Source of the DNA: a phage
Length of the DNA stretch: 64,000 bases
Reading direction: 5' to 3' (one strand)
Assembly: GCA_026188615.1 (NCBI GenBank)
Contig: GCA_026188615.1_4525.1
In this document: positions 1-64,000 of the stretch, one piece after another
Layout of the letters: each line of letters starts with the position of its first letter
Position numbering within the stretch: position 1 is the first letter of the stretch
The notes under the pieces: generated by a model
Told to the model about the DNA's origin: nothing
Databases searched by the model: none
The model's input: the letters and a program-made list of their open reading frames with translations, nothing else
Translations under genes and position numbers: made by a program

Positions 1-858
1 CCGGCGTATGCCGGAACTTCATCTAATGGTATCATATCAGATTTAACTGATAATGTGAAAGATGCAGTGACTAAATTCTCTAATGGGTTGCTTCCTGCCG
101 GAGCTAATAAATCTACTATAAATAAAACTCCTGTTGCTAATATACTTTTGCCACGTTCCAAATCTGACGTTGATACAACTTCACATCGTTTTAATGATAT
201 CGGTGATAGCCTTATTACTAAAGGTGGAGGTACTGCTACAGGTGTTTTAAGTAACATTGCTTCTACTGCAGTCTTTGGTGCATTAGATTCTATTACTCAA
301 GGGCTTATGGCTGATAACAACGAACAGATTTATACGACTTCTCGTAGTATGTATGGCGGTGCTGAGAACCGTACTAAAGTATTTACATGGGATTTAACTC
401 CACGTTCAACTGAAGACCTTATGGCTATTATAAACATTTACCAGTATTTTAACTATTTCTCATATGGTGAGACCGGTAAATCACAGTACGCCCAAGAGAT
501 TAAAAGTTATTTAGACGAATGGTATCGTTCAACGTTTATTGAGCCTATGACGCCAGATGATGCAGTAAAAAATAAGACATTGTTTGAAAAGATTACTGCG
601 TCATTAACAAACGTATTAGTTGTAAGCAACCCTACAATTTGGATGGTTAAAAACTTTGGTTATACATCTAAATTTGATGGATTAACTGACGTATTTGGTC
701 CATGTCAAATTCAAAGCGTACGTTTTGATAAAACTCCAAATGGACAATTTAATGGTCTCGCTGTTGCTCCTAACTTACCATCAACATTTACGTTAGAGAT
801 AACAATGCGAGAAATTATTACATTAAACCGTTCTTCACTTTATGCGGGGACTTTCTAA
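1..858 (+). CDS. 48: baseplate tail tube cap gp48, C-terminal part (5' end lies outside window)
   Basis: Frame-1 ORF open from window edge to stop at 858; directly upstream of 320-aa gp54-sized ORF; T4 order 48-54-alt-30. Confidence 0.7.
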   Translation, partial: PAYAGTSSNGIISDLTDNVKDAVTKFSNGLLPAGANKSTINKTPVANILLPRSKSDVDTTSHRFNDIGDSLITKGGGTATGVLSNIASTAVFGALDSITQGLMADNNEQIYTTSRSMYGGAENRTKVFTWDLTPRSTEDLMAIINIYQYFNYFSYGETGKSQYAQEIKSYLDEWYRSTFIEPMTPDDAVKNKTLFEKITASLTNVLVVSNPTIWMVKNFGYTSKFDGLTDVFGPCQIQSVRFDKTPNGQFNGLAVAPNLPSTFTLEITMREIITLNRSSLYAGTF

Positions 859-1820
859 TGTACTCTTTAGAAGAATTTAATAACCAAGCTATAAATGCAG
901 ATTTCCAACGAAACAATATGTTTAGTTGTGTATTTGCTACTACCCCATCGACCAAATCATCTTCACTAATTTCGTCAATTGGTAGTTTTACTTATAATAA
1001 CTTAGGGTTGGATTCCGATTGGCTAGGATTGTCTCAAGGTGATATCAATCAGGGCATAACAACCCTGACTACAGCAGGAACACAGAAATTAATTCGAAAA
1101 TCAGGTACAAATAAATATCTGATTGGAGCAATGAGCCAACGTACGGTACAAAGCTTGTTAGGTGAGTTCACGGTAGGAACTTATCTGATAGATTTCTTCA
1201 ATATGGCATATAATAATACAGGTTTAATGATTTATTCTGTAAAAATGCCTGAGAACCGATTATCTTATGAAACGGATTTCAACTATAACTCCCCGAACAT
1301 CAGAATTACCGGCCGTGAAATGGACCCATTAGTAATAAGCTTTAGAATGGATTCCGAAGCATCTAACTTTAGAGCAATGCAAGACTGGGTAAACTCAGTC
1401 CAAGACCCTGTAACAGGTCTTCGTGCTTTACCACAAGACGTCGAAGCAGATATTCAGGTTAATTTACATGCACGAAATGGTTTACCACATACAGTTACCA
1501 TGTTCACTGGATGTATTCCTGTTAGTGTCTCTTCTCCTGAGTTAACATATGATGGTGATAATCAGATAACAGTTTTTGACGTAACATTTGCTTATCGCGT
1601 TATGCAATCAGGTGCTGTAAATAGACAGGCTGCTTTAGAATGGCTGGAATCAGGACTTATTAGTAGCGTTTCAGGAATGTTTGGGAATAATCAAAATGAT
1701 TCTGGGCTAGGAAGTGCAGTATCAAGACTTTCTAGATTAGGTGGGACCGCTGGAGGTGTGTCTAATATAAACACAATGACAGGTATGGTGAATTCTACAT
1801 CAAGAGTTTTAGGTCTATAA
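858..1820 (+). CDS. 54: baseplate tail tube initiator gp54
   Basis: 320 aa, same length as T4 gp54; position between gene 48 and alt; followed by hairpin terminator. Confidence 0.75.
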   Translation: MYSLEEFNNQAINADFQRNNMFSCVFATTPSTKSSSLISSIGSFTYNNLGLDSDWLGLSQGDINQGITTLTTAGTQKLIRKSGTNKYLIGAMSQRTVQSLLGEFTVGTYLIDFFNMAYNNTGLMIYSVKMPENRLSYETDFNYNSPNIRITGREMDPLVISFRMDSEASNFRAMQDWVNSVQDPVTGLRALPQDVEADIQVNLHARNGLPHTVTMFTGCIPVSVSSPELTYDGDNQITVFDVTFAYRVMQSGAVNRQAALEWLESGLISSVSGMFGNNQNDSGLGSAVSRLSRLGGTAGGVSNINTMTGMVNSTSRVLGL

Positions 1821-1821
1821 G

Positions 1822-1847
1822 AAAAAAGGGAGACAACGTCTCCCTTT
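1822..1847. terminator. bidirectional hairpin terminator (GGGAGAC-AAC-GTCTCCC flanked by A and T runs)
   Basis: Perfect 7-bp GC stem read directly; A-run upstream and T-run downstream; between convergent genes 54 (+) and 1854..2147 (-). Confidence 0.55.
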
Positions 1848-1853
1848 AGGGGT

Positions 1854-2147
1854 TTATTTACGGAATGAAAGGAATGCTGGTGCTCGGAATGGAGTATCAT
1901 CTTTAGAGTATTTAACTAATACGACCATTGGTACCTCTGTTTCTAAATGACCTGTCACTACACCGATAAAAATTTGATCAGTGTGCTCAGGGTCACGAAA
2001 GTTTTTAAGAGGTTCCATAGCAATATGGAATGCACCTGGGAATACTCGATTCAATTCGTCAATCACAGCTTCGTTAAAAACATCATCCGCTGGGATAGCA
2101 TCTTCAACTACTAGTTCTTGACCATTAAAGCGAAGCATAGATTTCAT
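1854..2147 (-). CDS. hypothetical small early protein (alt-proximal); start set at internal Met with GAGGA RBS
   Basis: ORF track 1854..2186; first 13 codons overlap promoter -10 region, so real start likely MKSML at 2147. Confidence 0.4.
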   Translation of the reverse strand: MKSMLRFNGQELVVEDAIPADDVFNEAVIDELNRVFPGAFHIAMEPLKNFRDPEHTDQIFIGVVTGHLETEVPMVVLVKYSKDDTPFRAPAFLSFRK

Positions 2148-2174
2148 AACGTTTTCCTCATGTTGTTGATAGGA

Positions 2175-2207
2175 TGATAGTATCACACATCCATGTGTTT
2201 GTAAACT
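2175..2207 (-). promoter_or_regulatory. T4 early-type sigma70 promoter (-35 TTTACA, 17-bp spacer, -10 TACTAT)
   Basis: Read on minus strand: TTTACA (2200..2205) and TACTAT (2177..2182). Confidence 0.5.
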
Positions 2208-4293
2208 ATCCTTGGATAAATTTAAACGGAACTGATTCTAAATCCATTAAAGATGCTAACAATTTCAAACCTTTAGGTGCACTAGTTTTTTCTACAAATG
2301 AGGCAAAAGATACCGGCTCATCTGATTCGATTTCACCCGTCATAGCAACTACCTCGCCTGTTTCCATGAGAACATCACCATCGTAAATGACAGCTTCGTC
2401 CAACTGGTCCGAGGACATGACTTCAGCTTGAATAAATTTAAGGTTGGATTCTAAACCTGCACCAGTGTCAGATGACGCATCTGTAATTTTATTTATCTGC
2501 AAGAGAATGCCTCTAGGCAAAATAATTTCTTGCTCATTAGGGTGATTACTCAACTGTCCGGGATAAATCACGTTAACTTTATGAGCGCCATCGATAGCCC
2601 ATCCAACGTTAACACGGATTTGTTCTGGTGCATGCATAGCTGTTCTTACTTGGCTAGGAGAAATAGTAACACCTTCGTCATTATTATCAATGTTAAGCTC
2701 TTTGCGAACTTCTTCAGGAGCAAGTCCAAGGGCAACGTTCTCTTTAAACCCGCCGAAAATAATAGGAGCTAGTGAAGTGGAAACATAGTTTCTGAAGTAG
2801 AATACCTTATTTTTAACCATTGCTTCGTAAATAGGCATTCTGATAGACTGGGCTCTATACAACGTTAGTCCTTCAGGTAAACGGTCTCCATTTAAAAACG
2901 CCGAATCAAGACCATCAATAGCGCGTTTAACTTCATCTTCATCTGCAACATCATAAAAATCCGGTTTATAACGGCCTAACAACATATTATTGATATCGGT
3001 ATACGCAGAAGAGGCATATTCGCGAATAGCTCGTTTTTCAGCAACAGAGTATTGTTTAGGGTCCCGATTCATTGTTATATTAAAGGTGCCTCTAGCCGAT
3101 TCTCGTGCATAGGTATACATCACATTAGACAAGAACGCTGATTTACGTTGTTTCCAAGTTTTTTCAGATACTTCAGCTAAAACATCGTCGGCCAGTTGGA
3201 AATTATCACGTCTAAAATCTTCAAACCATTCGTCTTTAATAGAGTCCGCAATTTCGTTTGCAGCTTCAACAAAAGCAGCTAATGCTTTAACAGATGTTGT
3301 TTTTTCAGTTTTAATTTTCTTAGCAAACTTTTCTAAAGTTGGCTTAATAACACTACCATAAGAAACTTCATCAGCAAATCTAAAGGATTCATCAATACGA
3401 TTATAAATCTTATTTTCGATATCAGCAACTAAAGTGCCTTTTGCTGTGGATGATGCTTGAGCTAGTACGATTTCATATGCTTCAGGAAGTAATTCGGCTG
3501 TAGCCGGGCCACTAACTTCTTTAGCAGAATTTTCGTATTTCTGGAATAACTCACCTTCTTGGCGGTCAGCTTCTAAAGATTGACTTGCTGCAATAGCACG
3601 ACGAGAAATTTTAGTACGAGCAATAACAGGCTTATCTTTACGTTTTTCTTCTACAGCAGCAATAGAACCAGCGATAGCCGTTTCTTTGGTGACCTTTTCG
3701 CCGGTCTTTTTACTCACATAAACTTCGCCAACATCAGAATCTACTTTCGCGTACAACTCTGTGTTAATGTTAGGGATGCCTTTAATATCTTCAATGTTGG
3801 CATTTTTACGAACCATCATCACATAGGTGTGTTTACCTGTGAATTGATACATTGCCGACAATACTTTAAAACGACCGCCGGTTTTAGTAGAAACTAAACG
3901 AGCAAGAAGAGTTTGAAGCTGCTGTCCACGTCCTTTCAATTTCTTGGTAGGGAACCGGAACAGAACTGCATCCATACGAAGAGCTTTAACCCGTTCATAT
4001 ACTGTATTGAAAATAGTGTTGATTGCATCAATAGGAGCAGGACCAAGGCCATTTTTCAATTCAGCGAGATTACCCTTTTCAGACAGACTCATAATAACAA
4101 CATGAGCGTATTTGTCGCCAAGTTTAACTTGTTTTACAGCGTCGCCTTCGGAAAGGTAAGAGAATAAACGAACTACGATGTTTGTATCGATATCACCAAT
4201 TTTCCAGACTTGTGGAACTTTAGCTTTAGGGTTCAAATTGACGACAGGAAGACTGCCTTCAGATTCAAACACTTCATTTAATTGTTCAGACAT
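2206..4293 (-). CDS. alt: Alt ADP-ribosyltransferase (packaged internal head protein)
   Basis: 695 aa vs T4 Alt 682 aa; position between gene 54 and gene 30. Confidence 0.75.
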   Translation of the reverse strand: MSEQLNEVFESEGSLPVVNLNPKAKVPQVWKIGDIDTNIVVRLFSYLSEGDAVKQVKLGDKYAHVVIMSLSEKGNLAELKNGLGPAPIDAINTIFNTVYERVKALRMDAVLFRFPTKKLKGRGQQLQTLLARLVSTKTGGRFKVLSAMYQFTGKHTYVMMVRKNANIEDIKGIPNINTELYAKVDSDVGEVYVSKKTGEKVTKETAIAGSIAAVEEKRKDKPVIARTKISRRAIAASQSLEADRQEGELFQKYENSAKEVSGPATAELLPEAYEIVLAQASSTAKGTLVADIENKIYNRIDESFRFADEVSYGSVIKPTLEKFAKKIKTEKTTSVKALAAFVEAANEIADSIKDEWFEDFRRDNFQLADDVLAEVSEKTWKQRKSAFLSNVMYTYARESARGTFNITMNRDPKQYSVAEKRAIREYASSAYTDINNMLLGRYKPDFYDVADEDEVKRAIDGLDSAFLNGDRLPEGLTLYRAQSIRMPIYEAMVKNKVFYFRNYVSTSLAPIIFGGFKENVALGLAPEEVRKELNIDNNDEGVTISPSQVRTAMHAPEQIRVNVGWAIDGAHKVNVIYPGQLSNHPNEQEIILPRGILLQINKITDASSDTGAGLESNLKFIQAEVMSSDQLDEAVIYDGDVLMETGEVVAMTGEIESDEPVSFASFVEKTSAPKGLKLLASLMDLESVPFKFIQG

Positions 4294-4333
4294 AGTGTTT
4301 TCCTTTTAGTAATAATTTATATTTATGCCAAAA

Positions 4334-4349
4334 AGAGCCCGAAGGCTCT
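4334..4349 (-). terminator. hairpin with UUCG tetraloop on minus-strand transcript (AGAGCC-CGAA-GGCTCT on plus)
   Basis: 6-bp stem read directly; U-run follows on minus strand. Confidence 0.45.
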
Positions 4350-4537
4350 TAATCCACAATAGGAAGCAAAGTACGATAAACTTCAAAATTAGAGCCTTTT
4401 TCGTACTTATCGAAATTGTCCATAAAAATATGATAGGAATCGTTATTAGGAAAATCTAATATAATCTGAGAGCAAGAGGTGGAAACATCTCCACCATCCT
4501 TCTTAGCTACAATAACTGTTTCTAAATAAGCTTTCAT
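4349..4537 (-). CDS. hypothetical small protein
   Basis: ORF track 4349..4558 trimmed to Met (MKAYLET) whose ATG overlaps ligase stop (TAATG). Confidence 0.35.
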   Translation of the reverse strand: MKAYLETVIVAKKDGGDVSTSCSQIILDFPNNDSYHIFMDNFDKYEKGSNFEVYRTLLPIVD

Positions 4538-6030
4538 TATAAACCTGTCTGGGACCACGGTCCAAATACGTCTTCAAATGAATCCGCTTCTGTTTTATCA
4601 AAACGGAACCCTTTAATAATTGGAAGGAAAATACCTACAGTACCTTCACGGCCTTTAGAATGAACCCAACCATTGCATTCACAATCAGCAATACGTCCAA
4701 TCAATTTACCTTCACGAGCTTCGGTCATTAATCGTTCACGGTCCAAATCATGACGCTCATCTAAAGGAATAAGAACCTTTACACCATCAACTGTTTTATG
4801 AGTTGTATCTTTAAACCCTGAACCACAATCAGTTGTAATACGACGACAACGTGATACGAGTTCGACACCACCTAATTTGTTAGGGTCTTTAGAGTGTTCA
4901 TAGTATCCTACAACTTCTAAAGCGATATCAATAACTTCTTTAAATTTAATTAGGTTCTTAGAGCGTTTGTTTTCCCAGTATGAATCACGGTTTTTAAGGA
5001 TAATACCTTCAAGACCTTGGTCAACATATTTTTTATAAACCACTTTAGCTTCGTCAAGATTACGAACTAACTGATTTTCAATTGGCTCAATTCGCTTAAA
5101 GCCTTCAGCCATATTTTCAAGAGCAGCAAAACGAACATCGTATTTCTGACCTTTAATTTTACCGTCAGAATAGACTTCATCTAAAGGAACATAGTCCCAG
5201 GCTTGAAGAACCATACCTTCAGCTTCTTTAGGAGAAATAGTCCCTTGAAGAGATTTATTTGCTAAACCGTTTGAAGTGCTACGGTCCGCAACTTGTACTT
5301 CTTCGGATTCTTCATTATCACCAAATAAGAACGACAGGTCATTTCCTGAGCTCACAGCCTTTTTAATATCAAATGAATGGTAAACTAATTCACCGTCGAT
5401 TAAAACCCCATTAGGGTGTCTTTCACGAGCTTCTTTAGTCATTTCCATTAGTTCATCCGCTAATAGAGTAAGACCATGATATTCGTTGCCGGCACGAGAA
5501 AAGAATTGAACACCATCATCGCGAACTTCAGCGAAACAACGAGCACCATCTGCTTTTAATTGGGCAAATGCAGGCCATTTAATATTTTTAGTAATCAATT
5601 TCTCGTCATATGCAGATGCTAACATCTGTGGTTGCAATTGAATAAGTCCAGGCCACACCTTATTCGCGATAGACACTGAAGCACCTACTTCAAGGTCGCG
5701 CATCATTACACGACGAAGGACTTCTACATCATCAGGTTTACCATCAGCGATATAACCCATGAGCTCTTTAATTGCAGCATTACCAGTGAGTTTACGAGTG
5801 GCTAATGTGAACTCAATAAAATCCAACATGTCATCTAATTCAAGAAGACCATACGCTTGAGACCTTTCACCTGGTCCTGGCCATTTCTTAATATAATACT
5901 GGATACCACGTGCATATGTTAAACGATACACACGTTCAAGTAATTTGTTGTCCTTATTTTTCTTAAGGATTTCCTGTTTTGTTTTAGTAGAACCGATCGC
6001 AGCTATTTGGTTTAAAATATCTAAAATCAT
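4537..6030 (-). CDS. 30: ATP-dependent DNA ligase gp30
   Basis: 497 aa; near-colinear with recalled T4 ligase (MIL.ILN..A.IGSTK, KADGARCFAEVR adenylation lysine motif, ECECNGW near C-term). Confidence 0.95.
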   Translation of the reverse strand: MILDILNQIAAIGSTKTKQEILKKNKDNKLLERVYRLTYARGIQYYIKKWPGPGERSQAYGLLELDDMLDFIEFTLATRKLTGNAAIKELMGYIADGKPDDVEVLRRVMMRDLEVGASVSIANKVWPGLIQLQPQMLASAYDEKLITKNIKWPAFAQLKADGARCFAEVRDDGVQFFSRAGNEYHGLTLLADELMEMTKEARERHPNGVLIDGELVYHSFDIKKAVSSGNDLSFLFGDNEESEEVQVADRSTSNGLANKSLQGTISPKEAEGMVLQAWDYVPLDEVYSDGKIKGQKYDVRFAALENMAEGFKRIEPIENQLVRNLDEAKVVYKKYVDQGLEGIILKNRDSYWENKRSKNLIKFKEVIDIALEVVGYYEHSKDPNKLGGVELVSRCRRITTDCGSGFKDTTHKTVDGVKVLIPLDERHDLDRERLMTEAREGKLIGRIADCECNGWVHSKGREGTVGIFLPIIKGFRFDKTEADSFEDVFGPWSQTGL

Positions 6031-6296
6031 TTGATGTCCTCGATTTTGGTTACGGTTCTATTATAAGCCACTTCATCTAGAAGCGATTTCAGCGTTTTCT
6101 GATAAGTTGTAATCCATTTACCGAGTCCTTCAACATAGTATTCTGAAATGTAGATGAACCCTTGTTCAACACACTCTTTAAATATTTCTGCGTCTTTTAC
6201 TGAACGAAACAATGGCCAGTCTCGAAAGAACATGTTAACGTGACCGTAGTCACGTGTGGTATTTTTGCCATCTGTAATATCATGAACTACAAACAT
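6027..6296 (-). CDS. hypothetical protein (30.1 position)
   Basis: 89-aa ORF overlapping ligase start by 4 nt; synteny. Confidence 0.5.
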   Translation of the reverse strand: MFVVHDITDGKNTTRDYGHVNMFFRDWPLFRSVKDAEIFKECVEQGFIYISEYYVEGLGKWITTYQKTLKSLLDEVAYNRTVTKIEDIK

Positions 6297-6305
6297 AATT
6301 AACCC

Positions 6306-7130
6306 TTAACAATTTATAGACCAAGTCCATTTAGACGAATCTAAAGGAAAGTTTTGAATCGTCCACCACGGCTGCATATCAGTTGGTCCTGGGGTTCGCC
6401 AGGTGTATGGAGTACGTGTTGTCGAGGGGCCACCAATTTGATTAGGCCATGCACCTGGACTTGTTGCACCAGATTCTTTAAGCAAATCCGCCAATCGTTT
6501 TAAAAGGTCTTCACGATCTGAATCTGAATTATTCTTAGGCAGAACCAAACGAGATTCAATATCATCCCACGTGTGTACACGTTGTGCAGTACGAGGAATG
6601 GCATCACGTTCACCACGAGCCAACCAATAAATCGGTACATTAAGAATTTCTGCCGCATGGTCACAATGATGAGCTAAATCGTCAACGTAACAAATTACGT
6701 TATATTTTGTTTTAGCTAGTTCGAATAATTGTTCCTTTGAAGAATCATGACCACACATCATTACTTCAGAGAAAGCGCCTGGGAACAAAGCATTCAAATT
6801 AAATTGTCTATTCAATCGAGCATCAATTGAATCACCTAGCGCCGTCACGGCTACAAAATTATAGTCTTCTTTTAGTTTATTGATAACTCGAAGAGCATCA
6901 GAATAAGGCGCTAAGTAACGAATAAAATCAGAGCTATTATATTTTTCTATTAATTGTTTACCAAGGTTATCGTCGGTATTGAACAGTTTACCAGGAGAAA
7001 TAAATTTTTCGTCCTGAATCATTTTTAAAATATGTTCTAATGGAAGGTTATATTTTTGGGCAAAATAAGGAAGTCCAGATTGCCAGCTTAAACATACACC
7101 ATCAATATCAGTCAAAATAGTAGGCTTCAT
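6306..7130 (-). CDS. HAD-superfamily hydrolase-like protein (30.2 position)
   Basis: N-terminal LTDIDGV (DxDG[TV] motif I) and CYVDD (motif IV-like) seen in translation; 274 aa. Confidence 0.55.
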   Translation of the reverse strand: MKPTILTDIDGVCLSWQSGLPYFAQKYNLPLEHILKMIQDEKFISPGKLFNTDDNLGKQLIEKYNSSDFIRYLAPYSDALRVINKLKEDYNFVAVTALGDSIDARLNRQFNLNALFPGAFSEVMMCGHDSSKEQLFELAKTKYNVICYVDDLAHHCDHAAEILNVPIYWLARGERDAIPRTAQRVHTWDDIESRLVLPKNNSDSDREDLLKRLADLLKESGATSPGAWPNQIGGPSTTRTPYTWRTPGPTDMQPWWTIQNFPLDSSKWTWSINC

Positions 7131-7594
7131 AAAGAGTCTCTTAATAGGTTTAACACGTCAATAAATTCATCTTCAGTTAGTATTGTATCATCTTTTGTTA
7201 GGTGGCTGGCCATGCTGTGCTTCAAAATTTTTCCTTTAGAGGCTTGTAAGGCATCACGAAACCCCTTGTTTTGGATCGCGGCTTCAAAATATGCATTTGT
7301 GTATAATTCTTTCCACGCTTCAGAGTATCTTGAAAATGGAACTCCTAACCAGAAGAGAGTCCCACGGTCCTGAGCTCTTGCATAAGACCTTCCAGCTTGC
7401 TGTGCAGCCAATCCAGACAACCCAAATATACGTCTTTGTTGTTCAACATTTTTCACCTTACATCCTTGGAGAAATCCTTCAAGACCTCCGAATTGAATAC
7501 CATCCATAACAAAAGGCCATTGAGCAAAGTTACTTAATGCACACGACGGCCATTTGAAATTACTTCTTATTTCTAATTCAGACATCTTTAACAC
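7127..7594 (-). CDS. NADAR/YbiA-like domain protein (30.3 position)
   Basis: LSNFAQWPFVMDGIQF matches recalled YbiA core FSNFAAWPIKVDGKTW; 155 aa. Confidence 0.6.
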   Translation of the reverse strand: MLKMSELEIRSNFKWPSCALSNFAQWPFVMDGIQFGGLEGFLQGCKVKNVEQQRRIFGLSGLAAQQAGRSYARAQDRGTLFWLGVPFSRYSEAWKELYTNAYFEAAIQNKGFRDALQASKGKILKHSMASHLTKDDTILTEDEFIDVLNLLRDSL

Positions 7595-7796
7595 TTATAA
7601 TTTCAACATCAGCCCAATGTCCGTATCCAGGTATACGGTCTTCGATAGATAAATTTCTGTCATTTTTAGGCATTTTAATTGACGTAACGTATGGTTCTAA
7701 ACGGTTTTCCGCGTAATATGGAAAAACGTCGGTTACACGATAAGTAACTTCAATCATTTCCGTACCAAACAATTTCTGGATTAATTTATTCAACAT
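7578..7796 (-). CDS. hypothetical small protein (30.x cluster)
   Basis: 72-aa ORF in tightly packed minus-strand cluster. Confidence 0.4.
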   Translation of the reverse strand: MLNKLIQKLFGTEMIEVTYRVTDVFPYYAENRLEPYVTSIKMPKNDRNLSIEDRIPGYGHWADVEIISVKDV

Positions 7797-7983
7797 GTTT
7801 CAACCCTTTAATAGGAGATAACTCTTTACCCATACGTATGTCAGAAGTCCCATCAACCCATTGAACAGCATACGCTTCATTGATAATTCCAGCGGCAGTT
7901 TTAAATTCGTTGAGAACTTTAAAAATCATCCCAGGGATTCCAACACCTTTTAATTGGACTGTTTGTGCTATTAAAAATTTCAT
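7786..7983 (-). CDS. hypothetical small protein (30.x cluster)
   Basis: 65-aa ORF, overlaps neighbours by a few nt as typical for T4 early clusters. Confidence 0.4.
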   Translation of the reverse strand: MKFLIAQTVQLKGVGIPGMIFKVLNEFKTAAGIINEAYAVQWVDGTSDIRMGKELSPIKGLKHVE

Positions 7984-8037
7984 ATTTTTCCACTTACTAA
8001 AGAAATCATTATACTCTAATCCGTCCTTGGATGTACA

Positions 8038-8682
8038 CTACTTAATGAAATTAATTTCTACCGGATGAACAACAGGTTGAGCAGTGATATATTGAGTAAT
8101 TGCTTTCATGACTAGAGCTTCAGAACCAGGATTTTTCTCAACGAATTCACGTGCTAGGTTATGAGCTTCGAGTTCACTCAATAAACCGGAACGCTGGCAT
8201 CCACGGTCTTGAGTACCCTGTTCAGATAAAAGGACTACTACATATTTTTCATCGTCGTAGGGCTTAGCCAGTTGAGCAAATGTTCCTTTACTTCCAAAAG
8301 GAGAGTTATGTCGCCACATCACGCCGTGAGGAGTTTCAACCTTCGTATATTCGTGCGGTCCATTTTTCTTAGTTTCTTGATGTGGAACTTCATAGACCTT
8401 AGGGTTAGGACATTCAATAAAATGCTCATCTAAATCGGTCGAGAATATTAAAGTAAAACAATTACTGAATTTACCAACACCGGCCTGATAAATTTTACCT
8501 TCAGAAGTTCTAATTTCACAAACCGAGCCGGCATCAGTAACTTCTAAAACTTCAAAAGGCTCGATAAGGTCATATGAGAACATGTTTTTAAGGCGTGGAG
8601 TAATATCCCCATTTTTAAAATTCATTTTATAAAAAGTATTAACTTTAAACATAATTTCCTCAATGAGAGCCGAAGCTCCCAA
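8038..8682 (-). CDS. hypothetical protein, 214 aa (30.x cluster)
   Basis: Long ORF in coding-dense minus-strand cluster; no recognisable motif. Confidence 0.5.
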   Translation of the reverse strand: MGASALIEEIMFKVNTFYKMNFKNGDITPRLKNMFSYDLIEPFEVLEVTDAGSVCEIRTSEGKIYQAGVGKFSNCFTLIFSTDLDEHFIECPNPKVYEVPHQETKKNGPHEYTKVETPHGVMWRHNSPFGSKGTFAQLAKPYDDEKYVVVLLSEQGTQDRGCQRSGLLSELEAHNLAREFVEKNPGSEALVMKAITQYITAQPVVHPVEINFIK

Positions 8683-8687
8683 TTAAT

Positions 8688-9053
8688 TTAGATATCAAAT
8701 TCGTTAAGAACTACATCAAAGATTGCTTCGAGATGTTCAGGTTTAGCTCGGTTGCTCAGGATATGACGAATCCAAGTTTTAACCAGAAGTTTACGATTAA
8801 CACCATTCCAGCAAGGATGAGTACCTAAATCACGCTGACGGAAATCATCATCTAATGCAATTTTAAAATTTGAACCTTCCATCGTGATTGAAACCGTGAT
8901 ACCATTTTCAAATCGCATATAAACGTAATTAGGAGTCATGCACTGTTCGATTTCACAAACTGTACCGTTTTCGTGTTTCCATAAGCAAATAACTTCAGAA
9001 GAACCAGCAATACCGTTAGAAACATATTTACGTTCGAAGTTGGTGTAGTTCAT
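8688..9053 (-). CDS. hypothetical protein, 121 aa (30.x cluster)
   Basis: ORF preceded by early promoter-like element near 9085..9122. Confidence 0.5.
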   Translation of the reverse strand: MNYTNFERKYVSNGIAGSSEVICLWKHENGTVCEIEQCMTPNYVYMRFENGITVSITMEGSNFKIALDDDFRQRDLGTHPCWNGVNRKLLVKTWIRHILSNRAKPEHLEAIFDVVLNEFDI

Positions 9054-9127
9054 TTTATTCTCCAGATGTTTAAGTTGTTTGTTGGTACAGGTCTATAATA
9101 ACATAACCTGTACCAAAGTAAACTGTT

Positions 9128-9496
9128 TTATGCAACTTTAATCCAATTGTCTAAATTTAAAACACCTTTGGCTTTCATTTTTTCGATCAGGTTATCTGCT
9201 GTAATGCGTCCATTTTGATACCATGTAACATCTTCAGAGTAACCAGTTTCTTCGTCAACATATGTTTCTGAACGAATTTTACCGGTAATAATAGTTTTTA
9301 ATTCATATGTGTCACCTGTGAAAAAGTTTGCTAACACAATTTTCCAAGAGAAATCATCTGAAGGACCTTCAGGGGTCATACAACCTACGAACTCAAATTG
9401 CTCTTTGTATAACATCCACTGGAATTCTTTAATTTCGATAGCTTTATAACCGTCGTGGTCTTTACATTTGATGTATGAGTTCAGATTGATTTTCAT
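9128..9496 (-). CDS. hypothetical protein, 122 aa (30.x cluster)
   Basis: ORF preceded by early promoter-like element near 9530..9575. Confidence 0.5.
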   Translation of the reverse strand: MKINLNSYIKCKDHDGYKAIEIKEFQWMLYKEQFEFVGCMTPEGPSDDFSWKIVLANFFTGDTYELKTIITGKIRSETYVDEETGYSEDVTWYQNGRITADNLIEKMKAKGVLNLDNWIKVA

Positions 9497-9604
9497 TTTG
9501 TTCTCCGGTTTGTTTTATCGATTAGGTGGTACAAGTCTATAGTAACACATCCTACAGGAGAGTAAACATCTTTTTTAAACTTTTTCTGCCCTAAACGCAC
9601 AAAA

Positions 9605-9622
9605 GGGAGACCGAAGTCTCCC
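9605..9622 (-). terminator. intrinsic terminator hairpin GGGAGAC-UUCG-GUCUCCC followed by U-run (minus-strand transcript)
   Basis: Perfect 7-bp stem with CGAA loop on plus strand; AAAA at 9601..9604. Confidence 0.6.
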
Positions 9623-9627
9623 TAAAA

Positions 9628-9807
9628 TTATGCAACAACCTTTCCAAAACGAGAAGCATCATCTCGAAGAACTGCACGTGCTCTGCGCATGATCTTCTCA
9701 ACTGTTTGATTAATACGAGAGTTCGACCCACGCTTGTATCCAGCGCGTTTAGAGGTACCATCAACTTTCTTTTCAACTGCTTTCTTTGCTTTAGCTTGTT
9801 TTGCCAT
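9628..9807 (-). CDS. small basic Lys/Arg-rich protein, 59 aa (30.9 position); not in supplied ORF track
   Basis: Hand-translated: MAKQAKAKKAVEKKVDGTSKRAGYKRGSNSRINQTVEKIMRRARAVLRDDASRFGKVVA, stop TAA at 9628..9630; ninth ORF between gene 30 and rIII. Confidence 0.45.
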   Translation of the reverse strand: MAKQAKAKKAVEKKVDGTSKRAGYKRGSNSRINQTVEKIMRRARAVLRDDASRFGKVVA

Positions 9808-10070
9808 TATAAATTCTCTTTAAATGAAAATGCAGGACTTATTGACATTGCCTGCGCAAGCCCTCAAGGGGAACATAGGTTTTGGATATTTAACGACAGG
9901 ATAACCATAAACCCGTCATCATACCAACCACGACTTAGACAGATAACCTTTTTCTGACGCGTGATAGTACAAAATACATTCAAGAGGTACACCGTAAAAC
10001 TGCCGGGGACTTAAAACTATAATGATTCGCAAATCATTAATCAGACAGTTCGACGGCTCCTCGATTTAAC

Positions 10071-10319
10071 TTACTTTAGGGTAATAACAAAATGACGTAC
10101 TGCTTTACGAGCTGCAGAAGCCAAAGGCTTAGCATATTTCAGTTCATCTTTTGCTTCCAGTTCAGAGGCCAAAGCTGCCTGGACCGGGTTCAGATGTTTG
10201 AAATATCGCAGGATTTCAAGAGCTTCGGCTTCAACATCGATAGATGCGCCATAGTTTTCGTGACCATTATTCCATGCGTTACGTTGCAGTTCAAGAGCGT
10301 GTTGTAATTGTTTAATCAT
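10071..10319 (-). CDS. rIII: rIII lysis-inhibition accessory protein
   Basis: 82 aa, same as T4 RIII; directly downstream of gene 31. Confidence 0.85.
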   Translation of the reverse strand: MIKQLQHALELQRNAWNNGHENYGASIDVEAEALEILRYFKHLNPVQAALASELEAKDELKYAKPLASAARKAVRHFVITLK

Positions 10320-10435
10320 TTTAAATTCTCAATTCGAGATAATATTTAGTAGCCACGTTCGTCTGAATTTCACCTTCTTTCGACAAGTCTCTCAGTTGTA
10401 GGCTACCGCTTAGAAGAGTGTTCTCTTCATATAGT

Positions 10436-10443
10436 TATTTATA
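10436..10443 (-). promoter_or_regulatory. T4 late promoter TATAAATA (minus strand) between gene 31 and rIII
   Basis: Exact TATTTATA on plus strand = TATAAATA on minus. Confidence 0.5.
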
Positions 10444-10776
10444 TCACTTATAAAGACACGGAATAGCTTTATAATGGCATGTTACGAATTTCTGTTTAAT
10501 TTCTTTAGGTTGTTTAAGTCCCAAAGCCACAAATGGATGTGGAACATTTCGAATTTGTCCAACTGGTAGTGGAGTCAAATCACCGACTTCAACAAAACCT
10601 TCAGGAACATCAGGACCTACAGAATGAACTACACATAGTTCAGGAACTTCACCTTGAACACGTTTACCAATCACAAGTCCTGATTCGGTAACTTCTTCAT
10701 CACCTGCTTGAGCGGGTTCAGAAACCAGAATGACATATTCACCAACAGCACGAATTGGGAGTTGTACTTCAGACAT
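10444..10776 (-). CDS. 31: gp31 co-chaperonin (GroES analogue)
   Basis: 110 aa; near-identical to recalled T4 gp31 ([34 protein letters not shown]...[15 protein letters not shown]). Confidence 0.95.
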
Positions 10777-10833
10777 CTTATTTCCTTGTTGTTTGACGAT
10801 AGATTAATAATACCATACTATTCGTAAAGCATA

Positions 10834-11142
10834 TTACATAAGAAGCAAACGTTCTACCGGAGTACCATCAACCGAAATTACTTTATCAAGGCGGAAAGAA
10901 CGCCACTGACCTAACTTGGTATCGAATGCTCGAACTGATTCACGAGGTTCAGAACGAACTTCTGTTGCCGGATTGTTATTTTCATATTTGACTTCAAGTT
11001 CATCGCGAGAAGCAAACATAGTGCGTACCTCACCGTTAGCCTTTTCAAATACAACACAATGAACGCCTACAGACAGAATAGTTTTAATACGTTCACGAAG
11101 AACCATAGTCTCTTGTTCAGTTAAAATCATATTATTCACCAC
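10834..11142 (-). CDS. hypothetical protein (31.1 position)
   Basis: 102-aa ORF between cd and gene 31. Confidence 0.5.
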   Translation of the reverse strand: MVNNMILTEQETMVLRERIKTILSVGVHCVVFEKANGEVRTMFASRDELEVKYENNNPATEVRSEPRESVRAFDTKLGQWRSFRLDKVISVDGTPVERLLLM

Positions 11143-11713
11143 AAAAGTTTCGGATTTGTTCCCAATTCAGAGAACGAAGATTATTACGAGAGTACTGAAT
11201 TACTTCAATACCGGCTTGTTTTAGAATGTCTGCCCAATTTTCAGGAGATCTGTCATATAATTCTGCGTATACAACCTTTTTAATACCTGACTGTGTAATA
11301 GCTTTAGTGCAATCAGGACACGGAGAAAGCGTCGTATATAACGTAGCACCTTCAATAGAATTACCTTTACGAGCTGCAAACAAAATTGCATTCAATTCAG
11401 CATGGATTTCGTTATTAGCAGACCATGCACTATGAGCGGCCCGATGTTCTTTAGCCAAAACAAAATTATCCACCCGTCCAAATGCTGTAGTGCCTTCTTT
11501 ATGCCCAGCAACGATGACCGGGCTTGGTTTATTCTTCAACCAACCGTTTTCGGATGCATGTTCGCAACAGTTTGTACCACCTGAAGGAGAGCCATTATAA
11601 CCTGTAGAAATAATGCGTCCATCTTTTTCAATGACGGCGCCAACTTTCCATGAACAACATTTTGATTCTTGAGAAATCAGATATGCAATCTGAAGGTATG
11701 TGCTAGCTTTCAT
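11132..11713 (-). CDS. cd: dCMP deaminase
   Basis: 193 aa = T4 Cd length; zinc-binding deaminase motifs HAELNAI and SPCPDCTKAI. Confidence 0.9.
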   Translation of the reverse strand: MKASTYLQIAYLISQESKCCSWKVGAVIEKDGRIISTGYNGSPSGGTNCCEHASENGWLKNKPSPVIVAGHKEGTTAFGRVDNFVLAKEHRAAHSAWSANNEIHAELNAILFAARKGNSIEGATLYTTLSPCPDCTKAITQSGIKKVVYAELYDRSPENWADILKQAGIEVIQYSRNNLRSLNWEQIRNFCGE

Positions 11714-12705
11714 TATTGAACCTTATTAATATAAGTTAACAGCTCTTTAGTTTGTTCCCAACTGATGCACGCATCGGTAACGGAAACGCCATAGGACATA
11801 TTATCAGAAATTTTTTGATTTCCTTCATGTAGGAACGATTCTATCATAATTCCTTTGACCAAATCATTAGCTGCTAAATTTTTACCAATACCAATTTGAT
11901 TGCTATAATGCCCATCAGCGTTTGCATGGCTACAGTCAACCATTACATAATGATTCAGACCTACTGCCCTTGCTTTGTTAGAAGCTTCTTGAATATCAGA
12001 AGAATGATAGTTCGGGCCGTTGGTCCCGCCACGCAATACGATATGCGTATTCTGATTACCTTCAGCTTCAACAATGCCTACAGTACCATCGACGTCCATA
12101 CCCATATACCGATGAGGCCAGGCGGCACTATACATCGCGTCTGTAGCTACTTTAATAGAACCATTGGTTGCGTTCTTGAAGCCTACGCACATCGGTAGAC
12201 CTGAAGCAATTTCACGATGTGTCTGACTTTCAGTCGTACGGGCGCCAATAGCAACCCATGAGAAAATACCAGAAAGATACTTAATCGTGAATGGGTCTAA
12301 TACTTCAGTTGCTAATGGAAGTCCCATACGTAGAAGTTTACGACACAATGTTCGTGCAACTATAAGACCGTGGTTCATATCAAAACTTCCGTCAAGATAT
12401 GGATCATTTACAAGACCTTTCCAACCTACGGTAGTTCGAGGCTTTTCAAAATAAACGCGCATCACTAACAGAACATTAGGAAGACGAGTTTGAAGTTCAG
12501 CCAGGCGTTTGCCGTATTCAACAGCAGCAATAGGGTCATGAATTGAACAAGGACCTACAACGATAAGTTTGCGTGGGTCTTCACCATTCATAATCGAATT
12601 AACTTGTTCGCGATGAGAAGCCACTTGTGATGCGTAAGCTTCCGACAAAGGAATAATCTCAGCCAGTTCTTTTGGAGAAATAAGTTTTCCGACGACAGGT
12701 AACAT
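11713..12705 (-). CDS. 3-deoxy-D-arabino-heptulosonate-7-phosphate (DAHP) synthase, class I (AroG/AroF/AroH-like)
   Basis: 330 aa; long colinear matches to recalled E. coli AroG: GPCSIHD, MRVYFEKPRTTVGWKGL, GARTTESQ.HRE.ASGL, VGFKN, LRGG, ESFLHEGNQ, TDACI. Confidence 0.85.
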   Translation of the reverse strand: MLPVVGKLISPKELAEIIPLSEAYASQVASHREQVNSIMNGEDPRKLIVVGPCSIHDPIAAVEYGKRLAELQTRLPNVLLVMRVYFEKPRTTVGWKGLVNDPYLDGSFDMNHGLIVARTLCRKLLRMGLPLATEVLDPFTIKYLSGIFSWVAIGARTTESQTHREIASGLPMCVGFKNATNGSIKVATDAMYSAAWPHRYMGMDVDGTVGIVEAEGNQNTHIVLRGGTNGPNYHSSDIQEASNKARAVGLNHYVMVDCSHANADGHYSNQIGIGKNLAANDLVKGIMIESFLHEGNQKISDNMSYGVSVTDACISWEQTKELLTYINKVQ

Positions 12706-12713
12706 AACAATCC

Positions 12714-12902
12714 TTAGGAGATATAAACAGATTCTGATTCAACAATACCTTTAACCGGATTAGACAGGCTAAGTTGGTAGTGCTCAGATTTATGACCATT
12801 CTCGATAGTAATGAGAGCTATCTCATTATAGTGTTCCATATACTCGAGTTGCTTCAACAAGACCATCACTGCATAATTTAAGATTAGTAATTTGGTCACC
12901 AT
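12714..12902 (-). CDS. hypothetical small protein (cd.x cluster); true start probably internal Met
   Basis: 62-aa ORF; overlaps next ORF. Confidence 0.3.
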   Translation of the reverse strand: MVTKLLILNYAVMVLLKQLEYMEHYNEIALITIENGHKSEHYQLSLSNPVKGIVESESVYIS

Positions 12903-13062
12903 CTTTAGGATTAACGATTATGAGAAAAGAACGTGGAGATTCTTGAATAACTCGTAATGTTGCATCTTGGAAACGTTCAGACACTTTATTGATGAGTGCT
13001 TGAGCAAATTCTTTTACTTTAATCTGAAATTCGTGTACTGTAATTGGGTTTTCACTTAGCAT
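12826..13062 (-). CDS. hypothetical small protein (cd.x cluster)
   Basis: 78-aa ORF preceded by early promoter-like element near 13080..13125. Confidence 0.4.
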   Translation of the reverse strand: MLSENPITVHEFQIKVKEFAQALINKVSERFQDATLRVIQESPRSFLIIVNPKDGDQITNLKLCSDGLVEATRVYGTL

Positions 13063-13122
13063 TTCTATTTCCTCATTTGTTGGTAGAGTTATAGTATCAC
13101 AACTCCACCATGTTGTAAACCA

Positions 13123-13398
13123 TTAAATTGCTTTGCATTCAATTTTTTGTGTACCGAAATTGATATCACATTGGATAACTAAATCGCCGTCAAGATCAAA
13201 TACCACGATGACGTGTGCAGACCCAGGGAGAAGAGTAATAGCAATAGAATCTACTTGGTCTGGGAGCAAAGCATTGAGTACATGAGTTACTTGAGCATGA
13301 ACTCTGAGTTCGGCTGCGTTATCAAGCACTTCAAACATATTATTAGCAATAATCTGACTGAAGACTACCTTTACAATTTCAGAATAAGTTGGGAACAT
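13123..13398 (-). CDS. hypothetical small protein (cd.x cluster)
   Basis: 91-aa ORF. Confidence 0.4.
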   Translation of the reverse strand: MFPTYSEIVKVVFSQIIANNMFEVLDNAAELRVHAQVTHVLNALLPDQVDSIAITLLPGSAHVIVVFDLDGDLVIQCDINFGTQKIECKAI

Positions 13399-13405
13399 AA
13401 TTACC

Positions 13406-13630
13406 TCAGTGCACAGTATTTACTTTAACTCGAACAACAAATCGCTCGGTTGGTTCACCTACAGGAACAAACTCTACATGATATTCACCTTTGTAACGAG
13501 TATTCAGATCATTACGAATTCCTGCGAGTTTGTTGATTAATGTAGGACTCATATTAAGTCCCACTAGTTTACGAAGCATTTTGTATGCTTCATCTTCGAT
13601 TTCATGATGTTTATCGTACATAGTTTTCAT
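13406..13630 (-). CDS. hypothetical small protein (cd.x cluster)
   Basis: 74-aa ORF. Confidence 0.4.
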   Translation of the reverse strand: MKTMYDKHHEIEDEAYKMLRKLVGLNMSPTLINKLAGIRNDLNTRYKGEYHVEFVPVGEPTERFVVRVKVNTVH

Positions 13631-13802
13631 TTAACCATTCAATTGCCTGGTCGACGTTATCAAATATACCGCCGTCCAAACGTTCTTCATGCTCATAGTC
13701 CAGCACATCAATACCGAACTGTCCATTTACTAAAGGCCAGGCAACAAACAAATATTCTTTATGCTGTTCGATGGCCTCAATCACTTCATATAATCGTTTC
13801 AT
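13611..13802 (-). CDS. hypothetical small protein directly downstream of pseT
   Basis: 63-aa ORF, start overlaps pseT stop. Confidence 0.4.
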   Translation of the reverse strand: MKRLYEVIEAIEQHKEYLFVAWPLVNGQFGIDVLDYEHEERLDGGIFDNVDQAIEWLNENYVR

Positions 13803-14889
<1,087 letters not shown>

Positions 14890-14890
<1 letters not shown>

Positions 14891-15189
14891 TATTTGATTC
14901 CTAAGAAAGCTTCAAGAATACGAATGTTGAGTTCGCGCCGGTCTTTATTAATTTCAGCAACGTTTTTATTAATTGACGTACTTCTAACGTTTGAAGAAAT
15001 AAATTTAATCATATGACTTTTGAGTTGTTGCAAATCCAACCCTTTTTCTTTAGCAGCTTTACGAAGAGCTTTACCTGCTTCATCTAGTGCCTTTGCTGCA
15101 TCTTTGTCATAATCTACAAGTGTCATTCCACGGCAGATATCAATATACTCATCAGACCGTTTGATGTAATTCTCTAGTAATGTTTTCAT
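14890..15189 (-). CDS. hypothetical small protein
   Basis: 99-aa ORF preceded by early promoter 15216..15248. Confidence 0.45.
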
Positions 15190-15215
15190 TTAGATTTCCT
15201 CAATTATCCATAGGA

Positions 15216-15248
15216 GCATTATACTCTGCTCCCGAGAGTTTGTAAACT
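15216..15248 (-). promoter_or_regulatory. T4 early-type promoter (-35 TTTACA, 17-bp spacer, -10 TATAAT) with dyad GGAGCA/TGCTCC flanking the -10
   Basis: Minus strand: TTTACA at 15241..15246, TATAAT at 15218..15223. Confidence 0.55.
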
Positions 15249-15471
15249 ATTTTACTAAAGATTCAATATACTCATGAAGAGCTTTAGTCGCTACTGCCCA
15301 CTTATTCTGATATTCATTTTTCAGATTAGCACGAGACTGAACTAACAAGCGGTCATTAGTCGGAGGCAAAGATTCTAATCGTTGAATCTGGCGTCCATAA
15401 ATCATAGCCGCCATTTCAGATTCATAGATAAGCCCTTTAATGTATTCATGCTGTTCTTTAGTCATTGGCAT
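15247..15471 (-). CDS. hypothetical small protein (pseT.1-like position)
   Basis: 74-aa ORF. Confidence 0.4.
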   Translation of the reverse strand: MPMTKEQHEYIKGLIYESEMAAMIYGRQIQRLESLPPTNDRLLVQSRANLKNEYQNKWAVATKALHEYIESLVK

Positions 15472-15752
15472 TTTTCCTCTTTTAAACCACTACGATAATA
15501 ACATAACATAGTCTTCTGGTCATGTATATATCTTTTTACGTCGTTTAACCAGATACGAAATTCTTGAGAGTCTTCAAATGGCATTCCAACCCACGGATTA
15601 CCATCAATAACCTTTACTTGCCATTTCTGGTTGTATTCGGAAATAGGCGTAGGCCATGAAGGATGTAAAGTTTCTTTAGGGCTTACTGGCACATCCTGAG
15701 TACATCCAACTAGGAGACCAATAGATAATACAGCCACAGTTAATTTAATCAT
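15462..15752 (-). CDS. outer-membrane spanin lipoprotein (o-spanin, pseT.2-like)
   Basis: Signal peptide plus lipobox (LLVGC) at N-terminus; adjacent to and overlapping i-spanin; T4 spanins lie between alc and pseT. Confidence 0.65.
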   Translation of the reverse strand: MIKLTVAVLSIGLLVGCTQDVPVSPKETLHPSWPTPISEYNQKWQVKVIDGNPWVGMPFEDSQEFRIWLNDVKRYIHDQKTMLCYYRSGLKEEKCQ

Positions 15753-16105
15753 TCTGAGAGCTTCCTGAGGTCTTCTGCAAAGGAATCGAAGGACCTGTTG
15801 ATTTGTTTTTCGACCAATCCTGGCTTACTTGCCACCACGTTCTTCTTCTTCGAATCCTTACGGAGCTTTTCATTTTCAGCCTTAAGTTGGTCAACTAAAA
15901 CACGGTTCTTATAAGTCATTTCTTCGATTGACTGATATTGAATCTTGAAGTCGTCTAATACTTTAGCATTGTTTTTAGCAGTCTCTTTAACAGAAGCCAA
16001 TTCAGTATTCAGCGAATCGACTTTATGGTTCAGAAATGCTATTGTTACAGTAGCAACAACTGCAAAAGCTGCCACTACAATATATGATGCATTTACTTTA
16101 AGCAT
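15749..16105 (-). CDS. inner-membrane spanin (i-spanin, pseT.3-like)
   Basis: N-terminal TM helix (YIVVAAFAVVATVTIAFL) followed by coiled-coil-like charged region; paired with lipoprotein. Confidence 0.6.
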   Translation of the reverse strand: MLKVNASYIVVAAFAVVATVTIAFLNHKVDSLNTELASVKETAKNNAKVLDDFKIQYQSIEEMTYKNRVLVDQLKAENEKLRKDSKKKNVVASKPGLVEKQINRSFDSFAEDLRKLSE

Positions 16106-16593
16106 GTTTGAATAATCTCAATGATTTCGTCTCGGGATAATCCATTGATAAGAACTGTTTTAGGCCCGTCAGTTTGGATTTTGTATGATTCAAACAATAC
16201 ACACAACTCTTCTGCTGTATGATATGGGCTTGAGATTCCGAGACGGTTGAATTTGTCGGTAAGAGGGTCGCAAATAATATAGAATTTGATACCTGCGATA
16301 TGTACGTTTGGTTGACTAATATTAATGAACACATTAGCGTCATATTTAGTCAAATTGTTTTGAAGAAATTCTACCATAGAATTAACTGCTTCTGGCATCG
16401 CTTCGCGTTTCTCTTCAGCGTATCGGGTTGAATACTCTTTTTGTTTTACTTTCTTTTTAAGATTTTTGGCCAGTGTAACACGTAGGTCAGTAAGATAACC
16501 AACTGGACGTCCTTTCTTAAAGACCCGGATTCCGTCAGTTGTGTCTCCAAAAGCGTTTACGACCATATCGTTAGTAATCAATTGCATATTCAT
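16093..16593 (-). CDS. alc: putative Alc (host transcription unfolder/elongation inhibitor)
   Basis: 167 aa from internal Met (same as T4 Alc length); position between rnlA and spanins; assignment by synteny and length only. Confidence 0.5.
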   Translation of the reverse strand: MNMQLITNDMVVNAFGDTTDGIRVFKKGRPVGYLTDLRVTLAKNLKKKVKQKEYSTRYAEEKREAMPEAVNSMVEFLQNNLTKYDANVFINISQPNVHIAGIKFYIICDPLTDKFNRLGISSPYHTAEELCVLFESYKIQTDGPKTVLINGLSRDEIIEIIQTCLK

Positions 16594-16621
16594 AATTTTC
16601 TCCTCGTGTTGTTGATAAACC

Positions 16622-16654
16622 CATAGTATCACCATCCTTGGTGTTTGTAAACCG
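16622..16654 (-). promoter_or_regulatory. T4 early-type promoter (-35 TTTACA, -10 TACTAT)
   Basis: Minus strand: TTTACA 16647..16652, TACTAT 16624..16629, 17-bp spacer. Confidence 0.5.
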
Positions 16655-17788
<1,134 letters not shown>

Positions 17789-17834
17789 TCAGTTAGTTTT
17801 TTTAAATTGTACCACAATCCTTGTGGTATGTAAA

Positions 17835-18245
17835 CTACTTTTTCTTATGTTGGATATTCCAAGGCGGGTTGAACTTTTTGATAAAAAGTGGTTCTTCAAG
17901 GTCCATTGTTGCGATGGTCATTGAACCAAGTTCGTTGGTGACTGAAAGGTCAAAACATTGGCGGGCCCAGAATTCAACCTTTTTGCCTTGCATTAAGGCA
18001 TCCAAAATCATAAGTGATTTTCTTGAATCTGAAGTCTGGTCTTTTCGATTTATGGCTGTTCGATAATAGTTAATGCGTTTCTTTAAATTCTTGGTTTTAC
18101 CAATATACACAAGTTCGTCATCTATAGCAATAGCGTATATGACATTTTTCTTATTAGGGACATCAACTGTTTTAATTGTTGCATCTTCTAATAGCTCCAA
18201 TTCTGTATATTTAATAAAGGAATATTCGGCGGCAATATCTTTCAT
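17835..18245 (-). CDS. denA: endonuclease II (GIY-YIG family)
   Basis: 136 aa = T4 EndoII; GIY-YIG-like YAIAIDDELVYIGKT motif; position between rnlA and nrdB. Confidence 0.8.
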   Translation of the reverse strand: MKDIAAEYSFIKYTELELLEDATIKTVDVPNKKNVIYAIAIDDELVYIGKTKNLKKRINYYRTAINRKDQTSDSRKSLMILDALMQGKKVEFWARQCFDLSVTNELGSMTIATMDLEEPLFIKKFNPPWNIQHKKK

Positions 18246-18253
18246 AATAAAGT

Positions 18254-18267
18254 GGGACCGAAGTCCC
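18254..18267 (-). terminator. hairpin GGGAC-UUCG-GUCCC on minus-strand transcript between nrdB and denA
   Basis: 5-bp GC stem with CGAA loop on plus strand. Confidence 0.4.
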
Positions 18268-18271
18268 GTCC

Positions 18272-18772
18272 TTAGAAATATTTTTTGTATGAATTGATTA
18301 CATTTTGGTCTACATCATTATCAATTTGTGCGACAAGATAAGAACTGATTTCAACTTCCTGAGGAGCTGCTTGAACTAAATCAGAGTTCAGATATTCACG
18401 AATCCATGGAATAGGATGACGAGTTGATACGTCTTTAAGAGGACATGGCAGACCACAACTACGCATACGAGACACGGTAAGATAATCCACAAATTCACTT
18501 AGGATTTTAACATTTAGACCTGGAAGAGCACCATCTTTAAACAAGTGTTCAGCCCATTCTTTTTCTTGAGCGTTAACTTCCATGAAAATATCAACTGCTT
18601 CTTGTTCACACTCTTGAGCAATTTTGACCCATTCATCACCGTCTTCGCCATCTTGTAAAGCACGAATAATATATTGAGTGCCCTTAAGGTGGAGCTGTTC
18701 ATCACGAGCAATGAACTTCATAATCTTGGCATTACCTTCCATGATTTCCATGTTCTTATGGAAGTTAAAGGT
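18272..18772 (-). CDS. nrdB: ribonucleotide reductase small subunit NrdB, exon 2 (5' boundary approximate)
   Basis: Translation matches recalled E. coli NrdB region MEGNAKI..IARDE.LHL.GTQ...PIPWI...SYLV.QID; interrupted from exon 1 by ~1.1 kb intron. Confidence 0.8.
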   Translation of the reverse strand, partial: TFNFHKNMEIMEGNAKIMKFIARDEQLHLKGTQYIIRALQDGEDGDEWVKIAQECEQEAVDIFMEVNAQEKEWAEHLFKDGALPGLNVKILSEFVDYLTVSRMRSCGLPCPLKDVSTRHPIPWIREYLNSDLVQAAPQEVEISSYLVAQIDNDVDQNVINSYKKYF

Positions 18773-19865
18773 ACCGTATGTTCGATTGAGCTCGCTAATT
18801 CTCAACCCGTTCTCTTATGAACTGCTGCATGTTACCATGCAGTCCAGACTATATCACAATCCCGGAGGGATTCTCCCCATTTCGAGTCGCTTGACCCTAC
18901 GTCCGAAGACTAGTCGTTGAACCTTGCTTTGCAATTGTCGCCGTGCCATCGTTTATATGTTGATGGTGATAAATCTTTCTTATCACAATATGGACAATTC
19001 AATTGAATTCTATTTGGATTTAATTTACATCTGTCATTATGTTTTAGATAAAATCCAGGACCTTTACCAATGTGACCACAGAAATCACATGTGATTTCTT
19101 TTTGTGCAGGATGGGTCCCGTTCTTAACCATTTCTAATGTTTTTGCTGATGTTCTTTTCTTATGGTCTTCTGATAAGAAATGATGTGAACCGTCATTTAC
19201 CCGTTTTGATTGAGTTTCTGACTGCATTTTACCACCGCAAAATACATGAGTACCTTCTTTTATAGCTGCAATATTGCGTTCTTTAACTTTTGCAATATGC
19301 TCAGCTTGTTGAAAATTATGTATACCTAATGCAACTCTATTTAAATTAGATTTACGCTGTATTTCACCGTCTAAAAGATGAAATGTACCATTTTCTATCT
19401 TAGATTTAATAGAGGCAATATTTTTAGCTCGTACTTCAGGGATATTAAAAATCTGGATTTCTCTAGATTTTGCGGCTTTAGAAGCTAATTCAGAAATTTC
19501 TTCAGGAGAATATTTCATTCTAAGCTTTATAGCATGACAAGCCTGGTAATCTTTTTGAGCTAAATGTATATCATAATGTTCCTGTATAGAAAGGCACATC
19601 AAATTATCTAAATCATTATTTTCACGGTTACCGTCTTTATGATGGATTTCGTATGTTCTTCCATCAGAATCTTTAGGTATAGGTCCGTTAGCATCTATCC
19701 AAATTTTTCTATAGTTCAATTGTGCATCCTCTTAAAAGTATAATCATATTTATATTATACTAATTAAAGGTGCAAGCAAAACCTTGGCTGCTAGTTTTCC
19801 TATAAAGGACTTTCCAGCAATTAAAGGAGTTTTCGATAAACGTTACCGTTTAAAGGCGCATTTTA
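18773..19865 (-). mobile_element. group I self-splicing intron in nrdB carrying HNH homing endonuclease ORF (boundaries approximate)
   Basis: NrdB reading frame split into two ORFs; in-frame stop immediately after exon 1 (YVSFA-stop); intervening 269-aa HNH ORF; matches known T-even nrdB intron architecture. Confidence 0.75.
18910..19719 (-). CDS. I-TevIII: intron-encoded HNH homing endonuclease, I-TevIII-like (full length)
   Basis: 269 aa; HNH motif YEIHHKDGNRENNDLDNL near N-terminus, C-terminal Cys/His zinc-finger-like repeats. Confidence 0.8.
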   Translation of the reverse strand: MNYRKIWIDANGPIPKDSDGRTYEIHHKDGNRENNDLDNLMCLSIQEHYDIHLAQKDYQACHAIKLRMKYSPEEISELASKAAKSREIQIFNIPEVRAKNIASIKSKIENGTFHLLDGEIQRKSNLNRVALGIHNFQQAEHIAKVKERNIAAIKEGTHVFCGGKMQSETQSKRVNDGSHHFLSEDHKKRTSAKTLEMVKNGTHPAQKEITCDFCGHIGKGPGFYLKHNDRCKLNPNRIQLNCPYCDKKDLSPSTYKRWHGDNCKARFND

Positions 19866-20540
19866 CGCAAAAGATACATAAAAACGAATAGCTTCTAAGG
19901 CATTAATAACGTGCAAACAGAGGTAAAGAGACTTCATTAAAGCACGTTTAGCTTCGGCTTCTTGTTTAATAGCTCGGTTTAAACGAAAGTCGGCATCAGG
20001 AGATTCTTTAGCTAGTTCTACAAATTCCTTAGCGTTTTCCCAATAACGAGCTTTAACCAGAACATCATCATAATATCGTCCGATAGATTCGGCACGCTTC
20101 ATAATAGCTTCATCTAATACAATCTCATCAAACACCTTCGATGGATCTGTATAAAGATTTCGCATAATATGAGTATATGAACGAGAGTGAATAGTTTCAC
20201 TGAAAGTCCATGTAGCAACCCATGTATCTAATGAAGGGTCTGAAAGCAATGACATAAGTACCGCAGATGGTGCTCTACCTTGGATAGAATCTAATAATGA
20301 TTGATACTTAAGGTTGTTGGTAAAGATGTCCTGTTGGAACTGTGGAAGCTTATTAAACTGGGCCGAATCCAACATCAAGTTTACTTCCTCGGGACGCCAG
20401 AAAAAACTTAGCTGCCGCTCAATGAGTTCTTCAAAAACTTTATGACGCTGAATATCATAACGTGCGAGACCAAGACCAGAACCAAAGAACATTGGTTCGT
20501 TCAAAACATCGACTTGTTGTGTATTAAAAACTGTACTCAT
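19866..20540 (-). CDS. nrdB: ribonucleotide reductase small subunit NrdB, exon 1
   Basis: 225 aa N-terminal part ending ...EAIRFYVSFA as in recalled NrdB just before the intron. Confidence 0.8.
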
Positions 20541-21235
20541 TTAGAATCCTTAAATTTACATTTATCATAATGCCATCTTAGAGCATTGCCTTTATTAACT
20601 TTCTTGCCACAATGCGGACAAGGTGGATATTCAGTACTTTGCTTAGTTCTCAAAGAAATCAAATCACGAGTTTCTTTAGTATGAGGAACATCTCTTGTTG
20701 GAGATATTGTACCATACATAGGATTAAGCACACCTAGTTTAGCTTTTGCTATATTCTTTTTGGCTTCATCTGATTTAGGTTTTCTCATCTTTTTCTTAGT
20801 TTCTTCACTTTTAGCCCTTCCTTTGGTTGCCGCCGATATTTTGTGCTTGGTTTCTTCTGTTAAATGTAGGCCTGTTTTCGCTTTTGAAATTTTCAGTCTT
20901 GTTTCTTCAGAAATGACCATACCTTTGCGAAATTGTGAATTTAACTTCTTTGCATGGGCATATATTTTAGAATGAACTTTATAATGTCGTTTCTTGGTTC
21001 CTTTCATATTGCACATCATGAAAAATGCGAATATAACAGATTTTATCGGATAAATCTTTGATAAAATAGCATGTGCTATAAAATGCTCTCTAGCTGTTAA
21101 TTCAACTAAATTTTCTTTATCATCAGAACCTCCTAAACATCTAGGAACTATATGATGAGTCTCTTTATATTCGGATAAAGGTTCCCGAGCCTTAGCCCGG
21201 GAAATTAGGTCGTTATAGATTTTTTGATAATTCAT
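20537..21235 (-). CDS. mobE: free-standing HNH homing endonuclease, MobE-like
   Basis: 232 aa; HNH motif ETHHIVPRCLGGSDDKENLVELTAREH; repeated basic NUMOD-like K.SEETK..IS.A units; sits between nrdA and nrdB as mobE does in T4. Confidence 0.7.
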   Translation of the reverse strand: MNYQKIYNDLISRAKAREPLSEYKETHHIVPRCLGGSDDKENLVELTAREHFIAHAILSKIYPIKSVIFAFFMMCNMKGTKKRHYKVHSKIYAHAKKLNSQFRKGMVISEETRLKISKAKTGLHLTEETKHKISAATKGRAKSEETKKKMRKPKSDEAKKNIAKAKLGVLNPMYGTISPTRDVPHTKETRDLISLRTKQSTEYPPCPHCGKKVNKGNALRWHYDKCKFKDSK

Positions 21236-23490
21236 TACAATTTACAAGCAGAACAATCTTCAGCTTTAGGTGTTTCTAATTCATAGTCGTCTGTACCAGA
21301 CCCATCACGAGTGTTATGATAGTAGAGGTTTTTTCCGCCAAAGTACCAGAAGTAAAGCAGATCGTCAAGCATTACAGACATTGGCACTTTACCTTTCTCA
21401 AATACTGCAGGGTCATAGTAAGTATTAGCAGAAGCAGATTGGCACACCCATTTCAACATGATAGCAACTTGGGTCAAATAAGGTTTATTACCTTTCTTAG
21501 CAAGTTTCCACGCGTAGTCGTAAAGACTCATGTTATGTTCTATATTAGGAACAACCTGTCGGAAGTTGCCTTCTTTAGATTCTTTAATACTTACTGGACC
21601 GCGTGGGGGCTCAATCCCGTTTGTAGAGTTCGATACTTGACTGCTTGACTCACAAGGCATGAGTGCAGACAACGTTGAGTTACGAATTCCATGTTCTTTG
21701 AGTTCAGCTCGAAGTTCTTCCCAGTCACAGACGTAGTTCGGGGCCGCGATTTGGTCAATCTTTTTATTGTACCAGTCGATAGGTAATTCGCCTCTAGACC
21801 ATTTAGTGTCTGAATAATACTCGCAAGGTCCTTTTTCTTTGGCGAGTTTGATTGAAGCTTTGATAAGGCCATATTGCAATCTCTCAAACAATTCATGAGT
21901 CAAATCGTTAGCATCTTCATATGAAGCAAAGTTAGAAGCTAACCATGCAGCATAGTTCGTCACACCAACGCCGAGGTTTCGACGCTTTTTAGCTTTTAAA
22001 GCTTCTGGAACAGGATAATCTTGATAGTCTAACAGGTTATCAAGTGCACGTACTTGTACTTCAGCAAGTTCATTAATTTTATCTTGGTCTTGCCAATCAA
22101 ATTTATCTAATACAAAAGCAGATAATGTGCATAAACCAATTTCAGCGTCAGGACCATTCACATCATTAGTTGGAATAGCGATTTCACAACATAAGTTACT
22201 CTGACGAATTGGAGCTTTTTCACGAATAAACGGAGTGTAGTTATTCGTGTTATCAACAAACTGTGGATAAATTCGAGCAGTACCAGAACGTTCAGTCATG
22301 AACAATTCAAAGAGTTCTAGTGCTTTGATTCTTTTCTTTCTGATTGTTGGGTCTTTTTCAGCTTTCTCATAAAGCTCACGGAATTTATCTTGATCTTCAA
22401 AGAACGAGTAGTATAGTTCGCCTGACATTTCGTGAGGGCTAAATAAAGTAATATAATCATTTTTACCAAGGCGTTCCATCATAAGGTCATTAATCTGAAT
22501 TCCGTAGTCCATATGTCGAATACGGTTTTCATCCACGCCTTTGTTATTTTTCAGAACTAATAGGTTCTCTACTTCTAAGTGCCACATCGGATAATACGCT
22601 GTAGCAGCACCACCACGAATACCACCTTGAGAACAAGATTTTACTGCAGTTTGGAAATGTTTCCAGAATGGAATAACACCTGTATGTCGAACTTCACCCA
22701 TACCGATCTTAGAACCTTCTGCACGAAGCATGCCAACGTTGATACCGATACCAGCTCGTTTAGAAATATATTCAATAATTGATGCTGAAGTTTTGTTAAT
22801 AGATTTTAACGAATCACCGGCTTCAATAACTACACAACTAGAGAACTGGCGAGTCGGAGTACGAGCACCTGCCATAATTGGGGTTGGCAATGAAACTTGA
22901 TGAGTAGAAACAGCATCATAAAAACGAATAATATGTTTCAAACGGTCATGAGTTTCGTCTTGATGTAAGGCCATACCAATAGCCATGATAGCAAACTGGG
23001 GAGTTTCATAAATCTTACCAGTTGTTTTATCTTTAACTAGGTATTTTTCTTTAAGCTGCATAGCACCAGCATAAGTCAGGTCAAAGTCTCGTTCATGTTT
23101 AATCTGTGAATCGAGATAAATGATTTCTTCTGCTGAATATTGAGACAACAGCTCAGGGTCATATTTGCCTTCATTAACACAGTAAGAAATATGGTCGATA
23201 AAAGCAGGCGGTTCAAACTGCCCATATACATCTTTACGAAGTGCAAACATTAGCCCTTTGGCGGCGACATACTGATAATCGGGTTCTTCGACAGAAATCA
23301 AGTTAGCTGCAACTTTAATACAAATCTTCTGGATATCTTTGGTGCTCATCCCATCGTCAAGATGGGTCTTAATTTCTTCGTACAATTCATATGGGTCGAT
23401 TTGTGTTCCTTCACATTGCCAAGTTAATACTTGAATAATTTTCTGTGCATCAAAATTTTGGGATACCCCACTGCTCTTAGTTACTTGCAT
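21235..23490 (-). CDS. nrdA: ribonucleotide reductase large subunit
   Basis: 751 aa (T4 NrdA 754); class I RNR large-subunit size and position next to nrdB. Confidence 0.9.
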   Translation of the reverse strand: MQVTKSSGVSQNFDAQKIIQVLTWQCEGTQIDPYELYEEIKTHLDDGMSTKDIQKICIKVAANLISVEEPDYQYVAAKGLMFALRKDVYGQFEPPAFIDHISYCVNEGKYDPELLSQYSAEEIIYLDSQIKHERDFDLTYAGAMQLKEKYLVKDKTTGKIYETPQFAIMAIGMALHQDETHDRLKHIIRFYDAVSTHQVSLPTPIMAGARTPTRQFSSCVVIEAGDSLKSINKTSASIIEYISKRAGIGINVGMLRAEGSKIGMGEVRHTGVIPFWKHFQTAVKSCSQGGIRGGAATAYYPMWHLEVENLLVLKNNKGVDENRIRHMDYGIQINDLMMERLGKNDYITLFSPHEMSGELYYSFFEDQDKFRELYEKAEKDPTIRKKRIKALELFELFMTERSGTARIYPQFVDNTNNYTPFIREKAPIRQSNLCCEIAIPTNDVNGPDAEIGLCTLSAFVLDKFDWQDQDKINELAEVQVRALDNLLDYQDYPVPEALKAKKRRNLGVGVTNYAAWLASNFASYEDANDLTHELFERLQYGLIKASIKLAKEKGPCEYYSDTKWSRGELPIDWYNKKIDQIAAPNYVCDWEELRAELKEHGIRNSTLSALMPCESSSQVSNSTNGIEPPRGPVSIKESKEGNFRQVVPNIEHNMSLYDYAWKLAKKGNKPYLTQVAIMLKWVCQSASANTYYDPAVFEKGKVPMSVMLDDLLYFWYFGGKNLYYHNTRDGSGTDDYELETPKAEDCSACKL

Positions 23491-23577
23491 ATATTCCTCA
23501 GTATAGGTTGATAGACATTACTCCAAACGGGATAGTATTTATCCCGTTAATTTATTATACACTTTTAAACTGAAGCG

Positions 23578-23832
23578 TTAATTATTCTTAGCAATAATTT
23601 CTTTGTATTCTTTAGGAGTCAAGACCGTAATATCGAAATAAACCAATGGTTCTTTTTCCGTACCGTAACCACCACAAAATTCACGATATTCATAAATTCG
23701 TTCATGTGAATAACAAACGAATCGTTCACCTTTAACTGTGATTTCACTATTTGGTGAAGGGATATCTAGTTCGGTAGGATTTTTCATTTCAAAAATTGTG
23801 GTGCCATATGAATTAATAAAACGTAAAATCAT
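23578..23832 (-). CDS. hypothetical small protein (nrdA.1 position)
   Basis: 84-aa ORF between td and nrdA. Confidence 0.45.
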   Translation of the reverse strand: MILRFINSYGTTIFEMKNPTELDIPSPNSEITVKGERFVCYSHERIYEYREFCGGYGTEKEPLVYFDITVLTPKEYKEIIAKNN

Positions 23833-23833
23833 T

Positions 23834-24694
23834 TTATACCGCCATTTTAGCTTTGATAGCTGGATGTGATTCGTAATTTTTAAGAACGAAATCAGAATGT
23901 GTCATCGTTCCAGTAACCCAGTCCATTTGGATTTTTGTAGGCCAATTCTCAAAATTACTAGGCCAATTAATTTCAAGAGAACACAACTCTTTAGGTTCAC
24001 GACGAAGAACTTCTTTGCATTGTTCTACATGATTGCTGTAGATATGCGTGTTGCCGCCTGAGAACACTAAATCACCCGGGATAAGGTTACACATCTTCGC
24101 TACAATATGCGTCAAGGCGGCGTACGAGGCGATGTTGAACGGCAAGCCCAAGAAAACATCTACACTGCGTTGATACCATTGTAAATCAAGATGTCCATTA
24201 CGCACATTAAATTGATAGAACATATGACAAGGAGGAAGAGCCATTTGGTCAATTTCGGCAGGGTTCCATGCAGAAACTATTTGACGACGGTCAGTTGGTA
24301 ATTTTTTAATACGGTTGATTGTTTCAACCAATTGGTCCACACCACCAAAATCTCGCCATTGCTTACCATAAATAGGACCAAGTTCGCCACTATGATAACC
24401 AAGGTCTTTTGCCTGATTTTCATAGTTGTCGTCCCAAATAGTTTTGCCTTCAATTAGACTACCATGAGTACGAATACGCAAATCATTAACATTGGTAGAA
24501 CCAGACATGAACCACAGTAGTTCGGCAATACAAGCTTTCCATGCTAATTTCTTAGTTGTTACTGCAGGGAATCCTTTAGTCAGGTCCCAACGTAATTTAG
24601 TTCCGAACAGGGCAATTGTTCCTGTGCCTGTACGGTCGTCTGTTTCATAGCCGTTTTCAAGGATATTTTTAATTAAATCTTGATATTGTTTCAT
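23834..24694 (-). CDS. td: thymidylate synthase, intronless
   Basis: 286 aa contiguous ORF = T4 Td mature length; conserved TS motifs (LPPCH, DLQWYQRS); no intron present. Confidence 0.95.
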   Translation of the reverse strand: MKQYQDLIKNILENGYETDDRTGTGTIALFGTKLRWDLTKGFPAVTTKKLAWKACIAELLWFMSGSTNVNDLRIRTHGSLIEGKTIWDDNYENQAKDLGYHSGELGPIYGKQWRDFGGVDQLVETINRIKKLPTDRRQIVSAWNPAEIDQMALPPCHMFYQFNVRNGHLDLQWYQRSVDVFLGLPFNIASYAALTHIVAKMCNLIPGDLVFSGGNTHIYSNHVEQCKEVLRREPKELCSLEINWPSNFENWPTKIQMDWVTGTMTHSDFVLKNYESHPAIKAKMAV

Positions 24695-24707
24695 TTAGCA
24701 CCTATAA

Positions 24708-25665
<958 letters not shown>

Positions 25666-25947
25666 TCAAAACCCCTTTTCAATAAACCATTCAGTGGCTT
25701 TATTAGCGTCAAAGAATAACTCTTCATATGTCTTTTCTTTGTTTTCAAAAACTGTCACACAAACACGTTGACATTCTCCACAGTATTCTTCTGACATACT
25801 CAAAGCGTCAGAAAACATTTCATTAAATTCACTTAAATCGGGATTATGCAATGCGTTAAAAATTGCATAATCGAATTCGTCATTCATAAATTCAAATACA
25901 AAAATCATATTATTTTTCCTCAAACAGACTTTTTCACAATTTTCCAA
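25666..25947 (-). CDS. hypothetical small protein (frd.1 position)
   Basis: 93-aa ORF. Confidence 0.4.
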   Translation of the reverse strand: MENCEKVCLRKNNMIFVFEFMNDEFDYAIFNALHNPDLSEFNEMFSDALSMSEEYCGECQRVCVTVFENKEKTYEELFFDANKATEWFIEKGF

Positions 25948-26162
25948 TCAGCTTTAAACGATTCAACATCAGAGTGGTGAATCCAGAACCCTGCACTTTC
26001 ACCATCTTCATAGAGTGGACATCCATCGCATTCATCTTCCCAACCCATATCGCGTAAAAGATGTTCAGCTTTTTCAACAAGTTCAGCGTCTTTACCGACG
26101 ATGTTGAAGTACCATTTACCTCTAACTTCAGAATCTTTGATGCTCTGGCGTTGCAATCTCAT
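25920..26162 (-). CDS. hypothetical small protein (frd.2 position)
   Basis: 80-aa ORF. Confidence 0.4.
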   Translation of the reverse strand: MRLQRQSIKDSEVRGKWYFNIVGKDAELVEKAEHLLRDMGWEDECDGCPLYEDGESAGFWIHHSDVESFKADWKIVKKSV

Positions 26163-26226
26163 TTTATTCTCCGCTTCACTTTTGATTTGATAGGGCTACT
26201 ATAACATAGCCCTATCTTGTTATAAA

Positions 26227-26613
26227 CTACTTTTTAAAAGTTTTTTGCAAAAGTTCGATTATTTCGTCGACGTTGGTTTCATCTACGATACAATGGATTT
26301 TTGTTACACCTAAAGTTATACCTTCGTTAGTAGGTTGAGGCTTTACTAAATCTACCTCAGTAAAGTATTTGAATTCTTCAGAGTAAATCTCAAAATACGT
26401 CTCAAGTGGGCCACCAGCCGTGTATTCAGTGCCATCTTCCATAGTTACACGTACCACACATTCACCAGCGCAATCATCACTTTCCATTTCATCTACAACA
26501 AAACTAGGTCCGTGCTTCTCTATTAAATTTAGCATCATTACATTGCAACGGCACTCGTTAGCAAAGTCATTTTTAAATAAAGGGTTAATGATATAAGTTT
26601 TTCCGATTTCCAT
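26227..26613 (-). CDS. hypothetical protein (frd.3 position)
   Basis: 128-aa ORF preceded by early promoter ~26638..26672. Confidence 0.45.
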   Translation of the reverse strand: MEIGKTYIINPLFKNDFANECRCNVMMLNLIEKHGPSFVVDEMESDDCAGECVVRVTMEDGTEYTAGGPLETYFEIYSEEFKYFTEVDLVKPQPTNEGITLGVTKIHCIVDETNVDEIIELLQKTFKK

Positions 26614-26637
26614 TTTGATTTCCTCATGTTGTTGATA

Positions 26638-26672
26638 TGTCTATACTAACACATCCAGGGAAGAAGTAAACA
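26638..26672 (-). promoter_or_regulatory. T4 early-type promoter (GTTTAC -35, TAGTAT/TATAGA -10)
   Basis: Minus-strand GTTTAC at 26666..26671 and TATAGA region 26640..26648. Confidence 0.45.
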
Positions 26673-26702
26673 ACTTTTTCGGCAATTTACAGATACTCAA
26701 AA

Positions 26703-26720
26703 GGGAGACCGAAGTCTCCC
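26703..26720 (-). terminator. gene 32 intrinsic terminator hairpin GGGAGAC-UUCG-GUCUCCC plus U-run
   Basis: Perfect 7-bp stem, CGAA loop on plus strand, A-run at 26696..26700; immediately downstream of gene 32 stop. Confidence 0.6.
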
Positions 26721-26726
26721 AATTTA

Positions 26727-27629
26727 TTATAGACCGGCTAACAGGTCATCGAGGTCACCATCATCAGAGGACGAGGTAGAACTCATGAAGTCATCTTCAG
26801 TTTTTGCAGAACTAAAGGCTTCCATGTCTTTATCGAAATCGTCAAGGTCAGAAGCAACTTTATCTGCAACAGAAGCTGCTGCGGCTGCTGCACCACCAAG
26901 AGCGGCAGTACCAAGAACCTTAGCGAAAGATTCATTTAATTTTTCAAAGGATTTGAACTGGTCTTTAGCCGTCAAAGTAGTAAGGTCTACCATCTGGTCA
27001 TATAGTTCTTTCTGGAATGCTTCGTCATTAATACGAGGAATTTCAGATTGACCCAAGAATTTAGATTCGTCATAGTTGCTAAAACCTGAAACCTGCTTAG
27101 CTTTCAGAACAAAGTTAGCACCTTCAAACGGACAAGTAACATCAACTGGAGTTTCACCCATTTCGGTATCAACAGCAATCATTGCATTGATTTTGTCCCA
27201 AATCTTTTTACCGAAACGATATTTAAATACTTTACCTTCGTTATCTGGAGCTTGAGGGTCTTTAACAACCAGAATATTAGCCCAATAAGAAGTTTTACGT
27301 TTCAGTTGAGAATATTCAGCTTTGTTGGTATTGTACAGGTCATTTTTACTAATGTACTGACATACAGGACAAGAGTCGTAATCACCATGTGTAGAAGAGC
27401 AATTTTCAATATACCATTTACCATTTTTCTTGAAACCGTGGTTAACAAGAATTGCAAATGGTAGTGCATCATCAGTTTTTGCTGGCAAGAAACGAATTAC
27501 CGCTTGACCATTACCAGATGCATCTAGCTTCAGCTTCCATTCGCCTTTATCTTCTGAAGAGAAACCTTTGTTACCATTCAGTTTAGCCATTTGAGCAGCG
27601 AGGTCTGCGGTACTTTTACGTTTAAACAT
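26727..27629 (-). CDS. 32: single-stranded DNA-binding protein gp32
   Basis: 300 aa; near-identical N-terminus to recalled T4 gp32 ([34 protein letters not shown]); acidic C-terminal tail. Confidence 0.95.
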
Positions 27630-27700
27630 TTTATTTGCCTTTATTTAGATTATTAATTAAATTTTACAGTTGGTTGCTACGACACTTATACCTCGTAGCT
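27630..27700 (-). promoter_or_regulatory. gene 32 5' leader, candidate autogenous translational operator (A/U-rich UUAA-type repeats)
   Basis: mRNA-sense leader reads ...UUAAUUAAUAAUCUAAAUAAAGGCAAAUAAA-AUG, resembling the T4 gene 32 operator; structure not verified. Confidence 0.35.
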
Positions 27701-27709
27701 GGTATGTTT

Positions 27710-27717
27710 TATTTATA
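27710..27717 (-). promoter_or_regulatory. T4 late promoter TATAAATA upstream of gene 32
   Basis: Exact TATTTATA on plus strand. Confidence 0.45.
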
Positions 27718-27746
27718 CGGTAATTCTAACACAGATAAAATAAAGC

Positions 27747-28400
27747 TTAATACTTACATGATTTGATTGTTTCTATGAACAATTTCTTAGCAGCATTTAC
27801 ATCGATTTGAAGTATTTTTCGATATGCCTTTAATTTGGTAGAATAATTTTGCCAGACTAAGTTATCGGTGAGTTCGTCGTGCTTATCTATAATATTCAAA
27901 AACGAGTCCAACAATAAGAAAGTCTCAAATGAAATTATATTGCTTTGTAGCAATTTAAATATGTAGCTCGACTGAACTTTATTATTATAATCAAATATCT
28001 CTTGAAGCGCACTAACTTCCACTTTCTTACTGAAATAGTAGATGTTACGTACATCTTCAGCAAACGTCTCCTTGGCTTGTTTGAGACGTCCAATATATTC
28101 CCTATAGAAAACTAATGCATCAGCGTCTGATATCTCACCAATCCATGCATCTTGGTTAGCAACTAAGTTGCTTATGAATATCAAGGTGAGTTCCTTTAAT
28201 TTATATTTCTCTGCTAGTTTTTCAAAGAAATATTTATCTCGGCGTTTTTGATACGCATTATCCGAAACACGCATGCACCAGTTATATTTGATTACGTCAT
28301 ACCGACCATTAAAATGTTGTTTGCACATCAAGTATAGTTTGTATACCGATTTTCCGTTAATATAACGTTCTCCATCAGGAGGCATGCGTATTTTAATCAT
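27747..28400 (-). CDS. 59: gp59 helicase loader
   Basis: 217 aa; near-colinear with recalled T4 gp59 (MIK.RMP..GERYI.GKSVYKLYLM.KQH.NG.YDVIKYNWCMRVSD). Confidence 0.95.
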   Translation of the reverse strand: MIKIRMPPDGERYINGKSVYKLYLMCKQHFNGRYDVIKYNWCMRVSDNAYQKRRDKYFFEKLAEKYKLKELTLIFISNLVANQDAWIGEISDADALVFYREYIGRLKQAKETFAEDVRNIYYFSKKVEVSALQEIFDYNNKVQSSYIFKLLQSNIISFETFLLLDSFLNIIDKHDELTDNLVWQNYSTKLKAYRKILQIDVNAAKKLFIETIKSCKY

Positions 28401-28735
28401 AATAAGAAATCTAACGTATTAGTTTTTTCACCACGAGCAACTGATGGGCGAAGCATGTTTTCGTCAATTGCTTCGCTTGTAATTTTTTCAACAATTCCTG
28501 TAGGAATAAATTTAGCAAATTGTGTTTCTGGAATAGAATTTTCTTCCAAGAAAGCAGTTGTTGCTTCTAAATAAGACATACCAAATTGTTCAACCATGGA
28601 TTCGATAATGAATCCGTTTTCTTGTCGGTCAAGCAATTTAGCGATATCATCTTTATCGTGTTTTACTGCTAATTCTTGTTCAGATAAACCGGCCTCATCA
28701 ACCGGTTTAATATCACTTAGTGAAAACTGTGTCAT
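28397..28735 (-). CDS. 33: gp33 late transcription co-activator
   Basis: 112 aa = T4 gp33; position between 59 and dsbA. Confidence 0.85.
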   Translation of the reverse strand: MTQFSLSDIKPVDEAGLSEQELAVKHDKDDIAKLLDRQENGFIIESMVEQFGMSYLEATTAFLEENSIPETQFAKFIPTGIVEKITSEAIDENMLRPSVARGEKTNTLDFLL

Positions 28736-28982
28736 AAAGCTCGACTACCTCTTCGTTTTCAGCTTCAAATTGATCACGAGCGTCTTTATGATAAAGAGCT
28801 AACAAACGATTAAACATTTTTCCATCGACACCAAGCTCTTCTTTAGCACGAGTACGAATGTCTTTAATCAGTTCATTATAACCAGAAATTTTAAGTTTGT
28901 TATCGGAAGCTTCCTTGACTAGTTTAGCCAGTTCTTCACCGTGCACATCTTGATTAAATTCAACTGCTTCTTTCTTAGCCAT
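28713..28982 (-). CDS. dsbA: DsbA double-stranded DNA-binding protein
   Basis: 89 aa from internal Met (T4 DsbA 89 aa); position between rnh and 33. Confidence 0.7.
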   Translation of the reverse strand: MAKKEAVEFNQDVHGEELAKLVKEASDNKLKISGYNELIKDIRTRAKEELGVDGKMFNRLLALYHKDARDQFEAENEEVVELYDTVFTK

Positions 28983-28989
28983 GTTTACC

Positions 28990-29907
28990 TCAGAATTCAT
29001 TAATTACACTTGTTAATTTAGAAAGACCAGATTTTACAAAGTATGAATAAATCTTGCCTTTAGGTTGTGGTTTATATGAATTATAATACTCTATAATGGT
29101 TGAAGCAATATTATCAGGGATATAATTAAAATCAATGAGAACCAAATTTTCTTGATACCGTTTATATTCTTCTGCACTTAATAATACTTCAGCTTGAGAA
29201 CGGTCATTGGCAATTGCTTCAATAATCGATGTTTTCATACTCGGAGTTCGTTCACCATCAACTCTGGTAAACCAGAAGTCGCCACGAACTCGAACAGATG
29301 CAACACCATCCTTACGGTCACCTTTAAGAATTTTAGTCATGCAATCAATTTCAGCAGAACCGTTCTTAATTTTAACCCATTTTTTCTGTGGTGGCGACCA
29401 CTGTTTAACGTTAGGATATTTGTGTAATTGTGTAAAGTCACCATCTGATGCAACAATACATACTTTATGTCCAGCTAATGACAAATATTTAGTTAATACA
29501 CCGATATGGTCATCCGCTTCATACTTGTCAATATCCATTACAACGTATGGCATGTATTTCTTAATCTCATCAACAACTTGATGGAGTGCAGTAAAATATC
29601 CTTCCCAATCCCACTTTGAAGCTTCACGATCGGTTTTACGATTTTTCTTGTAATAGTAAGCAAAGTCACGACGCCAATAACCCGAAGTAGCATTATCCAT
29701 ACACAATACAAATTTTGTATAGCCTTGCTTACGGAACATCACTACGTTTTTACGAATTGAATTCAAGATTACATGACGAACCATCGGAACGGTAATTTTA
29801 TCGCCGTCTTCAAAGTTGTTTAATGCGGCTGCCAATGCAATGTTACTAAAGTCGGCAAGTGCAATACCTTCTTTGTAATCTTCATCCAACATCATTTCTA
29901 AATCCAT
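28990..29907 (-). CDS. rnh: RNase H (5'-3' exonuclease/flap endonuclease)
   Basis: 305 aa; near-colinear with recalled T4 RNase H (MDLEMMLDEDYKEGI...). Confidence 0.95.
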   Translation of the reverse strand: MDLEMMLDEDYKEGIALADFSNIALAAALNNFEDGDKITVPMVRHVILNSIRKNVVMFRKQGYTKFVLCMDNATSGYWRRDFAYYYKKNRKTDREASKWDWEGYFTALHQVVDEIKKYMPYVVMDIDKYEADDHIGVLTKYLSLAGHKVCIVASDGDFTQLHKYPNVKQWSPPQKKWVKIKNGSAEIDCMTKILKGDRKDGVASVRVRGDFWFTRVDGERTPSMKTSIIEAIANDRSQAEVLLSAEEYKRYQENLVLIDFNYIPDNIASTIIEYYNSYKPQPKGKIYSYFVKSGLSKLTSVINEF

Positions 29908-29984
29908 ATGAACCTCTTGTTCAGTTAGTCAACTTGTCTATAGTAACACACTCATTTGAAAGCGTAAATAGTCTTTTACTCATT

Positions 29985-29992
29985 TATAAATA
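29985..29992 (+). promoter_or_regulatory. T4 late promoter TATAAATA upstream of gene 34
   Basis: Exact TATAAATA ~35 nt upstream of gene 34 ATG. Confidence 0.6.
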
Positions 29993-30026
29993 GTAAAATA
30001 GAACACATAATGATAAGAGGACTACC

Positions 30027-33000
30027 ATGGTTGACATCAAACGTAAGTTCAGGGCCGAAGATGGTCTTGATGCAGGCGGTGATAAGATAGTTAACGTTGC
30101 GCTTGCCGACCGCACAGTTGGCACCGATGGCGTGAACGTTGACTTTTTGGTGCAAGAAAACACCGTACAGAATTATGATGATACGCGCGCGTATACAAAA
30201 GATTTTATTGTTCTTTATAATAATCGTTTTTATCAAGCTTTAAGCGATATTCCAGCTCCGGCAGGCCCTTTCTCTTTGGGTAAATGGAAGGCAACTCGTA
30301 CAGATGCAGATTGGATTACAGTTCAAGGCGGAGATTTCCAATTATCAGTAGGTAACTCTATTGCGGTTGATACTTCAGCTGGCACTGATATTAATTTCAC
30401 TTTGCCTCAAAATCCTTTAGATGGCGATACAGTTATTTTGTCTGATATTGGCGGTAGAGTAGGCTATGTAAAAGTTCAAATTACTGCAGCGGCTCAAAGT
30501 ATTGTAAACTTTAGAGGACAACAGGTTCGTTCAGTTTTAATGACGCACCCAAAATCTAAAATGGTCTTCATTTTTAGCAACCGCCTATGGCAAATGTATA
30601 TTTCTGATTATGAACGTAATGCAGTCACAGTAACTCCTGCTAAGCCGTATCAGGCGCAACCTAACGATTTTATCATTCGTCGTTTTACATCAGCCGCTCC
30701 TATTAATATTACATTGCCTCGCAATGCTAATAATGGCGATATTATTAATTTAGTTGATTTAGACAAATTAAACCCGTTATATCACACAATTGTCAAAACT
30801 TACGATGATACAACTTCTATACGAGAAGCTGGTGTTCATGTAGCAGAAGGACGTAATACTGCGGAAGCGTTCTTTGTTTATGATTCTGCTAATAGCTTAT
30901 GGCGTGTTTGGGAAGGTGACCAGAAATCTCGTTTACGTATAGTTCGTAATGATACTGATTTACGCCCTAATGAAGAAGTTCTTGTTTTTGGAACTGATAA
31001 TAATACAATCTCGACGGTAAATCTTACTTTGCCTACAGATATTTTGTCTGGCGATACTGTTAAAATATCGTTGAATTATATGCGTAAAGGGCAAACTGTA
31101 AAAATTAAAGCTGCTGAAGGCGATACAATTGCTAGCAGTATTTCTTTATTACAGTTCCCAAAACGTTCGGAGTATCCACCTGATGCACAATGGGTTTCTG
31201 TTAGTGAGCTGGAATTTAATGGTGATACTTCGTATGTACCTGTACTTGAGTTAGCTTATATAGAAGATTATTCATCTGAAACAAAATATTGGGTAGTTCA
31301 ACAAAACACCGTAACCGTCGAACGAGTCGATGCATCGAGCAATAACACTCGAGCTCGTTTAGGTGTTATTGCTCTTGCTTCTCAAGCGCAAGCAAATGTT
31401 GATTTAGAAAATGCTCCTGGTAAAGAACTGGCTATTACTCCGGAAACATTAGCAAATCGTACAGCAACTGAAACTCGTCGTGGTATTGCTCGTATTGCAA
31501 CAACTGCACAAGTTAACCAGAATACCGATTTTGCATTCCAGGATGATTTGATTATTTCTCCTAAGAAATTGAATGAACGTACAGCAACTGAAACCCGTAG
31601 AGGTGTTGCTGAAGTTGCAACTCAGACTGAAACTAATGCTGGCACAGATGATACCACTATTATTACTCCTAAGAAATTGGATGCCCGTCAAGGTTCTGAA
31701 GTTTTATCTGGTATTGTAAAATACACATCTACGACTGGTACTACAGCTGCTACTATTCGTGGTAATGCTGGGACTAACGTTTATAACAAAGCCGTAGATA
31801 ATTTAACTATTTCTCCAAAGGCTCTTGACCAGTATAAAGCTACCCCTACTCAACAGGGCTCAGTAATTCTTGCTATTGAAAGCGAAGTTATCGCTGGCGA
31901 ATCACAAGCTGGTTGGGCTAATGCTGTAGTGACCCCTGAAACTCTGCATAAGAAAACTTCTACTGATGGACGTATTGGTTTAATTGAAATTGCTACGCAA
32001 GCAGAAACTAACACTGGAACTGATTATACTAGAGCAGTAACGCCTAAGACGTTAAATGATAGGAAAGCTACGGAAGGATTATCTGGCATAGCCGAACTTG
32101 CTACGCAAGTTGAATTTGATACTGGAACTGATGATACTCGTATCTCGACTCCACTGAAAATTAAAACTCATTTTGATTCTTCTGACCGTACCAGTGTTAA
32201 TTCTGATTCCGGACTTATTGAAGAAGGAACCTTGTGGAACCATTATACTCTTGATATTTCTAAAGCAAATGAAACACAACGCGGTACACTTCGCGTAGCG
32301 ACCCAGGCAGAATCTAATGCAGGAACTTTAGATGATGTTCTTATTACTCCTAAAAAGCTTTTAGGGACTAAGTCCACTGAAACATCTGAAGGTGTAATTA
32401 AGGTTGCTACTCAGGCTGAAACTGTAACAGGAACTTCTGCTAATACTGCTGTATCACCTAAGAATTTAAAATGGATTGTTCAATCAGAACCATCATGGAC
32501 TGCTACTACGGCAATTCGTGGATTCGTTAAAACTTCATCTGGTTCTATTACATTTGTCGGTGACGATACTCAAGGTAATACCCAGGATTTGAATCTTTAT
32601 GAGAAAAATAGTTATGCTATTTCTCCATATGAATTAAACCGTGTACTTGCTAACTACTTACCGTTGAAAGCTAAAGCAGCTGATAGTAATTTGTTAGATG
32701 GTCTAGATTCTCTTCAGTTCATCCGTAGAGACATCGACCAGACGGTTAATGGTTCTTTAAGTCTTACTAAACAGACCAACCTGAGTGCTCCTTTAGTATC
32801 TACAAGCACTGCTTCTTTTGGTTCCGAAGCATCTGTTACTCGTAGATTAACTCTTAATGACTCTAGCGGTTCCGAAATAATTTTCACTAAAGGAACCCAA
32901 TCTCTTAGTAATAAAGAGAATTTCGTTGTTAGAGCATGGGGTAATAGCGCTACAGATGGTGCCCGTGATACAGTATTTGAAGCGGGTGACGAAACCGGAT

Positions 33001-33860
33001 ACCATTTCTATTCTCAGCGCGCTGCTGATAATAAAGTATCATTTAATATTAATGGAACACTTTATTCAACAGGTATTGTTTCTACAAATGGATTAAATGT
33101 TACGGGTGTTTCTACCTTTACCGGGCCTATTAGTGCTACAGGCGAAATTGTTTCTAGTTCTCCTATTGCATTCAGAGCTATTAACGGTAACTATGGTGTT
33201 ATGCTTTATAATGCTGGTAACAGTTCTTATATTGCATTAACTAACTCAGGTGACCAGACCGGGACGTTTAATAACTTACGCCCGATCACGATTAACAACG
33301 CCACAGGCTTAGTTCGTCTTGACAATGGTGTTCAAATCACAAGTGGTGCAACAATAACTACCGGCGGGTTAACTGTAAATAACAGAATTATTTCTAACGG
33401 CGTTAAAACTGCCACGGTTTATACCGATAAACCAACAGCTTCTACTGTAGGTTTTTGGTCTATTGACATTAACGATTCTGCTGTATATAGCCAATTCCCT
33501 GGATACTGGACGCGTGATAACAAAGGTAACCGTGACCAAGAAATTAAATATCCTGGTACTTTGACTCAATTCGGCAATAGCTTAGATTCGCTTTATCAGG
33601 ATTGGATTTGTTATCCTACGGGTGCAAATGGTGGTAGTATTCGTTATACTCGTACCTGGCAGAAAAATAAAGATGCTTGGACTTCATTTGCAATGGTATT
33701 TGATAGTGGCAACCCACCTTCACCTAGCGATGTCGGTGCTATCCCATCTGATAATGCTGTTATTGGAAACCTTACTGTTCGAGACTTCTTACAATTAGGA
33801 AATGTGAGAATTGTTCCAGACCCGGTTAACAAAACAGTTAAATTTATATGGGTTGAATAA
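30027..33860 (+). CDS. 34: long tail fibre proximal subunit gp34
   Basis: 1277 aa; colinear with recalled T4 gp34 over most of its length (e.g. RTATETRRGIARIATTAQVNQNT, PGTLTQFGN.LDSLYQDWI.YPT). Confidence 0.95.
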   Translation: MVDIKRKFRAEDGLDAGGDKIVNVALADRTVGTDGVNVDFLVQENTVQNYDDTRAYTKDFIVLYNNRFYQALSDIPAPAGPFSLGKWKATRTDADWITVQGGDFQLSVGNSIAVDTSAGTDINFTLPQNPLDGDTVILSDIGGRVGYVKVQITAAAQSIVNFRGQQVRSVLMTHPKSKMVFIFSNRLWQMYISDYERNAVTVTPAKPYQAQPNDFIIRRFTSAAPINITLPRNANNGDIINLVDLDKLNPLYHTIVKTYDDTTSIREAGVHVAEGRNTAEAFFVYDSANSLWRVWEGDQKSRLRIVRNDTDLRPNEEVLVFGTDNNTISTVNLTLPTDILSGDTVKISLNYMRKGQTVKIKAAEGDTIASSISLLQFPKRSEYPPDAQWVSVSELEFNGDTSYVPVLELAYIEDYSSETKYWVVQQNTVTVERVDASSNNTRARLGVIALASQAQANVDLENAPGKELAITPETLANRTATETRRGIARIATTAQVNQNTDFAFQDDLIISPKKLNERTATETRRGVAEVATQTETNAGTDDTTIITPKKLDARQGSEVLSGIVKYTSTTGTTAATIRGNAGTNVYNKAVDNLTISPKALDQYKATPTQQGSVILAIESEVIAGESQAGWANAVVTPETLHKKTSTDGRIGLIEIATQAETNTGTDYTRAVTPKTLNDRKATEGLSGIAELATQVEFDTGTDDTRISTPLKIKTHFDSSDRTSVNSDSGLIEEGTLWNHYTLDISKANETQRGTLRVATQAESNAGTLDDVLITPKKLLGTKSTETSEGVIKVATQAETVTGTSANTAVSPKNLKWIVQSEPSWTATTAIRGFVKTSSGSITFVGDDTQGNTQDLNLYEKNSYAISPYELNRVLANYLPLKAKAADSNLLDGLDSLQFIRRDIDQTVNGSLSLTKQTNLSAPLVSTSTASFGSEASVTRRLTLNDSSGSEIIFTKGTQSLSNKENFVVRAWGNSATDGARDTVFEAGDETGYHFYSQRAADNKVSFNINGTLYSTGIVSTNGLNVTGVSTFTGPISATGEIVSSSPIAFRAINGNYGVMLYNAGNSSYIALTNSGDQTGTFNNLRPITINNATGLVRLDNGVQITSGATITTGGLTVNNRIISNGVKTATVYTDKPTASTVGFWSIDINDSAVYSQFPGYWTRDNKGNRDQEIKYPGTLTQFGNSLDSLYQDWICYPTGANGGSIRYTRTWQKNKDAWTSFAMVFDSGNPPSPSDVGAIPSDNAVIGNLTVRDFLQLGNVRIVPDPVNKTVKFIWVE

Positions 33861-33868
33861 GAGGTTAT

Positions 33869-34993
33869 ATGGAAAAATTTATGGCAAGGTTTGGACAGGG
33901 ATACGTCCAAACGCCGTTTTTATCGGAAAGCAATTCAGTTAGATTTAAGCTAAGTATAGCGGGTTCATGCCCGCTTTCAACAACTAATCCGTATATTTTG
34001 TTCCAAAACGAGCCTTTAGGGTTGCAGTCTTTTGGTATTGGACTAAATGTTAGGGTGATAAATCCGGAAAATGGAACTATAGTTGATAGTAAATTATACA
34101 ATTTTGCGCCTACAAATAATGCAACTTCAGCTGCATTTATTTCGTTTGTTAATACATACGCAGATAATTTCATTTTCGCATTTATTTCTAATAACAAATT
34201 TAATTTGCCACCGGAAATAATTGAATGGTTTAAAGCTGCTGGGAGTTCAGTTATACCGTCAATTGAAGTTGCTAGTCTTGTTGATATTTCATATTCAGCG
34301 TTTTATGTTTCAGGTAAAAATACTATTGCATTAGAACACATAAAATACAGTAATAAGAAAACAATTTCTGATTACGCAACTCCATTAGATATTGTATATG
34401 ACTCTATTGCTGATATAGGTGCTACCGGCTATCCTAGACGTACATATGAAGCTCTAGAAACGTTTTTATCTCCTGTTGGAGGAACTAACAATGAAATAAA
34501 AAGGATGCCTACGTCATCCCTTGTTACTCCTATCGCAAACTATGGATTAAAGCCTACAGATTTTCTTTATTTGAAATTTCAATTAATGGCTGATGAAGAA
34601 TTATTAGAGGAAGGAACCACAAGACTTTCAATTCGTTTCTTTAAGTCTCCATCTAGCTCTCCTATATCATCTAAAGATATAAACTTTGATGGAACTGCCC
34701 GGGAGTGGAAGCTATATGAAGAATACGTTGAAATACCGGCTGAAGCTGATGGCTTTACAGTATATTGTTACCGTACAGCCTCAGTCGGTCAAGGTGGACT
34801 AAGAAATGTTATTTTCACTGAAGTATCATGTAACGGAAGTATAGCAAAACCCGCCGAGTTTGGTATAAACGGTATTCGTGTTAATTACATTGATGAATCA
34901 TTAACCGGTAATGATATAATGGACTTGCCTACTCAGTTATCTAACGACACAGGTAAGGTATTTGGGCAGGAATTTAAAGAGTACACAGAATAA
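33869..34993 (+). CDS. 35: long tail fibre hinge connector gp35
   Basis: 374 aa (T4 gp35 372); position between 34 and 36. Confidence 0.85.
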   Translation: MEKFMARFGQGYVQTPFLSESNSVRFKLSIAGSCPLSTTNPYILFQNEPLGLQSFGIGLNVRVINPENGTIVDSKLYNFAPTNNATSAAFISFVNTYADNFIFAFISNNKFNLPPEIIEWFKAAGSSVIPSIEVASLVDISYSAFYVSGKNTIALEHIKYSNKKTISDYATPLDIVYDSIADIGATGYPRRTYEALETFLSPVGGTNNEIKRMPTSSLVTPIANYGLKPTDFLYLKFQLMADEELLEEGTTRLSIRFFKSPSSSPISSKDINFDGTAREWKLYEEYVEIPAEADGFTVYCYRTASVGQGGLRNVIFTEVSCNGSIAKPAEFGINGIRVNYIDESLTGNDIMDLPTQLSNDTGKVFGQEFKEYTE

Positions 34994-34994
34994 A

Positions 34995-35010
34995 GGAGAC
35001 TTCGGTCTCC
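34995..35010 (+). terminator. intrinsic terminator hairpin GGAGAC-UUCG-GUCUCC plus UUUU after gene 35
   Basis: Perfect 6-bp stem, TTCG loop, TTTT tail on plus strand. Confidence 0.6.
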
Positions 35011-35018
35011 TTTTCGCG

Positions 35019-35026
35019 TATAAATA
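35019..35026 (+). promoter_or_regulatory. T4 late promoter TATAAATA upstream of gene 36
   Basis: Exact TATAAATA ~27 nt upstream of gene 36 ATG. Confidence 0.6.
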
Positions 35027-35052
35027 CTTTAATATTAATAAGGAGACACGAA

Positions 35053-35709
35053 ATGGCCGATTTAAAAGCCGGAAGTACAGTTGGTGGTTCCGTCATATGG
35101 CATCAAGGCAATTTTCCTTTAATGCCAGCTGGCGATGACATCCTATATAAAACATTTAAATTATACACCGAATATAACAAGCCAAAAGCGGCTGATAACG
35201 ATTTCGTATCTAAAGCAAATGGTGGGACATATCTCAAAAAGGTAATCTTTAACGAAGGTGTTGCAGTCAAAACAGCAGATGACCAAACGAATGGCATTTT
35301 TTCTGGTGGTGGTGACGCCGCGACATTCGACCAAACAAACATGGATATTGTTTCGTGGTATGGTATTGGGTTTAAATCATCTCAAGGTACAGGTGAAAGA
35401 ACTGTTGTAATTGATACTCGCACCGGTAATATAAGTTCTAAAGGCGTTATTGAAGCATCTCAATTCAGAGCCACAACGTTAGCACCTTTAAATAATTACG
35501 ACCTTACTCGCAAAGATTATGTTGATAGTCAAATAAATACAGTTAATGCTAATGCAAACAGTCGTGTACTCCGTTCAGGAGATACGATGACCGGCGCGCT
35601 AACCGCCCCAAACTTTTTCTCACAGAATCCTGCATCTCAACCCTCGCATGTTCCACGATTTGACCAAATTGTTATTAAGGATTCTGTTCAAGATTTCGGC
35701 TATTATTAA
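35053..35709 (+). CDS. 36: long tail fibre distal connector gp36
   Basis: 218 aa (T4 gp36 221); position between 35 and 37. Confidence 0.85.
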   Translation: MADLKAGSTVGGSVIWHQGNFPLMPAGDDILYKTFKLYTEYNKPKAADNDFVSKANGGTYLKKVIFNEGVAVKTADDQTNGIFSGGGDAATFDQTNMDIVSWYGIGFKSSQGTGERTVVIDTRTGNISSKGVIEASQFRATTLAPLNNYDLTRKDYVDSQINTVNANANSRVLRSGDTMTGALTAPNFFSQNPASQPSHVPRFDQIVIKDSVQDFGYY

Positions 35710-35717
35710 GAGGACTT

Positions 35718-38700
35718 ATGGCTACTTTAAAACAAATACAATTTAAAAGAAGCAAAACTGCAGGAGCACGTCCTGCCGCTTCAGTATTAGCCGAAGGTGA
35801 ATTGGCTATAAACTTAAAAGACCGTGTACTTTTTACTAAAGATGACCAAGGAAATATTATTGATCTGGGTTTTGCTAAAGGTGGTAGTATTGACGGGAAT
35901 GTTATTCATACTGGCAATTATAACCAAACTGGCGATTATACTTTAAATGGCACCTTCACTCAGACAGGTGATTTTAATTTAACCGGTATTGCTCGAGTAA
36001 CTCGTGATATTATTGCCGCTGGGCAGATTACGACTGAAGGCGGAGAACTTATTACAAAAAGTTCAGGTACAGCACATGTTCGTTTTCATGATTCGGCTGA
36101 TCGTGAACGTGGCATTATTTATTCACCGGCTAATGATGGATTAACTACGCAAGTAGTTAATATCCGCGTTAAAGACTACGCCGCTGGTGATGAAAGCACC
36201 TATGCATTTTCGGGCAGTGGACTATTTACTTCACCTGAAGTATCAGCATGGAAATCTATGTCAACTCCTCAGATTTTGACAAATAGAGTTATTACTAATA
36301 ATAAATCTACGAGTGATTATGACATTTATTCTATGGCAGACAACGTTCCATTGTCTGAAAGCACTACTGCTATTAATCATCTCCGTGTTATGCGCAATGC
36401 TGTAGGCGCTGGTGTATTCCATGAAGTTAAAGATAATGATGGAATAACTTGGTATACTGGAGATGGCTTAGACACTTATCTTTGGTCGTTTACCTGGTCC
36501 GGTGGATTGAAAGCTGGTCATTCTATTTCTGTTGGTACTCCTGGTGGCAATAAAGGATACTCTGAATTAGGGACTGCTTCAATTTCTCTTGGCGATAATT
36601 ATACCGGGCTAAAATGGCATCAGGATGGATATTTTTTTACGGTAAACAACGGTACAAAAACTTTCCTTTCTGGTCCGGCGGAAACCACTAGCCTTAGAAA
36701 AATGGTTATGGGTTATTCTGTAAATGGTACTGATTTGACTACTCCTCCAACTGAAAACTATGCTCTTGCTACTGTTGTGACATATCACGATAATAACGCG
36801 TTTGGAGATGGTCAGACTCTTTTGGGATATTATCAAGGCGGTAATTATCATCACTATTTCCGTGGTAAGGGTACCACAAACATTAATACTCATGGTGGTT
36901 TGTTGGTTACTCCAGGTAATATTGATGTTATTGGCGGTTCTGTTAATATAGATGGTAGAAATAATTCTTCTACACTAATGTTTAGAGGCAACACAACAGG
37001 ATACAGCTCGGTTGATAATATGGATATTAAAGTTTGGGGTAATACGTTTGTTGATCCAAGCGGAGGTATCCGTAAAAACATTATGGAAATTTCTGATGCA
37101 ACTAGCTGGATGAGCTATATTCAAAGACTTACTACTGGCGAAGTAGAAATGAACGTTAATGGTTCATTTGAATCATCTGGTGTTACTGCTGGAGATAGAG
37201 GAGTTCACACAACAGGTGAAATTTCATCCGGAGCAGTGAATGCTCTTCGTATTTGGAACGCAGATTATGGAGCCATTTTTAGACGTTCAGAAGGAAGTCT
37301 TCATATTATTCCAACTGCTTATGGCGAAGGCAAAGATGGCGATATCGGTCCACTTCGCCCGTTTAGTATGGCTTTAGATACCGGTAAAGTTACTATTCCA
37401 GATTTACAATCGAGCTACAATACGTTCGCTGCTAACGGTTATATTAAATTTGTTGGTCATGGCGCTGCCGCAGGTGGATATGATATTCAATATGCCCAAG
37501 CGGCTCCTATTTTCCAGGAAATTGATGATGATGCTGTAAGCAAATATTATCCTATTGTTAAACAGAAGTTTTTAAATGGTAAAGCCGTTTGGTCTTTAGG
37601 TACTGAAATTAATTCGGGTACATTTGTTTTACACCATATCAAAGAAGATGGATCACAAGGACATACATCTCGTTTTAATCAAGACGGCACAGTTAATTTC
37701 CCTGATAATGTTCAGGTTGGTGGTGGTGAAGCTACTATTGCTCGCAACGGTAACATCTGGTCTGATATCTGGAAAACGTTTACTTCAGCAGGAGACACCA
37801 CAAATATTCGCGATGCAATAGCTACCCGTGTTTCTAAAGAAGGCGACACGATGACCGGCCGCTTAACCCTTAAAACCAACTCAGATGCTGTTGTTATCGA
37901 TTATCCGGCAGATGAAGCGGGTTATGTTAAGGGTAAAAAAGGTGGTGTTGATAACTGGTATGTAGGTAATGGTGGTGCTGATAACGGTTTAGCTTTCTGG
38001 AGCTTCCAATCCCAAGGTGGTATTAATATCAACCCGAACGGTGAAGTTATTCTGGCGCCGCAAGGTGTTGCAATAGTCAATATAAACCGCGACCGTATTC
38101 ATATGAATGGTTCCAACTGGATTGCACATAAATCTGGCGCATGGGGCGACCAATGGGGCTTAGAAGCACCTTATTTCCTTGATTTTGGTAGCGTTGGCGA
38201 AGACAGTTATTATCCTATCATTAAAGGCAGATCTGTAATTAGTGGTCAAGGATATACTACTTCTGTTGACCTTGGTATTAGACGTACACCTCAAGCATGG
38301 GGACAAGCGATAATTCGAGTTGGTAATGCCGGAGGCGCTGACGGTCCTGTGGGTATTTTTGAATTCCATTCGTCTGGACTATTCTATAGCCCTAATATGG
38401 TTCAAACTCCGGCAATTGGTGTTGGTACTGCTAATGGACTTGGTGCTCCAAGTATTGCAATCGGTGATAATGACACGGGCTTATCACATGGTGGTGATGG
38501 TCGAATTAACATGGTTGCCAATGGTATACATATTGCAAACTGGGGAGCAGGCTATCAATCTCATCCTGGGCTTTGGGATTCAACTGGTGCTTTTTGGACA
38601 GAAACCGGAAGAGCTATCGTTTCTCATGGCCATTTAGTTCAGGCGAATGACAGCTATTCAACGTTTGTCCGTGATGTTTATGTCCGCTCTGATATTCGTG

Positions 38701-39023
38701 TTAAAAAGAACCTCGTTAAATTTGAAAATGCTTCTCAGAAGCTTTCTAAAATTAACGGTTACACTTATATGCAGAAACGTGGAACAGATGAAGAAGGTAA
38801 TCAGAAATGGGAACCTAACGCTGGTTTGATAGCTCAAGAAGTTCAAGCTATTTTACCAGAATTAGTTGAAGGCGACCCGGATGGTGAATCTTTACTTCGT
38901 TTAAACTATAACGGTGTAATTGGTTTAAATACAGCTGCAATCAATGAGCATACCGCAGAAATTGCAGAACTTAAGTCAGAGATTGAAGAGCTTAAAAAAT
39001 TAGTTAAATCATTGTTAAAATAA
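35718..39023 (+). CDS. 37: long tail fibre distal subunit gp37, T2-type with C-terminal intramolecular chaperone (peptidase S74-like) domain
   Basis: 1101 aa; C-terminal ~110 aa show S74 hallmarks SDIRVKKN...GYTYMQK...[13 protein letters not shown]...LNYNGVIGL; followed by gp38 adhesin. Confidence 0.9.
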
Positions 39024-39026
39024 TAA

Positions 39027-39044
39027 GAGGGGCTTCGGCCTCTT
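39027..39044 (+). other. RNA hairpin with UUCG loop between genes 37 and 38 (no U-run; likely not a full terminator)
   Basis: GAGGGGC-TTCG-GCCTCTT stem-loop immediately before gene 38 RBS. Confidence 0.35.
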
Positions 39045-39054
39045 GGAGGTTTAT

Positions 39055-39828
39055 ATGGCAGTTGAAGGACCGTGGGTAGGATGGTCTGCAAGGGTACAGA
39101 CTGGAGATCCTTGGATGGGTGGTGCCGCACAGAGATTGAGAATGGGAATTCCGTTTTGGATGAGTAATATGATAGGACGATCTGTTGAAGTAATTCACAC
39201 ACTTGGAGCAGACCATAACTTCAATGGTCAATGGTTCCGAGATAGATGTTTTGAAGCCGGCGGTGCTCCTATAGTGTTTAATATCACAGGCAACTTAGTA
39301 TCATATAGTAAAGATGTTCCATTATTCTTTATGTATGGCGATACGCCAAACGAATATGTTACTTTGAATATTCATGGTGGAGTTCATATGTGGGGACGAG
39401 GTGGTAACGGTACTGTAAACGGAAACCCAGGCACAAATGGCGGCGATGTAATCCAAAATGATATCGGCGGAAGACTTCGTATTTGGAACTATGGCGTTAT
39501 TGCATCAGGCGGTGGTGGTGGTGGTGCAGTGTCATTACAGAATAGCTGGGCGCCAAATGCTACAGCAGGTGGCGGTGGTGGTAGACCATTTGGCCTCGGC
39601 GGCGGTGGCGTTAATTGGCCGGGTGGTAATGCTAGTTATGACGCCCCGGGCGGTGCCGGTTACACTTCCCAATTCGGCGGAGGCAATGGTGGTGATGCTG
39701 GAGGTCGGGGCGGAGATGGATGGGGTAATCACTTATCTAGATCTGGCGGTGGTGCTCCTGGCAGAGCAGTATTCGGAAGTTCACCGTCATGGGGTGCTAC
39801 AGGCACAATCTACGGCTCCTGGATTTAA
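39055..39828 (+). CDS. 38: gp38 receptor-binding adhesin, T2-type with glycine-rich motifs
   Basis: ~257 aa from Met with GGAGG RBS; conserved N-terminal blocks [54 protein letters not shown]; multiple poly-Gly runs. Confidence 0.85.
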
Positions 39829-39846
39829 ACGATAATACCTCTCAAT

Positions 39847-39854
39847 TATAAATA
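39847..39854 (+). promoter_or_regulatory. T4 late promoter TATAAATA upstream of holin gene t
   Basis: Exact TATAAATA ~20 nt upstream of t ATG. Confidence 0.6.
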
Positions 39855-39873
39855 TTGATAAATGGGAGGTAAT

Positions 39874-40533
39874 ATGGCAGCACCAAAAGTATCATTTTCG
39901 CCTAGTGATATTTTATTTGGGTTGCTAGACCGCATTTTCAAAGATAACGCCTCTGGAAATATTCTTATTTCCAGAGTTGCTGTTGTAGTTCTTTTGTTCC
40001 TAATGGCACTAATATGGTACAAAGGGAATATTTTTATGGATTATTACGTGAGGTCGAAATATGATACTTACACAGAAGTAATTCAAAAAGAAAGAAATAC
40101 ACGATTTGAATCTGCGGCTTTAGAACAACTACAAATAGTCCACGTCACATCAAGGGCGGATTTTAGTTCGGTGTATTCTTTCAGACCTAAAAATCTAAAT
40201 TATTTCGTCGACCTTATTGCGTATGAAGGTAAGTTACCTAGCACAGTAACTGAAAAATCTATGGGAGGATTTCCTGTCGATAAAACGACAGCAGAATATT
40301 CGGTCCATTTAAGTGGACTTCACTTTACTTCTAAAACAGATTTTGCTTTCTTACCTACCAAATCAAAAACTCCGGAACTGGCATATATGTATAGTTGTCC
40401 TTACTTCAATTTGGATAACATATATGCTGGAACTGTTTCTATGTATTGGTATAAGGGGTCAGATGTGTTAAATGAAGAACGCTTGGCCGCAATATGCAAC
40501 CAAGCTGCAAGGATATTAGGGCGGGCTAAATAA
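39874..40533 (+). CDS. t: holin T (class III holin, RI target)
   Basis: ~219 aa from MAAPK start; near-colinear with recalled T4 T (SFSPSDILFG.LDR.FKDNA, YSFRPKNLNYFVD.IAYEGKLPST, YMYSCPYFNLDNIYAGT, AARILGRAK). Confidence 0.95.
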   Translation: MAAPKVSFSPSDILFGLLDRIFKDNASGNILISRVAVVVLLFLMALIWYKGNIFMDYYVRSKYDTYTEVIQKERNTRFESAALEQLQIVHVTSRADFSSVYSFRPKNLNYFVDLIAYEGKLPSTVTEKSMGGFPVDKTTAEYSVHLSGLHFTSKTDFAFLPTKSKTPELAYMYSCPYFNLDNIYAGTVSMYWYKGSDVLNEERLAAICNQAARILGRAK

Positions 40534-40806
40534 TTAGTTGTTAGAATACATCGTCAAATGGCGATAAATATTTTCAAAACCTTCATTGAATTCACTAATC
40601 AGTGTTTTCTTTTCTTCGGCAGTTAAATTTGTAATTAGTTTTCTGAACGAATTCTGATTTAGCTGCCGACCATCTTTTTTAATTCCAATCTCATTCAAGA
40701 ATCCGATGAAATTTGCTCGGTCTTCAACAATATCTTCCCTCGAGAATTTAATCAAAATAGAAGCAACCGTAATAATTTCACGTACAATTTCAATATCTTT
40801 ATTCAT
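40534..40806 (-). CDS. asiA: anti-sigma70 factor AsiA
   Basis: 90 aa; near-colinear with recalled T4 AsiA (MNK.I..VREIITVASILIKFSREDIVE.RANFI.FLNEIG). Confidence 0.95.
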   Translation of the reverse strand: MNKDIEIVREIITVASILIKFSREDIVEDRANFIGFLNEIGIKKDGRQLNQNSFRKLITNLTAEEKKTLISEFNEGFENIYRHLTMYSNN

Positions 40807-40852
40807 AACGTTTTATTCATTCCATTTGGTTGATATGAGTATAGTACCATTA

Positions 40853-41014
40853 TCAGTGTTGATTGTAAACAGCTTTTTCTACACTTTTAACGTAATCAGT
40901 GTAGTCTTCCTGTTCATACGAGTGTAAGGCCAAGAATGCGGCTAATAGTTCATTATAGACTAAAGCCTCACGCTCACGTTCTGCCTCTACTACGTTCTGA
41001 AGATTATGGCTCAT
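40853..41014 (-). CDS. hypothetical small protein
   Basis: ORF track 40853..41068 trimmed to internal Met overlapping upstream stop. Confidence 0.35.
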   Translation of the reverse strand: MSHNLQNVVEAEREREALVYNELLAAFLALHSYEQEDYTDYVKSVEKAVYNQH

Positions 41015-41015
41015 A

Positions 41016-41303
41016 TCATTCCTTATAACTATCAATGTAGTCCTGTATGTCAAAGAATGACATTTCATATTCTAGGGCATTAAGAGCCCGTTCTTCAGTA
41101 TAGTCAGAACCAAAGACGATAGTGATTTCACCAGGCTTCATGTGATTGAAATCCACACTAAAAGGAATACGAGAACATACTTCGTCTGCCATATCTGCAA
41201 CAACACTACAATACACTTCTCGGTTAACCTGATAAAGCTCTGCAAGTTCTTCGCATCGAATAACAAGTTCAGTGGCAGGATTTTCTTTGATTTTAGTAAG
41301 CAT
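41016..41303 (-). CDS. arn: putative Arn (anti-restriction nuclease) - acidic small protein
   Basis: 95 aa (T4 Arn 92 aa), acidic composition, position next to asiA; assignment by synteny only. Confidence 0.4.
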   Translation of the reverse strand: MLTKIKENPATELVIRCEELAELYQVNREVYCSVVADMADEVCSRIPFSVDFNHMKPGEITIVFGSDYTEERALNALEYEMSFFDIQDYIDSYKE

Positions 41304-41377
41304 AGTCTTTACCCTTATGTTTTTGTTTGCGTTTAGATTGAAGTTCTGATTTCTTCTTGTCCTTATGGACAGAAGCC

Positions 41378-41605
41378 TTATTGAAATCGTGTTTTGCTAC
41401 AAGATTGTTCATAATGATTTATAACCTCATTTAAACATTTATCGGTAAAAGAAAACTTTTTAGCCACAGAACATTCGATAATGTGTTCTTTCAAATCTTT
41501 AGAGTCAGTATAACCCATCTCAGTAATAAAGTGGCGAATTAAAGCTTTATTCTTATCATTAACAGAATTAAAATAATCTGCTTTAGAATCAATTATTCTC
41601 ATCAT
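41378..41605 (-). CDS. hypothetical small protein (arn-motA interval)
   Basis: 75-aa ORF. Confidence 0.4.
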   Translation of the reverse strand: MMRIIDSKADYFNSVNDKNKALIRHFITEMGYTDSKDLKEHIIECSVAKKFSFTDKCLNEVINHYEQSCSKTRFQ

Positions 41606-41870
41606 CTAATTTCCTTAACTGATATTGCAATGAGCTAATAATTTCTTCGTTCATTTTAATATACATGTCACGCAAGAAAGGTTTTAACCCTTCACGAATA
41701 ATTGCTAATGTATCACCTTTACATAAATTAACCAAATAAGGATGATCTAAAGCGTCCCAACCAGGCTGATTAGCATACATGCCATAGTTTTCTTCCATCA
41801 TATGATTAAGACGTTTGATATCTTGGATGCGTGATTCAATAGCGTCTTTCTGGAGTTGTTTAATATTCAT
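41589..41870 (-). CDS. hypothetical small protein (arn-motA interval)
   Basis: 93-aa ORF. Confidence 0.4.
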   Translation of the reverse strand: MNIKQLQKDAIESRIQDIKRLNHMMEENYGMYANQPGWDALDHPYLVNLCKGDTLAIIREGLKPFLRDMYIKMNEEIISSLQYQLRKLDDENN

Positions 41871-42331
41871 TAGTAAAGGTCCTCTGAATAAAGTTCTTTC
41901 TCACTTCCACCACGTTCAATACGTACCTGTCCAGCATACGTTGCAATAATCATTGCTTCTTCACGAGTCCAGTAATTAGAGTATTGGTCAATAAAGCCTT
42001 GGTCGTCGCCACAAACTTGTTGAGAGACTAATTGAGGACCAACTATATCAAGTACTTCAGCCATATCTTTAGAGTAATGACGAACTCCAGGAATAACCAG
42101 AGTTCCACCACTCTTCAATTTAAATCTATTAGCTGCACATACTATAACACGTTGAACTTTTTGGTCATTATTCCAATAACACGTTTGCCAACAGATTTCA
42201 GGAACTTCATTCATTACATCATCAGCAGAATAATTATAACCGTAGGACTGGAATTTTTCTGCTAGACTTTCAGGAGTCTCACGAGACAAGGCCAAATCTA
42301 ATAGCTCTAAACGTTCTTTAAATGATTTCAT
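41870..42331 (-). CDS. hypothetical protein (arn-motA interval)
   Basis: 153-aa ORF. Confidence 0.45.
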
Positions 42332-42657
42332 TTAAACCATTCCTTAATACGTTGCCAAATAGATTTTTGTGCTTGTTTATTTACACCAATCGAACGAATA
42401 ACTGGTTGTGACTGCTGGTATTCTTTATAATCTTCTTTATAGATTTCGTAAGCTGCATCAACAAATGAACTGATCGCTGCCATGTAGTTTTTACGAAGGC
42501 CAAACGGCGCGTCATTATTTTCACGAATAACCGTATATTGGCCTGCTTTAATCTTTACAATTGTCCCTAAATAAGCCCCGTGGTACCAAATATCCCATCC
42601 TTCCTGAGTAGGTTCTGCACATTTACGAAGTTCGTTAATAATATTCAGCTTATTCAT
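42328..42657 (-). CDS. hypothetical protein (motA.1 position)
   Basis: 109-aa ORF directly downstream of motA. Confidence 0.45.
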
Positions 42658-42667
42658 TATGTATTCC

Positions 42668-43300
42668 TCACAGTACGTTAGTTACAAGGGTAATGATTTC
42701 TTTGGACACATTAGGGAAGTCAATGTAAGTATATTTACCACCGATCTTAATCTTAACATCATTTTCAAGAGAAGTAAACAGCTTTGATTCAGTTTCTGAC
42801 ATGTTGTATGCAAAGATTCTAAGAGCGCCATCTCGACGAATTTCGATCTGACGAATACCTAGAACTCGTTTTGCAAATCGAACTTCTAAGTTACTACGGT
42901 TTTCACCAATTTCTTTAACTTCAACTTTATCTTTAATATTTTCAAAAACAAAGTTTGCTAATTCATGCATTTCAGGAGTAACTCCACGTGCTTTTCTAGT
43001 GTTACGTTTCTGAAGAAGTTCTGGAGCATTTTCTTGGGCAAAGAGGTCTGCAGCTTTTTGGATAATATCCATTGCTTCACCTGTTGCTATAAGTCCATCA
43101 CCGGATTTTTCGACTAAACCTTTCTTAATCAATACACCGATGTTAGAGTTAACAACTGATGCATTGTATTCCGCTTCCAGAGCTTCACGGACATTGGCAG
43201 CAGTGGTGAAGTTGTTCTTAATGATATAAACCATTATTGCAGCAGTTTTTTCATTCAGAGCGTTTTCAGAAGCTTTGATGATGTAAGTAACTTTAGACAT
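42668..43300 (-). CDS. motA: MotA middle-transcription activator
   Basis: 210 aa (T4 MotA 211); N-terminus MSKVTYIIKAS...NSNIGVLIKKGLVEKSGDGL matches recalled MotA. Confidence 0.9.
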   Translation of the reverse strand: MSKVTYIIKASENALNEKTAAIMVYIIKNNFTTAANVREALEAEYNASVVNSNIGVLIKKGLVEKSGDGLIATGEAMDIIQKAADLFAQENAPELLQKRNTRKARGVTPEMHELANFVFENIKDKVEVKEIGENRSNLEVRFAKRVLGIRQIEIRRDGALRIFAYNMSETESKLFTSLENDVKIKIGGKYTYIDFPNVSKEIITLVTNVL

Positions 43301-43336
43301 TTTATTTCTCCAATTTGGTTGTTTTGTTTTGATAGG

Positions 43337-43370
43337 TCTATAATATCACGTTTGAAGCACATGTAAACTG
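43337..43370 (-). promoter_or_regulatory. T4 early-type promoter upstream of motA (-35 TTTACA, -10 TATTAT)
   Basis: Minus strand TTTACA 43362..43367, TATTAT 43340..43345. Confidence 0.5.
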
Positions 43371-43394
43371 TTTTGTGAGAAAAAATGCGCAAAA

Positions 43395-43410
43395 GGGAGC
43401 CGAAGCTCCC
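43395..43410 (-). terminator. intrinsic terminator hairpin GGGAGC-UUCG-GCUCCC plus U-run downstream of gene 52
   Basis: Perfect 6-bp stem, CGAA loop on plus, A-run 43391..43394. Confidence 0.55.
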
Positions 43411-43486
43411 TAATCGTGATTGTCCAGCCAATACAGCCAAATCACTAGTGCAGCTATTGCACCGAGAAATCCTAAGGCTAGGGCAC

Positions 43487-44812
43487 TCAAAGTGCCTCCA
43501 AGTCTTTAGTGTACTCTGTCACAACATCAGTAGACTTCCAATACTCATTTTCTTCTTTCTTAGCTTTAGCTTCTTCTGCTAGTTTACGTGCTTCGTCAGA
43601 AGTGATATGGAAGATGTTAAGACCGACTAGTTTATCGACGTGTTCTTTATACATTTCGATTTGTGCTAGCTCTTCAGTCAAAGCTTTACGAGTCTTGCCT
43701 TGAATCACAATTTCGCCACTGATAACTTTTTTGATGAAGTGTGCCTTAGCAAAAGCAAGTTTAAATGCTTTTTCAGATTCAAGGATTTTGTTGTCAATAC
43801 GTTTCTGAACGTAAGTCTTACGGACTTCAACAAAATCTTTGATTAAATCCACTACGTTATCGTAGACAGCTAATTTACCCTTTTCATTAATCACTGTGAT
43901 GTTTTGTGAACGACGTTCGATGAGACTAAAATCTTTCATGATTTTTTCATGACGTAGCTCTTCATCATCAGGAAGCGAGTACTCTTTACGGAACTTCACC
44001 TTAAACCCAAAGCCGTGTTCACCACAATCATCTTCCCACGAGATTAGACCTTTATCTTCTAATGGGTCAAGAACCTTACTCACATACGTTTCACGGTCAA
44101 ATTTATATGGGATTTCAGTTATCTGCATTTGAGTACGAGATGTGAACTTATATGTTCCGTGAATCTCATAACGCCCATCAACTTCATGCACTTCACCACG
44201 GAATTCCGGGAATTCAACTTTTGGCTTAGTGACATTTTTACCTTGAAGAGCTTGTAATACAGCCTTTTTGACTGATTTAAAACTATGAGGCAGAATATTT
44301 GTTGCGTAACCGGTTGCAATACCAGAGACACCATTCAAAAGAACTGTCGGAATAATAGGAAGATAGAATTTTGGTGGAATGTGTTCTTTATCTTCATGAG
44401 CTGGAGCATATTCAGTATCTTTATATACGTTATAGAAATTTTTACTTACACGAGCAAAAATATAACGAGATGCTGCAGCTTTTTGGACTGTTCGAGAACC
44501 AAAGTTACCTTGACCATCTAATAGTGGATAGTTGTTATTCCACGTGTTAGCCATCAATGCTCCTGCATCTTGTGCAGAAGATTCGCCGTGATGATAACCT
44601 AAATCTGCAACACCGCCTGCAATTGATGCAAGTTTATGAAATTTTTCTTTATTACCACGAGCCAAATCTAACGCACGATGAACCACAAAACGTTGAACCG
44701 GCTTAAATCCATCAATCATGTTCGGGATTGCACGGTTTTCAACGGTGTACATCGCATATGCTAAGGCTTCGTTATCAATAATACTTTTTAGATTACGAGA
44801 ATTCAATTGCAT
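43487..44812 (-). CDS. 52: DNA topoisomerase II medium subunit gp52 (GyrA-like)
   Basis: 441 aa (T4 gp52 442); position between ndd cluster and motA. Confidence 0.85.
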   Translation of the reverse strand: MQLNSRNLKSIIDNEALAYAMYTVENRAIPNMIDGFKPVQRFVVHRALDLARGNKEKFHKLASIAGGVADLGYHHGESSAQDAGALMANTWNNNYPLLDGQGNFGSRTVQKAAASRYIFARVSKNFYNVYKDTEYAPAHEDKEHIPPKFYLPIIPTVLLNGVSGIATGYATNILPHSFKSVKKAVLQALQGKNVTKPKVEFPEFRGEVHEVDGRYEIHGTYKFTSRTQMQITEIPYKFDRETYVSKVLDPLEDKGLISWEDDCGEHGFGFKVKFRKEYSLPDDEELRHEKIMKDFSLIERRSQNITVINEKGKLAVYDNVVDLIKDFVEVRKTYVQKRIDNKILESEKAFKLAFAKAHFIKKVISGEIVIQGKTRKALTEELAQIEMYKEHVDKLVGLNIFHITSDEARKLAEEAKAKKEENEYWKSTDVVTEYTKDLEAL

Positions 44813-44816
44813 ATTT

Positions 44817-44957
44817 TCACCATATTAATGAACGAATAACCATTATAACATCTGAAATGAAAAGCACTACTTGGATTAGTCCAAACATCACACCGTAGTA
44901 CAGAACCGTAAGCAACAACAAGAGCCCGAAGGCTCCTGCTAAGATTTTCTTAATCAT
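44817..44957 (-). CDS. small hydrophobic membrane peptide, 46 aa (not in ORF track)
   Basis: Hand-translated MIKKILAGAFGLLLLLTVLYYGVMFGLIQVVLFISDVIMVIRSLIW; stop 5 nt before gene 52 ATG. Confidence 0.4.
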   Translation of the reverse strand: MIKKILAGAFGLLLLLTVLYYGVMFGLIQVVLFISDVIMVIRSLIW

Positions 44958-45103
44958 TACTCGCCTTTTAATACGTTAAGAAGAGCTAAGACCGCTAAGG
45001 TACCTTGTGATACAGCCTGTTGAAATACTGTTGTTTCACCTGTAACTAAAGTGCTAACGAATAAAAACGACCAACACAACAATGCAATAATCCATGCTAC
45101 CAT
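44957..45103 (-). CDS. small hydrophobic membrane peptide, 48 aa (ac-like position; not in ORF track)
   Basis: Hand-translated MVAWIIALLCWSFLFVSTLVTGETTVFQQAVSQGTLAVLALLNVLKGE; stop overlaps next ATG (TAATG). Confidence 0.4.
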   Translation of the reverse strand: MVAWIIALLCWSFLFVSTLVTGETTVFQQAVSQGTLAVLALLNVLKGE

Positions 45104-45155
45104 TTTAATTACCTCACAAATAAATTAAAGGCCTAACTTAATAGGCCTGTATAAA

Positions 45156-45602
45156 TTAGTAACTCTGCAGAATTAATTTGAAATTATCAGCCAGAAGACG
45201 GTTCATTTCAGTGAGTGTTTGATATTCTGATGTATGGTTGCGAGTGAATGCCAGAGCCAATTGACCTTTACCATAACCAGTGGTCAGTGGTTTCATGTTC
45301 TTAGCTGCAACAAAGATTACATCATATTCAATATTGTTAGTGCCCATGGTACGGGCTAGTTGCGAACGGCCTTGACGAATGTGAGAAAGAATTGCATCCA
45401 ACCCTTGTTTAGAACGTTGACGTCCTACAAAGAATCGTGCTGCTACTTGTCGCCAATCAGATGAACCTTTAACGAAGAAGTAAAAACCTTCACGAGAACG
45501 AAACTCTTTAGAAACTTCAGAACCGTATTCGCCATTACGAACTACTGCAACAACTTCACCGCCAACTGCCAGAAGGTCTTTACGAGTTAAATATTTGGAC
45601 AT
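45156..45602 (-). CDS. ndd: nucleoid disruption protein Ndd
   Basis: 148 aa; C-terminal half near-identical to recalled T4 Ndd ([56 protein letters not shown]). Confidence 0.9.
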
Positions 45603-45644
45603 GCTAATTTCCTCAATTGATTAATGTTTTTGTAATCCATGAGA

Positions 45645-45678
45645 GCATTATACTCTGCTCTCAAGAGTTTGTACAATT
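45645..45678 (-). promoter_or_regulatory. T4 early-type promoter upstream of ndd (-35 TTGTAC, 18-bp spacer, -10 TATAAT) with dyad GAGAGCA/TGCTCTC flanking the -10
   Basis: Minus strand TATAAT at 45647..45652; near-duplicate of promoter at 15216..15248. Confidence 0.55.
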
Positions 45679-45879
45679 TTATTCGGCTATATCAGAACGT
45701 TCAAAAAGCTCTTCAACAGTTAAACATTCAGTGTCATCTTCAATAAAGAATCGAGTCCAACACGTTGGGGCGATACAGTTATGAGTTTGTCCGGCGATAG
45801 AAGCTACACGAATAAGCTGCTGACCATTATTCAGAACAAATTTTTCACCAATTTCAACATCTTTAAAAAGCTTAGCCAT
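45679..45879 (-). CDS. hypothetical small protein (ndd.x cluster)
   Basis: 66-aa ORF, Cys-containing (CIAPTCW). Confidence 0.4.
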   Translation of the reverse strand: MAKLFKDVEIGEKFVLNNGQQLIRVASIAGQTHNCIAPTCWTRFFIEDDTECLTVEELFERSDIAE

Positions 45880-46129
45880 TTTGTGTTCCTCATGTTTCAG
45901 TAGGACTACTATACCATAATCCTACTGTGTTGTAAACAATTAAATTACATTAAAATATGTTAAAGCCAACCATGTTCCAGTGAACGAACATGCAATGTAA
46001 AAAACCGTATCACAAAATGTTCTTAGTACAATAAGAAGTGCATTTTTCATAAGTACCTCAACACAATTGAAAATATTATACAAATCATTGGGATACTAAG
46101 CAACCATATTCCTATCCACATTTTAGAGC

Positions 46130-46393
46130 TCATATCTCAACTTCCGTGAGTTCCATATATCCTTTGTTGATAACCTCTTTAAGGTCTTTAGAAAGAATAA
46201 CGTTAAAATGGTCGTTCATATGTCCGTTAACTAAACGAGTTATTTCGGCTTCAGATGACATATAAGGCACGTCTGAGTCCCAATGAGATAGACCCAAATG
46301 GGTGTAAATCATCCCTTCGTCATCTGCAGTGTTGTACATTGAAACAAATTCGCCTGTTACTTTATGTTTTGCGTAGAAAAATTTAAATTTCAT
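46130..46393 (-). CDS. hypothetical small protein (ndd.x cluster)
   Basis: 87-aa ORF preceded by early promoter-like element ~46395..46450. Confidence 0.45.
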   Translation of the reverse strand: MKFKFFYAKHKVTGEFVSMYNTADDEGMIYTHLGLSHWDSDVPYMSSEAEITRLVNGHMNDHFNVILSKDLKEVINKGYMELTEVEI

Positions 46394-46461
46394 GATGTTA
46401 TCCTCTTTTAGATAGGACTACTATATCATAGTCCTACTTAGTTGTAAACACTTTTATGAAA

Positions 46462-47019
46462 TTAAAGATGAAGATACCACCCGTTGTAGTTGCTCTTGCG
46501 GACGATTTTCTTTAGGTCTTCATGGTCTCCCACGAACTTTATAGAATAAGAGAAGACGTCAGGTGAGGTTTCTTTGACATCTAATATAATAATGCAATCT
46601 GCGACTCGATGATTCAAGAAGGGCCCTATATTGATTCCATTACCACCCGGATAATCACCACTGTATCCTGTGGTAACCGAAATCCATTTCGAATCCATCT
46701 GATGGGTCTTTACTTCTACGCGTAGACCACAGTACTTAGGATGAGCTAAAACGTCCCATGCATACGTGTACGGGTCTTCTACGTCTTCATTACCTTTATT
46801 AACATATCCGTCTAGCCAATTTGCTACTACATACTCTGCAAAGACTGCAACCTTACAACGTCGAACAACGTCTTCTTTTATTTGACCTGGTTCTTGTTTC
46901 AACGAGTACCGAGCAGTATCAGCGATCTTAACCTTCATTTCGCTAGTCAAAAACTCATTCGACAGGATAAATGTCGGAAGACTCTTCAGCCTCAACAGTC
47001 CCAAGTTCGTCTTTACCAT
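46462..47019 (-). CDS. denB: putative endonuclease IV (DenB) by position and length
   Basis: 185 aa from internal Met (= T4 EndoIV length); lies between ndd cluster and rIIB; no motif-level confirmation. Confidence 0.4.
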   Translation of the reverse strand: MVKTNLGLLRLKSLPTFILSNEFLTSEMKVKIADTARYSLKQEPGQIKEDVVRRCKVAVFAEYVVANWLDGYVNKGNEDVEDPYTYAWDVLAHPKYCGLRVEVKTHQMDSKWISVTTGYSGDYPGGNGINIGPFLNHRVADCIIILDVKETSPDVFSYSIKFVGDHEDLKKIVRKSNYNGWYLHL

Positions 47020-47242
47020 AGATACCTCTAATGTGTAGTTCGCCAAAATAAATGCGGTCACCTTCTTCAAGATATTCTGCATCTACCGGCGGAATTTCAA
47101 TAACAACTTCGTCGCATTCTAACCAGCCGTAGTGTGCATCACCAGGATGTTTTACCAATTTAGCGCAATACACTGATTTACATTTATGATGGCCACGAAG
47201 ATTAGCGATTTTGGATTCTGATACGTCAAATGGATGAATCAT
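46955..47242 (-). CDS. hypothetical small protein (denB.1 position)
   Basis: 95-aa ORF. Confidence 0.35.
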   Translation of the reverse strand: MIHPFDVSESKIANLRGHHKCKSVYCAKLVKHPGDAHYGWLECDEVVIEIPPVDAEYLEEGDRIYFGELHIRGIYGKDELGTVEAEESSDIYPVE

Positions 47243-47262
47243 AATTACCCCTAAAGAAAAAA

Positions 47263-47278
47263 GGGGACCGAAGTCCCC
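47263..47278 (-). terminator. intrinsic terminator hairpin GGGGAC-UUCG-GUCCCC plus U-run downstream of rIIB
   Basis: Perfect 6-bp stem, CGAA loop on plus, A-run 47253..47262. Confidence 0.55.
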
Positions 47279-47283
47279 AATTA

Positions 47284-48219
47284 TTATTCTGCAAATAATT
47301 CAGTAACGTCTGAAATTACTTCATAACGACATGTACGCATCTTAGCATCACCATAGTCAACTGGGATGGATACAACATCACGTGGATGAACTTTAACTTT
47401 CACAACTTTATCTGAGCTTGAACCAAAGTGGCGAATATAAGATTTAGCACAAACATGTAGACCGCGAGAACAGGTTTGTGTATCATCATCGTTAACACGA
47501 GTACGAGGCATTGAAACAACTTTACCTGGGGAGTTATCAAATGTACCACTATAGCAGTCTAAATAGTCCTTACGAACTACTTTCCACGCATAGAAATGAC
47601 CATCTTCAGTGATTTCAATATCGTTTGCAACCAAGAAGTCGAATAAACGTTGTACAGCTTTTTCGCTTGGGTTTTCTAACAGGTTTTCAAGGAATGGCAG
47701 ATAGAATTTAAAGTCTTCACCTTTTTCCATAGAATCAATAATACGGTTAACCAGCCCTGAACGAATCTCTATACCTTGATAAAATAAACTACCACCTTCA
47801 ATAACAACATTACCGTCAACAAACTTACTAATAGCTTTCTTGATGTTAATAAGTTCGACAGCTTTACTAAGGTTTCCTGCGACCAGATTAGCTTTAATTT
47901 CTTCAAAATTTGCATGACTTGATGGGGTCGCATTGTATGCTACGCGTCCTTCAATTATTGAAATAAATTTAGATGACGCGTTCCATACGATTTCAGGACG
48001 GTGTCCGCCGATAATAGGTTCATCATTTTCTGGGACCTGTTCTTCGTCTTCAAATTCAGCTGCTTTCTCTTCAGCTTTAAAATTCTTAACAATCTTACGA
48101 AGAGTATCTGTTGAAATGTCAAAGTAATCGGCAATTTCTTTACGGGTCCATTTGCCTGATTCAACCAGGCCGTAAGCTTCTAACTGTTCTTCTTTGGACA
48201 AGCATTTGATATTGTACAT
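47284..48219 (-). CDS. rIIB: rIIB (rapid-lysis / RexAB-exclusion protector)
   Basis: 311 aa (T4 rIIB 312); directly downstream of rIIA. Confidence 0.85.
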   Translation of the reverse strand: MYNIKCLSKEEQLEAYGLVESGKWTRKEIADYFDISTDTLRKIVKNFKAEEKAAEFEDEEQVPENDEPIIGGHRPEIVWNASSKFISIIEGRVAYNATPSSHANFEEIKANLVAGNLSKAVELINIKKAISKFVDGNVVIEGGSLFYQGIEIRSGLVNRIIDSMEKGEDFKFYLPFLENLLENPSEKAVQRLFDFLVANDIEITEDGHFYAWKVVRKDYLDCYSGTFDNSPGKVVSMPRTRVNDDDTQTCSRGLHVCAKSYIRHFGSSSDKVVKVKVHPRDVVSIPVDYGDAKMRTCRYEVISDVTELFAE

Positions 48220-48228
48220 AATGTTTCC

Positions 48229-50442
48229 TTATTTGGCCGCTTCCACGGCCTTCATGAATTTAACGATTTGAGCGACCTGTTCTTTTGAAAGAGTACCACG
48301 TCGTCCCATGTATTCTGACACAATATGATAATTGATTTCGAATTCAATAACCATTTTATCATCATTATCGTAAGCATTATCTTTAAGCTTATCGAAAATT
48401 TTAGCACATAATTCTAACTTCTTATTCAGGTCTCTGTTATCAGCACCTGCGAATCGATTCCATCCCCAGCGATTATTTACTGTTGAGAGTTTTGCAAAGT
48501 CTTTACTGATTTCTTTGTTCTTAGAGCTAAAATACTTACTAAGGAAGTTAAGCTCTTCATTACGAGTAATATGGTTTAGATAGGGTTGTGCTCTACGACT
48601 TGGTGATACATACTCATCATAATCTACTTTATCGATTAGCGTAATATAGTCATTAATTGATTTTTCGAACAAGCATTCTACTTCACCAAGTTTACGAACT
48701 TTCTTAGCAATCTGTGGGCGAACTACAGTGAACTCTTTAATACCTGATAAATCGGCAATACGGGTCAAGAAATTGGAGTCGTAGTTCAACCAACCTTTAT
48801 CTGCGTCAAGACATTCAGCATTAGAACGATTACGAACTATAACATAACCTTGGATTTCATCTGCTTCACTTGCCGGAATAAAGAGATCTTCTGATACCCA
48901 AACATCGTTTTCATTCTTAAAGAACCGATGAGCACTTGGGGATTTAGGACGAGGCTGCGATGAACGTTCTTTAACTTCAATCCATGGTTTAACCAATGCA
49001 AGAATTTCAGAGGTCTTATAAAATTTAAGGCTATCACCAGCGAAAATAACCTTTAATCGTTCCAGAAGTTTCATTGCAACTTCATCTTCCGGGTTAATGA
49101 ATAATACGCTACTACCCCATCCAGAAGGAACCTTATCAACGAGTGTTGATGCATCAGTGGAAGTCAAAGCATCGTTCAGAGCACGCATCATTGGTACGCG
49201 GCCTTTCACATCGTCAATAACGATATCAATATGCTTACGACTAATACCTAGCAGGCTATTAATTGAAATAGTTGCAGACGAGCTTCCGCTTTCACGAATA
49301 CGACGAAGTCGTGGGTTTGAAACGATATCATATACAACGCCAAGGTTGCACCATTCAGGTCCCATTTTAAAACGTTTGTACAACTCAGAATAAGTTAGTT
49401 GTTCTTTAGAGTATTTCAGTGATTCAATATTAGAACCGGCTTTTTCCATATATTTACGAGCAGAGTAACCAAGAGAATCGATTTCACGGAATACATGACG
49501 TGGATATTCACAATCAATCCATTTCTTAGAATCTTCAGCAAATAATTTTGCATCGATTTCTGCAACGCGTTTATGGATATTTGCTACTGTACGTTTATCA
49601 AATGACAATGCTTCACGAGACGGGGCTACATCTAGTTCACCCATAGGGAATTTAATATAAGCTGTAGTGCATCGTGTCATCATCCAGGTTTGTTCTTTAA
49701 TAACACTTCCGATTGGATATACAATACCACCATAAACAGCCATGATATTACCACGTTCACCCCATGGAGCTTCCTTGGCTAAATAAACATCATCGAATTC
49801 CGGGAAGTATTTGATATCTTTAACACCGCGAACTTCTGCAATATCACCTAGAGGACGCATAACATATGCAATTTCAGATGCGAACTTTTCAAAATCTTCT
49901 GGGTTAACCGGTACAACTACTTCAACGCCGGTCCGGTCATCAGGACCCATCTTATCTACGAAGGTTGGCTTAATCTGTGGACCAGTGTCATCTTGGTAGA
50001 TTACGTAACCACGAACTTCGCCATTATGATAAGAAGTAATGTTAAACGTATCGGTATATGCTAGTGGAGCTTTAGAGCCGAGTCCGAATCCACCAATGAA
50101 ATCGTTACTCGATGTTTTAGTTGAAGCAAAATATGAGTTATAGATTCCTGGCTCTTCATCATTACCTCGAATGGTGAAATCACTCATACCAGGACCAAAG
50201 TCTCGAACTACAAAACGTGGGTCTAAACGACCTGGTGCCTGAACAATAAACTTATCAGTGCAACCATTAAGAATTTGTCCATCGATACAGTTGGTGATTA
50301 ATTCACGTACACAAGCCAATTCTTTGTTTGTATAAAGGTCATTAGACAAAATCTTATAAACTTTGCTATTGCCTTGAATAGTGAATGCTGTGCTCTTACC
50401 GCCTGAACCAATAATCGTTTCTTTAGCCGTTTCAATAATCAT
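48229..50442 (-). CDS. rIIA: rIIA (rapid-lysis / RexAB-exclusion protector)
   Basis: 737 aa (T4 rIIA 725); adjacent to rIIB. Confidence 0.85.
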   Translation of the reverse strand: MIIETAKETIIGSGGKSTAFTIQGNSKVYKILSNDLYTNKELACVRELITNCIDGQILNGCTDKFIVQAPGRLDPRFVVRDFGPGMSDFTIRGNDEEPGIYNSYFASTKTSSNDFIGGFGLGSKAPLAYTDTFNITSYHNGEVRGYVIYQDDTGPQIKPTFVDKMGPDDRTGVEVVVPVNPEDFEKFASEIAYVMRPLGDIAEVRGVKDIKYFPEFDDVYLAKEAPWGERGNIMAVYGGIVYPIGSVIKEQTWMMTRCTTAYIKFPMGELDVAPSREALSFDKRTVANIHKRVAEIDAKLFAEDSKKWIDCEYPRHVFREIDSLGYSARKYMEKAGSNIESLKYSKEQLTYSELYKRFKMGPEWCNLGVVYDIVSNPRLRRIRESGSSSATISINSLLGISRKHIDIVIDDVKGRVPMMRALNDALTSTDASTLVDKVPSGWGSSVLFINPEDEVAMKLLERLKVIFAGDSLKFYKTSEILALVKPWIEVKERSSQPRPKSPSAHRFFKNENDVWVSEDLFIPASEADEIQGYVIVRNRSNAECLDADKGWLNYDSNFLTRIADLSGIKEFTVVRPQIAKKVRKLGEVECLFEKSINDYITLIDKVDYDEYVSPSRRAQPYLNHITRNEELNFLSKYFSSKNKEISKDFAKLSTVNNRWGWNRFAGADNRDLNKKLELCAKIFDKLKDNAYDNDDKMVIEFEINYHIVSEYMGRRGTLSKEQVAQIVKFMKAVEAAK

Positions 50443-50454
50443 ATTTTTCTCTCA

Positions 50455-50655
50455 TCACAAGTTACGTTTAAAAATTTCTGCCACTTCGAGAAGTTCTTCT
50501 TTAGTAGCTGTATCGGTTTGTATTTTATATCGAATTTCTTTAAAGCGTTCTTTAAAGGACTCTGCTGACTCGATATCAAAAAATCTTTGGATAAGCCGGA
50601 ATTCCCGGAGCACCGCTTTATCAAAAAGTTCCAAGTCCACGTTATATGTTCTCAT
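50455..50655 (-). CDS. hypothetical small protein (rIIA.1 position)
   Basis: 66-aa ORF just upstream of rIIA. Confidence 0.45.
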   Translation of the reverse strand: MRTYNVDLELFDKAVLREFRLIQRFFDIESAESFKERFKEIRYKIQTDTATKEELLEVAEIFKRNL

Positions 50656-50747
50656 AATATTCTCTTCAGTAGATTCCTAGGGCACTATTACTAAAGACCA
50701 TATAATCTATCATCTTATGTGTAATAGTGCCTCAGGCTATTCAGGAT

Positions 50748-51848
50748 TTACGCTGTGAAGATTTTATCCCACATCGCAACAACTGCATCTCGGTTATACT
50801 TCTTCCATACTGCTTCAGCACGTTTAACTCGAGCTTCGTATGTGTCAGTGAATTCTAATACAGCTTTTGTGTAAAGCGCAACTACTTCTTTCTTAGGAGT
50901 AGAGGAATCAATTTCTACACGCACAGTATCTGGGTCGTATTCAAATGTCGCATGAGGATAATCCTTAAAAACTAACTGAATTACAGGGACACCTTTAGAG
51001 ATGGCTTCAATAGAACTATTCTCTACCGTACCTGTGTCAGGACACGTATTAATAAGTGCTTTAGCTGTTTTAAGGCGTTCCATGATTTCACTGTGTGGAG
51101 CATCAATAATAACAGGATATTTAGCCGGTGGCACCCATTTGCTTGGACAGTATCCTGCACCATTTTCGCCTAGTGCTTTAATCGCTTCAAGAGCAACATC
51201 AGTACGACGCATTTTAGTGTCATAACGTTGTGCACTAATAATCAGATCCGTCGCCGGAAGAACTTCAGGTTTCTCATTCAAACAAATAACCGGATAATCT
51301 TCGGCTTCAAACAACGGATTTGCTCGCCAATAATCATAATCAATTTTGTCAGTCAGACCTGAAGTCATATAACAATATTTGCGTTCAAATTCACGGAAGG
51401 CTTTAGTAGGAGCATAACTCTTACCACCATTCTTATGAATTTGAATAGTCTGGTCCCAAATTTGAACAATGCCACGAGATACCGGTTCAAATGGTGTTGC
51501 CATAAAATTCTTATGAACTTTAGAGAGACCCGCGTCTTTAATTGCCTGAACGGTTAGTTTGGTCGGTTCCATTGTAACAACGAAATCGTACTCATTAATG
51601 CCGGCTAGTTCAACAATCTTACGAGCCATAGTATAACTCATACCTAGACTGAATTTAGTCAGATGACCAACAGGATGATGATTAACCTTCCAATCACCAA
51701 ATGTGTCATTATCAAAGCCGATATAATCAATATCAGCGCCGGTGGACACAAGATATTTCAACACATTTAAATGTACTGCTTCAAGACCACCTTGTACACG
51801 GTCAGGATTAAATGGGACTGCACGAGACGGGATAAACATAACTTTCAT
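50748..51848 (-). CDS. putative glycosyltransferase (GT-B-like), candidate DNA hydroxymethylcytosine-sugar transferase
   Basis: 366 aa; N-terminal MKVMFIPSRA..GGLEAVHLNVLKYL and C-terminal ENSSIEAISKGVPVIQL resemble GT-B/GT4 motifs; occupies the gene 60 position of T4. Confidence 0.55.
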   Translation of the reverse strand: MKVMFIPSRAVPFNPDRVQGGLEAVHLNVLKYLVSTGADIDYIGFDNDTFGDWKVNHHPVGHLTKFSLGMSYTMARKIVELAGINEYDFVVTMEPTKLTVQAIKDAGLSKVHKNFMATPFEPVSRGIVQIWDQTIQIHKNGGKSYAPTKAFREFERKYCYMTSGLTDKIDYDYWRANPLFEAEDYPVICLNEKPEVLPATDLIISAQRYDTKMRRTDVALEAIKALGENGAGYCPSKWVPPAKYPVIIDAPHSEIMERLKTAKALINTCPDTGTVENSSIEAISKGVPVIQLVFKDYPHATFEYDPDTVRVEIDSSTPKKEVVALYTKAVLEFTDTYEARVKRAEAVWKKYNRDAVVAMWDKIFTA

Positions 51849-51874
51849 AATTAAGCCTTATTAAAATTAAAATG

Positions 51875-51892
51875 AAGCTCCCGAAGGAGCTT
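51875..51892 (-). terminator. hairpin AAGCUCC-UUCG-GGAGCUU between HNH ORF and glycosyltransferase
   Basis: 7-bp stem with CGAA loop on plus strand; A-rich upstream. Confidence 0.45.
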
Positions 51893-52688
51893 AGGACATC
51901 CAACACATTTTATAACCTTTGCAGGTTCTGTTAGGATTATTTAATGCTTTCAATATATTAGAAGACCCTATATCTAAATACTCCCTTAATTCATAAAGAT
52001 AGTTAAAATCAATAGTTTCACCTGTTTTTACACTTGTGATTCTTATAGGCCTTCTTTCATATTTAGATTTATACAACTCTCTAGTCTTAGCTTTAGTTTC
52101 TTCCGACCTAGGAGTGTATGGTTTAAATCCTTTTGTTTTAAATGTTTCCATTCTTGATTTAGTTATTTTATCCTGGTGTTCTTTTGTTTTTACAGGTGCT
52201 TTTCGCCCATTCTCCCAAGATAACTTGTTGGCCTGTATTATTTTATCTATTGCTTCTTGCGTATGAGTTTTACCATAAAATGGATTTAATTCGCCTATAC
52301 GTTGTGAAGCAATATGTGACATTAATTCTCTTGTTGCTTTAGTATGTTTTTTACCTTTAAATGGATTGCCATTTTTAGCAATCCATTCTTTCATAAATCT
52401 AGAGTGCTCTTTAGAGAATTCTTGTTTAAGCCAATCATAATCTCTAGAATTTCTAGCTCCCATGTAAAAAGCTCTAATAGCCATAAGCATAGAACGGTTC
52501 TTATGAATTTTATAAAGCAATAAATGGGCGATAAAATGCTCTCTAGGGGTCAATTTAACTAGATTTGATTTAGCATTACTCCCGCCCATAGATTTTGGCA
52601 ATATATGATGCGTCTCAGTATAATTAGGAATAATGCTGCGGTTTTTAGCCGCAGCGATAAGTTTATCATAAATTTTACGATAATTCAT
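51891..52688 (-). CDS. free-standing HNH homing endonuclease (MobA-like, intact)
   Basis: ~265 aa from MNYRKIYDKL start overlapping gene 39 stop; HNH motif ETHHILPKSMGGSNAKSNLVKLTPREH; basic repeat-rich C-terminus. Confidence 0.7.
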   Translation of the reverse strand: MNYRKIYDKLIAAAKNRSIIPNYTETHHILPKSMGGSNAKSNLVKLTPREHFIAHLLLYKIHKNRSMLMAIRAFYMGARNSRDYDWLKQEFSKEHSRFMKEWIAKNGNPFKGKKHTKATRELMSHIASQRIGELNPFYGKTHTQEAIDKIIQANKLSWENGRKAPVKTKEHQDKITKSRMETFKTKGFKPYTPRSEETKAKTRELYKSKYERRPIRITSVKTGETIDFNYLYELREYLDIGSSNILKALNNPNRTCKGYKMCWMS

Positions 52689-54508
52689 TATCCTAGCATC
52701 CAATCTTTACGGAGTTCAGGGTCGTTACCCATGAGCATTTCAAATAGTTCTTTCCAATTTTCAGGAAGTTTAACTACGTCGTACACAGGGTTTTGAATCA
52801 TTTCTTTATATTCATCTCGCTGAAGTGAGCCTAATCCCTTGATGTATCGAATACTATGCTTAGGAAGTGTATCTTTAGCTTCTTCATACTCAGCTACAGT
52901 ATAAAACCATTTTTGAGTTTTGCCAATTTGTGCAATAATTACAGGCGTTTTAACAAAGCGAATACGTCCTTGTTCAAACAATTCAGGCCAATTACTAAAG
53001 AAAGCAAGCAAAGCCGGATAGATACTTCCAAGACCGTCATGATCGGCATCGGTCATAATTGCAATATTACGATAGTTCGTATTCTCTGCCTTTTCACCAA
53101 GAATAAGACCTGTGATAGCACAGATATCAAAGAGCTCTTTGTTCTTCATCATATCAGCATATGACATACCCCAGCTATTCATCACCTTACCACGTAATGG
53201 GAATCCGCCGTGTAGTTCACGGTCACGAACATCAATGAGATAACCAATTGCCGAATCACCTTCTGTTAAAAACAATGTCGTATCTGCATCTTTACCACAT
53301 TGGTTAGCTTTAATATGCTTATGAACCTTAGCTTTAGTTGCCTTTTTAGCTGCTTTAGTTTCTGCAGCCTTTTCTGCTGCCAATTTACGAGCTAATGCTG
53401 CTTCAACAATAGGCATAATCAAGGCTTCGTTTTTAAGAAGTGCCTGAGCAATTTTCTTAGCATCTAATTGGATATGATTACGAATATCACCATACGTTGA
53501 CGTTAAACGTTCTTTAGTCTGAGAATCAAAACGCATGTTGCTCATGTCTCTAATAAACATCAACATTGTGAGGCATTCTTTAACACGAGCTTTAGTGACT
53601 TCAATACCCTTATATTTCTTTTTAATACCCGGTAAAAGATGTTCGCAGATATCATCCATTACACATTCAACATGATGACCACCATTTTTAGTATGGATGT
53701 TATTCACATAAGTTAAATGACGGAAGCCATCTGGTGATGTTGTGAATGCTATAGAGACTTTATCATTTTCTTGAATGATGTTATCTTCACCAAATTGTTT
53801 AGCAAATCGTTTAAAATTACCATCAACCTTTTTACCATTAAATGTGAACTTGATATCAGGATAAACGACTGCCAATGTTTGAAGTCGGTCTAAAGTAATA
53901 TCTAAATAAATTTGAGATAAATTATGCTCTTCAAATGAAGAGAAATCAGGAGTGAAGATTACTTTAGTGCCTTTACCTTTAGATTTCTTAGAAGACCATG
54001 ATTTGTTTTCCATTCCGTTTGAACAGTTAACAGTGATTTCATTTTCGCCATCTGACGTGATGCCTGTAAACAAAGTAGAGAAGATATTAGTTAAACTACT
54101 CCCGACGCCGTTCATACCGCCAGTCTTGCGTTCAGAATCATCACCAAAGTTACCACCAGCCTTTGGAATAGTCCAGGCTGCTACAGGCCCAGGAATTTGT
54201 TCACCTGTTTGGTCAGTAACTAAACCTTGAGGAATACCACGTCCGTTATCTTCCACCGAAACTTGATTATTTTTAATTTGCACATCAATTTTATTTGCAA
54301 ACTTAAATGATGTACGAATAGCTTCATCAACCGAGTTGTCAATAATCTCATCGATTAATTTAACCAGACCAGGAACATATTCAACTTGTTGATATTTACC
54401 AAACAAAAAACGCTCATGGGCTTCTTTAGCAGAAGAACCAATATACATGCCACTACGTTTCTTAATATGTTCTACATCTGACAGTACCTTAATTTCATTT
54501 TTAATCAT
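52688..54508 (-). CDS. 39: DNA topoisomerase II large subunit gp39 (GyrB-like), unsplit form
   Basis: 606 aa single ORF; GHKL ATPase-like N-terminus (..DNGRGIP..); no separate gene 60. Confidence 0.85.
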   Translation of the reverse strand: MIKNEIKVLSDVEHIKKRSGMYIGSSAKEAHERFLFGKYQQVEYVPGLVKLIDEIIDNSVDEAIRTSFKFANKIDVQIKNNQVSVEDNGRGIPQGLVTDQTGEQIPGPVAAWTIPKAGGNFGDDSERKTGGMNGVGSSLTNIFSTLFTGITSDGENEITVNCSNGMENKSWSSKKSKGKGTKVIFTPDFSSFEEHNLSQIYLDITLDRLQTLAVVYPDIKFTFNGKKVDGNFKRFAKQFGEDNIIQENDKVSIAFTTSPDGFRHLTYVNNIHTKNGGHHVECVMDDICEHLLPGIKKKYKGIEVTKARVKECLTMLMFIRDMSNMRFDSQTKERLTSTYGDIRNHIQLDAKKIAQALLKNEALIMPIVEAALARKLAAEKAAETKAAKKATKAKVHKHIKANQCGKDADTTLFLTEGDSAIGYLIDVRDRELHGGFPLRGKVMNSWGMSYADMMKNKELFDICAITGLILGEKAENTNYRNIAIMTDADHDGLGSIYPALLAFFSNWPELFEQGRIRFVKTPVIIAQIGKTQKWFYTVAEYEEAKDTLPKHSIRYIKGLGSLQRDEYKEMIQNPVYDVVKLPENWKELFEMLMGNDPELRKDWMLG

Positions 54509-54558
54509 GTTGTCTCCTCGTTATGAAGGTATTCTATCATCCTAAATCTAAAGCAAAA

Positions 54559-54572
54559 AGGGCCGAAGCCCT
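54559..54572 (-). terminator. hairpin AGGGC-UUCG-GCCCU plus U-run upstream of gene 39
   Basis: 5-bp stem with CGAA loop, A-run 54555..54559. Confidence 0.4.
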
Positions 54573-54997
54573 TATTTAAATTTAATTTTCTGAAGTGCAT
54601 CAATTGCAGCCAGGCGCCCTTGTTCACTTTTAACTGTAATGACCACATCGCCTGATACGATCACCGAACCATCAACAAATTCTATAGAGCCTTTTTTGAA
54701 ATCAACAGATGTATCTGGTTCCGGAACTTCTTCAAAGAATTTAAATTCTGCACCATAAAGCAGAATATCACCTTGCATACTATGAATAGTTCGGCCATAA
54801 TCGCCTACGGCTTCTACAGCAATAACCGAAACACCGTAACCAATCATCTCTTCCACAATAAAATCTTTAGACAATAAAGTAGTATGCAGATTAGTATTAA
54901 GACGTTTACCAGTCGTATTAAGAATTCTCAAGAAATTATCTTCCTGTCCTTTGATAATACGATATTTCTTACCAACTTCAAAACCTTTAAAAGCCAT
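54572..54997 (-). CDS. hypothetical protein (39.1 position)
   Basis: 141-aa ORF. Confidence 0.45.
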   Translation of the reverse strand: MAFKGFEVGKKYRIIKGQEDNFLRILNTTGKRLNTNLHTTLLSKDFIVEEMIGYGVSVIAVEAVGDYGRTIHSMQGDILLYGAEFKFFEEVPEPDTSVDFKKGSIEFVDGSVIVSGDVVITVKSEQGRLAAIDALQKIKFK

Positions 54998-54999
54998 AA

Positions 55000-55179
55000 T
55001 TAACCCTTCTTAAGTAAGTCGTAAAAACCACCGTTCACATGTTTAGGAGCAGAAACCCGACGAGTAGACAGACGATGACATTCAGGGCAAACATCGTTTT
55101 CTCGTTCAGAAATTCTTTTAATTTTTTCATATTCATGACCACAATCTTCGGATTGACATTTATAGTCGTATAACGGCAT
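55000..55179 (-). CDS. small CxxC...CxxC zinc-ribbon protein, 59 aa (not in ORF track)
   Basis: Hand-translated [59 protein letters not shown]; two Cys pairs. Confidence 0.5.
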   Translation of the reverse strand: MPLYDYKCQSEDCGHEYEKIKRISERENDVCPECHRLSTRRVSAPKHVNGGFYDLLKKG

Positions 55180-55592
55180 TATTGTTCCTTAAAGTGAGCT
55201 TTCAACATTTGATACAAAGACCATGCCTGGTCGTTATTTTCGATAGTAATTGTCATCACTGGAAATTCAGACAATTCGTCAAGTTCATCAGAATCTTGCT
55301 CTTCGGACGCTTGATATGGATTTCCAACTTCGTCAAAGAACTCTGCTTCATTCGTGGAGAGCCAGATAAAGTTTTCATCAAGGATATCACCGCCCGTGGC
55401 GTATCCAACCGTGCCAGTAGATGTCACAATTTTAGTAGGACGACCAAGATGGTCAACATCTAATACTTTAAATGGTTCCATGCCAAGACGTCGTGCATAA
55501 ATCCCATTATCAGTGTGGTCTTTAATAAACTCTTCTTGGGCACGTTTATCTTTAAATTGGTACCATGAGTTAACGCGGAATTTATTAGCCAT
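55179..55592 (-). CDS. hypothetical protein with acidic C-terminus
   Basis: ORF track 55179..55610 trimmed to MANKF start. Confidence 0.4.
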
Positions 55593-55819
55593 TAGTAAGT
55601 TTCCTTCCAATAAGTTGTACCGTTTTCAGTGATTTCACGGAAGATACCGTAGATAGGCATTTCATCACCGAGTTTTTCGTAAACGTAAACCACTTCGGTG
55701 TAGCATAAAAATCCGGTCCAGTTTTTCTGTACAACAACTAAATCAGGATTAAACAGAACATCTTCAAACTCATCGATGTTTGAATCAGTAGTTACGTTTT
55801 TAATGATTTGACGTTTCAT
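55592..55819 (-). CDS. hypothetical small protein
   Basis: ORF track 55592..55864 trimmed to internal Met after promoter region. Confidence 0.35.
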
Positions 55820-55876
55820 AATATTCTCCTCTTGTTTTGATAGGTCTATAGTATCATAGACCATAGTTGTTGTACA

Positions 55877-56401
55877 TCATTTTAGCAAAATAAAATCAAC
55901 TTGTTCTGCCAATGAACGTCTAAACATTAATTGACAACTTCCGAGGATGAAATCAGGTGCTTCATAGACCGCGATGTAGTATCCTTTAGCTTTCAAGAGT
56001 TCAACATCCACCTGGTCATCAAACCATGCATAAACCGCGTCAACGCTTTCAAATCCAAAATAGAACCCTTGAGCCCAATCTTCACTCAATTCAAATGTGT
56101 ACTCAATTCTATGGTATCTTAAGATATTTTGTTCAAGAAGTTTGTCTTCATTTACTGTAGGACGATTAGGGACATTATAGTTGTCGCCGTGATGGTAGAA
56201 GTTACCTGAGAGTATTCCATGCTTATCAAGGAACTCCCATGTTTCTTCAGAGTTGTCGGTGCCCGACCAACCGTATGGCGAGCGAGGTTCTTTATTCCAA
56301 GAGGTTTCCCAAATTCTGACGGCTTTACCGTCTTCGATAGCAATTCCTGGTAATGATTCACGTTGAGTGCAAAAACTACGTTCTACGCGGTAAACTAACA
56401 T
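55877..56401 (-). CDS. hypothetical protein, 174 aa
   Basis: ORF with GGAGG RBS; preceded by early promoter-like element 56410..56450. Confidence 0.5.
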   Translation of the reverse strand: MLVYRVERSFCTQRESLPGIAIEDGKAVRIWETSWNKEPRSPYGWSGTDNSEETWEFLDKHGILSGNFYHHGDNYNVPNRPTVNEDKLLEQNILRYHRIEYTFELSEDWAQGFYFGFESVDAVYAWFDDQVDVELLKAKGYYIAVYEAPDFILGSCQLMFRRSLAEQVDFILLK

Positions 56402-56460
56402 ATTATTCTCCTCCGGTTGATATGGTTATAATATCAAAACCAGAGGAGAAGTAAACAACT

Positions 56461-56880
56461 TTATGCGAAAGCAGCTGGGCTATATTTTTTAATTTGGAAT
56501 TCAGGAACTACCATGAACTGACCAGCGAAAACGATGTTATAAAGCTTAACACCATCTTCTACCCAACGGTCGCTAATAAATCCGGCGATTTGCTTAGTTT
56601 TCCATGGCGTTCCATCAGTTGCCGCAGCAATAGTGAATTCATGGTCTTTTTCAACAGAAACTGATCTGCATAGTCCCCATTTGAACGCTTTTTCTTCTGG
56701 CTCAATGAACTGGCTTGAGACGTAGCCAATATTACCATTAGCATCACGAACTTTAACTTGGTTACGACCAAAAACCGGATCACTCACAGAAAGAACTTCA
56801 ACCAACTTCCCGGCAACTTTAGAGCGAGAAGCAACAGATACATATACGTAATCACCTGTAGAGAGATTTACAATATTCAT
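56461..56880 (-). CDS. paralog 1 of tandem small-protein family (dexA-proximal)
   Basis: 139 aa; shares N-terminal SRSK.AGKLVEV and C-terminal FISD.WVEDG.KLYNIVF.G.F.VV blocks with neighbours. Confidence 0.55.
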   Translation of the reverse strand: MNIVNLSTGDYVYVSVASRSKVAGKLVEVLSVSDPVFGRNQVKVRDANGNIGYVSSQFIEPEEKAFKWGLCRSVSVEKDHEFTIAAATDGTPWKTKQIAGFISDRWVEDGVKLYNIVFAGQFMVVPEFQIKKYSPAAFA

Positions 56881-56889
56881 AATAATTCC

Positions 56890-57375
56890 TTAAGCTTTAC
56901 GAGGAGACACATAGCGAGTGATTTCGGATTCTTTAACAACTCGGAAGTCACCTAAGAATACGATATTGTATAACTTTTCACCATCTTCTACCCATTGGTC
57001 ACTAATGAAGCCACACATGGTATCAGTTTTGCTTGGATAACCGTATTCATCGATGAAGTCAAATTCTTTATCAGTCTGGAATTCAACACCTTTACACAAG
57101 GCCCATTTGAACTGTACATTAGGCTCTGTGGATTCAACTTTTTCTCTTGAAGCAAAAGCACTACTCGCAGGAGTTTCCAAGAACTTTGCACGAACATAAG
57201 CGAACTGAGTTTCCCTCGACCCAAGACTAGGAATAATACGAACTTTTACCTCAGAATCTTCATCTTTAACGCCTTCTTTAAGTTGAATACTTACAACTTC
57301 GACCAATTTTCCTGCTGCTTTAGAACGAGATTTGTTAGATACGCGAACGATTTCACCAATAATACCAAGATTCAT
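56890..57375 (-). CDS. paralog 2 of tandem small-protein family
   Basis: 161 aa; same conserved blocks. Confidence 0.55.
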   Translation of the reverse strand: MNLGIIGEIVRVSNKSRSKAAGKLVEVVSIQLKEGVKDEDSEVKVRIIPSLGSRETQFAYVRAKFLETPASSAFASREKVESTEPNVQFKWALCKGVEFQTDKEFDFIDEYGYPSKTDTMCGFISDQWVEDGEKLYNIVFLGDFRVVKESEITRYVSPRKA

Positions 57376-57436
57376 AATTTTCTCTCTTTGTTTAAGTTGA
57401 ATTCATTATACTCCACCCGTCCTTGGATGTACAACA

Positions 57437-57931
57437 TTAATTAAGGATATTAACCACAGCACTACGTGGAACTACACTAAAATCACCTGCATGAACAACG
57501 TTCAGAAGTTCAACACCGTCTTCAATCCACTGATCAGTCACCCATCCATTTACTGGACCAGCGAATGGGCGTCGAATTGAAACGTATTTACACAACAAAT
57601 CAGTAGGCTCAATAGGCTTAATCAGAGTACCGTACATACAAGCGATATCCATATCAATACAGATATCTTTAACGGGTTCTACTTCTTCAATCAACAGTTC
57701 AAAGTCGGTGCTTGGAAGGGCGGTGGTAGAAATTGTACCATATGAATTTTTAATTTCTAAGAATAACCAAGGGCCTTCAACTTGTTTGATGAAGTTAACA
57801 ATAGTGAAACTATTACCTTGAGTGGCACCTAAAATTTCACAAAACTTTTCATAAGCTCGCACTGAAGCACCGTACCAGTTGATTTGTTTTTCATCTTTCA
57901 GGATGTAAGTAGCCGTAGTATTGATATTCAT
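57437..57931 (-). CDS. paralog 3 of tandem small-protein family (more divergent)
   Basis: ~164 aa from MNINTT start; C-terminal WVTDQWIEDGVELLNVVHAGDFSVVP block. Confidence 0.5.
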   Translation of the reverse strand: MNINTTATYILKDEKQINWYGASVRAYEKFCEILGATQGNSFTIVNFIKQVEGPWLFLEIKNSYGTISTTALPSTDFELLIEEVEPVKDICIDMDIACMYGTLIKPIEPTDLLCKYVSIRRPFAGPVNGWVTDQWIEDGVELLNVVHAGDFSVVPRSAVVNILN

Positions 57932-57996
57932 AATGTTTTCCTGTTTGGTTAAGATAGAAAGATTATACTCCAACCATCCTTGGTTGTAAACTGGTT

Positions 57997-58674
57997 TTAT
58001 CGCTGTTTTACACTTAACGGGTCAGGATTCTCAGGTACATCTTCAAGACCAAGCGCATAACGCTGAGCATATTTTAACATCAAAATATCTTTAGCACAAT
58101 CGTGAATACTATCATGGGCAACGAATCCTTTTAGAGTACCCATCGGTAATGGACACATACTTAATCCTCGTGTCAACGAGTAAGCTTCGATTGCCGTACG
58201 AATATCGCGTTGAGCCCAGAATTTAACAGGTTCTAATTTATCGGTATCAATATCCGGTTCAAGAACACCTTCATCACGATAGAGGTCACGAATCAAATCG
58301 ACCAAGATCGGGAAGTCAAAGCTCATACCACGGCACCACATCTGTGATTTCCATTGGTCAACTTTATTAGCTCGACAATAATCTAAAAAGATTTTAATGC
58401 CTTCAAGCGTAGTGACATCGTCTTCAGACGGGGCCAGGTTTTTACGTGCTTCTGCTGATTGTTCTTTCCACCATTTCATAGTGGATTTAGCGAAAACTCG
58501 CTTCCCTTTTTGAGAAGCTAAATTAAATTTAATTCGCTTACCTCGTTGAACAAGTTCTTCAAATGTTTCAACAACTTCAGGGTCCGAATTATATGCAATA
58601 ACCGCAAGGTCAATAACAGCAGCTTTTGACGTATTGCCGAATGTTTCAAAATCTATAATAACATCAGTGCTCAT
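57997..58674 (-). CDS. dexA: exonuclease A (DnaQ-like 3'-5' exonuclease)
   Basis: 225 aa (T4 DexA 227); N-terminal IIDFETFG exonuclease motif; adjacent to dda. Confidence 0.8.
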   Translation of the reverse strand: MSTDVIIDFETFGNTSKAAVIDLAVIAYNSDPEVVETFEELVQRGKRIKFNLASQKGKRVFAKSTMKWWKEQSAEARKNLAPSEDDVTTLEGIKIFLDYCRANKVDQWKSQMWCRGMSFDFPILVDLIRDLYRDEGVLEPDIDTDKLEPVKFWAQRDIRTAIEAYSLTRGLSMCPLPMGTLKGFVAHDSIHDCAKDILMLKYAQRYALGLEDVPENPDPLSVKQR

Positions 58675-58683
58675 AATTTTCTC

Positions 58684-59997
58684 TCAAATAAAATGGACGT
58701 CAAAACGACCGCGAGTTGTGCCGACATACAATAACTGTTTAGCTAATTCTGAATCGGCATAATGGATACACGGTGTATAAACAAAGGCCGTGTCAACAGA
58801 CATACCCTGGGCCTTATGGAAGGTTGATACTGGTAGTGCCTTCACCTTAGTGAACATACGTTTAGCATCCCAGAATTCACTCCATGGAGCTTTACCACCT
58901 TTATTCCAGAATTTGTATGTTTCTGCGGTCTTAGCCAAAAACAAATTGAATTTATAAAGCTCTTCTTCAGAAGAAATAACCTTTATATCTTCGCGGATGT
59001 ATTCTTCATCATCCCCATATGTTTCTACTGTAAGATTCCAGTATCGTATCATATATTCGCCCGAAACACCACGTGCTTTAACGAATGTAGACGTTTCTAC
59101 AGCATCTCGAATACGAACGAATTGCCCGTTATTGAAAAGCATTTCAGTCATATTTTTGCCATCTAGCTTATATGTCTTAGTAAACGGCTCTTGTAGAACA
59201 ATGACTTCATCTTTAATAAATGGCTTTTCTGTTTCAAGAAGTTTTCGGCGAATAATTGAATTTAACTTGTCTACCGACTTATTTGTGAATGCCATCATTC
59301 GATTTTCGAAAAGGTCTTCAGGAGTTTTAACGACATTAAAATAGTTCATCATATACGATTTAAGGTCTGTATATCCATGAACACCGTGCCCATCAACTAC
59401 TTTATCGTAAATCCATTTGCCATTACGAATATCAGTCGCAACATCAATAATTGGCGCATTGCTACGTTTAACTTCTGTAAGGTCGCATTGCACGAAGTCT
59501 TTGTGAGTGAAGAAAGGACTTAGATACGCAGTGGATTCGCCTGGGTCTACCGGACGAATCTGGCATCGGTCACCAATTCCAATTACTGTGCACCATTTAG
59601 GGATACTAGCTAACATTATTTTAAACAGAGAACGGTCGCACATTGATGCTTCATCAAATAACAGTACACGACACAAGGCTAAGTCGGGAACCTTTTTCTG
59701 TTCAAACAATACGTTTTCTTCGTATGTAGTTGGGTTGATTTTAAGAATGCTATGAATAGTCGATGCTTCTTGACCCGCAAGTTTGCTTAGAACCTTTTTA
59801 GCAGCATGTGTAGGGGCTGCTAAAATAATACCTGATTCTCCGGCAGAAATAAGAGCTTCAACGATGAATCTAGTAAGGGTTGTTTTACCTGTACCAGCAG
59901 GCCCATTAATAGTTACGTGATGTTTCTTTTCTTTAATAGCTTTCATAACAACGTTGAAGGCGTTTTTCTGGCCGTCAGTCAAATCATCAAATGTCAT
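58684..59997 (-). CDS. dda: Dda DNA helicase (SF1B)
   Basis: 437 aa (T4 Dda 439); Walker A GPAGTGKT, LLFDEASM Walker B-like. Confidence 0.9.
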   Translation of the reverse strand: MTFDDLTDGQKNAFNVVMKAIKEKKHHVTINGPAGTGKTTLTRFIVEALISAGESGIILAAPTHAAKKVLSKLAGQEASTIHSILKINPTTYEENVLFEQKKVPDLALCRVLLFDEASMCDRSLFKIMLASIPKWCTVIGIGDRCQIRPVDPGESTAYLSPFFTHKDFVQCDLTEVKRSNAPIIDVATDIRNGKWIYDKVVDGHGVHGYTDLKSYMMNYFNVVKTPEDLFENRMMAFTNKSVDKLNSIIRRKLLETEKPFIKDEVIVLQEPFTKTYKLDGKNMTEMLFNNGQFVRIRDAVETSTFVKARGVSGEYMIRYWNLTVETYGDDEEYIREDIKVISSEEELYKFNLFLAKTAETYKFWNKGGKAPWSEFWDAKRMFTKVKALPVSTFHKAQGMSVDTAFVYTPCIHYADSELAKQLLYVGTTRGRFDVHFI

Positions 59998-60305
59998 CGT
60001 AAAGTCCCTGCAATTGGAATACTAACAATACGGCCTGTGTCCAGGATTCGTTGATACAATCTTTGCGTCTCCGCATCTAGTTTAACGTGTTTCATTTCAA
60101 GCTTATTAAACCAGAACTTACGCGGAGTTTCGACCATTCTTAGAACTCCCATTTTTAAATCCGTTTTATACTGTGTTTTCAAAGTATCGAAAACTTTATC
60201 TGCAATATCCTTTCTAAAAAATACCGCAGGACGATGCTCATCAAGTGGAACCGGGACAGTAAATCCTTCCATATCTCGATAAACTATTGCATATACATAA
60301 ACCAT
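59994..60305 (-). CDS. hypothetical protein (dda.1 position)
   Basis: 103-aa ORF overlapping dda start by 4 nt. Confidence 0.45.
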   Translation of the reverse strand: MVYVYAIVYRDMEGFTVPVPLDEHRPAVFFRKDIADKVFDTLKTQYKTDLKMGVLRMVETPRKFWFNKLEMKHVKLDAETQRLYQRILDTGRIVSIPIAGTLR

Positions 60306-60307
60306 AA

Positions 60308-61054
60308 TTAACCTTTAATCAGTTGGAATAATGATGCGCTAAGTGGTAAGCCGCGTTTCAATTTTAATTTACCAATGAAACCAATCTTTTCAAAACGTTG
60401 CAGACCTTGGATAACTTTATCATATGTATCGAAAAGCGATTCAGCGTCAGTTAATTTAGTTTTAGTTTTCCAGTCGGAGCCTTTAAGAAGAACGTTGAGT
60501 TTAGTAAGTTCATGGCCTTCTGCTTGATGTGAGCCATTAATGCGTGCTTTCAAAGCAACAATTCTAAGTTTAGATTCGTTAGATAAAGGTTGATTTTTCA
60601 TCATGTTCGCCATATGCTTAACACGATTTTCACGTTTTGCTCGGATTTTTAAAATAGTATCATAAACCTTTTTAATTTGGGCCCATTTCTTCTCGTCGAG
60701 ATTAAGTTTCTCTACTTTACGGACAGAAGGATTAGCGATACGTCTTGCAATGGCATCACGTTTCTCAATAAGTTCTTCTAATGTTAAATCAGAACGAGCC
60801 GTGTTATATTTTTTCTTAACTGGGATAACATTACCTTTAATGTAGCCTATATCATTATTAAAACGTTCTAAGGATAATTTCTCACCTTCAACAGAGTTAT
60901 TAAAAGATTCACCTGAGTAAGCGCAGACCTTTTGATCAAGAATGTTTTTAAGGTAATTAAAGTCTAAGTTAAAATCCTTAGAGCGTCTCTTCGCAGAAGC
61001 TCTGGTGTGGTCAAGACGACGATTGATTTTGTTAATTTTATTATTTGATAACAT
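60308..61054 (-). CDS. srd: putative Srd (sigma-like decoy protein)
   Basis: 248-aa basic protein at the T4 srd position between modB and dda; synteny and size only. Confidence 0.45.
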   Translation of the reverse strand: MLSNNKINKINRRLDHTRASAKRRSKDFNLDFNYLKNILDQKVCAYSGESFNNSVEGEKLSLERFNNDIGYIKGNVIPVKKKYNTARSDLTLEELIEKRDAIARRIANPSVRKVEKLNLDEKKWAQIKKVYDTILKIRAKRENRVKHMANMMKNQPLSNESKLRIVALKARINGSHQAEGHELTKLNVLLKGSDWKTKTKLTDAESLFDTYDKVIQGLQRFEKIGFIGKLKLKRGLPLSASLFQLIKG

Positions 61055-61206
61055 AATATTTTCCTCTGTCTTACGGACGTTAGGTCATTTAGTTGATAAG
61101 CTTATAATATCATGCCCTCAGGTAGTGTACACTCTTTTTTCGTAAAATGCTTTAATTTTTTATGTGTTATAATGGTTCTGAGTTCCATCCGGTTATTCCA
61201 ATTCAG

Positions 61207-61815
61207 TCAGTAACTGACAATAGACAGATTCCAGATTGTATAACTTCCATCTTGAATAATAGAATCTACACGCAGTGTAGTCCCTATAGGGAGCATAAAT
61301 TCACATTCGTCAGATATAAGTCTAGCATTAGACCGTCTTGTCGCTTCAGGGAAAGCTCCATTGAACTCACAAGATGGCGCAGCCAGAATCATGTTAAGCA
61401 TATGTTCACGGAAGTTGAAAGCAAACGGTGCATCTTTGATGCAGAACATATTAAATGTTCCATAAAAATTATACGAAGCAAAGTTACGTGCTACACTGAA
61501 CACTGGGCTGAAGCTCATTACTCTGTCAAATTTAATAATACTACCAATGCCTTTATCATCGAGTGTGGCCATAGTTTTCTTAGAGATTCCACGATACATT
61601 GTCTCAGGAACAGAAGACGTCCAATTTCTACGAACGATTGAACTTAACTCCTGTTGAATACAGTCTGGCTTGTTTTCCATACATTGCCAAAGGATGCTTT
61701 GTTCATTATCGTTGAATTGACTATCAATTTCGTACTGCAATACATCTTGATATTCGGGGTTTTGAGCACGACGAACCATTTCTTCAATTTCACACTCGTT
61801 ATACGGCATAAACAT
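61207..61815 (-). CDS. modB: ADP-ribosyltransferase ModB
   Basis: 202 aa; paralog of upstream ORF; R (YRG), S-x-S (SFS) and E-x-E (ECEFM) ART motifs. Confidence 0.7.
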   Translation of the reverse strand: MFMPYNECEIEEMVRRAQNPEYQDVLQYEIDSQFNDNEQSILWQCMENKPDCIQQELSSIVRRNWTSSVPETMYRGISKKTMATLDDKGIGSIIKFDRVMSFSPVFSVARNFASYNFYGTFNMFCIKDAPFAFNFREHMLNMILAAPSCEFNGAFPEATRRSNARLISDECEFMLPIGTTLRVDSIIQDGSYTIWNLSIVSY

Positions 61816-61872
61816 TTAGGTTTCTCCTGTGGTTGATAAAAGTATAGTATCATCGTCTGTAGAGTTTGTACA

Positions 61873-62454
61873 CTAAAAATTCAACATTTTCAAATGAATG
61901 ATTTTGTATAATCGAGATAAAGGGTCATATTCTAAGTCTTCAATTTCCACAATCTCAAATCTAGAGATACCTGAGACCATGTACTCTTGTTCAGATTCAA
62001 TCATATCTAGGACGTCAACACGCTTTTCTTCCATAACATGCTTAGGGTTCTTTCCGGCGAGTACAATGTTAACCATGTTTTGGTAGTAATCAAAAATGAA
62101 TGGAGCATTCCTGAGACTAAGAATAGTATACGTCTGATATTCCCAACTCCCAGAGAATTGACGAGCTGTACTGAAATCAGTTGTGAACGATGTTACTCGT
62201 CCAGGAGACCAATGGCATCCAACAGAAAGAAGTGAAAGACGTTCTACTTCTTCTGGAGTTACACCACGGTAGAGTTCTACTGGTACTGTAGAAGTCATAT
62301 GCTTACGAACAAGATGGTCTAATTCATAGTGGAAATCCGGGTCTTCCTTAGAATCGGTGCAAGCCCAGAGAATGTTTTGTTCTTGGCGGGTGAATTTGCT
62401 ATCAATCAGATTTGTTAGGTATTCACGTTCTTGAAGTTCAGATTGACATGTCAT
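61873..62454 (-). CDS. modA: ADP-ribosyltransferase ModA
   Basis: 193 aa; ART motifs YRG, TTDFSTA, EQEYMVS; first of tandem pair. Confidence 0.7.
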   Translation of the reverse strand: MTCQSELQEREYLTNLIDSKFTRQEQNILWACTDSKEDPDFHYELDHLVRKHMTSTVPVELYRGVTPEEVERLSLLSVGCHWSPGRVTSFTTDFSTARQFSGSWEYQTYTILSLRNAPFIFDYYQNMVNIVLAGKNPKHVMEEKRVDVLDMIESEQEYMVSGISRFEIVEIEDLEYDPLSRLYKIIHLKMLNF

Positions 62455-62479
62455 GATAGACCTCCATTTAAAGATAAGC

Positions 62480-62511
62480 CTATCATAACACGAGAGGAGG
62501 GAATGTAAACT
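62480..62511 (-). promoter_or_regulatory. T4 early-type promoter upstream of modA (-35 TTTACA, -10 TATGAT)
   Basis: Minus strand TTTACA 62504..62509, TATGAT 62482..62487. Confidence 0.45.
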
Positions 62512-62670
62512 ACTTTTTAAGCTTTCCTACTAAAGGTCCATCAGGGCCAGGTTGTTCTAACATGAATAACGATGCTTTAAAAAGCAATGTCAACCCTTTC
62601 ACCATTCGATACCATGTCTCAAAGTCTTTTTCCTTGATTTCTAGTAAGAATTTCTCTTTCAATTTCTCTT

Positions 62671-62859
62671 TCATTTCCAAGGACTCCATGGCGGAGGGTC
62701 GTCATAATAAGAGGCAAGGTCTTTCAGGACATCTAATGGTAAACTAAAGCCGTGTCGTTGTATAATACTATCTAGTTCATCAACAAGTTCACTACGATGC
62801 ACTTTAGGAGCCTCAACTTCAGGCTCGTCAAACATACTCATAAGGTCCATATTATTCAC
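62671..62859 (-). CDS. hypothetical small protein
   Basis: 62-aa ORF. Confidence 0.35.
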   Translation of the reverse strand: MNNMDLMSMFDEPEVEAPKVHRSELVDELDSIIQRHGFSLPLDVLKDLASYYDDPPPWSPWK

Positions 62860-63316
62860 CTAAATAAAAACTAGCAGGTTCAGAGAATGTTTCTAGTGCT
62901 ACACCTTTTGTCTTAAAAAATTTCCAAATAGCACGTTGCAAATGGATTAAATCTGCTAATGATGTAATAAAGTATTTTTTGGCAAAATACGTATGGTCTC
63001 GCTTTTCAAACAGGTCTAAACGCTTTTCAGGATTCACATAAACAGCATTTTCTGTAGATTCATACCCTAAGTCCTTTATGCCTTCTTCAAGACTAAACGG
63101 AGAATTTTTAGAATGAGTAATAGCTCCAACTCGCTCTACACGAATTTTGTAACCTTTAGGAATCTGCAATTTGCAGAATTCTTCTACGATATATTGCGGA
63201 TTATTTAGACTTTTGTTAATGAGAATAGCTATTTCTAGTGGAGTCTTATCTTCTACTGGTATATGTTTAAATGACTTGGCTTCAAGCAAATACATTTTAA
63301 ATAACATAGCATCCAT
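62852..63316 (-). CDS. hypothetical protein, 154 aa
   Basis: ORF in minus-strand early cluster. Confidence 0.45.
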   Translation of the reverse strand: MDAMLFKMYLLEAKSFKHIPVEDKTPLEIAILINKSLNNPQYIVEEFCKLQIPKGYKIRVERVGAITHSKNSPFSLEEGIKDLGYESTENAVYVNPEKRLDLFEKRDHTYFAKKYFITSLADLIHLQRAIWKFFKTKGVALETFSEPASFYLGE

Positions 63317-63522
63317 TATAATTTCCTCGATGGTTCACCCATATAAAGTTTTACAATACGTTCGCCTTCATCTTCGACGAGTTTTTCTTCATGTTTCTGG
63401 AATTCTTTAGCCATATTCTCTTCAAGAACATCTAACCAATCTTCTGGACCGACACCATCGTCCCAGCTTTTAAACCATTTAACTATCTTGTTCATTCGCA
63501 GCTCCCTGAGCTTGAACCACAA
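63316..63522 (-). CDS. hypothetical small protein
   Basis: 68-aa ORF, start overlaps downstream gene. Confidence 0.4.
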   Translation of the reverse strand: MWFKLRELRMNKIVKWFKSWDDGVGPEDWLDVLEENMAKEFQKHEEKLVEDEGERIVKLYMGEPSRKL

Positions 63523-63815
63523 TCAGAATAACTTGACCCAGAATCACCAGGCCAAGACGATACGTATGAATGATTATAACTTGAAGAGCTTGAAGCATTA
63601 ACCTGTTTTGTTTTTGGACGAACAACTTCTTCCATCATTCCGTCACCGATATATTCCCAACTTTTTTTGTGTGTATCAGGAATAGGCATCATACCTTCGC
63701 CTGGTTTAACAGCAAACAACTTCTTCAGTATCGTAAGCATTAATTGTTCCTCGAACAAAACGAACACCACCTTCATCCCAGCGGATTTCGGCATTAAATT
63801 TGACGTCTTCACCAT
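63492..63815 (-). CDS. hypothetical protein with Ser-rich C-terminus
   Basis: 107-aa ORF. Confidence 0.35.
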   Translation of the reverse strand: MVKTSNLMPKSAGMKVVFVLFEEQLMLTILKKLFAVKPGEGMMPIPDTHKKSWEYIGDGMMEEVVRPKTKQVNASSSSSYNHSYVSSWPGDSGSSYSDCGSSSGSCE

Positions 63816-63933
63816 CCATCATGAATGAGTGTACGACTACATCATCGTAATATCCAAGACCGTATTTCAACGAAACTTCTTGAGCAATCAAAGCACCTAA
63901 TGTGTTATTAGGTTTAATCCAACGATTTAACAT
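63706..63933 (-). CDS. hypothetical small protein
   Basis: 75-aa ORF with promoter-like element 63940..64000 upstream; overlaps previous ORF so one of the two may be spurious. Confidence 0.35.
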   Translation of the reverse strand: MLNRWIKPNNTLGALIAQEVSLKYGLGYYDDVVVHSFMMDGEDVKFNAEIRWDEGGVRFVRGTINAYDTEEVVCC

Positions 63934-64000
63934 ATTGTTCTCCTCTTGAGTAAGTAAGAATATCTTAACACAGTTTTTAGTGGTTGTAAACTGTAGAAAC

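Follow-up and report, generated by a model that had tools for sequence, protein, structure and literature searches.

With a probability of roughly 0.93, the stretch at positions 38688-39828 on the plus strand is the distal portion of the operon for the long tail fibres in a T-even phage of the RB69 type. It would follow the plan of T2, T6, and S16 rather than that of T4, with a self-cleaving gp37 capped by a gp38 adhesin. The earlier note had proposed such a T2-type module, and the coordinates it gave are exact to the base, since 38688 opens the codon for gp37 Ser991 and 39828 closes the stop codon of gp38. No contradiction to this reading was found in the window, the 64,000-nucleotide stretch of DNA that was analysed. 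Established here are the order of the genes, their family memberships, the conservation of catalytic and docking residues, the layout of motifs and variable segments, and the near-identity to RB69.

The module is real, was correctly interpreted, and is already known. Modules of this type have been known from genetics since the 1980s (T2, T6, and Ox2) and from solved structures since 2018 (S16, followed by PP01). As a copy nearly identical to that of RB69, the present one carries little weight as a discovery. Its value lies in annotation: it marks a host-range determinant, predicts Arg990 as the C-terminus of mature gp37, and predicts an RB69-like receptor (OmpF, with dependence on the LPS core and FhuA). 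The coordinates of four gp38 variable segments offer targets for host-range engineering, and the gp37 distal shaft, as the variable part among the nearest relatives, is useful for comparing host ranges within Mosigvirus.

Organisation of the locus

Gene 37, encoding the distal subunit of the long tail fibre, occupies 35718-39023 (+, stop codon included) and specifies 1101 residues. The product is 87% identical in amino acid sequence to gp37 of RB69 and 94% identical to that of LF82-1, both of which are annotated as 'long tail fiber protein distal subunit'. Gene 38 lies immediately downstream of the chaperone-bearing gp37 gene, with a gap of 31 nt between the g37 stop and the g38 ATG. Its reading frame ends at 39828 (+), with 39043 and 39055 as possible starts in the list of open reading frames. 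All 22 homologues begin with MAV or MAI.G, and a ribosome-binding site, GGAGG, is read directly from the sequence at 39045-39049 (+), 5 nt before the ATG at 39055; the real start is therefore this ATG, giving a T2-type adhesin of 257 residues at 39055-39828 (+, stop codon included). The gene order g34-g35-g36-g37-g38-t-asiA matches that of RB69. The window belongs to an RB69-like phage of the genus Mosigvirus (approximately 96% nucleotide identity). The exact sequence of the locus was not found in the phage collection searched, where the best match reaches 95% nucleotide identity across the locus.

The g37 stop (TAATAA, 39021-39026) is followed, ahead of the g38 Shine-Dalgarno sequence, by a predicted intercistronic hairpin, GAGGGGC-UUCG-GCCUCUU, at 39027-39044 (+). 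GC-rich hairpins are predicted at the matching place in 22 of 23 T2-type loci, with stem sequences that differ in mutually compensating ways; the single exception (L022) is a locus extracted from a mis-set start. Folding of 39010-39075 gives a stable local hairpin, and the full 66-nt segment is not more stable than its shuffles (z -0.85), so the case for the hairpin rests on conservation in other phages. A scan of the whole window at the Rfam gathering threshold found nothing, which places the g37-g38 hairpin outside the curated RNA families.

Upstream of g36, a motif match to the T4-type late-promoter core, TATAAATA, at 35019-35026 (+) is likely to mark the start of the g36-g37-g38 late transcript. 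The same core occurs on the plus strand just upstream of g34 (29985) and of t (39847). With 7 occurrences in the window against 7.5 expected, the core is no commoner than chance would give, and only its placement is thus suggestive.

The chaperone domain and predicted cleavage of gp37

The extreme C-terminus of gp37 (aa 991-1101 of 1101; 38688-39023, +, 111 residues plus the stop codon) is an intramolecular chaperone domain. Peptidase_S74 hallmarks had been attributed to the last ~110 residues, and all four quoted motifs are present, including SDIRVKKN (aa 991-998) and LNYNGVIGL. gp37 matches the Pfam profile PF13884 (Peptidase_S74) with an E-value of 1.5e-12 and a score of 48 bits, where the gathering score is 22, over profile positions 1-57 of 58. 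This core spans aa 991-1050, and ~50 further residues reach the C-terminus. A profile of the domain matches solved structures, namely S16 gp37 (6F45_A, E 6e-52), the MYRF auto-processing domain (7DC3, E 4e-10), a tail fibre (8JOV, E 1e-7), and the appendage chaperone of GA-1 (3GUD, E 0.002). Whole gp37 also matches 6F45_A (E 4e-46), and the residues preceding the chaperone (aa 907-990) align with the beta-helical tip of S16 gp37.

The domain opens with SDIRVK (38688-38705, +), where Ser991 and Lys996 are the predicted Ser-Lys catalytic dyad and autocleavage is predicted between Arg990 and Ser991. The S-D-x-R-x-K pattern (S991, D992, R994, and K996), with the lysine five residues after the serine, is invariant in the window, RB69, LF82-1, T2, T6, and S16. 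The segment DVYVR^SDIRVKK aligns with the S16 cleavage site DLNVS^SDRRIKK, and the crystallised, released chaperone domain of GA-1 (3GUD) starts at the aligned SDERHK. The serine of SDIRVKKN, named in the earlier note as the processing site, is aligned with the site reported for S16, which is described together with a 113-residue chaperone in a paper citing Dunne 2018 (PMC7917993). In T2 and T6, gp37 is likewise processed and then capped by gp38 (PMC3157838).

By analogy with these homologues, gp37 would be synthesised with its 111-residue chaperone of the Peptidase_S74 family, which would nucleate trimerisation and folding of the beta-helical fibre and then remove itself by autoproteolysis between Arg990 and Ser991, catalysed by Ser991 and Lys996. 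One gp38 molecule would then cap the exposed trimeric tip of gp37. For cleavage, the 3:1 stoichiometry, the location in the virion, and the receptor, the inference comes from homologues whose structures have been solved and whose genetics have been studied. As cleavage rests on homology, the S74-like tail might instead be a degenerate, non-cleaving remnant retained on mature gp37. This is very improbable, given that Ser991, Asp992, Arg994, and Lys996 are intact and shared with distant relatives and that the domain is strongly constrained, being 95-99% identical in 151 phage records and showing only 3-4 substitutions in 111 residues relative to RB69 and LF82-1. Furthermore, docking of gp38 in S16 needs the surface that gp37 cleavage exposes (PMC7917993).

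The gp38 adhesin

gp38 had been described as a T2-type adhesin with an N-terminal attachment block, glycine-rich motifs, and variable segments, a description borne out by both profiles and alignments. The protein matches PF05268 (GP38) over positions 1-218 of 218 (E 5.4e-83, 278.6 bits, cut-off 25) and PF21721 (Gp38_N) over positions 1-40 of 40 (E 6.5e-20, 71.3 bits). Among solved structures it matches gp38 of PP01 (9V85_A, E 1.1e-73) and of S16 (6F45_D, E 2.7e-48). The motif and family matches of gp37 and gp38 are far above chance. In the Pfam profile comparison, no match of the window gp38 to the T4 gp38 family was found.

These matches bear on whether the locus could follow T4, with gp38 an assembly chaperone absent from the virion and the gp37 tip itself binding the receptor. 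The original GenBank record of RB69 does name gp38 'distal long tail fiber assembly catalyst', but this label was carried over from T4, and the RefSeq note on RB69 calls gp38 of the T2 subfamily the adhesin. With gp38 matching adhesin families and solved adhesins over its full length, and with an S74 chaperone at the end of gp37 where T4 has a receptor-binding needle, a T4-type arrangement is scarcely credible.

As an adhesin, gp38 begins with an attachment domain (aa 1-40; 39055-39174, +), identified by the Gp38_N match, in which Trp7, Trp20, and Trp35 are invariant in alignments of six phages and of 22 sequences. In S16, three conserved gp38 tryptophans fit into pockets on the gp37 tip (PMC6851490), and the helical N-terminal domain of the window gp38 would dock through W7, W20, and W35 in the same way. 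The roles of these residues, of the polyglycine-II helices, and of the distal loops have been described (PMC6851490, PMC12892980).

The specificity region (aa 114-236; 39394-39762, +) aligns with the receptor-binding domains of S16 and PP01 and consists of glycine-rich motifs alternating with variable segments. Glycine-conserved blocks lie at aa 114-119, 129-130, 152-157, 172-176/180/183, 210-220, and 232-236 in the 22-sequence alignment. Glycine makes up 26% of the protein and 37.5% of aa 114-241, a composition that accounts for a local peak in GC content (0.56 at 39400-39799). By homology, the region probably forms a polyglycine-II sandwich at the distal end of gp38, whose variable loops would bind the outer-membrane receptor.

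An alignment of 22 sequences, a comparison of the kind that the earlier note had suggested, delimits four variable segments by column entropy, with 1.7-2.4 bits in the segments against 0.3-0.9 bits in the glycine blocks. Segment 1 (aa 120-127, TVNGNPGT; 39412-39435, +) has a mean of 1.69 bits (calculated over aa 121-130), and in relatives it is lengthened by as many as 9 inserted residues. Segment 2 (aa 158-170; 39526-39564, +) holds the maximum of the protein, 2.36 bits over aa 161-170. Segment 3 (aa 181-209; 39595-39681, +) ranges from 1.3 to 2.0 bits and has indels following residues 187 and 203. Segment 4 (aa 220-231; 39712-39747, +) reaches 2.23 bits over aa 221-230; here indels follow residues 223, 225, and 231. 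Both alignments define a conserved C-terminus (aa 237-257; 39763-39825, +), where A238, V239, G241, P244, W246, G250, I252, and G254 are invariant among the six phages; among the 22 sequences most of these eight are invariant and the others are conserved in at least 80%.

Variation, selection, and recombination

The locus had also been proposed as the likeliest site of diversifying selection in the window. This holds in part, since the gp38 variable segments vary strongly across the wider family. Among the nearest relatives it does not: gene-wise pairwise Nei-Gojobori comparisons with RB69 and LF82-1 give dN/dS values of 0.03-0.08 for gp38 and 0.12-0.21 for gp37, and no gene exceeds 1. These pairwise values are averages, with which site-specific positive selection in the gp38 loops remains compatible. 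Among close relatives, purifying selection acts strongly on gp38 and on the sparsely substituted chaperone domain.

Within the locus, close relatives differ most just upstream of the proposed site, in the distal shaft and tip of gp37 (aa 700-990; 37815-38687, +), which ends in the predicted gp38 docking surface. Over aa 701-953, gp37 is 50-74% identical to RB69 in amino acids (56-77% in nucleotides), yet 94-100% identical to LF82-1, and this nearness of the divergent block to the LF82-x phages instead of RB69 makes gp37 a mosaic. Only 11 phage records share the distal shaft at an identity of at least 95%, whereas 372 of the 489 records fall below 60%. dS is near saturation in the divergent block (56-67% nucleotide identity), which looks like a recombinational replacement rather than diversification by point mutation. 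Several non-structural genes of the window (frd and the nrdB exons) diverge more than this block, a further point against the locus as its likeliest diversifying site.

Among RB69-like phages, gp38 is 97-99% identical while the gp37 shaft falls to 50-74%. It is conceivable, if rather doubtful, that the shaft (aa ~700-980, nt 37815-38660) and not gp38 is being swapped among these phages and has a host-range function of its own. If so, the shaft could contact a second surface component, e.g., the LPS core or FhuA, both reportedly required by RB69-type phages besides OmpF.

The predicted receptor

RB69 is reported to use OmpF as its receptor, with dependence on FhuA and a full LPS core (PMC3157838). 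As the variable loops of the window gp38 are identical to those of RB69 gp38, its receptor should be that of RB69. This assignment is the softest step of the proposed explanation, because FL31, a related Mosigvirus, depended only weakly (1-log) on OmpF and TolC (PMC12032242). In addition, the gp37 tip that carries gp38 belongs to the part diverging from RB69, so behaviour of the whole RB69 fibre, such as FhuA and LPS dependence, may not transfer.

The module may then work as described and still recognise a receptor different from that of RB69, owing to the divergent gp37 shaft (aa 700-980) or to the two gp38 substitutions. The divergence of aa 701-953, the several surface components needed by RB69-type phages, and the weak OmpF dependence of FL31 all favour such a difference. 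It is nevertheless unlikely, if worth keeping in mind: the gp38 variable segments match those of RB69, G70S lies in the conserved body, L181I is a conservative change at a motif border, and closely related gp38 proteins share a receptor (PMC12032242).

Comparison with known systems

The closest known system is Escherichia phage RB69 (NP_861944, NP_861945), which has the same gene order and flanking genes and shares the intergenic hairpin and Shine-Dalgarno sequence. Its gp38 is 99.2% identical, with two substitutions in 257 residues (G70S and L181I), and its gp37 chaperone domain differs at 3 of 111 residues (Q1007E, T1023L, and S1058A). RB69 gp37 has 1103 residues against 1101 in the window.

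The gp37-gp38 tip of Salmonella phage S16 (PDB 6F45; Dunne et al., 2018) has the architecture predicted for the window: a trimeric gp37 tip, an autocleaved C-terminal chaperone with an aligned cleavage motif, and a monomeric gp38 with three docking tryptophans, a beta-helix, and a polyglycine-II sandwich. S16 gp37 is much shorter (749 residues), although two insertions ahead of the cleavage site give the tip of the window gp37 ~20 more residues. S16 gp38 is ~45-49% identical to the window gp38, but its variable loops differ and its receptor is Salmonella OmpC. PP01 gp38 (9V85; PMC12892980) is the best solved-structure match, over aa 37-256, with a similar beta-helix and glycine-rich framework; its loops diverge after aa ~200, and PP01 binds O157 OmpC.

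In T2 and T6, the gp37 C-terminus is removed proteolytically and gp38 forms a cap with five glycine-rich motifs and four hypervariable segments (PMC3157838). The SD.R.K pattern and the gp38 tryptophans are conserved with the window, whereas the chaperone domains are 30-35% identical. The window gp38 is 48% identical to that of T2 and 62% to that of T6, but their variable segments show no relationship to those of the window. The receptors are also different: T2 recognises OmpF/FadL and T6 recognises Tsx.

T4 is alike in operon position and in the proximal fibre parts (gp34-gp36). In contrast to the window, T4 has as its gp38 an unrelated chaperone absent from the finished virion, while its gp37 lacks an S74 domain and binds the receptor with its own tip. 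The Peptidase S74 chaperones of K1F endosialidase, GA-1 gp12 (3GUD), and MYRF belong to the same Pfam family as the gp37 domain and have the Ser-Lys dyad at the domain start, and they share its C-terminal location on a trimeric beta-helical fibre. Unlike in endosialidase- or tailspike-type chaperones, the cleaved end in the window is predicted to be a docking platform for a separate adhesin and not merely the end of the fibre.

The long tail fibre locus

The long-tail-fibre operon is of T-even type and is coded on the + strand of the window, where ORF calling and Pfam identify g34 (30027-33860), g35 (33869-34993), g36 (35053-35709), g37 (35718-39023; 1101 aa) and g38 (39055-39828; 257 aa), followed by the t holin gene and then, on the opposite strand, asiA. 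By megablast the window belongs to the RB69 group (genus Mosigvirus), and across 20 kb it shares ~96% identity with RB69, FL31 and the LF82-x phages; the exact sequence of the g37-g38 locus was not found in the phage collection, where the top megablast match was 95%. The earlier note had assigned 38688-39828 to a cleavable gp37 chaperone domain plus a gp38 adhesin, and these limits are exact: the first is the opening base of the Ser991 codon (SDIRVKKN), the second is the final base of the g38 stop codon, and all the motifs it quoted are present. A TTG start for g38 at 39043, proposed by the ORF caller, is an artefact, since homologues all begin MAV/MAI.G and a GGAGG sits 5 nt upstream of the true start, ATG 39055.

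The T4 late-promoter core, TATAAATA, occurs on the + strand just before g34 (29985-29992), g36 (35019-35026) and t (39847-39854), which suggests that g36-g37-g38 may form one late transcript. This placement fits late transcription units even though the count of the motif in the window is at chance (7 found, 7.5 expected). The gap that separates the g37 stop from the g38 Shine-Dalgarno holds a C(UUCG)G-type hairpin, GAGGGGC-UUCG-GCCUCUU (39027-39044, +); the window copy carries no U-tract, and no Rfam family matched it in a scan of the window. A GC-rich hairpin is predicted at this gap in 22 of 23 T2-type loci, among them RB69, LF82-1, T2, T6, S16 and 16 of 17 from IMG/VR (the exception, L022, arises from a mis-set start), with stems that differ yet compensate (GGGGC/GCCCC, GAGCC/GGCUC, GGGCC/GGCCC). 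It could stabilise the mRNA or hold g38 expression below that of g37, in keeping with a 3:1 stoichiometry. A second UUCG-loop hairpin, AAAGGAGAC-UUCG-GUCUCCUUU (34992-35013, +), overlaps the g35 stop just 5' of the g36 late-promoter motif.

A chaperone domain in gp37, predicted to be cleaved

The end of gp37 carries the S74/chaperone hallmarks ascribed to it. Residues 991-1050 match the whole Pfam profile Peptidase_S74 ('chaperone of endosialidase') with 48 bits (E 1.5e-12; gathering score 22), and over its final 207 residues gp37 matches its S16 counterpart in PDB 6F45 (E 4e-46) and, weakly, the MYRF auto-processing domain. A domain profile built from five phages also matches the tail fibre 8JOV and 3GUD, the released appendage chaperone of GA-1, whose chain starts with SDERHK, aligned to the SDIRVK position of gp37. 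Ser991, Asp992, Arg994 and Lys996 are invariant in the window, RB69, LF82-1, T2, T6 and S16. The gp37 of S16 ends in a 113-residue intramolecular chaperone, whose autocleavage at DLNVS^SDRRIKK uncovers the surface on which gp38 docks (PMC7917993). DVYVR^SDIRVKK of the window aligns with this site. In T2 and T6, as a textbook case, the gp37 C-terminus is proteolytically removed and gp38 then caps the fibre (PMC3157838). Because of the S74 match, the aligned S16 site and the T2/T6 precedent, mature gp37 is predicted to comprise aa 1-990 and the released chaperone aa 991-1101, with cleavage between Arg990 and Ser991.

The gp38 adhesin

The gp38 protein matches the full GP38 Pfam profile (E 5.4e-83) as well as Gp38_N (E 6.5e-20), the PP01 adhesin 9V85 (E 1e-73), identified in PMC12892980, and, end to end, the S16 adhesin 6F45_D (E 2.7e-48). 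Its N-terminal attachment block is conserved, with W7, W20 and W35 invariant in the alignments compared; the S16 adhesin has three conserved tryptophans that fit into pockets of the gp37 trimer tip (PMC6851490). The glycine-rich motifs and variable segments expected of such an adhesin are both found in an alignment of 22 sequences (including T2, T6, S16, RB69, LF82-1 and 16 IMG/VR loci), which delimits four variable segments, aa 120-127, 158-170, 181-209 and 220-231, with entropies of 1.7-2.4 bits and indels, among conserved Gly blocks at aa 114-119, 129-130, 152-157, 172-183, 210-220 and 232-236 (0.3-0.9 bits) and a conserved C-terminus. This is the layout described by Trojet et al. (PMC3157838), which in the S16 crystal structure takes the form of a polyglycine-II sandwich whose distal loops bind the receptor (PMC6851490). 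The Gly codons account for a GC peak of 0.56 at 39400-39799.

Where variation lies

The proposal that 38688-39828 is the likeliest site of diversifying selection holds in part: the host-range locus is a hot spot but, at the depth of an ORF-by-ORF comparison of the window, RB69 and LF82-1, its hot part lies directly upstream of 38688. The gp38 dN/dS is 0.03 against RB69 and 0.08 against LF82-1, and the gp38 variable segments are hypervariable only across the wider family. The gp37 chaperone domain (aa 991-1101) differs from RB69, and likewise from LF82-1, by 3 substitutions in 111 aa, and 151 phage records carry it at 95-99% identity. Across aa 700-990, 11 phage records reach at least 95%, and 372 of 489 fall below 60%. 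At the aa level, whole gp37 is 87% identical to RB69 and 94% to LF82-1. Over aa 701-953, identity is 50-74% with RB69 and 94-100% with LF82-1, whereas aa 101-300 show the opposite (96-100% and 74-96%, respectively) and aa 301-350 are ~80% identical to both. Since synonymous divergence in the variable blocks is also near saturation, these switches (36018-36767 and 37815-38660, +) indicate mosaic recombination by block exchange rather than point-mutation diversification. The distal fibre genes of T-even phages are known to behave in this way. Divergence is higher still in some non-structural genes of the window (frd and the nrdB exons).

Other genes of the window

The nrdB gene (18272-20540, -) consists of two exon ORFs (19863-20540 and 18272-18751) with 63% and 87% aa identity to RB69, unusually diverged, as would be expected after intron homing and co-conversion. 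The intervening segment, which shares 99% identity with RB3 and JK45 (Tequatrovirus), holds a group I intron match to Rfam (18825-19065; 36 bits, E 3e-7, below the gathering score of 50) and a 229-aa ORF (18910-19599, -) matching phrog_12324, 'intron-like DNA endonuclease' of I-TevIII type (E 4.5e-163). This ORF is matched in neither RB69 nor LF82-1, and in both of these phages nrdB is annotated as a single uninterrupted gene. Between nrdB and nrdA, a free-standing HNH + NUMOD3 homing-endonuclease ORF (20537-21235, -) is absent from RB69, while LF82-1 has a counterpart in this position that is only 62% identical. The dihydrofolate reductase gene (25045-25662, -), with ~58% aa identity to RB69 and LF82-1, is flanked by small ORFs found in neither phage (24708-25055, phrog_1928; 25666-25908, phrog_3183), so that 24708-25908 (-) looks like a replaced cassette. 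An auxiliary metabolic gene adjoining cd encodes a 330-aa DAHP synthase (phospho-2-dehydro-3-deoxyheptonate aldolase; 11713-12705, -), 100% identical in LF82-1 but absent from RB69.

In the fibre operon, aa 58-131 of the proximal hinge connector gp35 (34040-34261, +) match Pfam ILEI, the interleukin-like EMT inducer/FAM3 domain, just above the cut-off of 27 (30.2 bits, E 6.5e-7). The t holin ORF (39862-40533, +) is listed from ATG 39862; the sequence GGGAGGTAATATG suggests a true start at 39874 (MAAPKVSF...), and the gene as annotated in LF82-1 is the shorter one, at 660 nt, where RB69 has 672 nt.

Receptor and comparison with known modules

RB69 reportedly depends on OmpF, and in addition on FhuA and a complete LPS core (PMC3157838). 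The gp38 of the window is 99.2% identical to that of RB69, with G70S, outside the variable segments, and L181I, at a motif border, as the sole differences, neither counted inside a segment. As a receptor is shared among closely related gp38 proteins (PMC12032242), an RB69-like receptor is predicted. This is the softest of our predictions, because the Mosigvirus FL31 depends only weakly on OmpF and TolC (PMC12032242). From homologues we likewise infer that gp37 and gp38 would assemble 3:1 and that gp38 would be located in the virion. The observation first made on 38688-39828 is thus confirmed and its interpretation supported: this is a textbook T2-type receptor-recognition module and, being nearly identical in sequence to that of RB69, one already known.

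Follow-up and report, generated by a model that had tools for sequence, protein, structure and literature searches.

Gene order between gene 39 and rIIA

The stretch of phage DNA analyzed here, referred to as the window, is 64,000 nucleotides long. Its minus strand carries gene 39, a homing endonuclease gene, a 366-aa ORF, rIIA.1, rIIA and rIIB, in that order. The positions of these features are summarized in Table 1. A first-pass annotation had placed a glycosyltransferase-like ORF of 366 aa between rIIA and gene 39, and the ORF listing reproduces its coordinates exactly. The gene is intact, and it is not a chance reading frame because full-length homologs (35-44% identity) and approximately 160 Mosigvirus copies exist. 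The glycosyltransferase gene is indeed an occupant of the interval; however, it shares the interval with an intact 265-aa homing endonuclease gene, which the first-pass annotation had omitted.

Table 1. Features of the window discussed in the text.
Feature	Position	Strand	Basis or remark
DAHP synthase gene, 330 aa	11716-12705	minus	NCBIfam aroFGH equivalog, 428 bits (cut-off 173)
Second Mob-like HNH/NUMOD3 ORF	20783-21235	minus	~151 aa matched
Distal tail-fibre module	35718-39828	plus	gene 37 about 32% identical to phi25-307
rIIA	48229-50442	minus	gene-order listing
rIIA.1, downstream boundary	50455..50655	minus	Pfam T4_RIIA1, E 2e-30
GT-B glycosyltransferase ORF, 366 aa	50748..51848	minus	ORF listing, ATG start; ortholog of RB69 ORF003c/gp3
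Glycosyltransferase gene leader	51849..51893	minus	sequence read and terminator-like scan match
Ribosome-binding site in leader	51860-51856	minus	TAAGG
Hairpin and T-rich run in leader	51892-51875	minus	UUCG loop
Upstream-ORF stop codon in leader	51893-51891	minus	
Mob-type HNH/NUMOD3 homing endonuclease gene, 265 aa	51891..52688	minus	Pfam NUMOD3 and sub-threshold HNH; PHROG 655, E 2e-57
Endonuclease cassette	51891-52703	minus	flanked by TGGATG direct repeat
Hairpins resembling the leader hairpin	52635-52655; 54558-54573		
Gene 39, unsplit topoisomerase II large subunit, 606 aa, upstream boundary	52688..54508	minus	HATPase_c, DNA_gyraseB, Toprim, TOPRIM_C

Gene 39 had been read as a single ORF of 606 aa, and alignment to T4 genes 39 and 60 agrees. 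Residues 1-474 align with T4 gene 39 at 79% identity, and residues 473-604 align with both of the T4 gene 60 pieces that flank the translational bypass. Gene 39 in the window is the unsplit equivalent of T4 genes 39 and 60. The T4 record has the layout rIIA.1, gene 60 with its bypass, 60.1, a defective mobA and gene 39, which verifies the earlier statement that gene 60 and mobA lie in this interval in T4.

The endonuclease ORF lies upstream of the glycosyltransferase gene, inserted at the extreme 3' end of gene 39, and its ATG overlaps the gene 39 stop codon (TAATG). It is 46% identical to the N-terminus of T4 MobB, and it shares 53% identity over 45 aa with the defective mobA region, which in T4 is found between genes 39 and 60. 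Since the cassette is bounded by the TGGATG repeat, the stop codon used by the endonuclease ORF is the ancestral one of gene 39, as seen in RB69 (...TGG ATG TCC TAA). The C-terminus of gene 39 reads ...WMLG in the window and ...WMS in RB69. The cassette is missing from RB69 and from those relatives that cover only 89% of a 7-kb query. A second Mob-like ORF, 37-47% identical to T4 MobC and MobB, is found in the nrdB-nrdA region of the window, where identity to the relative falls to 84%.

The leader of the glycosyltransferase gene contains a hairpin (AAGCTCC-TTCG-GGAGCTT) followed by a T-rich run, and its ribosome-binding site lies 8 nt ahead of the ATG. In RB69 the same 42-nt leader is found between gene 39 and ORF003c, with the hairpin conserved base for base. 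The hairpin may have a function in the leader. Terminator-like sites are enriched in the stretch around the glycosyltransferase gene (7 found versus 2.2 expected), and two further hairpins resemble the one in the leader (Table 1). Sigma-70-like promoter sites near the gene show no excess, with 13 found versus 15.8 expected in shuffled sequence.

A narrow family with a GT-B fold

The ORF is the ortholog of RB69 ORF003c (RB69p003, gp3, NP_861693.1), to which it is identical at 362 of 366 positions over the full length. Both genes have the same length, an identical leader and the same site downstream of gene 39 and upstream of rIIA.1. The proteins differ by four amino-acid substitutions. ORF003c and gene 39 are adjacent in RB69, whereas in the window they are separated by the Mob-type endonuclease cassette. 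The copy in Mosigvirus NP is 98.9% identical to the ORF.

Members of this family occur in about 212 records, which comprise Mosigvirus and Acinetobacter phages and one Tegunavirus. Among annotated phage genomes, approximately 160 Escherichia and Shigella phage records of the genus Mosigvirus carry it at 95-99.5% identity, with a single family member at one place per record. Another 55 records are from Acinetobacter T4-like phages, each of which has two copies at about 43% identity. When 1.84 billion representative proteins were searched exhaustively with a profile, only 11 family members were returned, and a word-indexed search of 5.8 billion proteins returned 5 clusters. The ORF003c family is very narrow. 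Most GenBank records label its members "hypothetical protein" and some use phosphatidylinositol mannosyltransferase. Three more full-length members (P0008, P0009 and P0010) are 35-39% identical to the ORF and to each other. Shigella phage JK45 (MK962757.1, 2501-4104) has a full-length glycosyltransferase gene and, after it, a 411-nt ORF in which the C-terminal part of the gene recurs; this partial tandem duplication also takes in the intergenic spacer. The taxonomy line of JK45 reads Tequatrovirus, yet the locus is of Mosigvirus type. In LH01 (PP434429) the gene is in two pieces, which may reflect a frameshift.

Curated sequence models fail to recognize the ORF003c family. Scanning the ORF with Pfam and NCBIfam yielded zero matches even at E <= 1, and PHROG 8302, which matches positions 1-366 of 366 (E 1e-221), is annotated as "unknown function". 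Distant family members give sub-threshold matches only, to GT4-conflict (E 0.003) and Glyco_trans_1_4 (E 0.013). The former is the Pfam model for glycosyltransferases of conflict systems; the sub-threshold matches to it are from P0010 (E 0.003) and from the gp76-like P0006 (E 0.07).

Structural comparison is more informative than these models. Searched against solved structures, the family profile matches only PDB 9IQZ and 9IR0 (E 5e-196). These entries, released on 2025-07-16, are the apo form and the UDP complex of the "phage HY126 glycosyltransferase", a protein that is 98% identical to the ORF and differs from it by a few substitutions only. An AlphaFold (AF2) model of the ORF was built from an 11-sequence alignment (pLDDT 90.5, pTM 0.86); it replaced an earlier model from a 6-sequence alignment in which the N-domain was unresolved (pLDDT 59.8). 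The model superposes on 9IQZ at TM 0.97 and 1.2 A and on the UDP complex at TM 0.94. The next structural matches are two-Rossmann GT-B enzymes of GT4 type, e.g. tetrahydrobiopterin glucosyltransferase, PimA, BshA, MshA and WaaG (Foldseek TM 0.6-0.69), and sucrose-phosphate synthase is also among the nearest folds. Identity to T4 alpha-glucosyltransferase (PDB 1Y6F), PimA, BshA, MshA, WaaG and sucrose-phosphate synthase is 10-14%. The ORF thus has a GT-B fold with a UDP-binding site, and GT4 enzymes are its nearest structural neighbours. The first reading had noticed GT-B-like signatures at both ends of the protein; the model, the profile search and the UDP-bound protein bear this out, while Pfam and NCBIfam are silent.

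The residues that are invariant in the family are G20-G21, R208/R214, E276/E281-A-I-S-x-G-x-P-V and H299/E303/D305. These residues presumably cluster at the positions where GT4 enzymes bind the nucleotide sugar. GT4 enzymes have the acidic motif E-x7-E in their C-terminal part. The ORF family instead has E-x4-E (E276, E281) followed by A-I-S-x-G-x-P-V, a candidate equivalent of E-x7-E. The same invariant residues are kept in two homologs from Acinetobacter phage DLP3, gp76 and gp77.

Arabinose chemistry and the proposed second transfer

Arabinose was found in RB69 DNA by Thomas et al., who proposed ORF003c as the arabinosyltransferase with a GT-B fold predicted by HHpred and Phyre2 (Thomas et al., 2018; PMC6024577). 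Cytosine in RB69 is fully replaced by 5-hydroxycytosine bearing one or two D-arabinofuranoses, and the disaccharide was determined by NMR to be beta-D-Araf-(1->3)-alpha-D-Araf-O5-dC (Lee et al., 2026; PMC13326640). In the same work the first, alpha-linked arabinose is assigned to gp46:47, which is encoded inside the sugar cluster. Gp3 is proposed as "beta-arabinosyltransferase 2", and its table entry is putative and does not carry the mark of experimental confirmation (PMC13326640). Mosigvirus DNA contains arabinosyl-5-hydroxycytosine that is mostly di-arabinosylated, and glucosyl-hmC is absent from it according to the literature. The ratio of mono- to di-arabinosyl-dC in Mosigvirus NP is 1:4 (Readshaw et al., 2026). 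According to citing papers, the DNA of the Mosigvirus phages Bas46 and Bas47 is doubly arabinosylated, and deletion of the arabinosyltransferase Aat in Bas46 is reported to have sensitized this phage to a defence system. The sugar of the phage DNA has been proposed to derive from ribulose-5-phosphate.

Homologs of the ORF are physically associated with the arabinosylation genes in Acinetobacter phages. In DLP2 and DLP3 two homologs lie in tandem within the cluster, the order of which is A5P isomerase, kinase/nucleotidyltransferase, phosphatase, thymidylate-synthase-like 5hodCMP synthase, first transferase, thymidylate-kinase-like gene, gp77 and gp76. Full-length identity of the ORF is 43% to DLP3 gp77 and 41% to gp76. 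Since gp76 and gp77 share 57% identity and a neighbour-joining tree puts the Mosigvirus enzyme outside the entire Acinetobacter clade, the ORF is co-orthologous to both. A one-to-one equivalence with gp77 has been proposed in the literature and was downgraded to co-orthology by the paralog identity and the tree. Transfer of function from either paralog is indirect for the same reason. Purified gp76 and gp77 together with UDP-Araf add a third arabinose to RB69 DNA through a beta-1,5 linkage, and each alone is inactive (PMC13326640). DLP3 has a tandem pair in the arabinose cluster that is jointly needed for the third sugar, whereas the only copy in Mosigvirus has been relocated to the interval between rIIA and gene 39, and Mosigvirus DNA carries no more than two sugars.

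The nearest full-genome relative of the window is phi25-307 (97.5% identical over 7 kb), which has a complete arabinose cluster between uvsX and gene 43. A tblastn search of the 64-kb window did not find genes for 5hodCMP synthase, the first arabinosyltransferase or UDP-arabinose synthesis (all E > 0.2), a result that agrees with the extent of the window and does not argue for their absence from the genome. Judging by collinearity with relatives, the rest of the arabinose pathway should lie outside the window.

The distribution of the two transferase families differs. The first transferase (RB69 gp46:47 type) is unrelated to the ORF in sequence (E 1.7) and occurs in 349 phage records from many genera, including Mosigvirus, JS10/Bp7-type coliphages and phages of Klebsiella, Enterobacter, Kosakonia, Providencia, Serratia and Acinetobacter. 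A transferase shared by all arabinosylating phages would fit an initiating role. Restriction to lineages reported to have two or three arabinoses, as in the ORF family (Mosigvirus and Acinetobacter phages, plus one Tegunavirus), fits chain extension, as would be anticipated for an accessory enzyme.

The reading we favor, with a probability of roughly 0.8, is that the ORF is the Mosigvirus ortholog of RB69 ORF003c/gp3 that adds the second arabinose to arabinosyl-5-hydroxycytosine DNA. Replication with 5-hydroxy-dCTP would put 5-hydroxycytosine in place of cytosine, and the first alpha-D-Araf would be attached by a different, cluster-encoded transferase of gp46:47 type whose gene would lie outside the window. 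The ORF enzyme, predicted to be a soluble GT4-like GT-B protein, would bind UDP-Araf in its C-terminal domain and add the second Araf at O3 of the first, DNA-linked sugar. The product would be beta-D-Araf-(1->3)-alpha-D-Araf-O5-deoxycytidine, the major modified base of RB69-type virion DNA, and the bulkier disaccharide could alter which restriction, glycosylase and CRISPR systems are able to attack the DNA. That this particular enzyme performs the step from mono- to di-arabinosyl on DNA is suggested by analogy with its homologs, and the DLP3 assay suggests that it acts on polymeric DNA. Gp3 itself would probably carry out the transfer alone. Since each DLP3 enzyme is inactive singly, the lone Mosigvirus enzyme might nevertheless depend on a partner or on a substrate in a particular state.

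The stereochemistry of the second transfer may be unusual, and it counts against the favored reading. All close structural neighbours of the ORF are retaining enzymes of GT4, GT5 and GT20 types, whereas the linkage proposed for the product of the ORF is beta. The two arabinoses have opposite anomeric configurations by published NMR, the first being alpha and the second beta (PMC13326640). If a single UDP-D-Araf donor supplies both sugars, the two phage transferases must differ, with one retaining and the other inverting; PMC13326640 contains no discussion of retaining versus inverting chemistry. A tentative proposal, to which we give rather low odds, is that the ORF family is an inverting DNA-directed furanosyltransferase on a retaining-type scaffold and that it might also work as an oligomer. 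The unusual chemistry is suggested because the neighbours are understood to be retaining and the acidic motif is shortened to E-x4-E, and the oligomer because DLP3 gp76 and gp77 are active only together.

Alternative functions and consequences for the phage

Several other functions can be weighed against the second-arabinose reading. The 2018 proposal for RB69 ORF003c amounts to an initiating role, in which the enzyme places the first arabinose onto the base. Thomas et al. named the protein "the" arabinosyltransferase from the GT-B fold evidence (PMC6024577), and no direct assay of gp3 activity was found in the literature searched. However, the cluster already has an unrelated gp46:47-type transferase beside the 5hodCMP synthase, and many of the genera among the 349 records of that type have no ORF003c homolog. 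The mono-arabinosylated phage Thanatos has the first-type transferase only, no single DLP3 transferase is active on bare 5hoC DNA, and the homologs of the ORF extend an existing chain in vitro (PMC13326640). An initiating role is therefore unlikely. The joint requirement for gp76 and gp77 also raises the question of whether the ORF enzyme depends catalytically on another transferase, or is a mere structural partner of one, so that the di-arabinosyl step needs a complex. Chain labels in the 9IQZ entry reach H, i.e. there are multiple copies in the entry, which is in line with such a complex. Against it, Mosigvirus records have one family member each and yet the DNA is mostly di-arabinosylated, the nucleotide-sugar-site residues are all invariant and the near-identical protein binds UDP. 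This dependence is quite unlikely for the Mosigvirus enzyme.

A target other than DNA, e.g. a host envelope component or a protein, could be read from the nearest folds, as the substrates of PimA, WaaG, BshA and sucrose-phosphate synthase are lipids, LPS and small molecules, and from the phosphatidylinositol mannosyltransferase label in some GenBank records; we consider it highly improbable. The lead guess of the first-pass annotation was the second-glucose transferase of T2/T6-type phages (beta-glucosyl-HMC alpha-glucosyltransferase, ba-gt) or another glucosyl-hmC enzyme. Nothing spoke for it except the second-sugar analogy and the T2-type gp38 adhesin in the window, and it can practically be dismissed. 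[quoted passage not shown] All three identities were rejected for lack of sequence similarity, and the earlier remark that the protein matches neither T4 enzyme was correct at the sequence level. The locus differs as well, with T6 ba-gt between uvsX and 42 and the ORF between rIIA.1 and 39. Homologs of T6 ba-gt, T4 alpha-gt, T4 beta-gt and T4 dCMP hydroxymethylase were searched for in the 64-kb window and none was found, and in phi25-307 the loci that hold alpha-gt and beta-gt in T4 contain neither gene. The literature on Mosigvirus DNA, cited above, names arabinofuranose and 5-hydroxycytosine. The broader idea of a GT-B enzyme that adds a second sugar to DNA survives by analogy, and the family, the sugar and the base had been misjudged. 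T2/T6 ba-gt (ggt) and the proposed second arabinosyltransferase share the logic of a second transferase that lengthens a monosaccharide on modified cytosine to a disaccharide. They differ in sequence, length, locus, sugar (glucose versus arabinofuranose) and base (hmC versus 5-hydroxyC).

Whether a T4-like phage has di-arabinosyl-5-hydroxycytosine or glucosyl-hmC affects which host defences are escaped and which are still effective. Cited papers report that arabinosylated DNA is shielded from type II restriction, the Brig1 glycosylase and type I CRISPR-Cas, and that BrxU, of the GmrSD family, still cuts it. The type of modification also affects cutting, cloning and nanopore sequencing of phage DNA and the behaviour of phages in therapy cocktails. 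An ORF003c-type gene is a convenient genus-level marker of arabinose chemistry in Mosigvirus. The finding itself is already known: a near-identical gene was first described in 2018, its role was reassigned in 2025-2026, and a crystal structure is available. As most GenBank records read "hypothetical protein", the practical value lies in correct annotation and not in discovery.

The adhesin that had prompted the glucose proposal is present, as gene 38 in the window encodes a true gp38 adhesin of T2 type (Pfam GP38, E 6e-83; also Gp38_N). It does not predict the type of DNA modification, because phi25-307 has another fibre tip and the same glycosyltransferase. Gene 38 of phi25-307 is annotated as tail fiber assembly protein (TfaE), and no match to it was found in the window. 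Around the divergent fibre module the genome is 86-97% identical, which points to a swap of the host-range module. Elsewhere in the window, a gene for 3-deoxy-7-phosphoheptulonate (DAHP) synthase adjoins the dCMP deaminase gene. The enzyme, which draws on the pentose-phosphate and PEP pools, is 98% identical to the phi25-307 copy.

Follow-up and report, generated by a model that had tools for sequence, protein, structure and literature searches.

Gene 39, which encodes the large subunit of topoisomerase II, is the classic case of an essential gene reshaped by a homing endonuclease, as seen in the split subunits of T4 and its gene 60 bypass. All MobA elements are inserted at amino acids 466-473 of the large subunit, Topo2L (Manning & Atkins, bioRxiv 10.1101/2022.08.31.505936); besides the bypass, they add extensions at the C- and N-termini and a homologous replacement region (bioRxiv 10.1101/2022.08.31.505936). 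The topoisomerases of T2 and T6 are two-subunit enzymes (PMC11461880), and any phage that MobA has not invaded, T2 and T6 among them, has gene 39 unsplit (PMC11461880). In systems of the SegG type the cut falls at some distance from the endonuclease gene and is accompanied by co-conversion of the flanks and by marker exclusion (PMC2988022).

In the window, that is, the whole 64-kb stretch of phage DNA analysed here, all genes of the locus lie on the minus strand. Gene 39 (52688..54508, minus strand), assigned from the ORF list and Pfam hits to HATPase_c, DNA_gyraseB, TOPRIM_C and Toprim, is a single unsplit ORF of 606 aa of the T2/T6 type, collinear first with T4 gp39 (aa 1-473) and then with gp60 (aa ~27-158). 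In the alignments, residues 1-474 were 79% identical to gp39 residues 1-473 and residues 473-604 were 83% identical to gp60 residues 27-158, with no gap at the T4 split or bypass site (DHDG|LGS), and the only residues that go beyond gp39 plus gp60 are a final Leu-Gly. A tblastn search with gp60 found no separate gene 60 elsewhere in the 64-kb window, and a blastn search with the T4 bypass region gave no match elsewhere in it. Thus, the unsplit 606-aa gene 39 described in the earlier note, with neither gene 60 nor a bypass element, was borne out. That note would have given up its reading if the C-terminal part of gp39 had no homology to T4 gp60; since about 130 aa are homologous to it, at the 83% identity given above, this did not happen.

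The HNH ORF (51891..52688, minus strand) is a free-standing gene for a Mob-family HNH homing endonuclease of 265 aa and looks intact. It extends from an ATG at 52686-52688 to a stop at 51891-51893, and the ATG and the TAA of gene 39 have one base in common (TAATGA, 52685-52690). The mechanical ORF list places the start at an upstream TTG (52703); we used the ATG, which about 20 GenBank records annotate as the start of a 798-nt 'homing endonuclease' CDS. An intact HNH ORF overlapping the gene 39 stop (TAATG) had been anticipated from the letters alone and is what we found. The description of this ORF as fused onto gene 39 holds for adjacency and overlap but not for a fusion protein, since there are two ORFs in different frames; likewise, the HNH gene does stand at the 3' end of gene 39, although it is inserted inside the last codons and not merely appended.

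The HNH protein joins a homing-type nuclease domain to a DNA-binding region: an HNH head (aa 1-71) is followed by a 194-aa tail with two NUMOD3 motifs, scoring over the Pfam cut-off, and the C-terminus forms a DNA-binding-like strand/helix module (aa ~215-260). The protein matches the PHROG 655 'homing endonuclease' family at 1e-56, and H27, H28, N42, H51 and H55 are invariant among 52 homologues. Its head shows the Mob-family pattern MNYxKIY...HHIxP..GG...NLVxLT.xEHxxAH and is 55-67% identical to the heads of MobA, MobE, MobY1 and MobZ, and its tail was found only within its own lineage. A sequence search of solved structures was uninformative beyond the HNH motif, which was weakly matched in McrA (E = 0.22). 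I-HmuI of Bacillus phage SPO1, an HNH nicking enzyme (PDB 1U3E), is a weak match with 13% sequence identity in the aligned part, and differs in being intron-encoded and only 174 aa long.

Aligning the window with APCEc01 and JK45, which have no HNH gene, and with AV109, which has one, gave a length difference of 800 nt. By this comparison with HNH-less phages, the inserted cassette reaches from CTAGGATAATGAATTAT... to ...AAAATGTGTTGGATG (51897..52696, minus strand), its boundary being ambiguous within a 6-nt repeat. A TGGATG direct repeat lies upstream (52697..52702, minus strand; gene 39 codons Trp-Met), and the second TGGATG, followed by TCC TAA, lies downstream (51891..51902, minus strand) and is the original gene 39 end (W M S *). 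In HNH-less phages gene 39 ends ...TGG ATG TCC TAA (605 aa), which puts the insertion point at codon 604/605. The last three gene 39 codons here, CTA GGA TAA, come from the cassette (CTAGGATAATGA, 52685..52696, minus strand, as read from the letters), and this Leu-Gly-stop takes the place of the last sense codon, Ser. The HNH ORF reads on in frame through the old end W M S * and closes with ...GYKMCWMS where its relatives end ...G(F/H)KW(K/R)Y. Similarly, the intrinsic terminator hairpin AAGCTCCTTCGGGAGCTT followed by CATTTT (51875..51892, minus strand), which stands directly after gene 39 in HNH-less phages, serves the HNH ORF here. Since the cassette brings a diverged replacement 3' end, the host gene is kept working without a split and a bypass.

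The element resembles MobA in its host gene, the topoisomerase II large subunit, in the overlap of its ORF with the end of the upstream gene 39 ORF, and in a nuclease head (71 aa) that is 63-67% identical to the one described here. Both elements also carry diverged host coding sequence near the presumed target (the replacement region in MobA; two substituted patches, described below, in this case), and both recur in several phage clades. However, MobA elements enter at aa 466-473 and split the gene into ORF1 and ORF2, whereas the insertion here is at codon 604/605; their cassettes measure 1097-1106 nt versus 800 nt; and their 50-nt translational bypass and added terminal extensions are both absent. 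The 194-aa tail is unrelated, while MobA proteins retain full-length homology of 31-58% between clades, including their unique C-terminal region: only aa 1-71 of the HNH protein align with MobA, whereas the MobA proteins of HY01, an E. coli phage, and of an Acinetobacter phage are 49% identical over 278 aa. The locus thus departs from MobA elements in insertion site, in extensions and bypass, and in full-length homology. With its site at codon 604/605, an unsplit gene, no bypass and an unrelated tail, it is therefore not a MobA element. As the margin of the head for MobA over MobE-like proteins is small (63-67% versus 55-58%), we do not claim a MobA-specific origin of the head.

T4 MobE, encoded between nrdA and nrdB, is similar in combining a Mob-family HNH head (about 58% identity over 71 aa) with a distinct tail, in being a promoter-less cassette whose start overlaps the stop of the upstream essential gene as UAAUGA (PMC2988022), and in having a terminator-like hairpin in the 5' part of the ORF (PMC2988022). 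It differs in its host gene, nrd instead of gene 39, and in an unrelated tail, and only the cassette described here is inserted within the final codons of the gene before it, taking over that gene's stop codon. The window has, in addition, a MobE-like gene (20537-21235) at the classical place between nrdA and nrdB. With SegG/gene 32 and other T-even 'intronless homing' systems the locus shares a free-standing endonuclease gene beside an essential gene, but SegG-type enzymes belong to the GIY-YIG family, and cleavage has been shown experimentally for them, whereas here it is deduced.

The UAAUGA overlap, with an AGGA Shine-Dalgarno inside CTAGGATAATGA (52691-52694), is by its sequence a translational-coupling arrangement, and the same UAAUGA arrangement occurs at nrdA/mobE (PMC2988022). 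According to RNA fold prediction, the 101-nt RNA around the overlap folds with z = -4.2, and the Shine-Dalgarno and the AUG are paired with the downstream AUUAUUCCUA. A terminator scan and RNA folding located, 33 nt after the start of the HNH ORF, the GC-rich hairpin GCTGCGGCTAAAAACCGCAGC (52635..52655, minus strand); it appears terminator-like and is a candidate attenuator of endonuclease expression. A GC hairpin is found at the corresponding ORF position in L016 and in HY01 mobA, and mobE and segF are known to have internal terminators in their 5' parts (PMC2988022). The endonuclease would be made at a low level through translational coupling to gene 39, with its start hidden by RNA structure and with the hairpin early in its ORF possibly adding to the restraint. 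A sigma-70 promoter for the HNH gene was rejected, as 10 promoter-like sites were found versus 11.7 in shuffled sequence.

Three full-length relatives of the HNH protein, with 42-45% identity, were found at the same position in three other T4-like clades. P0002, P0003 and P0004 each lie directly behind a gene 39, which is a complete ORF of 606-607 aa ahead of P0002 and P0003 and a contig-truncated ORF of 429 aa ahead of P0004. In L016 the HNH ORF continues into what is left of the old end of the gene, CTTCGTAAAGAGTGGATGAATCAATAG; since megablast detected no cassette-free relatives of this clade above 74% identity, the insertion boundaries there are not definable by comparison. Scanning IMG/VR with a tail-only alignment returned phiE142 itself and two NUMOD3-only matches, and no further clades. 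The 3'-end lineage keeps its own tail and its own position across four clades.

Next to these distant relatives, nearly identical copies of the cassette were carried by 16 Mosigvirus and six Tequatrovirus genomes (22 phages, 28 records), and more than 100 near-identical Mosigvirus records were without it. Of 151 Mosigvirus-type records covering at least 80% of the query, about 20 were HNH+ and the remainder had the 800-nt gap; the HNH tail was present in 28 records only, each at an identity of at least 95%. Presence and absence alternate at one exact site among near-identical genomes.

The Tequatrovirus carriers have a chimeric gene 39. In F1 and fPS-90 the gene is T4-like up to about nt 1470; past this point it differs from the Mosigvirus HNH+ allele at 0-2 positions in every 60 nt, and it is followed by the HNH gene, the terminator and the first 57 nt of a 366-aa gene that is otherwise Mosigvirus-only. 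Inspection covered F1, fPS-90, FL12, BYEP01 and CJY920, five of the six Tequatrovirus carriers, and all five have the downstream junction CCTGAC|CTTCGTAAAGAATGGATGAGCCAGTAG, in which CTTCGTAAAGAATGGATGAGCCAGTAG is the retained Tequatrovirus gene 39 end. The upstream crossover varies among them from nt ~1402 to ~1656, and about 160-420 nt of Mosigvirus gene 39 moved along with the cassette. The cassette itself is 98.7-99.1% identical between both genera, versus about 75% for the rest of gene 39. Judging from these junctions, the Tequatrovirus copies came from a Mosigvirus donor, and the several distinct upstream crossovers indicate repeated transfer. The primary jump between the genera is a single event that could have come about by ordinary illegitimate recombination without cleavage. 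The suggestion that the 3' end of gene 39 is a homing target is supported by the polymorphism, the co-conversion of flanks and the spread across genera. A CTTCGT retention point shared by the F1-type and L016 junctions may mark the cut site, but microhomology (CTGACC, ATGCT) explains the junctions equally well.

Decayed and lost copies were also found. The AV118 copy has a +1 frameshift, LF82-4 and OLB35 have a 19-nt footprint left after deletion, and NHEP36 has a clean TGGATG|TCCTAA end and no HNH gene, with both patches retained.

Patch 1 (gene 39 nt 1683-1704; 52805..52826, minus strand) has 12 substitutions in 22 nt and encodes SLQRDEYK, compared to SLEKSEYR in the HNH-less alleles against which the substitutions were counted. 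This clustering is highly significant (12 mismatches in 22 nt, hypergeometric P = 4e-16), and 23 of the 37 gene 39 mismatches fall within the last 130 nt (P = 2e-18). The patch was found in 28/28 HNH+ records, and the positions at which naive Mosigvirus agrees with T4 but carriers differ are clustered at nt 1687-1704. Even the shortest co-conversion tract, that of CJY920, includes patch 1 and starts only ~28 nt upstream of it, and in JM17, which lacks the HNH gene and has a naive end, patch 1 occurs by itself. Patch 2 (nt 1764-1806; 52703..52745, minus strand), with 10 substitutions versus HNH-less Mosigvirus alleles, is separable from patch 1 and less carrier-specific. We consider patch 1, ~110 nt upstream of the insertion, to be the likely target and immunity site. 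It could, alternatively, be hitch-hiking variation or serve expression: it contains TATAAAGA (52803-52810), a 7/8 match to the T4 late-promoter consensus, about 107 nt upstream of the HNH ATG, where the HNH-less allele has TATCGTGA. Also, the patch-bearing HNH-less alleles of NHEP36 and JM17 could stem from the ancestral background instead of from a loss or a short-tract conversion.

Taken together, it is very probable that the locus holds a free-standing Mob-type HNH homing endonuclease on an 800-nt cassette in the last codons of an unsplit gene 39, and that it homes in the following way. The enzyme would bind DNA through its NUMOD3 motifs and C-terminal tail and, in a mixed infection, would nick or cut gene 39 of a cassette-free phage, presumably within the stretch that encodes SLEKSEYRE, ~110-130 bp upstream of the insertion point. 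Repair by recombination from the carrier genome would then transfer a copy of the cassette, together with its flanks, to the genome that was cut, and carriers would be protected from their own enzyme by the 12 substitutions in the 22 nt of patch 1.

Many intron-encoded homing enzymes cleave at their own insertion site, and the cassette might do the same: the target would be TGGATG|TCCTAA plus the terminator, the insertion itself would protect, and patch 1, which does create TATAAAGA in front of the HNH gene, would supply a late-promoter-like element. We regard this as unlikely. The Tequatrovirus recipients end differently, in ATGAGCCAGTAG and without this terminator, and the final 27-33 nt of their gene end are intact downstream of the imported DNA; JM17 has patch 1 in front of a naive end, and in NHEP36 the insertion site is restored and intact, yet the patches are kept. 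Moreover, TATAAAGA differs from the late-promoter consensus, and Mob and Seg enzymes commonly cleave away from their genes (PMC2988022).

Still less probable, in our view, is that the HNH gene spreads passively by ordinary homologous or illegitimate recombination, being neutral or domesticated, for example as a nuclease against competing phages or host DNA, with the patches as polymorphism that hitch-hiked from the first lineage invaded. Recombination is very frequent in T-even phages, the Tequatrovirus carriers are joined through microhomology at the downstream junction, and patch-bearing alleles without the HNH gene do exist (NHEP36, JM17, LF82-4). However, passive linkage does not predict relatives of 42-45% identity at the same spot in clades where gene 39 DNA is at most 74% identical. 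The substitutions are concentrated in 22 nt of a Mosigvirus allele that is near-identical otherwise, precisely where naive Mosigvirus equals T4. The near identity of the cassette across genera in a gene that is otherwise so diverged, and the distinct upstream crossovers, which point to repeated transfer, also argue against it.

The proposal of the earlier note, that the locus is the pre-split ancestor of T4 39/mobA/60, with MobA parked at the end of gene 39 and later moved inward to split it, is highly improbable: an unsplit gene 39 collinear with gp39 and then gp60, an HNH head somewhat nearer to MobA than to MobE, MobY1 and MobZ (55-58%), and HNH and mobA starts that both overlap the end of the gene 39 ORF agree with it, but residues 72-265 are dissimilar to MobA while true MobA proteins are alike over their full length, the site, terminal extensions, replacement region and bypass that mark MobA are absent, the 3'-end lineage is marked by a conserved tail and position of its own in four clades, and cassette-free relatives show the empty site to be the ancestral state, so that this is a different element.

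As a selfish, mobile nuclease gene the element is of an ordinary kind, although the site that it occupies is undescribed, and the gene should be annotated as a Mob-type homing endonuclease specific to the gene 39 3' end, not as MobA. We tentatively suggest, as a real possibility, that it represents a second, independent homing lineage for the topoisomerase II large subunit, in which a MobA-like head was joined to a new NUMOD3/helix-turn-helix tail and retargeted ~400 nt downstream of the MobA site, with the gene left unsplit, immunity provided by patch 1, and the stop and terminator borrowed. If so, it would be a simpler answer than the split subunits and 50-nt ribosomal bypass of MobA, and the allele series would make the homing cycle and the determinants of immunity testable in E. 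coli phages. The cassette accounts for the chimeric gene 39 sequences of some Tequatrovirus genomes. Related genomes offer naive, patch-1-only, full-carrier, decayed, footprint and clean-loss alleles as well as cross-genus chimeras, a series that can be used for mapping the targets of Mob-type enzymes and for studying self-immunity through few substitutions and the crossing of genera by microhomology joins. The locus shows that gene 39 is struck at another site, too, by an endonuclease lineage that is related to MobA yet distinct from it and that keeps the host gene working in a much simpler way.

By megablast, the region was placed in Mosigvirus, the RB69-like T-even phages. About 20 records with 97-98.5% identity extended over the entire 4.6-kb query and had the ORF annotated as 'homing endonuclease', while more than 100 other records of about 98% identity lacked exactly 800 nt. 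The phiC120 genome paper (PMC8022965) gives this ORF no more than a brief mention, as a homing endonuclease that contains NUMOD3. All genes of the gene 39 region are encoded on the minus strand, in the transcription order goF-like ORF (54572-54997), gene 39 (52688-54508, 606 aa), HNH ORF (51891-52688, 265 aa, directly after gene 39), a 366-aa ORF (50748-51848), rIIA.1 (50455-50655) and rIIA (48229-50442). The 366-aa ORF has no Pfam match but matches PHROG 8302 (unknown function), is labelled 'glycosyltransferase' in some records and is missing from Tequatrovirus, apart from its first 57 nt, which were carried with the cassette into six genomes of that genus. Phage JK45 has an extra 136-aa ORF without Pfam match between rIIA.1 and the 366-aa gene (L002 849-1259), another presence/absence polymorphism of the gene 39-rIIA region.

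The gene 39 product contains HATPase_c, DNA_gyraseB, Toprim and TOPRIM_C signatures. Its residues 1-474 correspond to residues 1-473 of T4 gp39 (79% identity) and its C-terminal residues 473-604 are homologous to residues 27-158 of T4 gp60 (83% identity), the alignment being ungapped at both the T4 split and the bypass site. Neither tblastn with gp60 nor blastn with the T4 bypass region found a separate gene 60 or a bypass element elsewhere in the 64-kb window. The earlier note was thus right in describing an unsplit gene 39 without gene 60 or bypass, and also in placing the HNH start over the gene 39 stop, as TAATGA is read at 52685-52690.

In order to define the insertion boundaries, the window was aligned with the cassette-free alleles of APCEc01 and JK45. 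In these naive alleles gene 39 ends in AAA GAA TGG ATG TCC TAA, with the terminator hairpin GCTCCTTCGGGAGC immediately after it, whereas in phages carrying the cassette it ends in AAA GAT TGG ATG CTA GGA TAA TG and the HNH ORF ends in TGT TGG ATG TCC TAA GCTCC. Because the ends align in this way, the 800-nt cassette (51897-52696) is placed within the last codons of gene 39, flanked by two TGGATG repeats. The Leu-Gly-stop of gene 39 is supplied by the cassette, and the same codons hold the AGGA Shine-Dalgarno sequence and the start overlap. The old W-M-S-stop of gene 39 is read in frame as the end of the HNH ORF, which is also served by the old terminator. The HNH protein ends in GYKMCWMS and its relatives in G(F/H)KW(K/R)Y, a difference consistent with the captured end of gene 39 having taken the place of the native C-terminus.

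The arrangement of the HNH start resembles that of nrdA/mobE, where the same UAAUGA overlap is taken as translational coupling (PMC2988022). The 101 nt around the HNH start have a predicted fold far better than shuffled sequences (z = -4.2, 0/200 shuffles), in which CUAGGAUAAU, holding the Shine-Dalgarno sequence and the start codon, pairs with the downstream AUUAUUCCUA. Since the last codons of gene 39 contain the 5' arm of the stem, a ribosome terminating there would open the stem. A GC-rich terminator-like hairpin is located 33 nt into the HNH ORF (52635-52655), and similar hairpins occupy the same position in contig L016, which carries an HNH relative, and in mobA of phage HY01; internal 5' terminators are known in mobE and segF (PMC2988022). 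A promoter scan found no excess of sigma-70-like promoters for the HNH ORF. In another clade there is no overlap of gene 39 with the HNH relative, the two being separated by a 34-nt spacer (L019 3967-4003), whose predicted hairpin (GGAGGATATTTCTATCCTCC) would sequester a GGAGG Shine-Dalgarno sequence and would be a different way of repressing endonuclease translation.

The proposal that the 3' end of gene 39 is a homing target gained support from comparative evidence. The same cassette occupies the same place in six Tequatrovirus genomes (F1, FN, fPS-90, FL12, BYEP01 and CJY920), and the sequence was inspected in all but FN. Up to nt ~1400, gene 39 of F1 is 96-97% identical to T4 and ~75% to Mosigvirus; from nt ~1490 to the end it differs from the carrier allele of Mosigvirus at 0-2 positions per 60 nt. 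Downstream of the HNH ORF there follow the terminator of Mosigvirus and then the initial 57 nt of the 366-aa gene, which is Mosigvirus-only. From there the sequence passes, at the microhomology CTGACC, into CTTCGTAAAGAATGGATGAGCCAGTAG, the end of the original Tequatrovirus gene 39 (LRKEWMSQ-stop), which has been retained. This junction is common to the five inspected carriers, while their upstream crossovers vary from nt ~1402 to ~1656, and therefore further spread or recombination took place within Tequatrovirus. The HNH ORFs of the two genera differ at just 7-10 of 798 nt.

Decay and loss of the cassette were also observed. The HNH ORF of AV118 carries a +1 frameshift and ECO111 5-P matches in two pieces. 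NHEP36 keeps the carrier-type flank with a clean TGGATG-TCCTAA end, precisely the product expected if the cassette had been excised across the 6-nt repeat. LF82-4 and OLB35 have a footprint of 19 nt, CTTGGTTAATTGATAGATG, similar to the two cassette ends at 15/19 positions; TH12, phiEC1, TH58 and CCU7 show the same match to the carrier-type 3' end and, judging from the matches, probably carry it too. Three full-length relatives of the HNH protein (P0002-P0004, 42-45% identity) are each encoded directly 3' of gene 39 in metagenomic T4-like contigs, gene 39 being a complete ORF of 606-607 aa beside P0002 and P0003 and a 429-aa ORF truncated by the contig beside P0004; for one of these clades the nearest known gene 39 has 74% DNA identity. 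In L016, from the clade of P0002, the start again overlaps the gene 39 stop (GTGA), the ORF reads into 27 nt left over from the old gene end, and gene 39 itself bears a second, diverged copy of that end. Therefore, the lineage as a whole is tied to the gene 39 3' end. Just after the HNH relatives of two very different clades (L020 2040-2110 and L016 4470-4540) there is a shared GTATAAATATCTCC containing the T4 late-promoter consensus, and the L020 ORF terminates in a sequence (TATGCTGACGAAG) similar to the Tequatrovirus-like end of a gene 39 (AATGCTGACCTTCG). Another inter-clade transfer scar could be seen in these similarities.

Gene 39 of the window differs from that of APCEc01 at 37 of 1812 nt. 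The last 130 nt hold 23 of these mismatches (P = 2e-18), and patch 1, a 22-nt stretch (nt 1683-1704, window 52805-52826), contains 12 (P = 4e-16). When positions were selected at which naive Mosigvirus equals T4 but carriers are different, these clustered in nt 1687-1704 (9/18 positions), in an allele that around the patch is otherwise plainly Mosigvirus-like. Patch 1 is present in 28/28 carrier records, and the L016 carrier gp39 has SLQRSEYGE at this position too. JM17, a Mosigvirus without the HNH ORF, has patch 1 together with a naive end and a naive patch 2, the second substituted stretch; such an allele would result from repair over a short tract with a break near patch 1 at its centre. 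The shortest co-conversion tract among Tequatrovirus carriers, that of CJY920, begins just ~28 nt upstream of patch 1. On account of the mismatch clustering, the carrier records, JM17, CJY920 and L016, we lean slightly towards the view that the enzyme recognizes and nicks naive gene 39 around the SLEKSEYRE codons, at a distance of 110-130 bp from the HNH gene, and that carriers are protected from it by patch 1. Alternatively, patch 1 might provide the late-promoter-like TATAAAGA. The proposed protective role would have a parallel in the diverged replacement region of the MobA element, and the proposed distant nick in the cleavage sites of other free-standing enzymes.

Further nuclease genes were found in the window and at gene 39. 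A second Mob-family HNH ORF (20537-21235, minus strand, 232 aa, beginning MNYQKIYNDLISRAKAREPLSEYKETHHIVPRCLGG) with Pfam HNH and NUMOD3 matches lies between a 751-aa upstream ORF (21235-23490), which we take to be nrdA, and a 225-aa downstream ORF (19863-20540), presumably nrdB. Its start has one base in common with the end of the 751-aa ORF, and this location is the classical MobE position. Over 159 aa, its product shares 34% identity with the HNH protein encoded behind gene 39. In AV109, the 5' end of gene 39 is overlapped by an additional ORF of 227 aa (L003 4605-5288), in which three NUMOD3 motifs occur; AV118 has the same arrangement (L015 65-472), such an ORF being present in some Mosigvirus carriers. 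This additional ORF probably represents a second gene for a homing endonuclease, in which case gene 39 would be flanked by endonucleases on both sides. In L016, a 235-aa Endonuclease_7 ORF (Pfam PF02945) lies immediately upstream of gene 39 (1144-1851). Mobile nuclease genes in general seem to have a hot spot at gene 39.

The HNH protein matches PHROG 655 'homing endonuclease' (1e-56) and has two NUMOD3 motifs above the Pfam cut-off, with HNH and HNH_4 just under theirs. H27, H28, G36, N42, H51, H55 and L58 are unchanged across 52 homologues, the catalytic HNH residues falling within this invariant set. In the AlphaFold2 model (mean pLDDT 84.6), an N-terminal strand-strand-helix unit is followed by a series of helices and, at the C-terminus, by a strand/helix module. 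Residues 1-71 share 63% identity with the intact MobA of HY01, 66-67% with an Acinetobacter phage MobA and 55-58% with MobE, MobY1 and MobZ, but for residues 72-265 no similarity to MobA was found, while the two MobA proteins are 49% identical over their full length. In the phage collection, the tail was found in 28 records, all of them cassette carriers with at least 95% identity, and the next matches were to the NUMOD3 motif only. On these sequence comparisons, the enzyme is of the Mob family and is not MobA. MobA elements are 1097-1106 nt long and are inserted always and 'exclusively' at Topo2L aa 466-473. They bring with them the bypass and a homologous replacement region, the split products gain C- and N-terminal extensions, and their description includes no endonuclease at the gene 39 3' end (Manning & Atkins, bioRxiv 10.1101/2022.08.31.505936). 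The cassette has none of these defining features and was rejected as a MobA element or its precursor. The 'pre-split T4 locus' of the earlier note is likewise not supported; T2, T6 and most relatives simply have an unsplit gene 39 (PMC11461880). The element is a free-standing Mob-type homing endonuclease cassette, of an ordinary kind but at an undescribed site, and it has an informative insertion anatomy, a clear scar of cross-genus transfer and a natural allelic series.

What the first reader, a model, noticed from the sequence alone, without database searches (positions are those of the whole stretch)
55000..55179. Unannotated 59-aa zinc-ribbon ORF missing from the six-frame track
Hand translation gives [59 protein letters not shown] with two CxxC pairs, a FmdB-like zinc-ribbon pattern; its stop sits 3 nt before the next gene start. 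Small zinc ribbons in phage early regions are often regulators or inhibitors and are lost under length cut-offs.
Basis: seen in the sequence. Interest (0 to 1): 0.4.

Follow-up and report, generated by a model that had tools for sequence, protein, structure and literature searches.

The report
Known T-even gene 39.2 (NwgI)
The 59-codon reading frame is a real, strongly conserved phage gene, but it is the already described T4-type gene 39.2 (NwgI), a tiny zinc-ribbon protein reported to adjust the host GroEL protein-folding machine, and it was missed only because it is one residue shorter than a 60-residue cut-off.

Summary
The ORF is real. It is not new. The protein is 100% identical to RB69 ORF006. 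It is the syntenic ortholog of T4 gene 39.2, is encoded in 956 phage records, and is annotated in most of the 60 records sampled. It was absent from an ORF list only because 59 aa is below the 60-aa default.

It passes the curated cut-offs of Pfam Zn_ribbon_8 and TIGR02605 (FmdB family). It is under strong purifying selection (dN/dS 0.01-0.11). It keeps four metal ligands, but the first pair is C-x4-C, not CxxC. An equally conserved tail, SAPKHVNGGFYD, follows the ribbon.

Published genetics and biochemistry (Ang & Georgopoulos 2012, read here through two secondary sources) show that T4 Gp39.2/NwgI shifts GroEL toward its open, cochaperonin-binding state. They also show it is needed for growth on certain groEL mutant hosts.

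The common database label "FmdB-like transcriptional regulator" has no support. The only other characterised family member I found, M. tuberculosis Ruc, is also a chaperone. I found no paper linking Ruc and NwgI; that link is the one mildly new point.

Verdict: already known, low interest.

The parts
55000..55179 (-). Coding sequence of the gene 39.2 ortholog (NwgI-type), 59 aa plus the TAA stop
   Evidence: ORF and translation. 100% identical to RB69 ORF006. 81-84% identical to T4 GT7, JS10 and VR7 gp39.2. dN/dS 0.01-0.11.
55054..55179 (-). Zinc-ribbon domain, residues 1-42. The N-terminal motif is MPxYxYxC. The candidate metal ligands are C8 (55156-55158), C13 (55141-55143), C31 (55087-55089) and C34 (55078-55080).
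   Evidence: PF09723 matches residues 1-42 at 49.3 bits. TIGR02605 matches residues 1-44 at 48 bits. AlphaFold pLDDT is about 90 with four short strands. C8 and C34 are invariant, and C13 and C31 are at least 95% conserved, in 124 family members. Codons were read.
55018..55050 (-). Conserved tail motif A44-P-K-H-V-N-G-G-F-Y-D54, outside the Pfam domain. It is the candidate partner-contact segment.
   Evidence: P45, G51 and D54 are invariant, and A44, G50 and Y53 are at least 90% conserved, in 23 T4-like orthologs. In 124 wider family members, position 51 is G in 101 and position 52 is aromatic in 88. Model confidence is lower here, pLDDT 64-68. The contact role is inference.
55186..55190 (-). 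Shine-Dalgarno AAGGA, 6 nt upstream of the ATG. The goF stop codon (55181-55179) overlaps the ATG as TAATG, which suggests translational coupling.
   Evidence: The upstream context is conserved in KMB38, JK45, T2, T4 and JS10.
55179..55592 (-). Upstream gene goF (mRNA metabolism modulator), in the same transcription unit
   Evidence: Annotation of the 99.5%-identical record OR525701 and of RB69. PHROG 622 match at 2e-39.
54572..54997 (-). Downstream 141-aa ORF (RB69 ORF005 type, a distant goF-like paralog). Its Shine-Dalgarno-like GAAGGG lies in the last codons of 39.2 (55003-55011).
   Evidence: The sequence ...AAGAAGGGTTAATTATG is read.
54558..54573 (-). Terminator-like hairpin AAGGGCTTCGGCCCTT followed by TTTT, which closes the unit before gene 39
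   Evidence: This is a consensus match only.

Best explanation
This is the ortholog of bacteriophage T4/RB69 gene 39.2 (NwgI). It is an early-expressed, 59-residue, single-domain zinc-ribbon protein of the FmdB/Zn_ribbon_8 family.

Shown here: it is a real gene under purifying selection. It is translationally coupled to goF in the cef-goF-39.2 unit just upstream of topoisomerase gene 39. It has four conserved metal ligands (C8, C13, C31, C34) and a conserved tail, APKHVNGGFYD.

Taken from the literature for the T4 ortholog: the protein acts on the host GroEL chaperonin. It shifts GroEL's open/closed equilibrium toward the open form that binds GroES or the phage cochaperonin Gp31. As a result, phage proteins that depend on GroEL (classically the major capsid protein) still fold on hosts whose GroEL is suboptimal. 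A T4 39.2 deletion grows on ordinary K-12 but is blocked on specific groEL mutants.

Inferred, not shown: the zinc ribbon is a small rigid scaffold, and the conserved, less ordered G-G-F-Y-D tail is the part that contacts the chaperone.
For: Identity and orthology:
- 100% identical to RB69 ORF006.
- 81-93% identical to T4, T2, JS10 and VR7 gp39.2.
- Same position between goF and gene 39 in Mosigvirus, Tequatrovirus, Dhakavirus, Gaprivervirus, Moonvirus, Krischvirus and Pseudotevenvirus.

Real gene:
- dN/dS 0.01-0.11.
- 956 phage records encode it.
- The exact protein is found on 532 contigs.

Family:
- PF09723 at 49.3 bits against a cut-off of 34.4.
- TIGR02605 at 48 bits against a cut-off of 31.3.

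Fold: the model has a confident ribbon core and a less ordered tail.

Expression: the T4 39.2 transcript is classed early.

Function:
- PMC5153855, written by the discoverer, describes a 58-aa peptide whose genetics and biochemistry indicate a shift of GroEL toward the open, GroES-binding conformation, with the deletion mutant blocked on specific groEL hosts.

Family context: M. tuberculosis Ruc belongs to the same family. It is a zinc-binding chaperone co-regulated with hsp60 and hsp70 (PMC7448276).
Against: - The primary paper (Genetics 190:989) is not in the held library, so the mechanism rests on two secondary accounts plus my memory of the abstract.
- The experiments I could confirm from held text were done with T4 Gp39.2, which is 81% identical, and not with this exact protein. 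I recall that RB69 39.2, identical to this protein, was the clone first selected, but I could not verify that here.
- No direct GroEL-binding site, stoichiometry or structure is known to me.
- The protein was not detected in the T4 proteome study, although that study used the truncated 45-aa reference sequence.
- Zinc binding has not been shown for the phage protein.
- The role of the tail is pure inference from conservation.
Confidence: 0.85

Rival explanations
1. It is a DNA-binding transcriptional regulator, as the widespread RefSeq/PHROG label 'FmdB-like transcriptional regulator' implies. UniRef's label for the T2 cluster, 'Anti-repressor protein', is a related suggestion.
For: These labels appear. 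A weak sub-threshold match to the Ogr/Delta zinc finger, a phage transcription activator family, scores 15.9 bits against a cut-off of 26.3 (E 0.012). Zinc-ribbon modules that contact RNA polymerase (RbpA, Rpb12/RpoP) are among the non-significant fold neighbours.
Against: The name is inherited from a gene next to formamidase in Methylophilus; to my knowledge no regulatory activity was ever demonstrated, and no held paper reports one. No DNA-binding domain passes any cut-off. Both family members with experimental data, NwgI and Ruc, act in protein folding. The fold matches are all non-significant, with the best E-value at 0.33.
Confidence: 0.04
2. It is a self-sufficient Ruc-like holdase or redox sensor. 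On oxidation of the zinc-thiolate centre it binds unfolded proteins and hands them to DnaK or GroEL. The groEL-allele effects would then be indirect.
For: It belongs to the same family as Ruc, whose N-terminal domain (rebuilt from the published primers) passes PF09723 at 49.4 bits and TIGR02605 at 58.4 bits. The ligand architecture is shared: C-x2/4-C, a 17-residue spacer, then C-x2-C. The G-x-G-aromatic-Tyr tail motif is also shared.
Against: The phage protein lacks the long hydrophilic disordered C-terminal half that characterises Ruc homologs, and only 5 residues follow the motif. The reported suppression is allele-specific for groEL/groES (my memory of the 2012 abstract) and was described as a shift of GroEL conformation, which argues for a direct effect on GroEL.
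Confidence: 0.08
3. It is a chance ORF or an untranslated spacer between goF and the next gene.
For: It is short, it lies in AT-rich DNA that is full of spurious ORFs, and the protein was not detected by mass spectrometry in T4.
Against: dN/dS is 0.01-0.11 with saturated synonymous change. The ORF is conserved to 36-50% identity across different genera with the ligands intact. It passes curated HMM cut-offs. A deletion phenotype has been published for the T4 ortholog.
Confidence: 0.01

Closest known systems
Bacteriophage T4 / RB69 gene 39.2 product, NwgI (Ang & Georgopoulos, Genetics 2012)
   Same: It is the same gene. It is 100% identical to RB69 ORF006 and 81% identical to the intact 58-aa T4 protein. 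It has the same neighbours (cef-goF upstream, gene 39 downstream), the same ligands, the same tail and the same early transcription unit.
   Different: It is one residue longer than the T4 protein (...LLKKG against ...LLKG). The gene downstream of it is a goF-like 141-aa ORF instead of T4 39.1. The T4 reference record shows only a 45-aa truncated version, because of a one-base frame difference.
Mycobacterium tuberculosis Ruc (Rv0991c), redox-regulated chaperone (PMC7448276)
   Same: It belongs to the same Pfam/TIGRFAM family. It shares the N-terminal MPxYxYxC motif, four Cys ligands separated by a 17-residue spacer, and a motif (V)FKGsG(F/W)Y that aligns with VNGGFY. Both have a role in the chaperone network.
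   Different: Ruc is about 110 aa, has a long disordered hydrophilic C-terminal half, and has a CxxC first knuckle. It acts as an oxidation-activated holdase with DnaKJE. The phage protein is a bare ribbon plus motif with a Cx4C first knuckle, and it is reported to act on GroEL. Pairwise similarity is low: 23% identity over 35 residues, E 3e-4.
FmdB of Methylophilus methylotrophus, and 'FmdB family / CxxC_CxxC_SSSS' proteins in general (TIGR02605, PF09723)
   Same: The domain scores above the curated cut-offs and the motif layout is the same.
   Different: The 'regulatory protein' label of this family is untested, to my knowledge. The phage protein lacks the Ser/Gly-rich C-terminal low-complexity region that gives TIGR02605 its 'SSSS' name.
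Phage cochaperonins Gp31 (T4) and CocO (RB49)
   Same: They are phage-encoded small proteins that retune host GroEL for phage protein folding (PMC5649160).
   Different: Gp31 and CocO are GroES-like heptameric lids and are unrelated in sequence and fold. Gp39.2 is a monomer-sized zinc ribbon that is said to favour cochaperonin binding rather than replace the lid.

Membership tests
T4-type gene 39.2 (NwgI) orthologous group | High sequence identity to characterised gp39.2 proteins over the full length | tested here: met
   100% identical to RB69 ORF006. 93% to T2, and 81-84% to T4 GT7, JS10 and VR7.
T4-type gene 39.2 (NwgI) orthologous group | Conserved genomic position: downstream of cef-goF and upstream of topoisomerase gene 39, on the same strand | tested here: met
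   Window ORFs compared with the annotations of KMB38, JK45, T4, T2, JS10, VR7 and RB69.
T4-type gene 39.2 (NwgI) orthologous group | Modulates GroEL: allele-specific suppression of groEL/groES mutants, and a deletion blocked on certain groEL hosts | not testable with these tools
   Literature only, for T4 Gp39.2.
Pfam PF09723 Zn_ribbon_8 / TIGR02605 FmdB family zinc ribbon | Score above the curated gathering/trusted cut-off | tested here: met
   49.3 bits against 34.4. 48.0 bits against 31.3.
Pfam PF09723 Zn_ribbon_8 / TIGR02605 FmdB family zinc ribbon | Two metal-binding knuckles (canonically CxxC ... CxxC) separated by about 17 residues, preceded by MPxYxYxC | tested here: met
   The layout here is C8-x4-C13, 17 residues, C31-x2-C34. 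In 124 family members the first knuckle is CxxC in 73, Cx4C in 34 and CxC in 11; the spacer is 17 residues in 86. So the Cx4C form is a common family variant.
Pfam PF09723 Zn_ribbon_8 / TIGR02605 FmdB family zinc ribbon | Ser/Gly/Ala-rich low-complexity C-terminal extension (the 'SSSS' of the TIGRFAM name) | tested here: not met
   The protein ends 5 residues after the GGFYD motif, whereas cellular members carry hydrophilic tails of 30-70 residues. This extension lies outside the domain model and is not required for the domain call.
Pfam PF09723 Zn_ribbon_8 / TIGR02605 FmdB family zinc ribbon | Binds one zinc ion through the four Cys | not testable with these tools
   Shown by ICP-MS for Ruc (PMC7448276). 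Not shown for the phage protein.
Ruc-type redox-regulated chaperones | Intrinsically disordered hydrophilic C-terminal half | tested here: not met
   Only 17 residues follow the ribbon, and they contain a conserved motif rather than variable hydrophilic sequence.
Ruc-type redox-regulated chaperones | Oxidation-activated holdase activity and cooperation with DnaKJE | not testable with these tools
Transcriptional regulators (as labelled in RefSeq and PHROG 1076) | A recognised DNA-binding or RNA-polymerase-binding domain, or demonstrated regulatory activity | tested here: not met
   No such Pfam or NCBIfam family reaches its cut-off. The Ogr_Delta match is sub-threshold. Fold neighbours are non-significant. 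No held paper reports regulation by an FmdB-family protein.

The most novel reading that the evidence does not exclude
Phage NwgI and bacterial Ruc are two experimentally studied members of one family (FmdB/Zn_ribbon_8). Neither literature cites the other. Their shared core is MPxYxYxC, the zinc ribbon, and the G-x-G-(W/F/Y)-Y motif. This core could be a general module that docks onto chaperones (GroEL and/or DnaK). If so, the thousands of cellular 'FmdB family regulators' would be chaperone-network cofactors, and T-even phages would have captured a stripped-down version to retune host GroEL. The phage protein, being only ribbon plus motif, would then define the minimal functional unit of the family.
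Probability: 0.3. Interest if true: 0.45.

Novelty: already known. Interest (0 to 1): 0.12.

Why it matters
As a discovery it does not matter, because the gene has been known and functionally studied since 2012. There are three practical lessons.

1. A 60-aa ORF cut-off drops a functional phage gene by a single residue.

2. Public annotation of this gene is inconsistent and in part misleading. It is called 'FmdB-like transcriptional regulator', 'Anti-repressor' or 'hypothetical'. It is truncated to 45 aa in the T4 reference and has no CDS feature in T4 GT7. The published GroEL-modulator function never reached the databases, and the truncated reference sequence may have contributed to proteomics missing the protein.

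3. The family relationship between NwgI and the mycobacterial chaperone Ruc suggests a common role in protein folding for a very large and uncharacterised bacterial family. That hypothesis is cheap to test.

Tried and rejected
- The word-indexed homolog search reached only 8 near-identical proteins. The exhaustive HMMER search was needed to see the wider family: 252 representatives at E<=1e-3.
- The sequence search of the PDB gave only weak bL31 zinc-ribbon matches, E about 0.3-0.5.
- Foldseek of the model against the PDB gave nothing significant, best E 0.33. The neighbours are generic zinc ribbons (MCM N-terminal domain, Rpb12/RpoP, aRF1, RbpA) and carry no functional information.
- The promoter scan found no more sigma-70-like sites than shuffled sequence (21 against 19.0 +/- 3.7), so I drew no promoter conclusion.
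- The primary paper could not be opened by PMC id, DOI or PubMed id. I used secondary accounts instead.
I rebuilt it as alignment A2.
- BLASTP between the two ORFs flanking 39.2 is marginal (E 0.039). Their relationship rests on shared PHROG 622 membership only.
- My first regular expression for ligand spacing miscounted CxxCGH as Cx4H. I discarded it and redid the count.
- I considered that the tail SAPKHVNGGFYDLL mimics the GroES mobile loop (KSAGGIVL, from memory). I rejected this as untestable at this length and partly at odds with a protein said to promote cochaperonin binding.
- I looked for a possible overlapping plus-strand gene. Only short stop-bounded ORFs exist there and nothing supports them.

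Full report
**1. Observation**

The interval 55000..55179 contains an ORF on the minus strand. The start is ATG 55179-55177 and the stop is TAA 55002-55000. The plus strand of the same interval is broken by stops.

Three details need correcting:
- The first cysteine pair is C8-x4-C13 (CQSEDC), not CxxC. Only C31-x2-C34 is CxxC.
- The gap to the next start codon (ATG at 54997) is two bases (TAA-TT-ATG).

The ORF is missing from a standard ORF listing simply because 59 aa is below the 60-aa default. The ORF listing at its default shows only the two flanking genes and an antisense ORF.

**2. Is it a gene?**

Length alone is not evidence here, because the same region holds dozens of spurious ORFs of 30-90 aa. 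The evidence lies elsewhere.

- *Curated family models.* Pfam PF09723 Zn_ribbon_8 scores 49.3 bits against a gathering score of 34.4, covering residues 1-42. TIGR02605 'FmdB family zinc ribbon protein' scores 48.0 bits against 31.3. PHROG 1076 matches at 1.9e-12.
- *Distribution.* tblastn finds the protein in 956 phage records, 913 of them over at least 80% of its length. The exact protein is on 532 contigs of the large protein collection.
- *Selection.* Nei-Gojobori estimates against T2, T4 GT7, JS10 and VR7 give dN/dS of 0.01-0.11, with synonymous sites near or at saturation. The other two frames on the same strand contain stops in every phage.
- *Translation signals.* An AAGGA Shine-Dalgarno sequence lies 6 nt upstream of the ATG. 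The ATG overlaps the stop of the upstream gene goF as TAATG. This arrangement is conserved in KMB38, JK45, T2, T4 and JS10.

**3. What it is**

The closest public record is Escherichia phage vB-Eco-KMB38 (Mosigvirus), 99.5% identical over 1.3 kb. It annotates this ORF as a CDS between goF and a 141-aa hypothetical protein, just upstream of topoisomerase gene 39.

The protein is 100% identical to RB69 ORF006. It occupies the position of T4 gene 39.2.

The same gene sits in the same place (after goF or dexA, before the gene 39 cluster) in these phages:
- T2
- JS10, Dhakavirus
- VR7, Gaprivervirus
- Moon
- ECD7, Krischvirus
- Miller, Pseudotevenvirus

More distant copies occur in Serratia phage Muldoon, Cronobacter phage LPCS28 and an Ackermannviridae phage.

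So the ORF is neither unannotated in public data nor new.

**4. Anatomy and conservation**

In 23 T4-like orthologs, the invariant positions are M1, P2, Y4, Y6, C8, C34, P45, G51 and D54. R26, A44, G50 and Y53 are at least 90% conserved.

Four candidate metal ligands are always present, but their spacing varies between lineages:

| Lineage | First knuckle | Second knuckle |
|---|---|---|
| Tequatro-, Mosig-, Dhaka-, Gaprivervirus | Cx4C | CxxC |
| Krischvirus and Muldoon | CxxH | CxxC |
| Moon | CxC | Cx5C |
| Miller | CxxC | CxC |

That criterion is not met.

In 124 wider family members:
- The first knuckle is CxxC in 73, Cx4C in 34 and CxC in 11.
- The second knuckle is CxxC in 115.
- The spacer between the knuckles is 17 residues in 86.

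The tail motif SAPKHVNGGFYD lies outside the Pfam domain, yet it is as conserved as the ligands. It aligns with the (S)AP..F.(F)KG.G(W/F)Y.(T)D motif of cellular family members. Position 51 is G in 101 of 124 sequences, and position 52 is aromatic in 88 of 124.

The AlphaFold2 model was built on the 124-sequence alignment and has a mean pLDDT of 81.8. It has a confident four-strand ribbon (residues 1-40, pLDDT about 90) and a less ordered tail (pLDDT 64-68). Structure searches added nothing functional: the best Foldseek E-value was 0.33, and all neighbours were generic zinc ribbons. The PDB sequence search found only weak bL31 matches.

**5. How it most likely works**

T4 gene 39.2 has been characterised. 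[quoted passage not shown] Two held papers summarise it.

[quoted passage not shown]' [quoted passage not shown] From my own memory of the abstract, unverified here:
- The gene was first selected from RB69, whose protein is identical to this one.
- Homologs from T4, RB43 and RB49 behaved alike.
- Overproduction is lethal.

In T4 the 39.2 transcript is classed as early. The protein was not detected by mass spectrometry (PMC9697503 Table S2).

My explanation has three layers:
- *Shown here:* it is a real, early, translationally coupled small gene that encodes a zinc ribbon with a conserved tail.
- *From the literature, for the ortholog:* it tunes GroEL toward cochaperonin binding, so that GroEL-dependent phage proteins fold on suboptimal hosts.
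- *Inferred:* the ribbon is a scaffold and the G-G-F-Y-D tail is the contact surface.

**6. Comparison with what is known**

*(a) Membership in the gp39.2/NwgI orthologous group.* Identity and synteny were tested and are met. The phenotype cannot be tested here.

*(b) Membership in the FmdB/Zn_ribbon_8 family.* The curated cut-offs and the ligand architecture are met. The Ser-rich C-terminal extension that gives TIGR02605 its 'SSSS' name is absent.

*(c) The 'transcriptional regulator' label.* RefSeq and PHROG use this label, but nothing I could find supports it. No DNA-binding family passes its cut-off, and no held paper reports such an activity.

*(d) M. tuberculosis Ruc (Rv0991c).* This is the only other family member with experimental data that I found. 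It is a zinc-binding, oxidation-activated chaperone. It is co-regulated with hsp60 and hsp70, and its gene is often next to dnaK, grpE or groESL (PMC7448276). I established that Ruc belongs to this family in three ways:
- PMC13407613 notes that the Rv0991c ortholog is annotated 'FmdB family transcriptional regulator'.
- I rebuilt the Ruc N-terminal domain from the mutagenesis and cloning primers printed in PMC7448276. The result is MPTYSYECTQCANRFDVV-xxxx-DDALTTCERCSGRLRKLF-x-AVGVVFKG, with four residues unknown and one gap length assumed. It scores 49.4 bits on PF09723 and 58.4 bits on TIGR02605. It aligns to the window protein with E = 3e-4.
- Ruc's ligands are C8, C11, C29 and C32, which gives the same 17-residue spacer.

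Ruc also differs in clear ways. It is about 110 aa, it has a long disordered C-terminal half, and it works with DnaKJE. The phage protein is therefore not a Ruc. It is best described as a minimal relative.

No held paper mentions both proteins, and the Ruc paper's main text contains no occurrence of 'phage'.

**7. Novelty and score**

The finding is already known: a named gene with a published function. The ideas that it is unannotated or a likely regulator or inhibitor were not.

What remains of value is small:
- The link between NwgI and Ruc, and the hypothesis it suggests for the large cellular FmdB family (probability about 0.3).
- The annotation problems listed under 'noticed in passing'.

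Interest: 0.12.

Noticed in passing
L003 (T4 reference NC_000866) 5660-5839, compared with L007 (T4 GT7) 1501-1677: The T4 reference sequence differs from T4 GT7 at five sites within about 70 bp of gene 39.2, including one extra T. That extra base truncates the annotated protein to 45 aa instead of 58 aa. The GT7 record carries the intact ORF but has no CDS feature for it. The T4 proteome study that failed to detect Gp39.2 used the reference annotation.
   Followed up: yes
window 55000-55179 (the exact protein in public collections): Public names for this identical protein are 'FmdB-like transcriptional regulator', 'zinc ribbon domain-containing protein', 'putative FmdB family regulatory protein' and 'hypothetical protein'. 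The T2 cluster is called 'Anti-repressor protein'. None reflects the published GroEL-modulator function.
   Followed up: yes
window 54572-54997 (-) and 55179-55592 (-): The two genes that bracket 39.2 both match PHROG 622, the goF-like family: E = 8.5e-22 for the 141-aa ORF and 2e-39 for goF. Their pairwise BLASTP is only marginal (E 0.039). T4 and T2 have different genes (39.1 and others) at the downstream position, so this slot is variable among T-even phages.
   Followed up: partly
window 55003-55011 (-): The last three codons of 39.2 (AAG AAG GGT) form a Shine-Dalgarno-like GAAGGG for the downstream ORF, whose ATG follows the stop after two bases. This may explain the extra Lys relative to T4 and T2 (...LLKG).
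   Followed up: no
window 54558-54573 (-): A terminator-like hairpin, AAGGGCTTCGGCCCTT followed by a T-run, begins at the last base of the 141-aa ORF's stop codon (54572-54574) and separates this unit from gene 39. A similar AAGGCCTTCGGGCCTTT element follows T4 39.1.
   Followed up: partly
window 56461-56880, 56890-57375, 57437-57973 (all -): Three tandem MotB-like ORFs share a C-terminal motif close to ISDxWVEDGxxLYNIVFxGxFxVV, which suggests serial duplication of a MotB-type domain (RB69 annotation).
   Followed up: no
window 52688-54508 (-): Topoisomerase gene 39 here is the fused 606-aa form seen in RB69 and T2. It is not the form seen in T4, where the gene is split into 39 and 60 by an insertion containing mobA.
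   Followed up: no
L012 (Serratia phage IME250, Ackermannviridae) 1501-1746: An 81-aa homolog has a longer tail and lies next to a gp33-like late-transcription accessory gene. In that record only the last 126 nt are annotated as a CDS, whereas the full ORF starts at MPFYDYACKGCGH. This looks like another annotation truncation.
   Followed up: no
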